Source of the DNA: Octopus sinensis
Taxonomy: Eukaryota
Assembly: GCF_006345805.1 (NCBI RefSeq)
Contig: NC_043016.1
Coordinates: forward strand, 29,946,001-30,010,000
Length of the DNA: 64,000 nucleotides
Direction: 5' to 3'
The notes under the pieces are model-generated. The model was given only the letters and a program-made list of their open reading frames with translations, did no database searches and was not told the DNA's origin. Position numbers and translations under genes: made by a program. Shown here piece by piece: positions 1 through 64,000 of the stretch (within the stretch, counting starts at the first letter, position 1; each line of letters opens with the position of its first letter).

Positions 1-108
1 GACTGGCCTGGTGTAGCCTTCGGGCTTGCCAGACCCCAGTTGAACCGTCCAACCCATGCTAGCATGGAAAGCGGACGTTAAACGATGATGATGATGATGA
101 TGATGATA
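1..108 (+). mobile_element. RTE 3'-tail copy. Further copies at about 600-805(+), 8680-9010(-), 15220-15400(-), 22190-22417(+), 22640-22806(-), 23455-23625(+), 31612-31912(+), 32563-32855(-), 35878-36130(-), 37605-37745(+), 60160-60355(-)
   Basis: CCAACCCATGCTAGCATGGAAAGCGGACGTTAAACGATGATGAT closely matches the 3' end of the RTE at 45030-45200. Confidence 0.85.
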
Positions 109-1828
109 TACACACACACACACATATATAATGACTCCCTTACCTATGAGTCAAATACAACAATCCCTGACTCATTTTTCGAATCAGTCTTTATATGACT
201 GATCAACAATGGCATTTGAAATTTGCCAGTGATTTATAGATCTTGTATTATTGATAAAATGTTCAATGCATTGACTGCATAACCATTAACCAACTCACTG
301 TTATCTGATCTGATCTGCTGCAACAAGCAACCAAAAAAAAGGTTAAAAATAATATATTACAAGTAAGTTTCATATGAAAGTACTGCATTCCTTTAATAAG
401 GGACATTCCCTACCTAGCTCTTCAGCAGTGCTTGTGCAAGTGTAACAGTAATCTCAATGTCACTTGGACATCCCACCTCCACAGTTGATCAAAGTCTAAA
501 ACAATCATTATAGGAAGAGAACATAGAGACTCTATGGTATTTTGAAACCAGATACAACATTCTAGTAAGTTAAATGATTTATCTTCTGCAAAAAACATTG
601 GTGCTGGTGTCACATGAAGAGCACTGGTGATAGTGCCATGTAAAATGCACCGAGTACTCTCTGTAGAGTGGCGTTAAGAAGGGCATCCAGCTGTAGAAAC
701 CAAGTCAAAACAGACAACTGGACTTGGTGCAGCACCTGGCTGTGCCAGCTTCTGACAAACTGTTCAATCCAAGTCAGCATAGAAAATGGACATCAAACAA
801 TGATGAAGAATGGTAATATCTCCCTGTCTTCAGCAGTGGTTCTCAACCTATGTCAACTCAGGGCCTCACCTAGTGCACTAAATAATATTTCATAACTATC
901 TCTCCACCAAACCCTCCTTTTTTTTTTTTTTTCTTTGCAAAAGAGAAAAAAAATAGAAAAGATTATTTATACTACTCTAACCATCGTGTGATTTCTCTTA
1001 GATACCTGTATGGAAATAACTAGAAAAAGCAGTGACTTATGTAATGAAGTTATATTGGGTCTTGGCATATCATCAATCAGGTTTCCTGCTCAATGCTATA
1101 ATAATGTCCTATTTATACTTTTCAATCTTGACAAAGATCTCTAAAAATTAATTAAAATTTAAATATTGCATGTGGTTTAGGTATTATATTTCTAAGAAAA
1201 ATCCTAACCCCATTCTGAATACCTAGTGCCCTATATATTAGTTTCTTGACATTTGCAGCCCTAATGCAATGAGCTCACAAAACACTTGCATCCAAAAGAG
1301 CTTTACCAATTACATAACATAGTGTCATCAACACCTATCAGTCATTCAGCTTTGGGGTTTCTTGTAGCGAATTTTGCATGGCTTAATTCTAATGCCAAAT
1401 CATTCACATGAAGAAAATTATATGTAGCTCAGCTAATGAGAGAGCCACTAAGTGGTCACTCAACATGCTAATAATTGCAGCCTAATCACAACTAGAATCT
1501 TAAAAAAAACAGAAATACATATTTAACAATTAATTCAATCCAATGTTATGGGCAATATGATTAGTGAAGTTCAACTAAACTACAGTCTTTAGCAAAGAAA
1601 TATATTTTTCGATTTATGTTAGCCAGAAAAAAGTCAGGGCAATGTCCGTGATCTGTATGAGCTCTTCACATGGCTTATGTCTAATTTGAACTTTTGAGAA
1701 CCGATGTTCATAAGAAAAACGCGTGGGCAGGGAGTAAGTTTTAGAAAGCTGTAGTTCTGCAGAGGACACAATTAGAGGAAGTGCTTCAAGCAGGAAGAGA
1801 TTGAAAAAAGACAGATGTATTGGAGTGT

Positions 1829-2085
1829 TGTGAACAAGCTTGTTTGTTTGAAAAGCTGGACCTCTTTGAGTAAGTATCAGTTTGTTTACTTGCACAAATC
1901 CTTGTACAGACCACTTTGCATCTCTGTTTAATTTGTCTGTGGAGAAATCTATAGAAGACGGATATCTATATATTTCTCCACAGATAAATAAAACAGAAAT
2001 GCAATGTTTTCTGTACAAGGATTTGTGCAAGTAAACAAACTGATACTTACTCAAAGAGGTTCAGCTTTTCAAACAAACATTCACA
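1829..2085. repeat. Long near-perfect inverted repeat (hairpin), arms ~110-120 bp
   Basis: TGTTTGTTTGAAAAGCTGGACCTCTTTGAGTAAGTATCAGTTTGTTTACTTGCACAAATCCTTGTACAGA... (1841) pairs with ...TCTGTACAAGGATTTGTGCAAGTAAACAAACTGATACTTACTCAAAGAGGTTCAGCTTTTCAAACAAACA (2079). The loop is at about 1955-1963. Confidence 0.92.
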
Positions 2086-3247
2086 GATGATACTATTAAA
2101 TGTTGCTCTCAGTCATACACGCACACAGTAAATTGTCCACTGGTTATGTGTTTTTGAAAACATGAAAAAAAAAGAGAGAGAGAGAGAGAGAGATCTTATG
2201 AAAGTTAGCAACAGGAAGGGCAACCAGCTGTTAAAAGACTGCCTGCCTCAATAATATATTCTAACTCATGCCAGAATAGGAAATTGGACATAAAAGTGAA
2301 CGGGGGAAAAATAGTGAATATATACATATATACAGGTGCATACATTCATTGACACACCACACATCCATTTGAGCTTATGCACAAGTGGATGATAGATGGA
2401 TGTATGAATGTATTCCTATATTACATAACTGTATATACATATTATCAGCTTTCAGTCAAGCAATCATTAGGATTCAGTTACTTTTCCCTGGTTGCCAAGA
2501 GAACGCATGTTTATTACTTACTTTACGATAAATGTAAGCATGGTCATGCTAGGCCTAACCTTATGTACATGCATACCACTGCAAAGCTGGCTGTGATCAG
2601 GTGAGGCCCAACCTTATTTACATATATGTACATCAGCTATGTAAATGAACTGTAGTATTGACACAGAGCTTGAGATTAAATTTGTAACCAAAGATATAAT
2701 GACATGTTTAATAAGCATATAGATTAGCAATTAACGTTGCAGGATTTTAGGCCCAACAAAGCACGCGCAATATCAATTCTATCCACCTTATTGGCATGAC
2801 CCGGAGACAAGCCTCAATGAGATATCTTGTGTCAATAAAGACTTCAGGCTCTGAAGTGTGAGAGCATTATGATTTACAGCTAGCACATGATGATCTCATA
2901 AATGACCAAGACCACTCTTTCCCCAATAGCTTTTATATTCATAATATAAACCTACACTAAAGTTACAAGAAAGCTTAGGAAGGCACCAACAAGAGACCTA
3001 ATAGTTGGATACTTATTGAATGTAGAAACATTCTTTAAGAATAACTGAAAGGTACCACACTCCAAATGGTTTTTATGACATATCCAACACTAATCTGAAG
3101 TTTCTAAGTCTCTATATTAGACATATAGGCACACACACACTCACATGTACATAGACAAACATACATACATACACACAGGCATATACATATGCACATATTT
3201 ATATACATATATACAATCAAATAAGTATATGTGTGTATATATAATTT

Positions 3248-3740
3248 ATGTTCAGTTAACTGAAAATAAGAAAATAAAGAGCTAAAAGTTATAATTATTT
3301 ATTATTAAAAAATTGGTAATCTTTACTTCTTACAGCTGTTTCCATTAGTGCCCAATAAGTGAATTAAAAATAATTGTGCTCTAAATTTGCATTTATATGT
3401 TATGAGCATAATTTCATCAGAGGAAAAGATATACATTACAATATTACATTCCGACCGCTCTGTTCAGTCTGCTTGCTTGAATGGATAGGTCAGAATGTAA
3501 TACTGTAATGTATATCTTTTCCTCTGATGAAGTTATGCTCATAACATATAAATGCAAATTTAGAGCACAATTATTTTTAATTTACTTCTTCTTCATCATC
3601 ATCGTTTAACATCCGCCTTCCATGCTACTCATTGGGCATTAATGAAAATGGCTGTAAGAAATAAAGATTACCAATTTTTTAATAATAAATAATTATTAAC
3701 TTTTAACTCTCCATTTTCTTTCCTTCAATTAACTGAACAT
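3248..3740. mobile_element. Palindromic non-autonomous element made of two inverted hammerhead-bearing arms (Penelope pLTR-like)
   Basis: 3248-3456 is the reverse complement of about 3488-3740. The right arm is interrupted by a ~40-bp RTE-tail fragment (3587-3626). Flanked by TA-rich microsatellite. Confidence 0.8.
3320..3429 (-). ncRNA. Type I hammerhead ribozyme motif with canonical core
   Basis: The minus strand reads TCTTTTCCT-CTGATGA-AATTATGCTCA...TGGGCACTAATG-GAAAC-AGCT-GTA-AGAAGTAAAGA, with a palindromic CAGCTG stem III and a GUA triplet. Confidence 0.7.
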
Positions 3741-3989
3741 ATATACCTATATATATATATATCTATATATATATATACCTATAGATTTATGGAAATTTCA
3801 TTGCCCAAAATTACTAGGTATAGAACCAGTGTTTCCTTGGATGATGTAGCCATCCCTTTATGAGGCTAACATATCATCTAAGCAACTTATACATACATAT
3901 ATATATATATTGTCAGGAAGATCTTAAGTCAATTTGGTTTAAGATCTGGAATGAAAGGGATTTCAGTCAGGATGGCTAGATATAATCAA

Positions 3990-6140
3990 GAAGGAATACC
4001 AGATTAAAATCACCAGTAAAATTTACATGATCAACTTTGAAAACTTTCACTAAAGCTATGAGAAAGTTTGAGAAGGCACTAAGAAGAGATCTAATAGTTG
4101 GATACTGCTATTAGATATTGATGTTCTACAAAACGTAACTTAATATATATAAAAGAACTATGAAAAAGCCAAATCAGCATAACATACTGACTTGCCATAG
4201 CACAGAGAAATCTTGTAACCAAGTTTGAAAGCACCAGCTTGGCAGAAAACTAGAAGTCAATTGCTTGTCTAAACATTTATGCATAAACCATACACAAACT
4301 GTCTCAACCAATGCCTGCAAGACATTGTGTGTCCAACAAGATAGTAACGAATGGCTGACAAGTGGAAAGAAAGTAGTGTGGAGGAATTACCAAACAGATT
4401 TCTTGTGATAGTAAGGATTTATTACAGAAAGGTATTGTTTCTTCCCCCCCCCCCTTTCATGGATGTTGAAATTGTTGGAGTCAGCAAAAACACCCACTGC
4501 TTCAGATGTTGCCACTGAAAGGATCACAAAAACCTGGCCAACAATCTTCACACATATAAATGGAAGCGAAATTATTGTCTCCAAAGATTATAAATTTTTC
4601 AAAGAGAATAATTCAAGAAGATGGTATGTCTGCATTACTGTATATTTTGGCACTAAATCCACTGTCCTTTCTTTTACAAAGATCCTCTGATTATGTGTTA
4701 GATTTTACAACAGTAAAGGATAATAATGTAAGCCATAATTTTGTTGTGGATGATCTAAAGATCTATACTAGATATATATATAATGCTGAAAAATAGTTGA
4801 ATCTGGTAACAACATTTTCAAGTGATAAAAGTGATAAAAGAAGAGGATTTGATAAAAAAAAACAACACAAAAATACCCCCAGTTTATATCTGATACTTGA
4901 AAGCAGAAAATTTGCTTTCCAAACTCATGACCTCTACCCAATGGTCTCCCTATATTCCCCTATTTCATTAAAACTTATACATGCTACAAAAACCTAGGTA
5001 TTGATGAAAATGCATCATAGAAAGGTACTGTGAACAAAGAATATTTATATCAGACTTCAAAAAAATAAAACAGACAGGAGTCTTATAAGAAGGCAATGTC
5101 TCACAATGCATTAACAATATCAGTAACGATACCAACATTTCAGATACTTGGCTTCTCTGTGGAGGAAATCCATTCCACAGATACTAAAGTCTGTAAGATC
5201 CTGACTTTAACTTGAAGCTTTTAAGAAACAATGCTACAGTCAGATTCTATCTCAAAAGAAAAGAGGCTTCAGTTCAGTCGGTTTCACTCAGACAGCATCA
5301 TCTAAACAAGGCAACAAAAAATTCATCAATCAAGTGTTCAAAAAAATGAAGAGAACAACATCCTGCAGGTCAATAGAGAACTTTTCGAGAAATACAGTAC
5401 TTACTTTGTGATGACCTATGAGAACTCAGATATGCAAGACCAATGTGTCTCAGCAAAGATTGGGAAGAGAAACATTCTACATACCACAAAAAAAGGTTAT
5501 GCATGGGTGTGTTTCTTACAAACTTGAAGAGAATGATAATGTTAATATTTCAGGTGACTCATAACTGTTACATTACATCATACCTCGAAGATTATGCTTT
5601 TGTAATCCAACAGAAGGAAAATAACTACAGAACATCTAAAATTAATAAATGATATAAAGAAGCCATTAAAACACCAAAATGTGACCAAAAATGTTGATAA
5701 TGTCACATTTCTGTGGAGGTAATATGCGATTAGCAGTCACCCATAATGTCTTTTAAATACTACTTTCCAATGTGGCATCATGATATTAGCTAAACCAATA
5801 TAAAATGTCGTCTGTAGGAAAGATTGTCCTGGGAGAAATACAGATAATGCCTCTGTTACTGAATATATATCAATACAAAGAATATCAGAACATACCTATC
5901 AAGCACAAATATAATCAACCTGACAAAGTTGTTTGGGATAGAAAAGAAAAAATTATGCACAATCACAGAGATTATCTGCCCAGTAGAGATGAATCTCTCT
6001 CTTTCAGGATCGGTGAGAAAGAAAAATAATTACAAACATTTACTTTGCAAAAATACATCTTAGATTTGTTAGTAATTCACTTGGATTTGTTGGTAAACAT
6101 CTGAGGGGAATTATCAAAAAGCTAAGGTTTTCAAATGTTA
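3990..6140 (+). mobile_element. Heavily decayed RLE-type non-LTR retrotransposon (R4/Dong-like)
   Basis: RT remnants RIIQEDGMSALLYILALNPLS and HNFVVDDLKIY (cf. G.FQGD.LS.L.F.LALNPLS, HL.Y.DDLKLY), and an RLE-like IPIKHKYNQPDKVVWDRKEK near 5900. Many stops and frameshifts. Confidence 0.7.
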
Positions 6141-9100
6141 GAATCTACAGTAGCAAGAGACATCAAAGTAACCCATAATCTTTGTTGATGATTTAAAAAT
6201 CTACAGTGGAAATATTTACTATGCTGAGAATAGCTGGATTTAATAACACTTTAAGCTGATATTGTGATAGATTGGCTGAAAGGTTTTATTCATACTTGAT
6301 GGATGGATACAGAAAAACTATTTCCTAAAACCTTTACGTCAATATTCTCAACCCTGCCCCCACTGCTCTCTGATTTATTTAGGTCCTGATCAGAATGTAT
6401 GATATAATGTATAATTTTGTACTAACTGCTGTGAAAACAGATGTAAGTTAGGACCAGTTTAGAAATGTAACTTGAATAAGAATTGGATTGATTAAAGCAA
6501 ATAAGAACAAAAGGTGTTACAATGAGAGGAAAATTAAGATTAATGCATTTAATAGGGTTCTTTGTTGGAGAAGAATTGGGAGGGAATGCTCAGTATTTCT
6601 TCTTATGATACATCAATAAAGCATTTCCTTTCACAGACTATTACCAGTCTACCAATTCTGGTGACCATCTCAAGACAAAGGTAGGGAAGGGAACCTAGAA
6701 AATGTTAGAAACTAAACTCTTTTACTTGTTTCAGCCATTTGACTGTAGCCATGCTGGAGCACCACCTCTAGTCAAGCAAATCGACCCCAGGACTTATTCT
6801 TTGTAAGCTTAGTACTTATTCTATCGGTCTCTTTTGCTGAACCGCTAAGTTACGGGAATGTAAACGCACCAGTATCGGTTGTCAAGCGATGTTGGAGGGA
6901 TAAACACAGACACACAAACGTATACACACACACACATACATATATATGTATATACATATATACGATGGGCTTCTTTCAGTTTCCATCTACCAAATCCACT
7001 CACAAGGCTTTGGTCAGCCCGAGGCTAGAGTAGAAGACACTTGCCTAAGGTGTCACACATTGGGACTGAACCTGGAACCATGTAGTTCGTAGGAAAAAAT
7101 ATATTAATTGGAGGGAAATTTCTTTATTGAATTTTTTAAAAAAAGGATTTCGTTTTTAATGATTCAAATTAAAATATTATTCGGTGCTATATTTGAGTAA
7201 GTTCACAATAAAATCTTGAAACATTGATGTGTATACAAAGGCTGGCAGAGCAGTAGCCTCATGTTTGATTACCAATGTAATACTAATGAATAACAAACAA
7301 GAAACTATTAACAAAATAAGAATTACATTATAGACAATTGTATAGCATCAAATATAATTTGGCATCGGTACAGCAAAGAAATTTATAATGGCCATAACTT
7401 ACTAATTTAGAGTAGTTTAATTGTTACAAAACACTAAACTTAACCATTTTTCTTTTTTCTTTTTCTTTATTTTTATGTATATTTCTCTTGAACTACATTG
7501 CCTTTGTTATTTGTTTACTTTACTCTAATGTCCATTGGTCATCATGGGTCAGATGAGATCTCCTTTGAGTAGTATTTCCAGGTTGGATGTCCTTGCTATT
7601 GCCAACCTTTGTTCATTTTTCAAGTAAAGGATTGTTTTTTATTCCACTGGTTTTCAAACAGCAATACATCAACAAAGAATGCAAAGATTATGTCACTGTT
7701 TCCTGCAAGCAGTGACAAGCAGTGACAAGCAAAGCTGTGGAATGCCAACACATGCATGCACATGACAGGTTTCCACATACTTTCCATCTACCAAACTTCA
7801 CAATCTATCTGTCAACCTCCATAAAGTGCTACTCTTAGGAATTGAACACAGAACCTCATAGTTACAAAGCAGTCTTCTTAACCAGACAGCCATGATGGTC
7901 TGTGACAACATTTATTGCAGTTTGTATATCCATGAAACCCAGCAATATTTAGCCAGGTGTGTCACCTTCCCTAACAAAACAACAGTAATGCAGGCTTCAA
8001 TGTTAGTCACAAGGAACAATGTTTACAGAAGAGAAACAAACTGAATCAATAACAATTTCTCACAGGTACTTATTGTTTCATGAGGCATGAAATGTAAAAT
8101 CTATCTGGGTAGGTTTTAAAATCTGAATGCTGATAGAATAAAAATATATTTTTAAATAAGATTAAATGCAACAGAGCTGGGTGGGTTTTTATTTTTTTTT
8201 ATTTTTACCAATCTCACCATTTTTTTTTCAATTACTTTTGAAAATAATGAAGAATTCAGTAAAATAACTTGTCTTCATTAAGGTAGTATTTGAAATATAA
8301 ATTAACATGTAATCTTTTTGGAAGGTCTTAATTTAACAGGAAATTTGTCTCTTATATCAGGAGTGGTTTCAAGTGGTTTGAAATCAAATGAGTTAAAAGA
8401 TATATGTAACTATTAGAAAATGTATAAGTGCCACTAAATACTTATACTAATTCACATGGCTCCAGATGTGTGAATGACTAGAGATATAATTAGAGTTACA
8501 CATGGCAGAACTGAGGCCTATAATTTAAAAATAAAAATAATAATAAAGTTTTTTTTTTAATCAAAGATCAGCTGGATTAAGTCTGGGTTGGATCTGAATC
8601 AATAAAATCAATTTTGTGTGAGCAGTCTCACCTTAATTTTAAATGTCCTTTCTCTTATTGTTAACATCAGTTACAGCTCATCATCATCATCGTTTAATGT
8701 CCGCTTTCCATGCAGGCATAGGTTGGACGAGTTTGACTGAAGACTGGCAAGCCAGGAAGCTGCATCAGGCTCCAATCTGATCTGGCAAGGTTTCTACAGC
8801 TCGATGTCCTTCCTAATGCCAACCACTCCGAGCGTAGTGGGTGCTTTTTACATGCCACCGGCATGGGGGCCAGTCAGGTGGTACTGGCATCGACCACGCC
8901 CGAATGGTGCTTTTTACATGCCAGTCAGACAGCACTGGTATCGACCACGCTGAAATGGTGCGTTTTGCATGCCACTGGCACAGGAGCAAGTCAGGCAGCA
9001 CTGGCAACAACAATGTGAGAAAATGTCTCTTCCTCTTCTAAAGTTTGCTCACTTTTGATCATTTTTAGAAGAAAGTTAGTTTAAATCTTGATCATGTCAA

Positions 9101-9276
9101 TGATATGTAACTCACCGACCAACAGGCCTTTTGTTTTTTGTCAACATACACTAAAACATTTGCATCTCAAAACTCAAATTGCTATAATTTAAAATCAGGA
9201 AAATATTGTGACGTTCTTTAATGGTTATTAAATACTAAAAGACAAGAATAAAGAGTGAAAAACAGTGCAAAACTGT

Positions 9277-9496
9277 TTAACCTTTTTGATGCCAACCCAC
9301 CTGAAACTGCCCATGGTCCTTTGATACAAACTTCCTGTTTTGTATAAAAACACTCCATCAAAATTTCATGTGAATTTAAGTTTTAGATACTAGCTTAATA
9401 CTGACAATGTTATTTTGATAAATTCTAGGTTATTTTCAAAATCAATTGAAATATAGTCAGTGAATTTCACTACAAATATGGTAACAAAAGGGCCAA
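9277..9496. mobile_element. piggyBac-type MITE (family A). Other copies at about 20548-21163 (SINE-interrupted), 58973-59634 and 62814-63745
   Basis: TTAA|CCTTTTTGATGCCAA ... ATATGGTAACAAAAGGG, dispersed through the window. Confidence 0.7.
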
Positions 9497-10520
9497 GATG
9501 AAAATAGTGTTTAGGGAAGAAAAGAAAAAAAGAAATAGAATATATGTATGTATGAGTATGTGTGTATGTATATAACAACTAAGTAGCTAGTTAAAAAATC
9601 TCTATAGGAGATGATAGTAGTAACAATACTGAGAAGTAATGTTTTTTTATTACCATATCAATATGGCTGTTCCATAGGAATCAATGTTATTACCATTTTT
9701 AACTCCAGGAAGAACCTCCTCCAGCTAGTTATTGATGCAATCTGCACCCGATATATATATTTCAAGCAGGGGAGTGAATCCCTACTATCTTCTAGGAGAT
9801 AATGGGATAACCATACATATATATGTGTGTAAATACGCAGTAACAAGACTCTTTGGTAAGTAATCAATTTGTAAAGAAATAAGGCAGAAACTAAAGACAC
9901 GTGCTGTTGGAAACAAGGGTTATCAAGAAAAACTATAGGAAGAGAAAAAATAAGCAAATGTTTGCTTCACAACTATGTTCTGCATTTGATTAGTGTTGCA
10001 TCTTGGAGCTCTGAGTGGAATTTTGCAAACAGAAACCCTGTGGAATGCAGTTGTGTGTATGAACGTAAGTGTAAAGATATATATATATCTTTTATCTTTC
10101 ACTTGCTTCAGTCTTTGAACTGCAGTCATGCTTAGGCACTGCTTGAAAAGTTTTAGTCAAACAAATCACCCCAGTATTTATTCTATTGGTCTTTTATGCC
10201 AAACCTCTAAGTTATAGGGACATAAACAAACTAACATTGGTTGTCAAGCAATGGTGAGGGACAAAATAAAGTCACACACATACATATTTATTTATTTATT
10301 GCCCACAGAGGGGACAAACAAAGAGTTTTAGTCGATTACACCGACCCCAGTGCATAACTGGTATAATCGACCCCAATAGGATGAAAAGCAAAGTCGACCT
10401 CGGCAGAGTTTGAACTCAGGACGTAACAGCAGACGAAATACTGGTAAGCATTTCACCCGACGTGCTAACGATTCTGCCAGCTCACACACATACATATGGT
10501 TTTATATATATATATATATA

Positions 10521-10574
<54 letters not shown>

Positions 10575-11081
10575 ACAGGCTCCTTTCAGTTTTGGTCGCC
10601 GAGGCTATATAAGTAGAAGACGCTTCACAATAGGACTGAACCTAGAACTATGTAGTTGAGAAGCAAACTTCCAACCATACAGCCACATCTGCACACAGAA
10701 ATTCTGGAGTGATTGTCTTGCATTCTGGAAGACCACTGGGAGAGGGGTAACCATCAGCTTTAGTTAAAGCATGTCTCTAAGAGAAGGTCACTCTGTGGTC
10801 AGACACATCTATGAGTTGATGGCCATCACATACATATAAAACACATGCACACACTTACATATCCCTTGCCCCTCTCTCTTTCATAAATATGGAGAGCTAC
10901 TGATTAGCCCAATCAAAACTAACAGCCAACAATGCTTTTGTGCACAAAAATGCAATATACAATAAATAAATTAATAAATTTTCAAAATTGTATAACCAAA
11001 CAGTTTACTATGTTGTTTTTACATGAATTTTTACTGAGTTCTCTAGCAAATAAGAGTTTAGAAATACAAAATATGTATATA

Positions 11082-11718
11082 TAGGTGCAGGAGTGGCTGT
11101 GTGGTAAGTAGCTTGCTTACCAACCACATGGTTCCAGGTTCAGTCCCCACTGCGTGGCACCTTGAGCAAGTGTCTTCTACTATAACCTCGGGCTGACCAA
11201 AGCCTTGTGAGTGGATTTGGTAGACAGAAACTGAAAGAAGCCCATTGTATATATATATACAATGGGCGGCGAGCTGGCAGAAACGTTAGCATGCCGGGCA
11301 AAATGCTTAGCAGTATTTCGTCTGTCGTTACGTTGTGAGTTCAGATTCCGCCGAGGTCGACTTTGCCTTTCATCCGTTCGGGGTCGATAAATTAGGTACC
11401 AGTTACCCACTGGGGTCGATGTAATCGACTTAATCCCTTTGTCTGTCCTTGTTTGTCCCCTCTATGTTTAGCCCCTTGTGGGTAGTAAAGAAATATATAT
11501 ATATATATGTGTGTGTTTGTATGTTTGTCCCCCCAACATCACTTGACAACTGATGCTGGTGTGTTTACATCCCCGTAACTTAGCGGTTCAGCAAAAGAGA
11601 CCAATAGAATAAGTACTAGGCCTACAAAGAATAAGTCCTGGGGTCGATTTGCTCGACTAAAAGCAGTGCTACAGCATGGCCGCAGTCAAATGACTGAAAC
11701 AAGTAAAAGAGTAAAGAT
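11082..11718 (+). mobile_element. tRNA-derived CORE-like SINE (family 1), with a nested family-2 SINE
   Basis: A-box TGGCTGTGTGGT, B-box GGTTCAGTCC, core GGCACCTTG(G/A)GCAAGTGTCTT, central (TA/TG)n and tail GACTGAAACAAGTAAAAGAG. Confidence 0.88.
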
Positions 11719-12866
11719 ATAAATATATATTTAGATTTTTCTTTTCCCTTTTTTTTTTGGAAAAAGAAGATTCTAACGAAAATTAAGACTGAATATTTTT
11801 ACATTTTACCAGATCACTGAAGCATAAATGAATAATACCTCCTTTCACATGTAATGTATATAATCATTCAACCATAGAAGAGAATTTCTTGTCACAATCA
11901 CTGTAAAAACTGAATGAGCATAACTAGATTGACATTCAGAAATATGGAAGTTATAGCAAAAATGTTAATTAACAGGTGAGAAACAATCCTGCATTATTTT
12001 AGTGTTGCTTTATTAAATGAGAGGTATAATAAGATCAAAGTAAATGTGAGTGGCTAATAGCGAATAATTTAAAAGAAAATATAGACAAAACTCATCAAAC
12101 AGTTAAAAATATAATTAACCAGATCAGCAACTCTTTCAAGAAAATGACTGGTTTGGGGGAGGGGTTTATTTTAGAGAGAGGTGAGTGATATTTTTGTTGA
12201 AGTAAAACTATAGCTATTTTTAATGTTCAATAAATAAGGCCAAAATGCTCTAATAGATGAGTGTCTGTTAGGGTGCTGACAGAATCAGTTGAGCTAAAAT
12301 TCACTGAATATCCACAATAAAAGTTTCAACAGTTATATATATATATATACTTGCCAAATATTCAGTTATTACCAACTTACTAACCAAACTCTGTACAATT
12401 TTCTTAACTCACCTGAAAAGAAAGACAAAAAAAATATATTAAAGATAAATACCAGTTTAATGAAATTTAGTGGAAAGGACAAGATACTACAAATTCAAAT
12501 ATTATGTGAAGCCTAAAATATAATTTCACAGATATTAAGAAAATTATTACTGTATATGATGGCATATTAGATGTATCCCAATTTTAGCAGTGCACATTAA
12601 ACAAAAAAATTTTAGTGTATCAAAGCTTTATAGAAGGCCTAACTTAGCATATAAGATCTTTTTCTGAGACATTTTTTTCCTCAAAAAAGGAGTGCATCTC
12701 ATTTGCCATCAAATGTAGTAACTGTCAACGGATACCAAAAGAGGAAAAGCAGCACCTATTGATACCTGGAGGGCATCAAAGACTAATGAAAGAGATGAAA
12801 ATCCACATTGTATGAGTTATCTTCAGAACACAGACCTGGTCTGATTGCATACAAGACTATCTAGGG

Positions 12867-13030
12867 TAGGGGTCATCAAACTTTTTATACCATCGACCCT
12901 TTCATGGAATCCTTGACCTCACTCATCAACCTCCAGGCATGTACAAGAAAATAAATAAATAATAATAATTAAGCAGGCATAGTCCAACCAACTTCTAGGG
13001 GTCAATATCAACCACTTTGGGAGACCCCTG
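12867..13030. mobile_element. hAT (Charlie/MER5-like) MITE
   Basis: TIRs TAGGGGTCATCAAA / TTTGGGAGACCCCTG. The 8-bp TSD ATCTAGGG/ATCTAGGA resembles the NTCTAGAN target. Confidence 0.75.
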
Positions 13031-13465
13031 ATCTAGGATTTAGGTGATGGTCTGAAATAAAGGGAAGGTTTAAATATATTACACAGTCCATTCAGCAGGT
13101 ATCTGCACAGTTTCTATCTACTCAAGTTTATTTAAAATATATAAAAGCTTATCACCTATCCAGGATAATATATAAAACTTTTACTGAGCTTAAAGGAATG
13201 AAATTTGACTTCAACATAATTTGAATTCACAATGCAGAAAAGCACATTTTCATAGAACATGGAATGAAAGAAGAGAAGCACCACACAGAGATATACTTTC
13301 AGCAAACCAAAATATTATTTGAGCCGAAGATATTTAATAAAAAAAACCTGAATGTCACACAATAGTACTTTCTCTCCTCTTTGCATATAGGCATAGCAAA
13401 TGGGTTGGCATCATCAAGAGCATCTGGCTATAAAATATCTCAAAAGGTCCTGCCCAACCCCTGCC

Positions 13466-13476
13466 ATATATATATA

Positions 13477-13520
<44 letters not shown>

Positions 13521-13536
13521 GTATATATACACACAC

Positions 13537-13600
<64 letters not shown>

Positions 13601-13702
13601 TATATATGTATATACACACACACACATATATATGTATATACACACACACATATATATATACACACACACACACACACACGTATGTGCATGTGTATGTATA
13701 TA
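13466..13702. repeat. Compound (TA)n/(CA)n microsatellite
   Basis: Direct reading. Confidence 0.95.
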
Positions 13703-14212
13703 TGTTTGTGTCTGTGTTTGTACCTCAACCATTGCTTGACAACTGCTGTTGGAGTTTTTACATCCCCGTAACTTAGCAGTTTGGCAAGAAGGACCGATAG
13801 AATAAGTACAATGCTTACAAAGAATAAGTCCAGGGATTGATACCTTCAACTAAAAGGTGGTGCTCCCACAGTCAAAATGACTGAAACAAGTAAAAATGTA
13901 AAAGAGTATTAGAAATAACTTTTTACACGATCGTATAACCTGCTAGAAATAGCAGCTAAATCTTCCTAACATCACACCCTATTGCTTTAAAAAAACAAAA
14001 TGAAAGATTCATCAAATACTCTTTACTCGTTTCAGTCATTTGACTGTGGCCATGCTGGAGCACCACTTATTCTATCGGTCTCTTCTGCCGAACCGCTAAG
14101 TTACACAGACGTAAACACACCACCATTGGTTGTCAAGCAATGTTGTGGGGGTGGGGGACAAACACAGACACACAAACATATACACCCACATACATATATA
14201 TACATATACATA

Positions 14213-15156
14213 CAGGGTGTCCCAAAAAAATGTATACACACTTTAGCAGCTGATAACTCAATTGATATTTTTTCTTTCCAGATGAAACCTATAGGATATA
14301 ATGATGGCAGTCAGATTAAGCTTTGAACAAAGAAAATTCATTCTAAAATGATACTGGAAGTGTGAAAATGCAGTTGAAGTGCAAAAACAGTTGGGGAGGG
14401 AGTTTCAAACAGATCCATCAATGCAACTCTCTATCACTTGAATTAGAGATAAGTTTGAAGCTGATGGAACTGTTCAGAATGTCCACGATAAGCATTCCAG
14501 AAGACCCCGAACATCAACAACCCCAACAAAGCAAGGAGTACCGGAATTGAATCACCAAAGTCCAAGAAAATCTGTGCGGCAAAGCGAGTCATGAGGTAGG
14601 TATTCCAAAATCATCTGTCCAATGCATTTTGAAGCATTGTCAATGGAAAAGTTACATTCCAAGATTAGTCCATGCTATTAATGATGATGATCCAGACGAA
14701 AGAGTGCAGCATTGCGAGTGGTACTTGGAACGATGTGTAGAAGCTGCACACTTTCCAACAAAGATTGTGTGGAGTGATGAAGCCACATTTAAATTAAATG
14801 GTTCAATTAACTGCCACAATTAATTGCACCTACTGGGGTCCTGAGAACCTGCATGTTATGGTGAAACACCATGTTAATTTGATATTTGTGTGGTGTGGTT
14901 TATCATCAAGAGGATTAATTGGACCATTCTTTTGTTATGCTACTGTGACTGGTCCCGTTTACTTGAACTTGTTGCAACAGTCTGTTATGCCAAGCATTAG
15001 AGAAGACTTTGAAGATGAGGAGTTTTATTTTCAGCAAGATGGGGCACCCCCACACTACCATTGCTATGTTAGATCCTTCCTTGATGAGATCTTGCTAAAC
15101 AGGTGGATTGGATGAAGAGGTATGGTTGAATTCACCAGACCTCACACCACTAGACT
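14213..15156 (+). mobile_element. Tc1/mariner transposon relic (rosa/DD41D-like), 3'-truncated
   Basis: Left end is TA|CAGGGTGTCCC. Peptides [54 protein letters not shown] and PDLTPLD in shifting frames. Confidence 0.88.
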
Positions 15157-18100
15157 GGAGGTCAAAAACTATACAGAAGTCTCTTGTACAGGTGTGCGTT
15201 TAAGAATGAGTGTTTATAATTCATCATCATCATTTAGAGTCTGCTTTCCATGCTGGCATGGGTTAGACAGTTTCACTGGAACTGATAAGCCAGAGAGCTG
15301 CACCAAGTCCCGCTCTGATTTAACATGGTTTCTACTGCTGGATGCCCTTCCCAATGTCAACAACTCCAAGAGAGTAATAAATGCTTTTTATGCGCCAGCA
15401 GCATGTAAAAAGCACCCATTCCATATCTTTGCATAAAAGCAGAGCTAAAGATGTTGATGCCAAGTTGACATTTCCTATCAACACTATTATTCTCTAGCCT
15501 TGCACTTTCAAAGGCAAGTAAAATAAAAACAAAAAGATCCTCCAACTGAAAAACAGATTAGGCTTAGTCATGAAAGGCATCCAACTGTAAAATAATGCAT
15601 TAATAATATCTCCTCCAACCTATGCTAGCATGGTAAAACAGAATTAAAATGAATGAATGAACAACCTAACAAACAACCTTTTTTAACAGATTCCAACACT
15701 TTCATAAAATACATCCATCAACTGATGTTTTATTAGAAAACTGAGGACATCATTAAAGGAAAGTGAATATTTTATGGCACTTTTCAAAAGATTGTAAATT
15801 TTATTGTGTGAAGGGTTAATAATTATTATAGCTTTTCTACTTATTCAAAGTGAAAATATTAGGAAGTAAAAAAAGGATTAGTTTTTGTCTTTTGTCTAGT
15901 TGGCAAACTCATTCATGCAACCCTTTCACACAGTTAAGGGTTAAGTCATAAAATAAAAACTGAGAATAATGACAAGATCATCATTGCCAGAATACAAATC
16001 AAATGACTGCTTAGTCAACAACATATATAGAGTCCTTAGCAGAACTGCTATTACTGCTACAGCTTTTGATGACAATAATAATAATGTGAAAGTAATTTGT
16101 ATTTGAGAGAGTTTTATGGACTGTAGCAGAGGAGATGATGTGGTGTAGCACATAACACACATATATATTTGTTCAGTACAACATGGTGGTTAAGCGTTCT
16201 TATACATAATGTAACAAACTTCACTTCCATAACAAAAAAATGTCCGTAGTTCATTCATTTTACATTCATTTTCTCGTGTTGGATGGATACTTATTCAAGG
16301 TAACCTAAAACTTGGCAACTGGAAGGAACATTTCCATTCCATTAAAGTGTAAACATGACAATTTCACACACGCACACACACAGAAGATGGGCCAAAAGTC
16401 ACAAAGTATGAAAATGCAGTTGGTGCAACAGTTGAAGCTGCCTGAAGCTCACAGAACACAATATACAGTCAGAGTTTGTGACTTTTGGTTCACCCCATAT
16501 GCACACAAAAACACACACATAACAAGCTTCTATACAGTATCCATCTAGCAACTTCACAACAAAGCATTGGTTGATCCAAGGCAGGCTGTAGTAGAAGGTG
16601 CTTGCTCAATGTGCCACTCAATCAGACGGAACCTGAAACCATATGATTGTGATGTAAATTTGTTAGCTATGCAGCTAAGAGACCCAACCATAAATCCTCA
16701 AACCTCACTATCAGCACCCTACTTCCAAGTCAGCAGGGAGCACATGCATAATCACTTGACCTGTCAAAAAATATCCCTATATTGGATAACATGGACTTTA
16801 CCACGTATAAGAAAAAACAGAGGATGGATATGGCTGGACTGCACTTGGTCACATGTCTTGATTGTGGTTGACCTGGGGCTAAGCAACAACTACACCAGTC
16901 CCAACTAGTCTATAACCTTGCTCAAAATGTTTTATATGGTTTCAACACAAAAAAAAATATCTTTACAATAACTTATAAAAGGAAATGATTTTGACTATAT
17001 TCTACACAAAGTATTCATCACAAAGTATTTCCAACAACTCTAAAATATAATACAAATTAATAATGATATATATATAAACGCACACACGTGTGTGTGTGTG
17101 TATATGTGCATGCAGTATAGCTATGTGGTTAATAGGCATTCTCATTGCACAGTACCTAGGACAAATGTCTTCTAATATGTCTCCAAGTCAACCAAAGTTT
17201 TGTGAGTGAATTTGGAAGATAGAAACTGAAAGAAGGCTAAAGTGTAGGATTACATTTACACTTCTCCCAAACTTCATTCAACTATGGGGAGTGTCATTTC
17301 CACTGTCACCAGGTCATCTGCTGTCTTTGTGCCCTCGAAGAGAGGAAATAAAAGATCCTCAACTTGAAAAACAAGTAAAGGTAGGAAGGGGTTCTGGTTG
17401 CAAAACAATGTGCCATTAGTATATTGTCCAATGCATGCAAGCATGAAAAAATAGATATAAAATGAACAAATATGTAAGTAAAACAGTAAAATTCTGAATG
17501 ATTATACAAAAATATTGTCAATTAATTAAAATTTTCCTTCTTAGAAAAAGAAACAAAAACTAAGCCATCTTAGTGGCAAAAAAGAGGGGAGATAATTTTT
17601 TTAAAATTAAGAATTAATTTCACAAAATTATTTTACATGGTTAGGAGGAAAACCTATTCAGTGTTTGTACGTAAGGGAAACAACTTTATGCTTGTTCTTG
17701 TATTACTGGATTCCAAGAACACAGAATAGTTTACGCACATAACAAATGTTTTTGTTTTTTTTTACATATAGGAAAAACTCCAGTGGGCTAACAGCATGAA
17801 TTTAAATAAGAGGTGATGTACTAAATGACATGCAACAATTACTCAATGAATTATACACACACACACATAGAGGCACCAAAGTACAAATCTCTGGTCATAC
17901 TGTCGATTCATAATTCCAATAACACAGAATATAATAATAAAAAAAATTATTGACGTATTTAGTTGAAAATTATGTAATGACACCAGTTGTAAGTCCAACA
18001 CTGACCAATGAGGACACCCAACCTTTCTGTCATAAATCATAAACCATTTAGAACATCAAAGCAGTTATGTCATACTAAGCTGTATACACACACACACACA

Positions 18101-18204
18101 CATATATACCCCACATTCCTTTTCCAGTTTTCAGAGTTAGCACTGTCAATGGTAGGTACTGAAAGGTAGGTCTAGTGAGATTGTAGAGATCTTAAAAGGA
18201 GACG

Positions 18205-19069
18205 GGTCAATGTAACATGGGCCATGACTGCCGAAGACATGCGTAGGCTTGAAAGAAATGAAGCTAGCATGATCTGCTGGATGTGTAATGTCAGTGTGCA
18301 TACATGACAGACTGTAAGCGCTCTGAGAGAAATGTTAGGCATAAGAAGCATTGGATGTGGCATGCAAGAGAGACGTTTGCATTGGTATGGTTATGTACTG
18401 TGGATGAATGAGGAGAACTGTGTGAAGAAGTGTCACTCCCAATTAGTGGAAGGAATCTGGGGTAGAAGGAAACCCAGGAAGACATGGGATAAGGTGGTGA
18501 AGGATGACCTTTGAATGTTGGGCCTCACAGAGGCAATGACAAAAGACTGAGACCACTGGAGGTATGCTGTGATTGAGAAAACCCAGCAAATAAAATGAGT
18601 ACACAGCTGTAACCTACACCAGCATCATATAACCAACCCATTCAAAAGTACCTTGGATCGTAGAGAGACATGCCATGCTTGAGTTGACCTATTGAGTCAA
18701 GTACATCAACATCAAAATCAAATTACAATCAAATAGAAATTGTAGTCGTGACCCTCGTGCTGGTGGCATGTAAAAAGCACCATCCGAATGCGGCCAATGC
18801 CAGTGCCGTCTTGACTGGCTTCCGTGCCGGTAGTACATAAAAAGCACCATCCGATTGTGGTTGATGTCAGCTCCTCTGGCCCCTGTGCCGGTGGTGCATA
18901 AAAAGCACCCACTACACTCTCGGAGTGGTTGGTGTTAGGAAGGGCATCCAGCTGTAGAAACACTTCCAGATCAGATATGGGCCTGGTGCAGCCTCCTGGC
19001 TTCTCAGACCTCAGTCAAACTGTCCAACCCATGCCTGCATGGAAAACGGACGTTAAATGATGATGATGA

Positions 19070-19072
<3 letters not shown>
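18205..19072 (+). mobile_element. 5'-truncated RTE LINE (ORF C-terminus + 3' UTR + GAT tail)
   Basis: ERRLHWYG..CVKKCH..GRRKPRKTWDKVV is homologous to 45922-46300 and is followed by 3 UTR repeat units and the shared tail. Confidence 0.9.
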
Positions 19073-19114
<42 letters not shown>

Positions 19115-21557
19115 ATATATATCCATGTCCATGTATGCACACATCATACATGGCTGTACATATATACAACACACCATTATATTCATCATTCTGGCCACAT
19201 ATCATACCAGGTTGTACAACCCCCCCCCCCATACAATATGCATAGCATCTAAGACTGATCAGTATACACTCTAATTTACACTCATGTTATATCAGACTGA
19301 ACAATATATACACATCATACAAGGCTGCAGGATGTGCATACACATAAACATTATACAAGCATGTATACACACAGAGTATATATAACATATTGTGTAATTC
19401 ACACATTACAAGTCTGTAAAAACGGCATATCTTGTCCAAACACCTTGTTCATGATGGAAAGGCACATGCATACACGTGCGCACACACACACACACCACAT
19501 CACATACGCCACCTAATAATAAACTTCTGCATGATTTGCTCAACCAGCTAAAACTTGCAACCTAATCTCTCTCAAACCACAGCAAACTACAAGGTTCCGG
19601 GTCCAGTCCCACTGTGTGGAACCTTGGCTAAATGTCTTTTACTACAGCCTCGTGCCAACCAATGCCGAGTGAGTGGGTTTGGTAGGCAGAAACTGAAAGA
19701 AGCCCATCTTAAAAAGGACACAAAGTAATGTAGTCCTGGATATAACCTGAAAATAAGATGGTCTTTGATCATAAAAAAAAAAGAAAAGCTTGATCAGAGC
19801 AGACATGGAGGCCAATGACAATAGCAACAACAAAAACTTACACAACTGAACCAAAATTTAATAATTTTGGGACAGCTAAAACAAGCAAGTAAACTTCCTC
19901 CACGCAAGCATTTTAAAGACTATCCAGCCTCAACCATCTTTTTTGTTATCATTTACCTGTTTCGGTGATTAGACTGTGACCATGCTTGTGGGGCCCATGC
20001 ATGTGGGGCACTGCCTTGAATTTTTGGTCAAATGAATCTACCCCAGTATTTATTAAGCCTGGTACATATTCTATTGGTCTCTTTTGCTGAACTACTAAAT
20101 TATGGGGACATAAACACACCAACACCAGTTGTCAAGTAGTGATATGGGGAGACAAACACATAAGTATCTATACCTATATCTATATATGACGGGCATCTTT
20201 CAGTTACCATCTATCAAATTCACTCACAAGGTTTTGGTCAGCCTGAGGCTATAGTAGAAGGCACTTGCCCAAGGTGTGACACAGTGGGACTGAACCTAGA
20301 ACCACATGGTTGGAAAGCAAGCTTCTTACCATACAGCCACTCCTGTGCCTGTGTTCAACAATTTTCAGGCTACCTACATACACTAATACAATAACTGTTA
20401 ACACATAATTTTTCACCTCTTGACCCAAACTCAGTTCTGGGACTACCAAACCACATACACTGAATCTCAAAAAATTGTATTTTACTATGTCCAACCCATG
20501 CCAGCATGGAAAGCGGATGTTAAACGACGACGATGATCATGATGTAATAACCCTTTTGATACCAACCTGTCTGAAACCACAAACCACCCCTGGTTCTATA
20601 TTACAAATTTCTTGTTTTAAATTAAAATCTCCCATCAACATTGCATGTTAATTTATATTTTAGACACTAGATGAAATTTTGTTTTATTCATTTACTTTTA
20701 TTCTTGACTGTGGCCATGCTAGAGCACCACCTTGAACCTTTTTTTGTTGAAAAAATTGATCCCAGGACTTATTCTATGTAAGCCTAGTACTTATTCCGTC
20801 AGTTTCTTTTGCTAAACTGCTAAGTTACAGAAACATTAACACACCAACATCAGTTGTCAGGCGATGGTGGGAGGGCAAACAGACATGCACACACACACAT
20901 ATAAGATGAGCTTCTTTCAGTTTCCATTTACCAAATCCACTTACACGGCTTTGGTTGGTACGAGGTTATAGTAAAAGACATTTGCCCAAGGTGCCACACT
21001 GTGGGACTGAACCCGAAACCATGTGGTTGGGAAGCAAGCTTCTTACCACACAGCCACACCTGCACCTATGAATATTGACTATTTTACTAAATTTTTATTA
21101 TTTTCAAAATTAATTAGTACAAAGGCAGTGTATATCAACAGATATATGGTAACAAAATGGTTAAATAAATCAGTCAAGTCATGCATATCAGATATTAGAG
21201 CAGGCTGAATTAGTCTAGTATGTAGTGCATCTAAATATCACACCCAATCATTCTAGCAATCATCTCTGGGCAACAGTTTTGCTTAAGCAGGACTGATGTT
21301 TTGGAGCGTATGTTGAGATTTCTTTCCGTGATTTCAGAGTACATACGGTGTGAGGTGTACAAGTAGCATGCAGATGACACTTGGAAATGGAAGGTTAGGA
21401 GGAATGAAGTGGGTTATCATTTGTGTAGGTATGAGTGATTAAATGAAAGTGACAGCAAATAAGCTGTTGATGTATATGAGAAAGAATAGGAGGAACCAAA
21501 TCTGGGGTACACCAGGGCTGAGAGGACAGATAGAACTCCATTGGAAAATGGTGCTAT

Positions 21558-21597
<40 letters not shown>

Positions 21598-21626
21598 TGT
21601 ATATACACATGGCTACATGTGTGCTA

Positions 21627-21727
21627 AAGTATTTGGAACTTCTACATATGAAAAGTAATTGGAACTTCTACATATGAAAAGTAATTGGAACTTCTACATA
21701 TGAAAAGTAATTGGAACTTCTACATAT
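21627..21727. repeat. 26-bp tandem repeat, ~3.7 copies
   Basis: TTGGAACTTCTACATATGAAAAGTAA at 21633, 21659 and 21685, with a partial copy at 21711. Confidence 0.95.
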
Positions 21728-22839
21728 TATAATGACCTATATTCCATTTGGAACACAATCACATCCAACATTCATGTGGAAAATAGTAGAAGAGTGGCTG
21801 AAATGATAATGTGCCAAAATAAATACTTTGAAATATTTAGTTTCATTCCCCCATATTGTCAGTGTTGTTAATTCTGCCAAATTCAACTTAACGTCTCAAT
21901 TCAGAGAACCAATCATTCAAGGCATTGTTCTACCAGGTGTAAATAAATGTACCAGTCATAAACATTTATACAACTAACTTGGCCTCGCCACTGCAAATTT
22001 ATAGCATCAGAAAAATCAATAGACACATGAATAACCAACACCTGTTATTTGTCATCAACAGTCACAGTTGGTATTTAATTACTTTAATTACATGGTTTTA
22101 TTTACATTTGTTTGCTGTGGTGGTTTTGTGCTTTTAAAATTTTTTTTTTTTTTTTTTTTTACATAATTCACAATATTTTGACAAAGCTGTGGGCTTGTGA
22201 GTTCCAGTGTCATGTAAAAGTACCCGTACCGATGCTGCATAAAAGCACCCAGTACGTTCTGTAAAATGGCTGGCATTACGAAGGGTATCCAGCCATAGAA
22301 ACCATACCAAAACAGACATGGAGCTGAGGTAGCTCCCCAGCTGGCCACTCCTGTCAAACCATCCAATACATGCCAGCATGGAAAGCAAATGTTAAATGAT
22401 GATGATGATGATGATGAAATTAAGGAAGTTGAAAAATAGAGGCAAGTGCTAAAAGGATGCCTATGTTAGGACAACTATCAATTCACAGCTGCAGGCAGAA
22501 TTGTCAGTGCTGAAAGGTATGCTGTATAGTATATGCTCTGATTCTGAGCATTTTTAAAATTCAAAACCTGCCTCTTGTCACATGACAAATAAATAAATAA
22601 AACCTGCAATACTTCTGGGAGGAGTTGCGGCCATCATATCATCATTGTTTAACGTCCATTTTCCATGCTAGCATGGGTTGGACGGTTCAACTGGGGTCTG
22701 GGAAGCCAGAAGGCTGCACCAGGCCCAGTCTGAACTGGCAGTGTTTCTACGGCTGGCAACGGCCACAATTGGATGGTGCATTTTACGTGCCACCGGCACA
22801 GAGGCCATATAGTTTCAGTAATTAAATAATAATAAAAAA

Positions 22840-23342
22840 AAACTGTTTCCAGGAAATTGTTGGAAGCCACTTAAAAGCAAGCCTGTCTGGCTCAAGAGAG
22901 AGGACAAGGGATGCAGCAAATATGAGCACTGAGGATGGTAGAAACATGTGACTCAGAGTCACAGTATCTGACTCAACAAAGCTCATGGTATTGTGCTGGC
23001 AGAAATGTTAGCACGCCGAGCGAAATGCTTAGCAGTATTTCATCTGCCGCTACGTTCTGAGTTCAAATTCCGCCGAGGTCGACTTTGCCTTTCATCCTTT
23101 CGGGGTCGATAAATTAAGTACCAGTTACGCACTGGGGTCGATGTAATCGACTTAATTCCTTTGTCTGTCCTTGTTTGTCCCCTCTCTGTTTAGCCCCTTG
23201 TGGGTAGTAAAGAAATAGGTATTGTGTTGCAGTTTTGTCACCTACATTGGTGAGCGGCCCAGGGCAGTTCTGATATCACAATGGCGCATGCCAAAACATC
23301 TACAGAGCTGCTTCACCACTTGATGACACAACTACTACTACA
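22840..23342 (+). mobile_element. Possible 3' end of an RLE-type (NeSL/HERO-like) LINE, interrupted by a SINE
   Basis: Short remnant ..WLKREDKG.. followed by a UTR ending in (CTA)n. Weak evidence. Confidence 0.3.
22996..23217 (+). mobile_element. tRNA-derived SINE family 2 (Meta-domain-like). Others at about 10290-10483(-), 11265-11495(+), 40649-40810(+), 43060-43298(-), 61787-62001(+)
   Basis: CTGGCAGAAA..GAGTTCAAATTCC..GCCTTTCATCCTTTCGGGGTCGATAAATTAAGTACCAG, with a 9-bp TSD GGTATTGTG at 22987-22995 and 23218-23226. Confidence 0.88.
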
Positions 23343-24555
23343 TCTGGAAACAGAGAACAGCAGCACCCTCAGCACACAAGTGTTTGCCCTAAGTATGTGT
23401 AATTATACAAATATTTGTGTGTGATATCTATGTTCTGTGGTAAGTTAACAAATATGGCACCACGCAAAAGCACCCAGCACACACTGTAAATTGGTTGGCA
23501 TTAGGAAGGGCATCCAGCCATAGAAACCATGCCACAACAGACAACCGAGTCTGGTGTAGCTCCCCAGCTTGCCAGCTGTGGTCAAAGCAATCTAACCCAT
23601 GCAAACCTGAACGACAGACATTAAATGGGGGGAGGAGGAGGAGGAGGATGTGAATTAATTGTTTTTAATGTTCTAGCAAGAAAGGCTTAAGCATAAAGAA
23701 AATAAATGCTGTACACACCCATTAAAACAAATAGAATGTCGACCTATACAAAGTTGTGTTATTATGTTTCTTTTCTTAATATATAATAGCGACAAAAAAA
23801 TAATAATAATAAAATGAAAATCAATTATTTTCTTTCTTTTCCAGCCTTTTACAATAAACATGTTGCCATGATCAAGTAGGCCTACGATTAAAAGTATTGT
23901 ATATCAAAGACTGAAGGTGGTTCCTTTGTTAACTTACCACTAAACATTACTGAGTAAATACCATACATATATATTCACACACACACACACACACACACGT
24001 ACATATAGACTTATATATTCATTTGTTTGTTTTTACATTAGTTTTTCCATGCTAGCATAGGTTAGACAAAATAGATTTAACTCTTGTTCCATGGCTGGAT
24101 GCCCATCTTGTTGCTAACCCTTACCTGCTTTTCCCAAGTAAAGGATATCTTATTTTACACATTTTCAAAGATGAGGCACTAATCGATGGATGACCCAAAA
24201 ACAATAGAAAAGAGAGCAACATCACTGCCCACAGCTGAGCAAATTTCAGAGATGAGCCTTATGTAAAAACACACACATATGAAGAGCTTCTTTCAGTTTC
24301 TATCATGAAATTCACTCACGAGGCTTTGGTTGGCCTGGGGCTATAGTAGAAGGAACTTCCCCCATGGTGCCACACAGTGAGACAAACTAAAACCACATGA
24401 TTGGGGAGTGAAGTCCTTAACCAAATATTCTGTAACCACACACTCAGTTGTTGTTGCTAGATAGGTTTTCATATTCTGCAACTTGCAGAGTTTGTGCGTG
24501 TGTGTGTATGTATAGAGTATTCGTTCTCTTGCTTTTATATCTCTTTGACATCTTC

Positions 24556-24643
24556 CTCTCTGATGCTGGAGCACTAGGCATATGGAATTATTACTCAATA
24601 TGATGGCCCACATGCTTCATTATTCTAAAAACAGCTGTAAGAG
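24556..24643 (+). ncRNA. Degenerate hammerhead-like motif
   Basis: CTCT-CTGATGC-TGGAGCA...TGCTTCA...AAAAC-AGCT-GTA-AGAG. Two core positions deviate from consensus. Confidence 0.45.
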
Positions 24644-24779
24644 ACTCTGTATATCTATATTCTCTATCCAAGTTAAAAGTCTTTCCCAAGTAAAGCCAAA
24701 CAGTTTTGCCTTTTCATTTTTACTTGACCGCTAAATCTACAAGTTTTTTTTCATTCTCTCTGTTTATTTTCCCTTATTC

Positions 24780-24815
24780 CTTTCTGTTGAAGAGCATAGG
24801 CTCGAAACATAAAAG
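24780..24815 (+). ncRNA. Minimal hammerhead-like motif (degenerate)
   Basis: CTTT-CTGTTGA-A-GAGC-ATAG-GCTC-GAAAC-ATA-AAAG has stem I CTTT/AAAG and stem II GAGC/GCTC. GAAACATA may be CpG-decayed GAAACGTA. Confidence 0.45.
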
Positions 24816-24901
24816 ACTTTTTCATTTTCACAAGCATCAAACTAATGCAATTGCTTGTTGTTCATACACCTGTCTTCGTCTTTTGTTTTTCTATAAATTT
24901 C

Positions 24902-24935
<34 letters not shown>

Positions 24936-25686
24936 ATCATTGTCATCATCTTTGGCATGGATTGGATGATTTTACAATATCCAATGAGTCCAAGGACTGC
25001 ACTGTGCTCCAGGGTCTGTTTAGACATAGTTTCTATGCCAACCATTTTGTAGCATGCACTGAGTGGTTTTTTTTTTTACATGCCACCAACATTAGTGAGG
25101 GTGCCATGCAACTTACAAGACCACAACATCCCAGGTGAGGGGGAGAGCAGTAGTTATGTGAGGAGATGAAGGTATAGAATATGGGCAGAGGAAAAGAGGG
25201 AGGGGGAAAATAGGAAGGAGAAAGGAAGGAAGGGGGAAAGCCGGTTCTAATCAAGGAGCTACATGGTTACTCACTTTTAGGAGAAAAAGTGAAAACGATC
25301 AGTACGGACTACAAGTTCAAGTAGCTACTCAAGGTATGACTATATATATATATATGTATAGGTATAATCCTAAATGAGGACCTCTTATTTTCAATAGCAT
25401 AAACATACAAAAAGAGTACAGGTAAGCCAGTTGAATAATGAGGTTGATAAGTAAACAAATTTTCTTATGAAGGTGTCACTCCCCTTCCAGATTACAACTA
25501 TTCATTTCACAAAAGAGTTTATTTTTACAAGAAAATAAAGTAGTAAAAGAGAAAAATAGCATAAAAGTATGGTGTGCAGCTAACATAGAAATAAGTAATA
25601 CATTCCTTATTTCATCAAATAAGGATATGCTGAGTCATGGATGTTTTTATAATCCAGGTCTGATCACAGCTGATTTGTTCTAAAAA

Positions 25687-25753
25687 AGAGAGAGAGAGAG
25701 AGAGAGAAGAAGAAGAAGAAGAAGAAGAAGAAGAAGAAGAAGAAGAAGAAGAA
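25687..25753. repeat. (AG)n followed by (AAG)n microsatellite
   Basis: Direct reading. Confidence 0.95.
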
Positions 25754-27019
25754 TCAACCCCAATACGAGACTGGTACTTTATCAACCTTGTAATGATGAA
25801 AAGTAAAATTAACCTTGGTATGATTTGAACTCAAATTATTGTTGGAACAATAAAGCAGTATATCCAATTAGCTAACAACTCTGCCAATTAGTCACTTCAC
25901 AGTCAATGATGTTGAAATGTTGCTATTTAACCACAACCTGATCCTGATCAAGCAGATCAACAAAGGCAATCCAACCATGACCAGCCCATCTTTTCATCAG
26001 ACAGATAAAGGCTAAAATTACATTACCCAGGAAGTCCAACATTAAAAGAGTAGTGCAATAGTTTCCAAACTTTTATTATATCTTATATCTTCTTTTGGTT
26101 TCAGTCCTTGTACTACGGCCATGCTGGAGCACTCTGCCTCAGAGGATCCAAGTCAAATGAATTGACCCCAGTACTTATTTCTTTTTAAGCCTGGTACTTA
26201 TTCTATTGGTCTCTTTTACTGAATCACAAAGTGACAGGGATGAGGAAACAAAAAGCCAACACCAGTTGTCAAGCATTGGTAAGGGATGGACACACACACA
26301 CACATACACACACAATTTGTAATGATGAAGTCAAACCAAATAGTGATATTTTGAAATCATTTAATATGTATATTTCAGACACACACACGCACAAGAAATA
26401 TGACCGGTAACTGTTGGCATTGCTACAACAGGTTTCTTTCAGTTTCCATCTATTAAATCTACTCAAAAACTTTCAGTCAACTTGTAAAATATAAAGTCAC
26501 CTTCTTGAGTCATGCTGACTTGTAAGGACCAGTTTCCTGCCTGGTTTCCACGATGTATAAATTCCCCGTCTGGACGGGTTGTCGGTCCATCACGAGATTA
26601 CTCAATTTTGCCAGGTGAGTGAACTGCAGCAATGTGAAATGAAGTGTTTTGCTCAAGAACACAACTTGTTGCCCAGTCCAGGAATTGAAACCAGAATCTT
26701 ATGATCATAAGTCCAACACCCTAACCACTAAGCCATGCACCTCCACAGTAGTCAGTCTGGAGCAACAGTAGAAGACACTTGCCCAATGTGCCATGCAGTG
26801 GAACTGAGCCCAGAATCATGTGATTAGAAAGCAAGCTTCTTACCACAAAGGCACATCTTTCCATGTCTCATTGAATTAATTCAAATCTAAATTAACTTTT
26901 ACAATTGTTTAGTCATGAAATACATTGCAGATTTGACAATACCATATCATGTGACTAGTGATACAAGATATATATTTGATTATTAACTTCGTTAAATTTG
27001 TGTCACTAACAAAACTTAA

Positions 27020-27238
27020 CCCTTTAGTGTTCAGATTATTCTATCAAACATAATGCCTATTGATTCCCATTGATTTGAATTAATCATGCATTATGTCATA
27101 TCTTCAAGATCTTGATGGTGTAATTACTTAATGTAGAATAACATTGTAGGGTAGGTGTAAGAGCCTGGATCTGGTCAGTTTGAACATAAAACAGATTAAA
27201 TATTTTGGCCGGATATGGCCGGTTTAAATACTAAAGGG
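27020..27238. mobile_element. piggyBac-type MITE (family B). Other copies at about 33872-34087 and 59045-59542
   Basis: TTAA|CCCTTTAGTGTTCA ... TAAATACTAAAGGG|TTAA shows a TTAA TSD and CCCT..AGGG termini. Confidence 0.85.
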
Positions 27239-28289
27239 TTAATGTATTACAAAAGATATTACTTTTAAAATGCATTGGTTGCCAATGTAAAAAAAAAAAC
27301 ATTTTCAAATGTCCTGAACTGGATTGATTTCATTTGATAGAGACTTGGCTGTTATTTATACCCCATTTATTATCCCCCCTGCCATTGACATCTACAAGTT
27401 TTCATAACAGCTACACTAACACAGGCATACCTTAAGTTATGTTGGTGATCATCTCCAAGCCACGCAGCTTAACTTGAAAAATGATGTAGCACGCAAAAAC
27501 ACTTTAATATTGTTTATTTGCTTGTATCTGTTTAAATAAATGGATTGTACATATTTTTACATGTACTTTATTTGAGTGTCTTCTTCAGCATTGGTTTCCA
27601 GGTGGTCTTTCTTTCTTTTATGTTCCTGCTTTTTTAATGTTTGCTGAGATTGATGGAAAGCTGAATAAAATGACTGAAGTTGAGGCTAATTCTTTTTCTA
27701 TTAATTTCTTTAAAAAAAATACAACATAAAGTGAAAAAAGATGTAACTAAAAAACAACATAAGTTGAGTGCAGTTACACCTGGATTAAATCCAAATGGAA
27801 ACTTAACTAAAGAAGAAATATGTTTAGACATGAATTTTCCTAGGTTCAAAACCTTGGAAATAACTTTGATAACAAGAACACAACTTACAGCAACATGGCT
27901 AGAGGTACAAATGAGTGAAGAAATAAACCAAATTTGCTATTAATATCTGAATGGTAAGCACATTCAAAAGACATTCAGTTTATTTATTGTTCTGTTCTAC
28001 ACTATCAAAGAACTAAATATAGTTGTAATATATAAAAAGACTGGTATGCTAGTTAAGTGTTTGCCAAACTAGCTAAATTTTGCTGGCACATACAGCTTAA
28101 CTTTAAGAAGTAAACAAAAGCAGAAGAAAACACAGTTACAAGGCTCTTAGCTAAATATCACATCATATTTAAAAAATAATAATCAAAAACTATCTAACAG
28201 CACAGATTTACTACTACTACTACTACTACTACTACTCAGAGTGAACTTCAAAAGTTGAAGTAACATTATAAAGTAAAAATATATATATA

Positions 28290-29511
28290 TATCTATACAA
28301 TATGTTACATTACTCGGTAGTCAAGATAAAACTCTGAGTTTCAGATGCCGAAGTGGAAATCCACAACACCATCTCTTCGGTTATCTGGCTATTTGAAAAC
28401 GTTATGAAAAAATACCGTTAAAAATGAAGGGAAATTACTCTGTTATAACTCTGCTTTGCCTGCGTACTTATACATCGCTCGCATTTTTCGTCATAAAAAT
28501 TATATAAAAATACATAAAAATATATAAAAATATATAAATTCTTCTTGGGACATAACATAGAAAGCCTGTTCTATCCGATTTCTTTAGGGGACCAAAAACG
28601 TAACAGAAATTTAGTCACATGTGGGCATGATCCGAAAAACTCTGTCCTTGTATTTAGACATGTGGTAGGGTCTAAGCTGCTTTTCCAGATAAGCCATCTC
28701 TCCATGTCGCATAAACCGCACCTTCCGCTGCCGTTAGTATAGGGCTTACATCTGGCCAAAATCTTCCATTGTATGTATAATCGACACCTTTATCTCTTAA
28801 AGACCAAATATGATTGGATAATTGTGTCGCTTTTCTTTTGTTCCAGTGCCTAAAGCTCAAAGTGTGGTTATTGAACCTGGCCTTGAAATTACCCTCTGTA
28901 AGGCCCACGTATTTCTTCGTCGAAACGGTGTCTTTAGTGGTTATAGAGTTTACGGTAGCTTCATATATGATGGTCTTGGACATGCAAGCTCCATTTAGCG
29001 GGCACAATTCTTTATTCCTGCATGAACAGCTGTTTTCTTCTTGTGTTTTTTGTATGTTATGATTGATTATGTTTTTAAAATTGGTAGTTGAACTAAAACT
29101 AATTTTTAAATTGTGTCTATTGAAGAGTTTCCTATAAGCATGGTTAACTGGAAAATGTCTATCTATCAGTGCTAGGAATATTTACCTATATTGAAGGCCA
29201 CCTCGGGTGAGTAAGGGGGTGTAAACCAGATGACCTTCCTATTTCTATTCTTCCTTTTCCTTACTGTTGGGCTAGTGATAGGTGTATATTTTATTTTTTC
29301 GCTAAAACCACTATCTTTTAAAGCTTTATTATAAACTGGGGCAACGCTATTGAAGATGTCCTCATTAGATGAGAGGCTAGAAATCCTCTTACTAATATTT
29401 TTAACTAAATTTTTGAATACTATAGGGGGATGGCATGAACCTACATTAATATAACTTAGTCTATCATTGGGCTTCCTATAAGGCTTATAAATATTATTAT
29501 TAAGATCTAAG
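28290..29511 (-). mobile_element. Inverted partial copy of the same Penelope-like element
   Basis: Reverse complement of about 29654-30870 with few differences. ORFs 28672-29007 and 28571-28759 encode the same GIY-YIG peptide, split by a 1-nt deletion. Confidence 0.93.
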
Positions 29512-30935
29512 ATGATGCCCTCGCCTTAACAGCTAATACAAATGGACCAGCACAAGATCGTTTTAGGAAGGATATTATCCAGTTAATGAAACACTTCGGA
29601 CTTAGTATAACTATAGACACTAACCTGACGGTTGTCAATTTCTTAGACGTTTCCTTAGATCTTAAAAATATTTATAAGCCTTATAGGAAGCCCAATGATA
29701 GACTAAGTTATATTAATGTAGGTTCATGCCATCCCCCTATAGTATTCAAAAATTTAGTTAAAAATATTAGTAAGAGGATTTCTAGCCTCTCATCTAATGA
29801 GGACATCTTCAATAGCGTTGCCCCAGTTTATAATAAAGCTTTAAAAGATAGTGGTTTTAGTGAAAAAATAAAATATACACCTATCACTAGCCCAACAGTA
29901 AGGAAAAGGAAGAATAGAAATAGGAAGGTCATCTGGTTTACGCCCCCTTACTCACCCGAGGTGGCCTTCAATATAGGTAAATATTTCCTAGCACTGATAG
30001 ATAGACATTTTCCAGTTAACCATGCTTATAGGAAACTCTTCAATAGACACAATTTAAAAATTAGTTTTAGTTCAACTACCAATTTTAAAAACATAATCAA
30101 TCATAACATACAAAAAACACAAGAAGAAAACAGCTGTTCATGCAGGAATAAAGAATTGTGCCCGCTAAATGGAGCTTGCATGTCCAAGACCATCATATAT
30201 GAAGCTACCGTAAACTCTATAACCACTAAAGACACCGTTTCGACGAAGAAATACGTGGGCCTTACAGAGGGTAATTTCAAGGCCAGGTTCAATAACCACA
30301 CTTTGAGCTTTAGGCACTGGAACAAAAGAAAAGCGACACAATTATCCAATCATATTTGGTCTTTAAGAGATAAAGGTGTCGATTATAACATACAATGGAA
30401 GATTTTGGCCAGATGTAAGCCCTATACTAACGGCAGCGGAAGGTGCGGTTTATGCGACATGGAGAGATAGCTTATCTGGAAAAGCAGCTTAGACCCTACC
30501 ACATGTCTAAATACAAGGACAGAGTTTTTCGGATCATGCCCACATGTGACTAAATTTCTGTTACGTTTTTGGTCCCCTAAAGAAAACGGATAGAACATGC
30601 TTTCTGTGTTATGTCCCAAGAATTTATATATTTTTATATATTTTATGTATTTTTATATAATTTTTATGACGAAAAATGCGAGCGATGTATAAATACGCAG
30701 GCAAAGCAGAGTTATAACAGAGTAATTTCCCTTCATTTTTAACGGTATTTTTTCATAACGTTTTCAAATAGCCAGATAACCGAAGAGATGGTGTTGTGGA
30801 TTTCCACTTCGGCATCTGAAACTCAGAGTTTTATCTTGACTACCGAGTAATGTAACATATTGTATAGATAAATTTCCTCTATTTACATAATATTGAGGTC
30901 TCTTTCTTTCTTTTGTTATCTTACTGTTTTATCAA
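29511..30935 (+). mobile_element. Penelope-like retroelement, 5'-truncated (RT C-terminal part + GIY-YIG endonuclease + 3' pLTR)
   Basis: In frame from 29511: DDALAL...VNFLDVSLDL..YKPYRKPND..YINVGSCHPP (RT palm end/thumb), WFTPPYS, CSC..CPL.GAC, IIYEATV..KKYVGLT..FKARFNNH (GIY-YIG), CGLC. There is a premature TAG at 30468-30470; the natural stop is at 30591-30593. Ends in (TA)n. Confidence 0.92.
30774..30836 (+). ncRNA. Type I hammerhead-ribozyme-like motif with variant core in the Penelope pLTR (mirror copy at 28324-28386, minus strand)
   Basis: AGATAA-CCGAAGA-GATG...CATC-T-GAAA-CTC-A-GAG-TT-TTATCT gives stem I, a CUGANGA-like core with U4->C, stem II, GAAA, a short stem III and a GUU triplet. 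Penelope pLTRs are known to carry minimal hammerheads. Confidence 0.65.
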
Positions 30936-31116
30936 TATATATATATATATATATATATTTCTCAATACTGACTCACAAATATGAAAATTACAAAACTAAA
31001 TTTTATCAACCCTGAGAAGACAAAATGCAATGTTGACCTTGGCAGAATTCAATAACAGTGTAAAAGTACTAAGACACAACCAAGATTGACCTATTTTAAC
31101 TTCTCGTGAACAAAGA

Positions 31117-31428
31117 GGATCTAAGAATTTTTGTCTAAAACACTTTGGTCCTATGGTCTAAAGTGACTTGTATAAATACACTATAGTCTAAAGACATTTT
31201 TGTCTAAATGCCATTTAGTATAAAGACATTTTTGTCTAAATTCACTTTGTTCTAATAACTATTTTGTCTAAAGAATTTTTTTAAAAATGTAAAAGATCTA
31301 AATAACTATACTTTAATGATCTGTTTTGTCTTTTGACAAAAATATTTAAATGAAAGTGTCTTTGGTGAAAATGCTTTTAAAACCAAAGTGTCTAAGACTA
31401 AAGTGGTTTAGACCAAAATGCTGTATCC
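31117..31428. mobile_element. Foldback/MULE-like non-autonomous element with ~15-bp subterminal repeats
   Basis: GGAT...ATCC termini. GACATTTTGTCTAAA-like units on the left are inverted on the right. Imperfect 9-bp TSD GAACAAAGA/CAACAAAGG. Confidence 0.6.
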
Positions 31429-32113
31429 CAACAAAGGTGACCACCACAATTCAACACGCTTTGTCTGCAAAATTAACATTCTAAGTTGCCAAATTCCTAA
31501 ACCTATCTTTGAAATCGATTTAGAATTCAGCATTGTAGCTATAAGTTAAAGCTTTTAAGTTCAAATCTTGCTAGTAATAAAGGCTATAAGTTAAGTAGTG
31601 GGGTCTGATTATGCCGGTGGCACGTAAAAAGCACCATCCGAATCGTGGCCGAGGCCAGTGCCGCCTCGACTGGCTTCCGTGCCGGTGGCACATAAAATGC
31701 ACCAATCCGACCGTGGCCGTTACCAGCCTTGCCTGGCACCTGTGCAGGTGGCACGTAAAAAGCACCCACTACACTCACGGAGTGGTTGGCATTAGGAAGG
31801 GCATCCAGCTGTAGAAACACTGCCAGATAAGACTGGAGCCTGGTGCAGCCTTCTGGCTTCCCAGATCCCCGGTCGAACCGTCCAACTTATGCTAGCATGG
31901 AGAACGGACGATGAAATCTGAGGTCATGTACCAAAATTTAGAACTCATATAATTATCATTGCTCAAATCCACAGTTTCAAATCTAGCCAAAGTCAACTTT
32001 GTCTTTCATCCTTTCAGAGTTGATAAAACAAAGTAGTATTTATAATATTAAAGGTCAATTTGATCAACTAAACCCTAACTACAAATTTCAAGTATACACA
32101 CATATATTATATA

Positions 32114-33030
32114 CCAGCTTAAAAGCTGCCCGATAGGCCGGTTTTTAAGCTAGCTCCTGTGGAGGGCTCTTTATTGGGCCTTGGGCCCAACAATGACGCT
32201 TCATGCATTGAGTACATATTAAACCCGACCAATTTTCATTAAAACAACTTGGAACTTATTGCAAAGCTGCATGATTAACAACATTTTTCTGTCTTCTCAT
32301 TCAGGGGTCAGTACAATTTCTTTTTCTATCTAACTTTTCTCTCTCTCTTTTTCTATTGATTGTTTTCAACCATCACCATCACCAGTACCACCACAACTAT
32401 CATACACACGTTATTCAGATTTCTGATGCCACCACCATCAATACCTTTGACTTTGTGCTTTCCCCTCCACCACCATCGCCACTGTCTTTCATATCACTAT
32501 CACTGTCATCCCTGACTGCCTCGGCTACCACCACCATCATCACTGTCACCTCCACCACTATCACATCATCATCATCATCATCATCATCGATTAACGTCCG
32601 TTTTCCATGCTGGCAAAGGTTGGACGGTTTGACTGAGGTCTGAAGAGCCAGCGGCTACACCAGGCTCTAATCTTGTCTGGCAGAGTTCCTACAGCTTGAT
32701 GCCCTTCCTAACGCCAACCACTCTGAGAGTGTAGTGAGTGCTTTTTACGTGTCACCAGCACAGGAGCCAGTAAGGCAGGCCTGGCAATGATCACATTCAG
32801 ATGGTGCTTTTTACATGCCACCAGTACAGGAACCAGAGGGTACTGGCATTGGTCAGCTCATACTATTACCATCACAATCGTCAATTTACTACTGCCCTCA
32901 CTGTCTTTATGCCTACTATTACTCTTACCCCAACATGAGGAATAGTAGAAGTGTCATTGAAAAGTGGGGGGGAGGTCAAAGTGTGACACACTGACACAGA
33001 GAAATTCATTTTGGCATTTATTATTATAGA
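32114..33030 (-). mobile_element. Non-autonomous Helitron-like element with a nested RTE tail
   Basis: The minus strand starts A|TCTATAATAATAA and ends with a hairpin then CTGG|T (CTRR). Inserted in an AT dinucleotide with no TSD. Confidence 0.55.
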
Positions 33031-33816
33031 TGTGTGTAGAAGGTTGAGTACATAATGGTATTGAACAGACTATTGAATGTTGTTATATACCGTGCGTAAC
33101 AGTCCACTTCCTCAGATTATTTTGGCTTTCAAATAATGCCACCCTACTGGCTGAGTGTGCAGGCCAACATTCCCTGTGAATGGAATACCAGTCCATCACT
33201 GAATCCCCCATTTACAGCTAAGTAGTCTAAAGCACCATGAAATGAAATGTATTGCTCAAAAAACATAATTCACAGCCAGTCTAAGAACCAAACCCATGGT
33301 CTCGTGATCATGAGTTCAACACCTTAACCACCAAGCCATGCACCAAAACATACATACATGCACATGTACATATAAATGTTATCCATAAGATATAGACACA
33401 TGCATATGGATGTATGCACTGCCGGTATATAAACTACATATAATCTATCTATCTATATATGTGTATATATATAAAACATGTTCAGTACAATTTTGAGGAA
33501 ACTAGACAAAAAACATAAAATTGAAAAGGAAAACAGTAAATGTTTTTACTGTTTAATGCAAGCTGCACAGTAAAACTGTGCAAGAATTTCAAGAAGATTA
33601 GCATTTACCTCTCAGTACAGTTGTTTGACCTACATATATTGTAACTGAGCATCAACCTGATGTTAATCCAATCACATGAAAAAGTGCAGATGATAGGAAT
33701 GATCAGACGGTGTGATAATCTAACTTAAATCCATTGAAGATTACTTTGATAAGCAATACAAAATGATTTCTTACCAAAATGGCTTTAATCAAACCAACAA
33801 GGGGGACCTCTAACCC

Positions 33817-34313
33817 AGACGTTCTAAACCAGAGTTCACATGAGATTTGGTGGGGATCCACAGATAGCATTTTAACCTTTTAGCATTCAAACTGGTCATA
33901 TCTGGCCCAAAATGTTCTTTCCGTTTCACGTTCTCAATGGCTAGATCTGGCCACTCACATCTATTCAAATCATAAATGATCACATCACAGAAGTCTCTTG
34001 GCTACAAGATAATGGATGATTAGTTGCAAACTATGTGAATGAATATGCATAACATTCGAGAGAGTAATCTGAATGCTAAATGGTTCATGGTCCATAAAAA
34101 AATCTTGATTTGGATGTATTTATTGCAAAAAACAACCAAACGTCTTTCTCTAATATTTTACATACTTCAACCTACACAAGTTAATGTGTAGGAACTTTGA
34201 AAGAAGTGTGTATAAAACTAATTTTAAACATCAAATGGCTATGGGGATCCACAGAATAAAATAGTAATCAAAGGGGTCCATAGATAAAAAAAAAAAGAGG
34301 TTGAGAACCACTG
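33817..34313. mobile_element. hAT-type MITE containing a nested piggyBac-type MITE
   Basis: Right end GGTTGAGAACCACTG, decayed left end CAGACGTTCTAAACC and internal GGGGATCCAC repeats. Confidence 0.55.
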
Positions 34314-37300
34314 CTTTAACTAGTCACTTGACCTGCTAGAAATAGCAGTTAATTTCCTTTGAGTTTTATTCTAAAAAGGACAAGGCACATTATACACCAA
34401 AATATAAAACAGATGAAGTGTTTAGAGTTAGAATGTCTTTCATTATAGATCTACTCAGTTAGGACTGACCTGAGGCTAAACAACAACAGCAATAGTTCTT
34501 TCATTTGTCTATTGTTGCCCTAACTTTCAAAATAAGTTTATGTCATTCTCAGATTAGTAATCAAGATTAAAAAAAAAAAAGTCATGCTGATCAGTTATCA
34601 TAGATGAATATCTATTTAAGACTAAATACCTTATTGGATTACATGAGTAGATCTAATCATAACACATGCCAGTAATGCTGGTATAAATCACAATCATTGT
34701 AGATCAAATTGTTGACAAAGAAGTTAGCTATCAGTCCAAGATGTTACCAATAGTCACTCAGACAAATTTGGTCATTAGTCAGGAACAATATCTTCAGTAT
34801 GAAATCTATTAAACATCCAGCGGTTGTTAGCAACAATCTTTGCAAACAAACACGACTTATTATTCTGACTGAAACTGAATAAATCAAATCTTGTAAGTAA
34901 ATATATTCAAAGTTCCTTGAAGCACAAATTTACCAAGTTCTTGAATAACTATGGAGACCCATAAAAAGCTAGAGCCGAATAGAAAGGTAAAACTGTATTA
35001 GGAACTAATTTAGATGCTGTTCCAAAGAGAACAGTACTTAAATGTGGCAAAATCAGAAGACAATTAATTAGAATGGATCTTCTAATTGCTACCATGTATG
35101 AATCAAGTTCTTCAAATAATAAATCTGTCAGTCAGATGTACTATCATAATACTAGGTGAAATAGCTAATAGTTCAGTAAGATATTGAATTTGGTTGATAA
35201 AACATGAACTTACTATTCTCAAAAAGAAACAGTTTTTTTGTTTTTAATGTTAGCATCTACATTAAAAGGGAATGGAACTTCTGGTTAAATCAAGAAACCA
35301 CCAAGTACTTTCAGAATGGCTGTTTTCAATCATTATTCCTGCCTTCAACATGGGCTGAAGAACATCATGTACATACAAAAGAGATATCAGCTTACTATCT
35401 TTGCCTCTAAACTGCTCAACAACTTCAAAGACCTACTGGTTCTTTTAAGAATAAAATGAATTTCAACCAACCCAAGAATTTACTGACCATATCTTTAGAT
35501 TTTGTCAACTGTCTGAGTAAAGGCTCTTTCAAATGATCGCCCATACTTACTTTCATTAATGAAAAAGTGTGTCCCTAAAGTTCCTGATTGTTGTCTAATA
35601 TTTCTTTTCCAATTCACAAGCGATGTTTCTTTAAATTGCAACTTTCCCTGCTCATTCTTTTTCAACTTTGTGAATCAATGCAATTATAACAACTCCTTCT
35701 CCCACTCAATGCTGTCTTATTTAACTCAGATCCCACTTATCTCAAATTATGAAGCACTGCACACTTTTAAAGTAAATTGCTGTTTGAAGTACTAAGTAAA
35801 TTCCCTTCAACCCTACTCCTACTAGCTTTTTAATAAACCTTTCTACTTGAGATATGTCATTTGTCTCTGGCAGCATTATCATCATCATCATCATCATCAT
35901 TTAATGTTCCCCCTTCCATGCTGGCATGGGCTGTATTTGTTTTGGTAGGGTTTTTATGGCTGGATGCCCTTCCTAATGCCAACCACTCCACAGAGTGGAC
36001 TGATTGCTTTTTATGTGGCACAAGCATAGGTGAGGTCAGTTTTGGCATGTTTTTTACAGTTGGATGCCCTTCCAAAAGCCAACCACTTCACAGTGTGAAC
36101 TGAATACTTTTTAAGTGGCACCAGCACCTGCAGGGTCACCTAGTAACTTGCAATGACAATGATAAAGAAAGTGCAAGGACTTGAAAGATTAACATGACTT
36201 GCCAGTCAGACATAGAGCCCCTGCATGTTGCACAAAAAAAATTAGCCACAACTGTTTCCAGAATAAGGGTCTAATTGGCTGATAATAAGTAGCTGATTAT
36301 AATACTTTTCACTTGCTGAGATATAAAGAAATTATTAAAAATATCAGATAAAAAATAAAACAATCCTTGATTATTAAAAAAAACACAATGATCAATTAAT
36401 GACTGTCAACTTCAGTTATGCTGGCATTTATCACCTTCCAGATTTGAACCAATGACATCAACAGTTCGAAATGTTAACCAGCCTTGGAGTTATTGGCATC
36501 TGTTCTTGTAACCATTTTCTTTCAATTGATACTATTTTGATCCCTTTTCACCCATTTTTTTCCGATAGTTCCTTTCAAGACAATTTCTATAACTCTGAGG
36601 ATATTCCAAAATCAAGGAAGCTGCAATTATAACACATTAATACACAATTCTTAGTCATTACTTAGACCTATGACAGCCATGATCCAACAATCAAAAATGC
36701 TCCTATTCATGACAAACCCTGTCTGCTCTTCAAACATAGTATATCTAAAACTACATTATCTGATGTGTCAATCCTTTTACAAGACACCAAGGTGTGAGAT
36801 TTGGCTGTGATTTCTAACAGATGAAGTAAACCTGTAGAGGCTCTTTCAGTGACTCTATCCGGCTTGTAGTTGATGATGAGGAAGATGAGTACATATTAGA
36901 AAGTATTACTTAAGTTGGAAGAGACTTAATAACACTTAATAACAGAGTCAAAGTTCATGAACATGTTGGCAATAAATTTCAATTATATTGTAAGATAGCC
37001 AATAATCTAATATACAGAATAATGTATGATGAACATGACAGAATGAATGCACTCTATACAAAAAAAAACATTAAAAACAAAAATTATGTTCTGAAATACA
37101 TATATTATAAAGTATGAGTTATTGCTCTAACTTAAAAACTGCTGAGGTGGCTTTTGCTAACACAAGCTTTACGAAGAAACATTACTGTAGAAATAGGCTG
37201 GACAGGACACATATACACAAAAACTGCAGGCATAGCTGTGTGGTAAGAAGTTTGCTTCACAACCACATGGCCCTGAGTTCAAATTCACAGCAGGGCACCT

Positions 37301-39286
37301 TGGGCAAGTGTCTTTTACAATAGCCACAGGCCAGCCAAAACCTTGTGAGTGGATTTGGTGGATGAAATCTAAAAGAAGGCTATTGTGTATATAAACAGTG
37401 TGTGTTTATGTCCAAAACTTAGTGTTTCAGTAAAAGTGACTGATATAATAAGTACCAGGCTTAAAAAAAAAGTATCATGGTTGATTAATTTGAGTTAAAG
37501 TACCTTAAGGCAGTGCCCCAGCATGGCTGCAGTCTAATGACTAAAATGAGTAAAAGGTATTAATAATAAAGACCCATGTTAAAATCTTGTGTGTGTGTGT
37601 GTGCTAAGTGGTTGGAATCGGGAAGGGCATCCAGCAGGAGATACCATGCCAAAACAGACACTAGAGCTTGACACAGCCCTCTGGCTTATCTGTTTATGTC
37701 GAACCATCCACCCCATGCCAGTATGGTAATAGGGATGATAAATGATGATATCATCATCATATATAATGTTCATTTTGCCATGCCTGAATGGATCGGATGG
37801 AATTTGTTGAAGCAGATTTTTCTAAAGCCTGATGCTCTTCCCATCACCAACCCTCACCTGTTTCCAAGTAAAGTAATATTTCCCCATGGCCAGACATGGT
37901 TTTACAGAAGACTGGAAATGAACATCACTTGTATGAAGGTGAAACTCATTTGCAATTAACTACCACAATATCAAAACAATGGTTCACACATATATACATA
38001 TTCTTTTATTCATCTCAGTCATTTGATTGCGGCTTGGCTGGAGCACCGTCTTTTGTCGAACAAATTGACCCCAGGACTTATTTTTTGTAAGCCCAGTATT
38101 TATTCTATCAGTTTCTTTTGCTGCACCACTAAGTTACAGGAAAGTAAAAACACCAGCATCAGTTGTCAAGCAATGGTGGGGAAACAAACAGAGACACACA
38201 CACACACACTCATATACGACAGGCTTCTTTCAGTTTCTGTCTACCAAATCCACTCACAAAGCTTTGGTCAGCCCGAGGCTATAGTAGAAGACACTTTCCG
38301 CTGTGGGATTAAACCCACAATCATGTGGTTGGGAAGCAAGCTTGATACTGCACAGCCACTACGCGATATCATATGAAGGAAAGGCATAAATGCAGTTAAG
38401 CACTAAGCATATTTCCAAAGCAGAAAACATCCATATCATAAGTTTAAAATAACCCCATAATTTATGATGTAATCCACCACTTTGACAGGTGCAAACCGCC
38501 AGGTATCAAACCTTATGTCAAACTGGTTATCAAAACATTATAAGAAAGAAGGAAAAAGCTATACTGAGTGGGAGCAGTAAGAGGCTTCATAAGATATGAG
38601 AAAAGCTGGTGTGTGTGCATGTGTGTGTGTTATTTCTGTTTCTATGAGAAATGACTTTTTTGTTATTAATGAACTTTTTGATTCTTTTACTATTCTGTTC
38701 GTTTATTATTTATTTTATCTACTTCAATTTATAAATGCTCCTTTCTTGTGAGTTCAAAATTTGTTTTCATTGGCGTCCACTTGATGCAGTTATCTAATCA
38801 GCGGGTCGAAAGCCATGCCACCTTGAATATACAATGTACATAAATTATGTAGAGAAGGAATTGGTATCTTTGAGATCCCATACCATTTCTGCGTTTGTCA
38901 AATCTATAGAGAAGATGTGTGATTAACTTATGCTGCTTTAAGTGGTTTCAATTCTTGGACCTTTGTGTCTATGAGCAAAGAACATCATTTCACTTGCCTC
39001 AATCCACACAGCAGCTGAAAAATCAGTGCCAGCAACAACTGAGGATACGAGAAAGGTAACCCTGCAACTGGCAGGTACCTCATATTGGAGGGATTCTGGG
39101 TTCTTGCACTCTTGTTAACAATATAGAAAACCATGAAAAAGTTCCACCTAATGAGCTTTATCTTCCTGACAACCATTATTACATTTAATATGTATGCATA
39201 TATTACACAAATATATACATGTGTGTATGCACACACAAATATAAGCAGGTTTTGCATCTTTCACTTTCCTTTGGTGTACCTCTTGC

Positions 39287-39573
39287 CAGTGGCGAACTGG
39301 GTCTAAAAATATTGGCTGCCAGGAGACTAAGGGGGCCCACCCGCAACTACAATGCTATCATTTAATTTCTTTTTTGTTAAAAGCATTCTTTTCAACTGTC
39401 TACAAAACACAGCCTGGTTGAAATAATGCATTCTTCCAGGGGTGAATAAAACATTCTCAAACTTGAGGAGATGGGCCCCTTAGATACTAACATGGACCCC
39501 CATATATGGATTCTAATGGCACAGGAGCCCACTTGTCATCGAGCAAGCTGGCAGCCTGGCCAGTCCACTACTG
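39287..39573. mobile_element. Non-autonomous hAT element
   Basis: Perfect 8-bp TSD CCTCTTGC (39279-39286, 39574-39581) and TIRs CAGTGGCGAACTGG / CCAGTCCACTACTG. Confidence 0.88.
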
Positions 39574-42500
39574 CCTCTTGCACTCCAAGTTTTTTGTAAC
39601 ATTACTGTACAACAATAGCATAGGCTTCCATGTACTTCTCATACTATACACACACACACACAACTTTGTGATATCATAATGACATATCTTCTGATTGATG
39701 TAGCCTTTCTTACTGTGTGAAGATACTTTAGACACTTTATTCTTACTTAGCTAATTAAATCAAATAAGTTGAAGTTTTGTTTGTTTGCTCACCTTGAAAT
39801 GGCATGTGTTCACTTGGAATTATAAATACTGTTGTCTCATATGGTTTATATACATATTTTTCTTCTGCAAAATAGTTTGGTCTTGTAGTATCAACATATT
39901 TTACTAGTATAGGAGTGGCTGTGGTATGTAGCTTGCTTACAAACCACATGATTCTGGGTTCAGTCCCACTGCATGACACCTTGGGCAAATGTCTTCTACT
40001 ATAGCCTCGGGCCAACCAAAGCCTTGTGAATGGATTTGGTAGATGGAAACTGAAAGTAGCCTGTCATATATATATATATATATATATATATGTTTGTCCC
40101 CCTCCCCCAAACATCGCTTGACAACTGATGTTGGTGTGTTTACGTCCCCATAACTTAATGGTTTGGCAAAAGAGACTTATAGAATAAGTACTAGGCTTAC
40201 AAAGAATAAGTCCTAGGGTCGACTTGTTCAACTAAAAAAAGGCGGTGCTCCAGCATGGCCGCAGTCAAATGACTGAAACAAATAAAAGAATAAAAAGAAA
40301 AAGAAAAAATATTAATAATTAATAGGAGTGTACTGACATAGTTTCTCTCCACTATTATTCTCCAGTGACCACCCTTTCTGTTCTAGCATTTATTTCTCCC
40401 TCTCTTCTGAACTTCATCGTACTGCCACCTGCACATCATTCCTAAAACCCTCTTATTGACAACCAACCATCTTTATTTTCCACTTGATATATTCACCCCT
40501 ATATACCTCTGACCTCCTCAACCCTATCATCAAAGGTTACTCAATCTCTTTCTCGAAAGTTTAGCAACTTTCACCCATTCACCTATAATCTCCCTAATGT
40601 CATCATTATCTAGTTTTATTATTATTATTATCATCATCATCATCATCAAGGTGGTGAGCTGGCAGAATCATTAGCATGCTGGACAAAATCTTTAGCAGCA
40701 TTCGCCCATTGCTACATTCTGAGTTCAAATTCCACTGAGGTCGACTTAACCTTTCATTCTTTTGGGGTTGATAAACTAAGTACCAGTTGAGTACTGGGAT
40801 CATTGTAATAAACTATTATTCTGTTACTCTTCACTCTTTCTGCACTGCCAGTCATCACCACCTTTCCCCTAAGCCACTTCTATTGACACCCACTCTCATT
40901 CTTTTCACCTCACATTTACCATTAACCACACCTCCATTCTTGATCACCATTCACTACAGTTATTCTTATTCCCATCTCCAACTGTCGTTCACTCTCTTCC
41001 CTTGCAACCTTTACCTATCTGCCCTTCTTGATCTGTTCCCAGTCTCTCTCTTATTTACCTTCTTGTACCTTGAGGTTGTGGAGACACATGGCCCAGCGGT
41101 TAGAGCAGTGAACTCGCAGTCGAGGGATCACGGGTTCGAATCTCAGACTGGGCGATGTGTGTGTTTATGAGCAAAACACCTAAGCTCCATGCAGCTCCGG
41201 CAGAAGGTAATGGCAAACTTCTGATGACTCTTTCGCCACAACTTTCTCTCACTCTTTCCTCCTGCATCCCATCCAGGTGGGGAACCTATACACCAAGGAA
41301 ACCGGCCCTATGAGCCAGGCATGGCTCAAGAAGGCAAAACAACCTTGAGGTTACTTTTGTCACCACTATCTTTATCCCTCATTCCAGCTCTAGGCCCATT
41401 ACATTCACTAACTCTCATATAATGCATGGTATCATATATCTTCTCTACAACAACAAACCTGTTCTGGTCTTTTTATCATACTTTAACTTCTTAACACCTA
41501 ATGTAAAGCTTGCCTCCTTAACTACTACACTCATGTAGCCGAGAATACTCTTACGTGCTACATGGCCACCTCACTAACATTGATGCCATGAAAAAAAAAA
41601 AAGTACCCAGTACACTCTTTAAATAGTTGGTATCAGGAAGGGCACCCAGCCATAGAAACCATGTCAGAGCAGACACTGGAGCTTGGTGCTGTCCATCCCA
41701 CTGGATCCTGTCAAGCACTCCAGCCACACAGTATTCTCTCTATCATTCTTGCATGAAAATGCAAGTTTCCTCCATCAAAGAATGTTGCCTTTTATCACAG
41801 TCCCTCGTAATTTCTTTTATAAGGTCCAGCATTTTGAGTTCAGTTTTTAACATTTTATCTACAATACAATTCCAATACTATGTTACCTACCTGCAGTTTG
41901 TTTTGACCACATCTCTTGATTGTGGCCTACAACAGATAGTCCTGTACAAATACCTGGTTATTCTCTATATTAAAATTCTGAAGGCAGGTTATCTTAACCT
42001 GCCTTCAAATACTTTGAGTAGTACTTCTCTAAATGACTGTTTAAGCTTCTAAATCTTCCTTCTCCAAGCTGTTTTAATCCTCTGAGTTCACCTAGTTGTA
42101 ATTCTGAAATAAGTAATCACAATACTCTATCAGATGATACATGCTTCACCTGCAAAATCATAGCATTTAATGCTATCTGTCTATTTTGAGGTCCGGTGAG
42201 AATAAAGTCTGTCTGTCTGTCTGTCTATCTATCTACCTACTTACCTATCCACCTATCTATTGGAAATGACTGGAGAAGATGGTGTCATATGGGACTAGTA
42301 AACTCTGAAACAGAAAGAATCCTTCACTACAACCAGATGCATGAAAACAGATAGCAAATCTTGCAAATTAACACTGTCCCAGTTGTGACTTTGCCGTCAG
42401 GTCCATTGCTGGCTTAACAAACCATCTCCATGCTCATGCTACTCATATGTATGTCTGACATGTGCAACCTACAACTGATTATATAAAACACTGAATATAC

Positions 42501-43734
42501 ATATGCACAGGCATTAAATTGCATAAAGTTCTTTCTCCACATTAAAATTGTAATAATGAAAATAAATGAAGTGTACTGTAAGATTTTTATCTGTGGATGG
42601 TATGTTTCTTTCTCTGTGTGTGTGTGTGTGTGTATGAGGTATGAAGTTTGCTCCCCATCTACATGGCACATTAGGCAAGCATCTCCTTGTATAGCCTCAG
42701 GTCAACCAAAGCCTGGGAGAGTGGATTTGATAAATGGAAACTGAAAGAAGCCCATCATATATATCCATATATACATATTGGACTTGTAATTGTAAGATTG
42801 TGGTTTTGATTCCTGGATCAAGCAATGCATTGTATTCTTTGTGTGCAACTTAGAGGTTCAGCAAAAGAGGTTGATTGAATAAGTACTAGGCTTTAAAAAA
42901 TTAATACTGGAATTAACTTATTTGATTAAAACACTTCTAGGTGATGTCCCAGCATGGCCACAATCTAACGACTGGAAAAAGTAAAAGATAAAAAAAGATA
43001 TGTATGTATGTATCTATATATATATATATGCACACACACATATATAAATACAAACACATATTTCTTTATTGCCCACAGGGGGCTAAACATAGAGGGAACA
43101 AACAAGGACAAACAAAAGGATTAAGTTGATTAGCCCGACCCCAGTGCGTAACTGGTACTTATTTAATCACCCCCCACCAAAAAAAAAAGGATGAAAGCTA
43201 AGCTGACCTTGGCGGAATTTGAATTCATAATGTAGCGGCAGATGAAATACCGCTAAGCAATTTGCTTGGCATGCTAATGATTCTGCCAGCTTGCCCCCTT
43301 ATATATACAAACACATACAGGCACAAGCATGGTTGTGCAGTAAGAAGTTTGCTTCTCAATGAGATGGTCCTGGGTTCAGTTCCACTTCATGATACCTTGG
43401 TCAAATATCTTCTGCTATAGCTCACAGGTCGACCAAAGCCTTGAGTGGAAACTGAAAGGCGCCCACCATATATATTTGTATATCTGTATTTCTTTGAATT
43501 TATATCCACCAGCACTGGACAGTTATTGTTGGTTTGTTTACATTCCTAATAACTAAGCAGTTTGATAATAGAATGAGCATCAGGATTTAACCATGCCCCA
43601 GCATGGCTATGGTCCAATGACTGAAAAAAGTAAAAGATAAAAAGCATGCACATATTTATGTATATGTATGTAGATATATATACAAACATGTATACATACA
43701 CATATATATATACATACATATAGATATATATATA

Positions 43735-44579
43735 CAGAATGTGATGGGCACATTGTCGCCATTTTATACTTTTAATTTCACACATGTACAGTCATTGTAG
43801 GGTCAATTGGGCACCATCTGTGAGAAAAACAGTACCATGATGCAATTCACTCTGCCAGAAATTTGGAAATGACATGCTGTACTGCTTGCCATTCGCACTA
43901 GAAGCTCCAATACAAACAGATGGTTAACACACAGAACAACTGTTGGCTTGCCATATCCCCAGAACATATACAGAGTGCTAAAAATCAAACATCTAATCAA
44001 CATCATGGGTTTTGGACTGATCACTATAAATGGCAATGTTATGCCTCCATTCACCTTCCCACATGGCCTCAGATTCAACAAGGAGACCTACATCAAGAAC
44101 CTAGAGGAAGTAGTGCTGCCCTGGGTCAAGAGGATGGCTACTGGAAGACTCTATGTCTGGTAACAAGACTGCACCATGCCACACAAGCAGGAGAATCCAG
44201 TCATGGCTGTCAGACAATTTCTGTGACCACATCACCCCTAACATCAGGCTACCTGATTCCCCAGACTATTATTATGTGTGGGGCACAGTTGAGCGAGAGA
44301 CCATCAAAACTCCTTGTAACTCCAAAGATGAACTGAAGGCAAGGATTATGGCAGCATTCACCAACTTAAACAAGGAGACCGTCCAGAAGAGTTGCAGGAG
44401 ATTCCGAAGTTGTCTGGAGGTCGTGGTTGAGATCAATCATGATTTTATTGAATAAATTTACTCTTCAGTATTTCAAGATATTTTTATGCAATTTTGGTAA
44501 AATATATCTGTTAAAATGAGATGTCAGTATTATTTTCATTTTTGCGTAATTTACATGACAATATATTCACCGCACTCTG
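43735..44579 (+). mobile_element. Tc1/mariner transposon relic (maT/DD37D-like), internally deleted
   Basis: Degenerate TIRs TA|CAGAATGTGATGGGCACATTGTC ... GACAATATATTCACCGCACTCTG|TA. Peptides MPPFTFPHGLR..YIKNLEEVVLPWV and DYYYVWGTVE...CRRFRSCLEVVVEINHDFIE. Confidence 0.85.
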
Positions 44580-44623
44580 TATGTATGTGTATATATATGT
44601 GTGTATATATATATATATATTAT

Positions 44624-44667
<44 letters not shown>

Positions 44668-45029
44668 TATATATATATATAAGACATATACATACAAACA
44701 TATATATAGGCATAACTGTATATATACTAATCAACATCATTAACATTCAACATCTATGCTTCATACTACCATGTTGTTTATGTGTGAGTGTCTCTCAATA
44801 GACAGCCTTTTGAGCAGATTTTTGGCAACAGGGAGGGCACCAACCATAGAAAGTATACCTGAATGACTACTACCTGACCCATGCAAACATGAAAATGGAA
44901 CATTAAAACTTTAATGATGATATACACATACATATATACACATGTACAGGTGTGTATAAGTGCATATAAATATACACATACACACACTCACATGTATACA
45001 CATATACAAGTTAATATATATATATATAT

Positions 45030-48000
45030 ATCATCATCATCATCATCATCATCGTTTAGCGTCCGCTTTCCATGCTAGCATGGGTTGGACGGGTCAACTG
45101 GGGTCTGTGAAGCTGGAAGGCTTCATCAGGCCCAGTCACATCTGGCAGTGTTTCTACGGCTGGATGCCCTTCCTAACGCCAACCACTCCGCGAGTGTAGT
45201 GGGTGTTTTTTACGTGCCACCTGCACAGGTGCCAGACAGAGCTGGCGAACGGCCACAAACGGATGGTGCTTTTACGTGTCACCGGCACGGGGCCAGGCGA
45301 TGCTGGCAACGGACACGAACGGATGGTGCTTTTACGTGCCACCGACACGGGGCCAGACAGAGCTGGCAAACGGCCACGAGCGGACGGTGCTTTTATGTGT
45401 CACCGGCACGGGGGCCAGCCGAGGCTGGCAACGGACACGAACGGATGGTGCTTTTACGTGCCACCGACACGGGGCCAGACAGAGCTGGCAAACAGCCACG
45501 AGCGGACAGTGCTTTTACGTGTCACTGGCACGGGGGCCAGCCGAGGCTGGCAACGGACACGAACGGATGGTGCTTTTACGTGCCACCGACACGGGGCCAG
45601 ACAGAGCTGGCAAACGGCCACGAACGGATGGTGCTTTTACGTGCCACCGACACGGGGCCAGACAGAGCTGGCAAACGGCCACGAACGGACGGTGCTTTTA
45701 CGTGTCACCGGCACGGGGCCAGGCGAGGCTGGAAACGAACACGAACGGATGGTGCTTTTACGTGCCACCGACACGGGGCCAGGCAGAGCTGGCAAACGGC
45801 CACGAGCGAATGGCGCTTTTACGTATGACCGGCACGGGTGCCAGACGAGGCTGACAGCGGACACGAACGGATGGGTCACTTAACCCCTGCTTTCTGATAT
45901 ATGATTTGATTTTGATTGTTCTCACTGGTTTTGCCGGGTCTTCTCATGCACAGCATACTTCCATAGGTCTCGGTCTCTGGTCATTTCCTTGGTGAGACCT
46001 AGAGTTCGAAGGTCGTGCTGCACCACCTCGACCCAGGTTTTCCTGGGTCTACTTCTTCCACAGGTCCCCTCAACTGCCAGGGTGTGGCACTTTTTCACAC
46101 ACCTATCTTCATCCATTCTCACCACATGACCATACCAGCGCAATCGTCTCTCTTGCACACAACATCTGATTCCTCTTAGGTCCAACTTTTCTCTCAAGGT
46201 GCTTACACTCTGTCGACTATGAACACTGACATTACACATCCAACGGAGCATACTAGCTTCATTTCTCGCGAGCTTACCATGTCCTCAGCAGTCACGGCCC
46301 ATGTTTCACTGCCATGTAGCATGGCTGTTCGTACACATGCATCATACAGTCTGCCTTTTACTCTGAGCGAGAGGCCTTTAGTCACCAACAGAGGTAAGAG
46401 CTCCCTAAAATTTGCCCAGGCTATTCTTACTCTAGCCGTTACACTTTCAGCACACCCCCACCCCCACTACTGACTTGGTCACCAAGATAACGGAAGCTAT
46501 CAACTACTTCTAGTTTTTACCCCTGGAAAGTGACGGAAGTTGTTTTCTGCAGATTTTCAGAGGTTAATGCTCCCGAGCATCTGCCACATACAAAAAAACA
46601 TCTTCCTAGTTAGCCTTCCTATGACATTGCTGCACCTCTTATGTGTCCATAGCTTACACTTGGTGCATCTTATAGAGTTTCTACCTACATCTTTTCTACA
46701 GATCGAGCAGGGCCATCTACCTGAAGGCGTTTGTGATTTGTCTCTACCTTCCTACTATTAGGACTTTGGTTTTAGCTAGGTTGACTCTTAGGCCCTTCGA
46801 TTCTAAACCATGCTTCCACACCTGAAACTTTTCTCCAGTTCTGATAATGACTCAGCAATTAGAGCAAGGTCATCAGCATAGAGGAGCTCCCAGGGGCATC
46901 CTGTCTTGAATTCCTCCGTTATTGCCTGGAGGACTATGATAAATAGGAGGGGCTGAGGACTGAGCCTTGGTGGACCCCTACCTCTACCCGGAATTCTTCA
47001 CTGTACTCATTGCCAACCCTCACTTTACTAGCAGCGTCCCTGTACATGGCTTGCACAGCTCTCACTAACCATTCATCTATTCCTAGTTTCCTCATTGACC
47101 ACCATATGAGGGATCGGGGGACCCTGTCGAAGGCTTTCTCCATGTCAACAAAAGCCAGGTACAGGGGCTTATCTTTGGCTAGGTATTTCTCCTGCAGCTG
47201 CCTTACCAGGAATATAGCATCAGTGGTACTTTTCCCTGGCACAAAACCAAACTGCATCTCATCTAAACTAACTCTCTCTCTAATTAGTTGGCTTATGACC
47301 CTCTCTGTAACCTTCATCACCTGATCCAACAGCTTGATACCTCTGTAATTATTTGTATCTAGGGCATCACCTTTACCTTTGTAGCAGTTGACTATTATGC
47401 TGCTACACCAGTCATTGAGTATGACTCCTTCATGTATCACCTGATTAACTACACAGGTGACTAGGCTATAGCCGACACTACCAGATATTTGAGCATCTCT
47501 GCAGTGATACCTGATGGGCCTGGGCTTTCCCTGTCTTCATGCTTCTAATTGCCTTAGCTACTAAGGAACTATCAACCCTGATAGCTGGTCCCTCTGTTGG
47601 GTCAACGTTCGGCAGACTCTCTTTATCCCATTCATTTTCTTTATTCAGCAACCTTCATAGTGGCGTCTCCAAGCCTCTCTCTTTGCATCCTCGTTTAGCG
47701 CAAGTGAACCATCTTCCATGCGAACACACTTCTCTCCCACCACCACATCACAATTCTCTCTCACACAACTGTCTTGCAACGCGAAACACCTCCAGTCTTT
47801 GGTCCTCACGGCGAGAACATTGGCAAATTTTTTCTTATCTGCTTCCCCTCTGGCTAGATAGACCTGTCTCCTAGCTTCCCTTTTAGCAGTCTGATACAAT
47901 CCCTGCTACCACCATTCTTCCAGTGCTTCCAAGTCTGTCTCTTTTCTCTAATAGCCCTGTCTACGACACTGTTCCACCACCACGTTACCTTGGGACGAGA

Positions 48001-48975
48001 GGGGACTTTGCACCAGCCACAGATCTGGTCAGTGGCTCTCAGCAGGTTGTCCCTAGAACGTCCAGTTGTCCTCTACCCCATGTGATACTCTATCCCCTTC
48101 TACTTCGTCAAAGGCTTCAAGTAACATGTCTCTAAATCTCTGTCCATTCACAGGATCCTTAAGCTTCCAGATCCTCTTCTCCATGTTGGTCGTCTTCTGT
48201 TTGTCCTCCTACTCCTGATTCTAAAGTCACTAACTACCAGTCTATGTTGTGGGGTGCATTCTTCGCCTGGGAAGGTTTTGGCATTTATAAGTAGCCATCT
48301 CTCCCTTTGCCTGGCAAGGATGTAGTCAATTTGGCTGGTATGTTGGCCCGATCGGTAGGTGACTAGGTGGCTGGTAGGTTTCCTGAAGTTAGTGTTGCAA
48401 ATCATAAGATTATTTGCATCGCAGAACTCCAGCAGCCTGGTTCCCTCCTCGTTGCGGGAACCAGAGCCATAGCCTCCATGTACGCCGTGGAAGCTCCCAG
48501 CATGTCGTCCAACATGACCATTGAAGTCACCAGCCACAAAGAGAAGGTCTCTGTCGTTCGTCAACGAGGTAGTCTGCAGTAGAGTGTCATAGAATCGGTC
48601 TTTCTGTCCATCAGGTAGCCCCGACTGAGGAGCATAGGCTGATATAATGGTTGCTAAACTATGATGAAGCGCTAATCTAATCTTAAGTATTCTGTCGCAT
48701 ACTCTGATTACCTCCATTACTTTATCTACCCATTTCTCAGCGATAAGTATACCCACGCCTCCAACCCCGTCAGTGTTCCCTGCCCAGAAAATCTTGTACC
48801 TGTGTTCCTTGCCTGTGAGGAACCTAGCAGAACCTCCTCTCCACCTTACTTCTTGCATGCAACATATATCCACACGTCTCCGTTCAAGCATCTCAACTAT
48901 CTCGCCAGACCTACCTTTCAGTGTGCCAACGTTGAGGGTGCCAACCCTGAGGGTGTGGGAGGTATGGGCCCTACA
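45030..48975 (-). mobile_element. RTE-clade LINE, near full length (APE endonuclease + RT), frameshifted, with 3' UTR and (GAT)n tail
   Basis: APE: VGTLNVGTL..DICCMQEVRW..AGDFNGHVG..QIDYIL..QHRLVVSDF (48148-48960). RT: NYRGIKLL, QFGFVPGKSTTDAIF, AFVDMEKAFDRVP, GVHQGSVLSP, YADD (~46870). C-terminus: MLHGSETW, RLRWYGHV, RPRKTW, stop at 45922. The 3' UTR ends ...GCTAGCATGGAAAGCGGACGCTAAACGATGATGAT at ~45030. Confidence 0.95.
45202..45874. repeat. Minisatellite of 11 x 60-61 bp units inside the RTE 3' UTR
   Basis: Units starting GGTGCTTTTACGTG at about 45202, 45265, 45325, 45386, 45447, 45508, 45569, 45630, 45691, 45751 and 45812. Confidence 0.95.
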
Positions 48976-49184
48976 TACATATATATATATATGACTCATT
49001 CACTGATAACTTGTTTGTCTTTCTGTGCACTTTTCTATCTACTGTTCATACACTTTTGGCTACCTTTTCTGATGAATTGTAGTGCACCTGAGCACTGTAT
49101 ACAATAAGTTAATTACTATTATTACGTACATTTATATATTTGTATAAATATATAAAATCTAGGAGTTTGTGTGTATGTGTATAT

Positions 49185-49441
49185 ACCGTTGCCAGCGCCG
49201 CCCTGACTGGCCTCGTGCCAGTGGCACGTAAAAAGCACCATCCGTTCGTGGCCGTTTGCCAGCTCTGTCTGGCACCTGTGCAGGTGGCACGTAAAAAGCA
49301 CCCACTACACTCACGGAGTGGTTGGCGTTAGGAAGGGCATCCAGCCGTAGAAACACTGCCTTCACAGACCCCAGTAGAACTGTCCAACCAATGCTAGCAT
49401 GGAAAACGGACGCTAAACAATGATGATGATGATGATGATGA
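49185..49441 (+). mobile_element. RTE 3'-tail copy
   Basis: About 2 repeat units plus tail, with a small internal deletion. Confidence 0.85.
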
Positions 49442-49476
49442 TATATATATATATTATATATATTATATATATATAC

Positions 49477-49872
49477 ATAGGAGTGGCTGTGTGGTAAGTA
49501 GCTTGCTAACCAACCACATGGTCCCGGGTTCAGTCCCACTGCGTGGCATCTTGGGCAAGTGTCTTCTGCTATAGCCCTGGGCCGACCAATGCCTTGTGGA
49601 TGGATTTGGTAGACGGAAACTGAAAGAAGCCTGTCGTATATATGTGTATATATATATGTGTATGTATGTGTGTTTGTCCCCCTAGCATTGCTTGACAACC
49701 GATGCTGGTGTGTTTACGTCTCCGTCACTTAGCGGTTCGGCAAAAGAGACCAATAGAATAAGTACTGGGCTTACAAAGAATAAGTCCCGGGGTCGATTTG
49801 CTCGACTAAAAAGGCGGTGCTCCAGCATGGCCGCAGTCAAATGACTGAAACAAGTAAAAGAGAGAGTAAAGA
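49477..49872 (+). mobile_element. SINE family 1, full copy. Others at about 6716-7095(-), 10085-10690(-), 13700-13910(+), 14018-14210(-), 19950-20350(-), 20690-21068(-), 26095-26850(-), 37228-37560(+), 38005-38360(-), 39910-40290(+), 42650-43000(+), 43318-43640(+), 59694-60090(+), 60505-60925(-), 61293-61622(+), 63012-63403(-)
   Basis: Dispersed ~400-bp sequence with Pol III A/B boxes, shared among all listed copies. Confidence 0.88.
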
Positions 49873-49889
49873 TATATATATATATATAT

Positions 49890-50495
49890 TCAGGCCATAA
49901 CCCATGGCCCCTACCTGGGACGTAGTCAGTCCACCTGTGCATACCTCCCTTCTTGTGACACTTGTGAAGACCTGTTGAGGCAGTGAAAAAATCAAAACAA
50001 ATCAAAATAGATGAACATCAATGGAATTTGTATCTTTGTGGTACCAGTGCCGGTGGCACGTGGCACACAAGAAAACCATCCGAACGTGGCCGTAGCCAGT
50101 ACCCATCGACTGGCTCCGTGCTGTGGGCACGTAACAAGCACCATCCGATCGTGGCCGTTGCCAGCCTCATCTGGCACCTGTGTCGGTGGCACATAAAAAC
50201 ACCATCCGAGCGTGGCCGTCTGCCAGCCTCGTCTGGCACCTGTGTCGGTGGCACATAAAAAACACCATCCGAGCGTGGCCGTTTGCCAGCCCCGTCTGGC
50301 ACCTGTGTCGGTGGCACATAAAATCACCCACTACACTCTCGGAGTGGTTGCCGTTAGGAAGGGCATCCAGCTGTAGAAACACTGCCAGATCTGACTGGAC
50401 TGGTGCAGCTTTCGGGCTCCCCAGACCCCAGTTGAACCGTCCAACCCATGCTAGCATGGAAAGCGGACGTTAAATGATGATGATGATGATGATGA
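49890..50495 (+). mobile_element. RTE 3' UTR fragment with ~5 repeat units
   Basis: Same ~60-bp units (GTGGCACATAAAAACACCATCCGAGCGTGGCCG) and (GAT)n tail as the RTE. Confidence 0.85.
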
Positions 50496-51069
50496 TATAT
50501 ATATATATATAAATGCATACTCATATGTACCCCATATAGAAATACACACACACATAACATAAATAGAAACGTATAGTGTGAGTGCGTGTGTTACAGAATG
50601 CCAATGACGTTTGACCAATTTCCAAGGTGTCTCGGGTGCACAGAAGAAGAAGAAAAAAATATTTTCTTCAATCCGCCTTCCTGCACATCCATAATCGCAT
50701 CGGTATAACATCATCTGCCGCTACCGAAGTCGTTCGTGGTCGTCGTTAGAGCTGAAGATTTTCGTCAGTTCTTTTACTGCAGTCTTCCTCCATCTTCCAA
50801 CCAGTCACTCTGACAAACCGTCTCATTCACCACTTGCTCTCTCTCTCTCTCTCTCTCTCCACAGTTGGGCATATGGCTGGATATCTTCCCATGTAACGTC
50901 CACCGCACGCACCACTGACATTAAAAAAAAAACTCTTGTCACCAGTGAGCTCAGCCGATACAATTGAATCCCGAGGTCTTAGAAGGCACCATTTCATGCA
51001 TTCATAAACACATTTCACACTACCTACGTGAATACATCACGTATTCGCAGGAACATAGAATTACGCATA

Positions 51070-51100
<31 letters not shown>

Positions 51101-51176
51101 AAGAGAATATGTGCTTATGAGAAGTTGTATGTGTGTGTGTGTGTTGGAATGCGCCAGTGCAGATATGTGTGACTAC

Positions 51177-51211
<35 letters not shown>

Positions 51212-51515
51212 TACATATGTTAAGACAAGTGAAAAATTTAGATATAAGTGTGTGAAAACTTGTGTGTGTGTTGTATATATATATATGTGTGGTGGTGTAT
51301 ATATATATATGTGGTGTGTGTGGTAATATATATATATATGTGTGTGTGTGTGTATTATATATATGTGTGTGTGTGTGTGTATATATAGATGTGTGTGTGT
51401 TGTTTGTATATATATATGTGTGTGTGTGTATATATATATATGTATGTGTGTGTGTGATATTATATGTGTGGTGTGTGTGTGGTGTGTTATATATATATGT
51501 GATGTTTTGTGTGTG

Positions 51516-51548
<33 letters not shown>

Positions 51549-51695
51549 ATATATGTGTGTGTTGTGTATATATATATATATGTGTGTGTGTTGTGTGTGT
51601 ATGGAGAGGTATGTAAATGAGATTATAAAAAGGAAAATGTATGAACACATGTAAAAATACGTTTATTATATATATATATGTATACACACATACAT

Positions 51696-51727
<32 letters not shown>

Positions 51728-51730
51728 AAT
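51070..51730. repeat. Compound (GA)n/(TG)n/(TA)n microsatellite
   Basis: Direct reading. Confidence 0.95.
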
Positions 51731-52769
51731 GTACTCTATACGATTACGTAGCGGCATATTATCTATGAAAATATATATAACTGTCACCAGCTAATAGCGA
51801 CAGGCCTGTCTTCAGCCTTGCAATATTACATTTAAATACAGATGTGTGTGTGTACACGTTCACGCTGCGAGGGTGAGAGGTTGCGGCGATGAAACCGAGA
51901 TCTACACCTGGCGTGTGTAGTCTTGTTTCAGAAATTTCATTTTACATTTTTCTTCTTTATTTTTTGCATCTCAAATCCATTAGTAAATGTCTTAAGAAGT
52001 GGAATGGAACTAGAAACCCCCGAGGTAGTGACATCACATACGTAACATGTCGCTTACACACACACACACACATTTATACATATGGACGTACATACATATA
52101 CATATGTATGTATGTACATACACATTTAGGTATGTATACGCACATTACATACTCAAAATAATGCTGTATGTCTTGCAACTTGCTAATTCAGCGACGAAAA
52201 GTCCGTCTGACGAAGACGTTTGAACTCCAGAACGTTTACAGATGATCGTGAACGAAATAGCATTGGTTAAGCTCAACAGTTACTTGTCGTTTCACATAGC
52301 AAGTTCTCTCGTTGTGCCCGCATTAATATCTTTCTGATTTAAATAGCCAGCTTGTGGTTTTATCTTGTGATATCTAGCTATCAATCTAATATATTTTTTA
52401 CACCTATATATATATCTATATTATATATATATATATTATATATATACACATGGAACAACGGACACACGAAGACTATTTGCCTACCTGCCTTCTTATCTAT
52501 ATCGGCATAGAACAATGTATATACTGATGTCATCACCATACCTTTCTACCTTGTGTATACACACACACACACATATACATATGTATGTATGTATATATAT
52601 ATATATACAGCTGCATAATTATATATATTTACATATATACATGCATATATATACATATACATACATATATATCTGCATACGTATATATACATACATACAT
52701 ACATACATACACACACACACGAAAACCTATATTTTTAAAGACCTCCACATAGAATGAACAGTGTCTCTA

Positions 52770-53430
52770 TGCAGATGAAATTATAGGCAAAGCTAAAAAT
52801 GCCTTCGGCAAACTTCGTCATCATCTGATGTGTGAACAGGAAATCTAATTAGAAACGAAAATTACTGTCTGCCAGGTTCTTTCTACTCTGTTTAATGGGC
52901 TGGAATCTTGGGTGTCTTCTCAAACACATATTAACCAGCTTGTCTTTCTGAAGCTAAGTCTTTGGACCATCTGTGCATATAGCCTGAATTTTGAATACAG
53001 GCCTAATCTCTAAACGTATTGGTGGTTCTGCACTATTTCTTTTGAAATTCCAGTTGAAGATGGATTGATTATGTTATTGAAATGAGTGACAACAGAATTC
53101 CAAAAGCCCTTATGTAGAGCCATTTACATGATGGAAGGAATATTATAGAAAGACCTCAGCTAAGGTAAAAGGATAAGCTCAAAGCTAACCTGAAAGTGAC
53201 TAAGATCCCTTCCATCGAAACATTTCGGAAGAAACTTCACTGAAATGCAATGAATGGAGGTTAACTTGCTATAAAGCCACTAAGAACTATCATTTGAGCC
53301 ATCTGGATCATTTGAAAGTACTAAGAGCAAAGACAAAGTATTGAATTAACATGCCAGCCACTTTCTCTAACAATCCTCTCTCATGTCCAAATTGTGGACT
53401 CCTCTGCAAACAACTGGCTGGACTGAAGTT
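52770..53430 (+). mobile_element. Decayed 3' part of a second RTE family (BovB-like C-terminus)
   Basis: Remnants GKAKNAFGKL, LETKITV, GLESW, MSDNRIPKAL, RPQLR*KDKLKANLK and a zinc-finger-like CPNCGLLCKQLAGL. Confidence 0.75.
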
Positions 53431-53433
53431 TCA

Positions 53434-53481
<48 letters not shown>

Positions 53482-53659
53482 CCAGTTAAATGAAGAAAAG
53501 GAAACTGAGATATGGAAGTTAACAATCATTTATTAACAAATTGGCCATCTTCACTTTGGCATATAACATAGTGCTAAAACTCAATGTACATATTCTTCAG
53601 AAAAAGATGCCAGTCGAGTAAAGAGCATAAGAGATTATCATATAAATGTCATTCATTAA

Positions 53660-53661
53660 TT

Positions 53662-53692
<31 letters not shown>

Positions 53693-54455
53693 ACACATAT
53701 GCATATATATTCATATATATATATATACATATGCATATATATTCATATATATATATATACATATGCATATATATTCATATATATATATATACATATGCAT
53801 ATATATATTATATAATATACACAACACATATATATATATTATATATACACATATATACATATATATACACACATATGTATGCATATATACATATACATGT
53901 ATATAAACATATATATAATATATATACACTATATATATATACACATATACATATATACACATATAATATATATACACATATACATATATATACACACATA
54001 TGTATGCATATATACATATGTATGCATATATACATTGTATATAAACATATATAATACATGTATATATACATATATATATACATGTATATATACATATATA
54101 TATACATATATACATACATATATATACATATATATATATACATATATATATACATATATATATATACATATATATATATACATACATATACATACATATA
54201 TATATACATACATATACATACATATATATATACATACATATACATACATATATATATACATACATATACATACATATATATATACATACATATACATATA
54301 TATATATATATACAAATATATATGTACAATATATATATATACTATATACATAAATATACATATATACACACACATATATACATTTATATATATATACACG
54401 CATATATCTACAAACATATACATACGTTCGTTTACACACACACACACACACACAC
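53660..54455. repeat. Compound (TA)n/(CA)n/(TACA)n microsatellite
   Basis: Direct reading. Source of the YI/HT-rich pseudo-ORFs. Confidence 0.95.
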
Positions 54456-54941
54456 GAATATCTATGAATAACCACCATACAGCTGTAGTGACTCAGACAA
54501 GTTGGGTCCCCCGGTTAACATACGTTAACTATGTTACAGCATCAAGAACTATCACAAAACTCAGGGAATCTACACAGTTTTTTTTCACTGATGTATGTAC
54601 GACGAGTCATCTCACAGATCTACATTCAACATTAAATAATACAGTTGTATTTTTCGTTAACTCGCTATTTTTTTTTCTGTTCCAGATTTGAACCTTACTG
54701 GGGTCCCCAGGTGAAATACCTCCTTGTGACAACACCCTCACTAATCGGTTTTGTAATTATCTATCTAGAACGTGTAATGTGCACGGGCGAGATCCACTTA
54801 TCTGCCTCTGCCCTCCCTTATGTGCGATTTAACTGGAAAATTTAAAAACCAGATGTATTCATTCGTTTTCTCTAACTTTCCCACGTTCCTACATTATGCT
54901 TCATCATGATGTAACAGCATCTAAACATCTACAATATATCC

Positions 54942-54979
<38 letters not shown>

Positions 54980-55376
54980 ATGTATGTGTGTGTGTATGTA
55001 TGTGTGTGTGTGTGTACATCATATATATTAATATATATATATTATATATATATTATATATGTATGTATGTATATGAAGGACGAAGTGCACAATATAAACA
55101 TAATGGTGCTACAACATATGCTTATGATCCAAATACATACAAAATAATCAATATACATGATGAAAAATGAAATACCAAATTTAAGTCCATTAAAAGGGAA
55201 GGACTTTTTGACACACACACATTATATACTTATATATATATATATAATATATATATATATATATAGTAACATCAGACCCCGTCCAACAATACCAAGGATG
55301 AGTAGAGGAAAATGTTACTGCTGTTACTTGTATATCAAAGATGAATGCAAAAGTTTTATATATACATATGTGTGTG

Positions 55377-55408
<32 letters not shown>

Positions 55409-55519
55409 ATAATGTGTGTACAAATATGATCAAAAAAATTAAGACGACGCCTCTCCTGTCGTTTATAATAGGGTTTGGCCGAATGGATCGGAGGATTTAG
55501 AGCAAGACACAGGATAGAT

Positions 55520-55557
<38 letters not shown>

Positions 55558-55896
55558 GATGAAGCTGAAGGTAACAATGTAAATACAAATAAATGTCGTC
55601 TTGGCCATCTATCCATCCATCCATCCGTTCGTTCGTTCGTTCGTCCGTCCGTTTGTTTGTTTGTTCGTCCGTCCTTGCTCGTATATTCTCCTTCCCATCC
55701 AGTCACCATCCATTTTAAAGCATTCAGCTTCAAAACCGCTGTATCAACGATTGGAATAATAATGAACAGCAGGAGAAGAATCTGAGCATTTGCATATATA
55801 TATATAAGAGATAATAAATGTAATAATTGACAGGCAAAATCGGCTACGAAAAAAAACAAAAAAATCATTAAAAACAAAGAAAATTTACACACACAC

Positions 55897-55931
<35 letters not shown>

Positions 55932-56031
55932 ACACATATATAACATTATATCATATATTACATACATCTGTCATTGACCAACATAAAATATGCAATCAAA
56001 AATGTAACAGAAGCTAAAGGTAATTATATAC

Positions 56032-56067
<36 letters not shown>

Positions 56068-56097
56068 GTGTGCTGGTAATATATTAACATGGCTCAC

Positions 56098-56279
56098 CTG
56101 TAATAAGAAAGCAGGCCATTCTGTAAGACAAACCATCGTCTTTGGTAGCCTTTCAGGTAATTTGTCCACTTGTTCAGCCAGCCTTTGTACTGGTCAGTCT
56201 GGTGCAGTTTTGGTTCAGACATACCAGTCGATTTTAATGATCCTGGTCCAAGCTCATAGCCTGTCGAAGAACTGTCCAT
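56098..56279 (-). CDS. OSBP: First recognisable coding exon of an oxysterol-binding protein (OSBP/OSBP2-like), N-terminal half of the PH domain
   Basis: The translation ...[31 protein letters not shown] matches the OSBP PH signature ([26 protein letters not shown]). It ends at a phase-2 donor TACAG|GTGAGC with GT at 56097-56096. The start could be ATG 56279 or the downstream Met in MSEPK. The following PH sequence (..EM.HTCRG.INL) was not found in the window. Confidence 0.9.
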
Positions 56280-57420
56280 GGAGTTTATCCCTCAATTTTC
56301 AAGGGGTGGGGGGAAAACCCTTGTGTGTTTTTTTTGTTTGTTGTTTTTTTTTTTGGCTTTTTTTTTTTTTTTAAGACCACAGAACGATTGAGTTGCTTGT
56401 CTGTCTGTCGGTCCGTACGTCTTCCTTTTTGGTCGTCTGTCTATCAGCAGTCAGTTCCTGTTTTCTTCTTTTTTTATATCTATCCCTCTCTCTCTCTGTC
56501 TGTGTAATATATTACTTTTTTTTCCCCTTCTGCCACTATTAATTTATATAGATCTTTTCTCTAAATTCTTCCTTTGCCGTTTATTGCTATTATTACAATT
56601 TATTACTCTCTCTCTCTGTCTGTCTCCCTCTCTTTCCCTTTGTGGCTTTTCTATGTATCTATCTAACTATTTCTAAACTCGTGGAATTATGACAACATCG
56701 CTGTCACACCTTGTGCGTGTATATCTGTGTCCACCAGAGCACCACTTTCTCTCTATCAACTCTTACCTGCTCTGTTGCTGCCATTCCAATATGCCAATAT
56801 GGCAGCCTAGACACGTCACACACGGTCGTGGCAGTGGGAGTAGAACGAGAGAGGGAGTAGTAGGGTGTAGCAGCAGCATCAGCAGCAGCAGCAACAGCGA
56901 AAAACTTAGTAGTAGTAGTAGTAGTAGTAGTAATGATGACGGTTGCGCCGATTAGGGTTATAGTGATGTGTAGTAGTAGTAGTTATAGTGGTAAATCGCC
57001 GTCGTGGTGGTAATGCTGATGATGTATTGTGGCAGTAATAGAGATGGTGTCGTCGTCGCCGTCGTCGTAGTATTAGTAGTAATATTAGTAGTAGTAGTAG
57101 TGCTGGCAGTAGTGGGTGAGGATGACAGTAATGGGTGGCTGCTGCCGTCTCTGCTACTACTACTACTACTACTACTACTATTACTGTTGATAGTATTGTT
57201 GCCGCTACTGCTGGTGCTCGCTATTTTTAATCACCGCCGTCATCATCACCATCGACACCATCACCGATTCTATCGACGGTAGTAGTGGCACTGCTAGCAC
57301 CACCCCAGCAGCAGTAGCATTAACACCCTTAATTGCTGTGATAGAAGCAACATCATCTCTATGACATTCTCTCATTATGTTATCTCGCTAGTTTATTCCC
57401 GTCTGGGTTTAGGCCATTTA
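56280..57420 (-). promoter_or_regulatory. Probable promoter / 5' UTR region of the OSBP-like gene
   Basis: Lies directly upstream of the coding exon, is free of the common TEs and is visibly richer in CpG than the intron. Contains a YY1-like AATATGGC (~56796), a CRE-like ACGTCA (~56813), CCAAT copies and triplet microsatellites. Confidence 0.45.
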
Positions 57421-57487
57421 CTATTCCAGCTAGCACATTATGGCTAGAAACAAATTAACACACACGCTCATACATACATATACACAT

Positions 57488-57541
<54 letters not shown>

Positions 57542-57812
57542 TATATAGACGAGGGTGGGTATTCAATGTCCGATTTAAGTTAGAAATCAATAATTTCTAA
57601 CTATTTCTTAACCAGCATACTTACCATCCACCTTTTCACCTACTCCTGAACTTTCCTTGCTCCAGCTGTATTTTCCATCTGTCTTTATTTTTTTGCATTT
57701 TTGATTTTTTTCTTTCTTTTTTTTTGTTTCTAAAAATGCAACTGTTTACATCTAATACAAGCCACCCACTCCCTCTCTCTTTCTCACGCACCCATCTCCA
57801 CACAGACATGAG

Positions 57813-57867
<55 letters not shown>

Positions 57868-59107
57868 TGTGTGTGTTCGTGCTATTATTATTTCGAAACC
57901 TAGTTAAGATTAAGCAGTATCAACATCCATTATTAGGACATTCTATAACTAGCAAGATATTGCTGGAATCGAGTTCAGAAGTGAATAAAAAGTTACTATG
58001 TCAGTGCTACCACTACCACACGTCGTTGTTTCCTTCATATATATATTAAAATATTTATACCTTCGAATATTCAATATAGTCATAAATAACGGGAGATATC
58101 GTACAAAAAGTAGAAATAACTTTACTGTTCTCAGTATACAAACTGCCAACAAACGTGTATCTTTCATGTAGGCTCTGGAAAATACTTTAACCACCTCTCA
58201 TCAGGTTGCTGACCCTTTCGCTACGAAGCTCAAGTATGACCCACATATCTGGGTAATGCTTCTGCTATGCACAGCACACATCCTTACACTACATCCCAAA
58301 ATATAGGCCATCCAACAGATTGGCAAAGAGTCGCTAACCACCACTCTACGACCACCCACTCATACACAACACTGTTTTATTCGTGTTATTCCCCACTCTA
58401 TCTCTTTCTCTCTCACTCTCTTCTGCCACAAACTTATCAGCCTTTGTTTCTCTTGACTAACTAGCTACAACACCCGTGTCTCTCATTATCATTCATTTCG
58501 ACAATGCCACAGACCTCCCTCCCTACACACCATAAACGCTTAGTCTAATAATCCTTCTCTGGAGTTGCAACCTTTTGATATTTTCTCTTGCCCACAATTT
58601 TCCTAACGACATCAACCTTGCAGAAGTTCAAGTTAGACATCAACCTCGCCAGTCTAGCAAGATCTACAAAATGTTATGGGTACTATCTCTTATCCTCTCG
58701 TTAAATACAACAAATGATTATTTATTTATCTATTTATTACAATATAAGGAAAGAGTGAGAAGCCATGACCCTTCCTAAATTAGGACAGTTGGATGCACAA
58801 AAATGTAGTTATTATTTAGTTTCAAAGGTCACTAGATGAGAAGATTATGGGCAAGGATGGGTTGAGCTTCAAGAGAACAGCTGCTCTGAGCAGACGGGAT
58901 TGGTTAAAATGTTTAAATGCTAATGTGGTATTGAGACACTGTAAGGACAGCAGGGTAAAAAGACAAGGTCACTTTAACCTTCTTGATACCAATCTGCCTC
59001 AGACAGCTTCTTTATCATATGATAAACTTTGCTGTTAAAGTGATTTAACTCATTAGCATTCAAATCAGTCATATTCAGCCCAAAGGACAGACAAACGGAT
59101 TAAGTGA

Positions 59108-59352
59108 AGGCACATGGCTTAGTGGTTAGGGTGTCAGCATTATGATTGTAAGATTGTCGTTTCGATTCCTGGACCAGACGACGCGTTGTGTTCTTGAGCA
59201 AAACACTTCATTTCACGTTGCTCCAGTCCACTCAGCTGGCAAAAATGAGTAATGTTGTGATGGACTGGCGTCCCGTCCAGCTGGGGAACACATACGCCAT
59301 TGAAACCACAAAACCGGGCCCATGAGCCTGGCTAGGCTTCAAAAGGGCATAT
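59108..59352 (+). mobile_element. tRNA-derived SINE family 3. Related copies at about 26500-26745(-), 33130-33345(-), 41080-41340(+), 63825-63970(+)
   Basis: TGGCTTAGTGGTTAG A-box, GTTTCGATTCC B-box and GTGTTCTTGAGCAAAACACTT core-like domain. Confidence 0.8.
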
Positions 59353-60096
59353 TTTTATTATTTTTTTTTTATGTTCAAGCTGGCCAGATGTGGCCTCTCA
59401 CATCAACCCTGCAATGTCATTCTAAAATTTAACTGTTATCTCTTCAAAATTTCAAAGCTACAAGATAATGCATGGTTAATTAAAGACATGTGAATACATA
59501 AACATTACTTTTGACAGAATAATGTGAATGCTAAAGGATTAATATCAAAGTTTGTCATAGTTTGTCTTCATTGTTTTGAAAATTAATTGCAAGAAAAACT
59601 GTATTTAAGCAGCAATATGGTAACAAAAAGATTTAGGAACAAGGTATCACAGGGCGTAAAGAACTTGAAAAATTTATCGTCATCATCATCATCAGGAATG
59701 ACTGTGTGGTAAGTAGCTTGCTTACCAACCACATAGATCTGGGTTCAGTCCCACTGTGTGGCACCTTGGGTAAGTGTCTTCTACTATAGCCTCGGGCTGA
59801 CCAAAGCCTTGTGAGTGGATTTGGTAGATAGAAACTGAAAGAAGCCCATTGTATATATATATGTATGTATATATATATATATGTATGTGTGTATATGTTT
59901 GTCCCCCCAACATCACTTGACAACCGATGCTGGTGTGTTTATGTCCCCGTAACTTAGCGGTTTGGCAAAAGAGGCCGATAGAATAAGTACTAGGCTTACA
60001 AACAATAAGTTCTGGGGCCGATTTGCTCAATTAACTAAAGGTGGTGCTCCAGCACGGCCACAGTTCATAGACTTACGAGAGGATAAAAGGTTCATA

Positions 60097-60153
<57 letters not shown>

Positions 60154-63100
60154 ATATATCATCCTCCTCCTCATCATCATCATTATTGTTGTTTAACATT
60201 CACTTTCGATACTGTCATAGGTTGGCCAGTTTCACAGGAGACTGCACCAGACTTCTGCGGTTTTTTTTCGGCAATGTTTTTACAGCTGGATGCCCTTCCT
60301 AGCGCCATCCACCCAGGAGAGTGGAATGGATGCTTTTTATGTGGCACCAGCACTGTGATTCAAACCATGTAGATCTGCAAGAGGGAATGCATAGTCATCT
60401 GAGAAGTCATGGATGGCAAGTCAGAAATGCCGCTGACGATGAGGAGGCACAAGGAGATGACATTTATCTGTGAGGATGCCGCAATCACCGTGTATTTTTT
60501 GTCCTTTATCTGCCTTTTCTTTGCATCAGTCATTAGACTGTGGCCATGCTGGGACATTGCCAAGAAGAATAGTTTTGCTAAATGAATCAACTAATGAATT
60601 AAACCCGGTACTTTTATTTCTTAAGTCTGGTACTTATTTTATTGAACTCTTTTTGCTGAACCACTAAGTTACGAGAGGCATAAACACACCAACATCGGTT
60701 GTCTAAGCTGTGGTGGAGTAAAACACAGATGCAAAGACACACACACACACATGAACACATACACACACACATGATGAGCTTCTTTCAGATTCCGTTTACC
60801 AAATCCACTCACGGGGCTTTTGTTCACCCGAGGCTTTGGTAGAAGACAGTTGGCCAAGGTGCCACATAGCAGGACTGATCCTGGAACCATATGGTTGGGA
60901 AGCAAACTTCTTACCACACAGCCACATGTGTATACGTATGTTTACATGTATAGCTAAATCCAGTGAAAATCCTACATCATACACTATGTTTTGGGGGTTT
61001 TTGGTTATCTTGTTTACCTTGATACCATCACAGTCTTTGGTCATCTCAGACATTGGAGTATTTCTGAGAAGTTGTCCAGTTACATGACTGTCTTTAATCT
61101 CTTGGTTAGGAAATTACTAGTCAAGTCATTCCTTATTGCATGCTTTGATGCAACTCCACAATTGGCTGCCAGGAATTCTTAGAGTAAAAAATCAAGTTGT
61201 ACACAAGGGCTTTTCTAAATTACCAAATATGCTGCAACCTATAAATGAAATTTATATATAAATTGAAATATATTCAATTTATATATAAATTTAGGAGTGG
61301 CTGTGTGGCAAGGAGTTTACTTTTCAACCACATGGTTCCAGGTTCAGTCCCACAGCTTGGCATCTTGGGCAAGTGTCTTCTACTATAGACTTGGCTCAAC
61401 CAAAGTCTTGTAAGTGAATGTGAGGGAAGGAAACTGAAAGAAGCCTATCATAACATCATCTGTTGGATAGTTTGATAAGAATTCAATGGGTCAAGGACTG
61501 CATCATACACCAGTGTCCACCAAATAGAGTATTGGTGCTGATTCTTTTAACTTAAACCCTTCTAAAGCAGTGATGCCACATAGCTGCAGTCCAATGGCTG
61601 AAACAAGTAAAAAGTAAAAGATATAGGCCTTGATGAGAAGATTTGAACAGAGAATGCTGTGATTGAAAAGTTACCAGAAAGTATCTTTTGCCCATGCTGC
61701 AATTGATTTTTTTACTGTGCTGCAGCATGTGAATTATTTAGGATTTTGTTGCCAGAATGGTGAGGCTAACGGCAAGGTGATAGGGCAGCGAGCTGGCAGA
61801 AACGTTAGCACACCGGGCGAAATGCTTAGCGGTATTTCGCCTGCCACTACGCTCTGTGTTCAAATTCCGCTGAGGTCGACTTTGCCTGTCATCCTTTTGG
61901 GGGTTGATTAAATAAGTACCAGTTATGCACTGGGGTCGATATAATCAACTTAATCCGTTTGTCCCCTCTGTGTGTAGCCCGTTGTGGGCAATAAAGAAAT
62001 AAGAATGGTGAGACTGGGTTAAATGAGAGGAAGCCAATGGGGTCTTATATCAATGTAGCATCTCAGCTTACTAAAAATTGCAGCCAAACGTCTTTTTGTG
62101 TAAGTTCACATTGAATATTGCAATCTTATAATGGATACACAAACAGACATGAAGGTCATGAACAGAAAGCTTTTGATCAAAGGCCTGCTCAGCCAGGGAT
62201 GACCTAGAGTTAAGCAATAACAACAAAAGATTATACAAATGGAGAAAGAACCTTCACATGATCACTAAACCTGCTAGAAACAGCAACCAATTTCATAGAA
62301 AGCAGAAGAACATATTGGATAATATGGTCCTAGATATCCTCTCTCCTTTTCTCTCAAGATGATCAAGGATGGAATATTCAGTCACTGTTGAAGTCTTGGA
62401 GTGACAAATTTCTCATGATTGGTGGAGTTCACAGAGGGTTAAGAACAGCAAACAGAATTAGATGTAAGAAGTAAAAGGTTTTAGCTGGGCTTCATTTTGA
62501 AATCCAGCTGAAAGGAAACAGAATCCATTTGATATGGTGCCTGCCTTATCAGCTTGATTAGGCACCAGCTAATTAAATAACTTCAGTTAATATTGAATCA
62601 AATATTCCATTTGATTATATAACAGAATAAGATGAGGATACACATCAAACATTACCCTTCTCATTTAATTCAGTTTAAATGGAATTATCAATTTCTCTCT
62701 TTGTTCTTTTCCTCCTCATTTTGCCCCTTCTCCATCTTCCTTTCCATCTCTCTTCTACTGGCTCTTTCTCAAAATCATCTCTTCTATTTTCTTGTTCAGT
62801 TTAACACATTAGTTCAACCACTTTGTTACTATATTTCCGCTGGGAAACTGAATTTGTTTTAATTAATTTTGAAAATAATGAAAAATTTTCTAAAATAACT
62901 CTGCTGTTTTTAATTCGGTGTATGGAATGTATCATGAAATTTTAATCGAAAGTTTTCATTTAGATCACTTTAACCCTTTTGTTATCATATTTCTAATGCA
63001 ATACACTGCTCTTACTCTTTTACTCTTTACTCTTTTACTTGTTTCAGTCATTTGACTGCGGCCATGCTGGAGCACCGCCTTTAATCGAGCTTATTCTTTT

Positions 63101-64000
63101 GTAAGCCCAGTACTTATTCTATCGGTCTCTTTTGCCGAACCACTAAGTAACGGGGACATAAACACACCAGCATCGGTTGTCAAGCAATGCTAGGGGGACA
63201 AACACACTCACACAAACACACACACGCATATATATATACATATATACGACGGGCTTCTTTCAGTTTCCGTCTACCAAATCCACTCACAGGCTATGGTTGG
63301 CCCGAGGCTATAGTAGAAGACATTTGCCCAAGGTGCCACGCAGTGGGACTGAACCCGGAACCATGTGGTTGGTAAACAAGCTACTTACCACACAGTCACT
63401 CCTGCTCTTGTTTCAATTAATTTTGAAAATAATGAAGAAATTAGTAAAATAATTTTGTCGTTATTAAGCTAGTGTTTGGAATATAGATTAACATGAATTT
63501 TTAATGGAAGATTTTAATTTAGATCAATTTAACATTCTTGTTACCAAATTTCTGTTGAAATACACTACCTTTCTTTCTCATAATTCTGAAAATAATGAAG
63601 AATTACTAAAATAACGTTGTCATTATTAAGCTAGTGTTTGGAATATAATTAAGATGAAATTTTGATGCCGGTTTTAATTTAGAATTTGGATCACTTTAAC
63701 ACTTTTGTTACCATATTTCAGTTGAAATATGGTAACAATGATTAAGAACAATTCTTAAAGTTTGGTGATTGAAAACACCACCACCAACAACAACCATCAC
63801 CACCACCAACACCATTTAATAGAGTAATGTGGTTTAGTGGTTATGGTGTTGGACTTATGATCATAAGATTGTGATTTCAATTCTTGGTCTAGGTGATGCT
63901 TTGCATTCTTGAGCAAAACACTTCATTTCATGTTGCTCCAGTCAACTCAGTTGGTAAAAGTGAGTAAATATTGCAGTGTACAGGGGTCAATCTAATCAAC

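What the first reader, a model, noticed from the sequence alone, without database searches (positions are those of the whole stretch)
3248..3740. Protein-less palindromic element built from two head-to-head hammerhead ribozymes
Seen: a ~490-bp fold-back in which each arm carries CTGATGA...GAAA(C/A)..GCTGTA. The minus-strand copy has an intact core and palindromic stem III (CAGCTG); the plus-strand copy is mutated and interrupted. Established: Penelope pLTRs and retrozymes carry minimal type I hammerheads that cleave as dimers, and retrozymes have them in direct tandem. Inference: an inverted pLTR-only non-autonomous element, possibly an undescribed ribozyme-MITE family. Its intact motif lies on the OSBP sense strand.
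Basis: partly seen in the sequence, partly recalled or inferred. Interest (0 to 1): 0.72.

Follow-up and report, generated by a model that had tools for sequence, protein, structure and literature searches.

The report
Folded-back stump of Penelope retrotransposon
This mirror-image DNA with a hammerhead-ribozyme motif on each strand is two back-to-back copies of the tail end of an old, protein-coding Penelope-type jumping gene, likely laid down together in one insertion, so it is a known kind of leftover and not a new self-spreading element.

Summary
The fold-back and both hammerhead motifs are real, but the element is longer than reported (about 3239-3890) and asymmetric: the right arm carries a further ~130-nt tail. 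Walking upstream in other genomic copies links the arm to a 3' UTR, a GIY-YIG-type endonuclease and a reverse transcriptase with Hydra-clade motifs; in one copy the tail runs on into the ORF start. The arm is therefore the pseudo-LTR of an old (~10% diverged) Penelope-like family. Head-to-head hammerheads and one-sided tails are published PLE features, and this scan has noted the same in other families on other DNA of this genome. One extra: 5' ends pile up at one initiator-like site (8 of 36; 8 of 25 in a second sample), likely the element's transcription start. Cleavage of the host OSBP-family pre-mRNA is unlikely, since the hairpin is predicted to bury the ribozyme. New member of a known kind; low interest.

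The parts
3239..3890 (.). Whole insertion: head-to-head pair of 5'-truncated Penelope-like 3' ends, both outer ends merging into TA-rich simple repeats; no target-site duplication seen
3239..3466 (-). Left arm: inverted pLTR copy, family positions 164-390, ending at the short 3' end (no tail); 89% identical to the family majority sequence
3466..3890 (+). Right arm: pLTR copy starting at the 5' hot spot (family position 152) and ending at the long 3' end; 91% identical to the family majority sequence outside insertions
3326..3425 (-). Type I hammerhead motif with intact core (CUGAUGA 3420-3414; GAAAC-AGCU-GUA 3342-3331; predicted cut after 3331), long helix II, A.G at 10.1-11.1, one mismatch in helix I
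3519..3661 (+). Second hammerhead motif, mutated in the GAAA/stem III part and interrupted
3588..3630 (+). 43-nt later insertion, the end of an unrelated very high-copy repeat
3745..3890 (+). One-sided tail (about 130 nt in other copies; here lengthened by TA slippage); in locus L193 the same sequence runs on into the 5' UTR and ORF start
3466..3472 (+). Inversion junction; AGTCTGC start shared by many copies, one base shared between the arms; likely transcription start of the parent (inferred)
56100..56285 (-). Context only: PH-domain exon of an OSBP-family gene; the insertion likely lies in a downstream intron

Best explanation
The element is two 5'-truncated copies of the 3' end (pseudo-LTR with hammerhead motif) of an old protein-coding Penelope-like family with Hydra-clade motifs, joined head to head, and was likely made in one insertion event. 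Shown: homology to RT/endonuclease-coding copies, two discrete 3' ends with the tail on one arm only, variable centres, TA-repeat flanks, a 5' hot spot. Inferred mechanism: the element's protein nicked both strands of a TA-rich target; each nick primed reverse transcription at one of two internal start sites on the element RNA (short end and tail end); one cDNA ran to the RNA's 5' end (the hot spot, likely the pLTR transcription start), the other stopped 12 nt earlier, and the two were joined through a 1-nt overlap. The hammerhead served the parent RNA; here it is a decaying passenger with no likely function.
For: Upstream walk: 3' UTR, endonuclease with CxCx5Cx5C linker, VYQC..YYIG, CxxC and CxH, RT with GGLYRDD and DKT; RT, endonuclease and arm colinear on one strand in L117; tail continuous with the ORF start in L193. 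Exactly one tailed arm in 10 of 10 inverted pairs shown. About 29 of 64 loci hold an adjacent inverted pair and none shares the window's 164/152 junction (counted by eye). An intact sister family (960-aa frame; 50% and 37% identical to this family's RT and endonuclease pieces) has the same layout, including head-to-head hammerheads at its 5' end in L116. Literature: inverted 5'-truncated copy and one-sided tail (PMC8557442; PMC3846280); dual hammerheads 100-700 bp apart on opposite strands (PMC4209133); both-strand nicking and two internal RT start sites (PMC11167929); pLTR promoter (PMC2377424).
Against: No intact ORF of this family was found; its protein is read from broken pieces. Pfam names neither the pieces nor the sister protein; support from profiles is weak (retron RT, E 0.013; GIY-YIG in 2 of 40 relatives, best E 0.0033). 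No tree with reference Hydra proteins was built. The tail (~130 nt) is longer than the published 30-40 bp. The both-strand priming model comes from a Poseidon element in vitro; Arkhipova et al. 2013 prefer self-priming on an antisense template. The transcription-start reading has no RNA evidence. Covariation within the family is weak.
Confidence: 0.92

Rival explanations
1. A palindromic, protein-less ribozyme-MITE family that moves as a whole fold-back unit.
For: High copy number (104 matches from 40 scored of 1199 candidates); sharp outer ends; one arm often starts at a fixed site; two loci have both arms starting at 152-154 (L128, L167).
Against: No second copy has the window's centre among about 29 adjacent pairs; L128 and L167 differ in junction letters; ends are asymmetric, with no terminal inverted repeat at the tailed end and no target-site duplication; the two arms of one insertion are sisters in 7 of 13 pairs, including the window's (95/85 support), instead of left arms grouping with left arms.
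Confidence: 0.03
2. The ~360-nt unit from the 5' hot spot to the tail end is a short RNA of its own, transcribed from solo or folded-back stumps and copied in trans, i.e. an incipient non-autonomous hammerhead retroposon.
For: Hot spot in two samples (8 of 36; 8 of 25); solo unit-length copies exist (L133, L185, L213); the Penelope 3' pLTR can drive transcription (PMC2377424); pLTRs act in trans (PMC3846280); retrozymes are proposed pLTR derivatives (bioRxiv 10.64898/2026.07.22.740005).
Against: Hot-spot arms are scattered over both main clades beside long and ORF-bearing copies (tree poorly resolved, 8 of 49 branches strongly supported). Internal RT initiation in the 5' pLTR of a full-length RNA gives the same unit with no separate master. 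No head-to-tail arrays of the unit were seen in the loci examined.
Confidence: 0.15
3. The intact minus-strand hammerhead cleaves or regulates the host OSBP-family pre-mRNA.
For: Core intact and on the gene's strand; stem III is a perfect palindrome (dimer duplex -11.1 kcal/mol).
Against: In the minus-strand RNA the complementary arm is made first; forcing the hammerhead helices costs about 120 kcal/mol (-203.0 against -322.7). Its partner motif is on the other strand. An intact core is common by age alone (23 of 43 arms). Such motifs cleave poorly in vitro (PMC4209133; PMC11167929).
Confidence: 0.03

Closest known systems
Hydra-clade C-terminal EN+ Penelope-like elements (Craig et al. 2021, PMC8557442; seen: passages, Hydra section, supplement part 2 of 59), e.g. 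Penelope-13_HM with an inverted 5'-truncated copy and a hammerhead on each strand
   Same: RT then GIY-YIG-type endonuclease; DKT, RW(R/K), CxCX5C linker, CxxC and CxH; (TA)n flanks; hammerhead near the 3' end; frequent non-Watson-Crick base opposite base at 10.1-11.1; inverted truncated copy.
   Different: Helix II about 75 nt long against about 10-25 nt in the listed Hydra motifs; tail about 130 nt; sister unit 5.6 kb with an Asn-rich insert against generally under 3 kb; hammerhead sequence unlike the listed Hydra-1_oBim motif (compared by eye).
Adineta vaga EN+ Penelope insertions (Arkhipova et al. 2013, PMC3846280; seen: passages)
   Same: Direct pLTR with adjacent shorter inverted pLTR, head to head; tail on one end; initiator-like motif in the pLTR; Asn-rich ORF inserts.
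   Different: Those often have 8-10-bp target duplications and 31-bp tails; none seen here.
Dual minimal hammerheads on opposite strands in Schistosoma PLE remnants (Cervera and de la Pena 2014, PMC4209133; seen: parts 1-2 of 4)
   Same: Two type I motifs 100-700 bp apart on opposite strands, read as truncated PLEs; palindromic stem III.
   Different: Their consensus has G10.1-C11.1 and a 7-8-bp helix II; here A.G (38 and 36 of 43 arms) and a long helix II.
Non-LTR retrozymes (bioRxiv 10.64898/2026.07.22.740005, seen: part 1 of 5; PMC7229834, search listing only)
   Same: Short, protein-less, type I hammerhead, pLTR-related.
   Different: Retrozymes are head-to-tail tandem repeats with same-strand ribozymes; this is an inverted pair.

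Membership tests
EN+ Penelope-like element | RT followed by GIY-YIG endonuclease, colinear with the pLTR | tested here: met
   L117: RT 3516-3960, endonuclease 5505-5778, arm 7220-7442 on one strand; motif-level, with weak profile support
EN+ Penelope-like element | pLTR with hammerhead motif near the 3' end, repeated before the ORF | tested here: met
   L193: pLTR and tail run into ORF start, second pLTR downstream
EN+ Penelope-like element | Variable 5' truncation, adjacent inverted copy, tail on one end | tested here: met
   (10 of 10 pairs)
Hydra clade | DKT in place of DKG; RWK-type motif | tested here: met
   L119 PSDKT and QRWR; sister protein SDKT and IRWR; third residue is R in these
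Hydra clade | CxCX5C linker, no CCHH in the endonuclease core, CxxC and CxH flanking | tested here: met
   L062, L071, L123; absence of CCHH judged by eye
Hydra clade | (TA)n insertion preference | tested here: met
   most 3' flanks are TA or CA/TG repeats; no background count made
Hydra clade | RT phylogeny with reference Hydra families | not tested
Hydra clade | Generally short (<3 kb); a tendency, not a strict criterion | tested here: not met
   sister repeat unit 5.6 kb; this family spans over 3.9 kb from RT core to end in L117, insertions included
MITE | Uniform copies with shared internal structure | tested here: not met
   centres differ in about 29 adjacent pairs
MITE | Terminal inverted repeats at both ends and a target-site duplication | tested here: not met
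   one-sided tail; no duplication discernible in simple-repeat flanks
Non-LTR retrozyme | Head-to-tail tandem units with same-strand hammerheads | tested here: not met
   inverted pair here; no tandem arrays
Type I hammerhead ribozyme | Conserved core with helices I-III | tested here: met
   core columns 93.9% conserved against 88.9% for 101 others, permutation p 0.013
Type I hammerhead ribozyme | Covariation of helices | tested here: inconclusive
   89.5% cells paired; 7 pairs with two-sided change (90/500 shuffles as high); score 0.103 (6/500), within what relatedness can give
Type I hammerhead ribozyme | Self-cleavage | not testable with these tools
   needs in vitro assay

The most novel reading that the evidence does not exclude
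The ~360-nt unit that starts at the fixed AGTCTGC site and ends at the tail is a promoter-bearing hammerhead RNA that was copied in trans on its own, a caught-in-the-act step from a Hydra-clade Penelope pseudo-LTR to a non-autonomous ribozyme retroposon, and the head-to-head stumps record the element's transcription start and both RT start sites directly in DNA.
Probability: 0.15. Interest if true: 0.5.

Novelty: new member of a known kind. Interest (0 to 1): 0.2.

Why it matters
As a locus it matters little: a decayed insertion in a likely intron. As a family it adds a Hydra-type Penelope lineage with an unusually long hammerhead helix II, and its many short head-to-head stumps give countable genomic evidence on an unsettled point, how Penelope elements make inverted ends: one tailed arm per pair and a 5' hot spot fit both-strand priming at two internal sites on an RNA that starts in the pLTR. 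The intact young sister family (L115, L116) would allow this to be tested.

Tried and rejected
Rfam: no hammerhead family hit, only miRNA-hairpin matches below gathering score, rejected as fold-back artefacts. Pfam on the family's pieces and on the sister protein: nothing relevant. RNA evidence: no RNA holder listed; three contig runs were laid and show neither ends nor strand. Tail search for copies running on into the ORF: none among 30 loci; found only by the ORF-start search. Exact-pattern searches were too strict for an old family (12 and 5 matches). Hammerhead cleavage as the cause of the 5' hot spot: rejected, the predicted cut lies about 145 nt downstream of it. A 3' splice site as the cause: less likely, because many arms keep the AG and no shared upstream exon is seen. 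A quasi-palindrome at the hot spot can explain pairs with both arms there (L167) but not solo arms or pairs with other partners. A downstream promoter element was looked for by eye and not found convincingly. DNA transposon with long terminal repeats: rejected on the one-sided tail and RT homology. Earlier-findings search by sequence returned nothing.

Full report
Observation. The fold-back is real: three blocks of inverted arms between 3244 and 3744 at 74-92%, 87% column identity between arms, folding z-score -33. The minus strand carries CTGATGA (3420-3414) and GAAACAGCTGTA (3342-3331); the plus strand carries CTGATGA (3524-3530) and a mutated GAAAATGGCTGTA (3644-3656), split by a 43-nt insertion at 3588-3630 that is the end of a very high-copy repeat. 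Rfam finds no hammerhead.

Copies. The own-genome search gave 104 matches from 40 scored of 1199 candidates. Of 23 distinct loci fetched, 11 showed an adjacent inverted pair and 12 a single arm by BLAST; some of the latter later showed a distant or tail-only partner. There are two discrete 3' ends about 130 nt apart, and in 10 of 10 pairs with both ends shown exactly one arm has the longer end (one further pair was dropped by the script's filter). Exceptions exist outside that set (L220, inverted arm reaching into the tail). Among 64 loci aligned to the family majority sequence, about 29 hold an adjacent inverted pair (counted by eye) with 5' starts from 18 to beyond 380; none has the window's 164/152 junction. 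The window's arms are 89% and 91% identical to the majority sequence: an old family. In a tree of 52 arms, the two arms of one insertion are sisters in 7 of 13 pairs, the window's at 95/85 support; the tree is poorly resolved (8 of 49 inner branches strongly supported) and no clade test was run. Gene conversion between arms could also give sister arms.

Parent. Solo arms extend upstream through a microsatellite-rich 3' UTR into a broken endonuclease frame with a CxCx5Cx5C linker, VYQC..YYIG, CxxC and CxH, and then an RT with GGLYRDD and FLDVNFNL. In L117 RT, endonuclease and arm lie in order on one strand. In L193 the pLTR and tail run on into a 5' UTR and the ORF start, with an inverted arm beside it and a second pLTR downstream. 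A protein search of the genome found an intact sister family with a 960-residue open frame, 50% and 37% identical to this family's RT and endonuclease pieces, with a long-helix hammerhead in direct repeats and, in L116, an inverted truncated copy that puts two hammerheads head to head. Its motifs (RWR, DKT, CxCX5C linker, CxxC, CxH, no CCHH) match the description of the Hydra clade (PMC8557442, section read). Profile support is weak: no Pfam family for the sister protein, a retron RT at E 0.013 with a 40-sequence profile, GIY-YIG in 2 of 40 members. Of 52 relatives in the protein collection, 2 are named, both from Argonauta hians; earlier notes of this scan call this genome octopus (unchecked).

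Hammerhead. In 43 of the 45 arms found (two with insertions left out; the window's interrupted right arm was not among them) the motif has a 5-bp helix I, a long helix II, and stem III ACGGCUGU or ACAGCUGU, self-complementary as a dimer. 23 of 43 have an intact core; core columns are 93.9% conserved against 88.9% (p 0.013). Covariation is weak, and CpG decay could explain the stem III variants (inference). Positions 10.1-11.1 are A.G in most arms (38 and 36 of 43); unpaired bases there are common in the Hydra motifs listed in the supplement of PMC8557442 (part 2 of 59 read). In the host, a PH exon at 56100-56285 and oxysterol-binding exons about 140 kb away, both on the minus strand, put the insertion in a likely intron. 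Forcing the hammerhead fold inside the whole minus-strand RNA costs about 120 kcal/mol, so cleavage of the pre-mRNA is unlikely.

A 5' hot spot. In a search with the tail only, 8 of 36 tailed arms start at family positions 151-156 (three longer arms left out; some starts adjusted by eye; binomial P 5e-7 against a uniform spread, 3e-5 after 49 windows). A second search with the tail of another subfamily gave 8 of 25 new loci at 149-156 (5 of 30 dropped as already seen; P 2e-7). The site is ATTT|AGTCTGC, 58 nt before the hammerhead core; its likeness to a Drosophila-type initiator is recalled, not tested. Penelope has an internal pLTR promoter (PMC2377424, passages and Discussion read), and initiator-like motifs are noted in Adineta pLTRs (PMC3846280, passages). 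Hot-spot arms are spread among long and ORF-bearing copies, which favours repeated production from the parent RNA over a separate short master.

Mechanism. PAc protein nicks and extends both strands and starts reverse transcription at two internal sites that bound the tail (PMC11167929, main text read). Applied here (inference): one strand primed at the tail end and ran to the RNA start, the other primed at the short end and stopped 12 nt earlier; the products joined head to head with one shared base. Self-priming on an antisense template is the published alternative.

Comparison. Inverted truncated copies and one-sided tails are standard for EN+ PLEs, dual opposite-strand hammerheads were described in 2014 (PMC4209133, parts 1-2 of 4), and a Hydra element with a hammerhead on each strand is listed. 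Four paper searches returned no description of this family or of a palindromic hammerhead MITE; Repbase and subscription papers were not searchable and 58 of 59 parts of the supplement were searched by term only, so an existing annotation is possible. Verdict: new member of a known kind; interest 0.2.

Noticed in passing
L115:2249-5128 (+) and L116:4193-7072 (-); G000 C26 and C4: Young, intact Hydra-type Penelope family: 960-residue open frame with an Asn-rich insert, copies 98-99% alike, long-helix hammerhead in the pLTR, ~180-nt tail, inverted truncated copy in L116.
   Followed up: partly
window 28287-30873: Young inverted repeat with 98-100% arms; the minus-strand read of 28251-28800 shows a hammerhead-like GAAAC-TCA-GAGTT stretch; possibly another head-to-head Penelope unit.
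   Followed up: no
window 1841-2079: Second fold-back, 115-nt arms at 93% with a 9-nt centre, unrelated in sequence.
   Followed up: no
window 2948-3013 and 4041-4106: 66-nt direct repeat at 83% on either side of the element, 1093 nt apart; too far from the ends to be a target duplication.
   Followed up: no
window 3588-3630: 43-nt piece of a very high-copy repeat inserted in the right arm.
   Followed up: partly
L052:1281-1412, L118:7419-7549, L079:471-600: Older subfamily with a U-A to C-G change in helix I (2 arms) and U at position 10.1.
   Followed up: partly
G000, whole genome: Many further Hydra-type RT copies (150 scored of 4851 candidates), several with open frames of 700-960 residues.
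   Followed up: no
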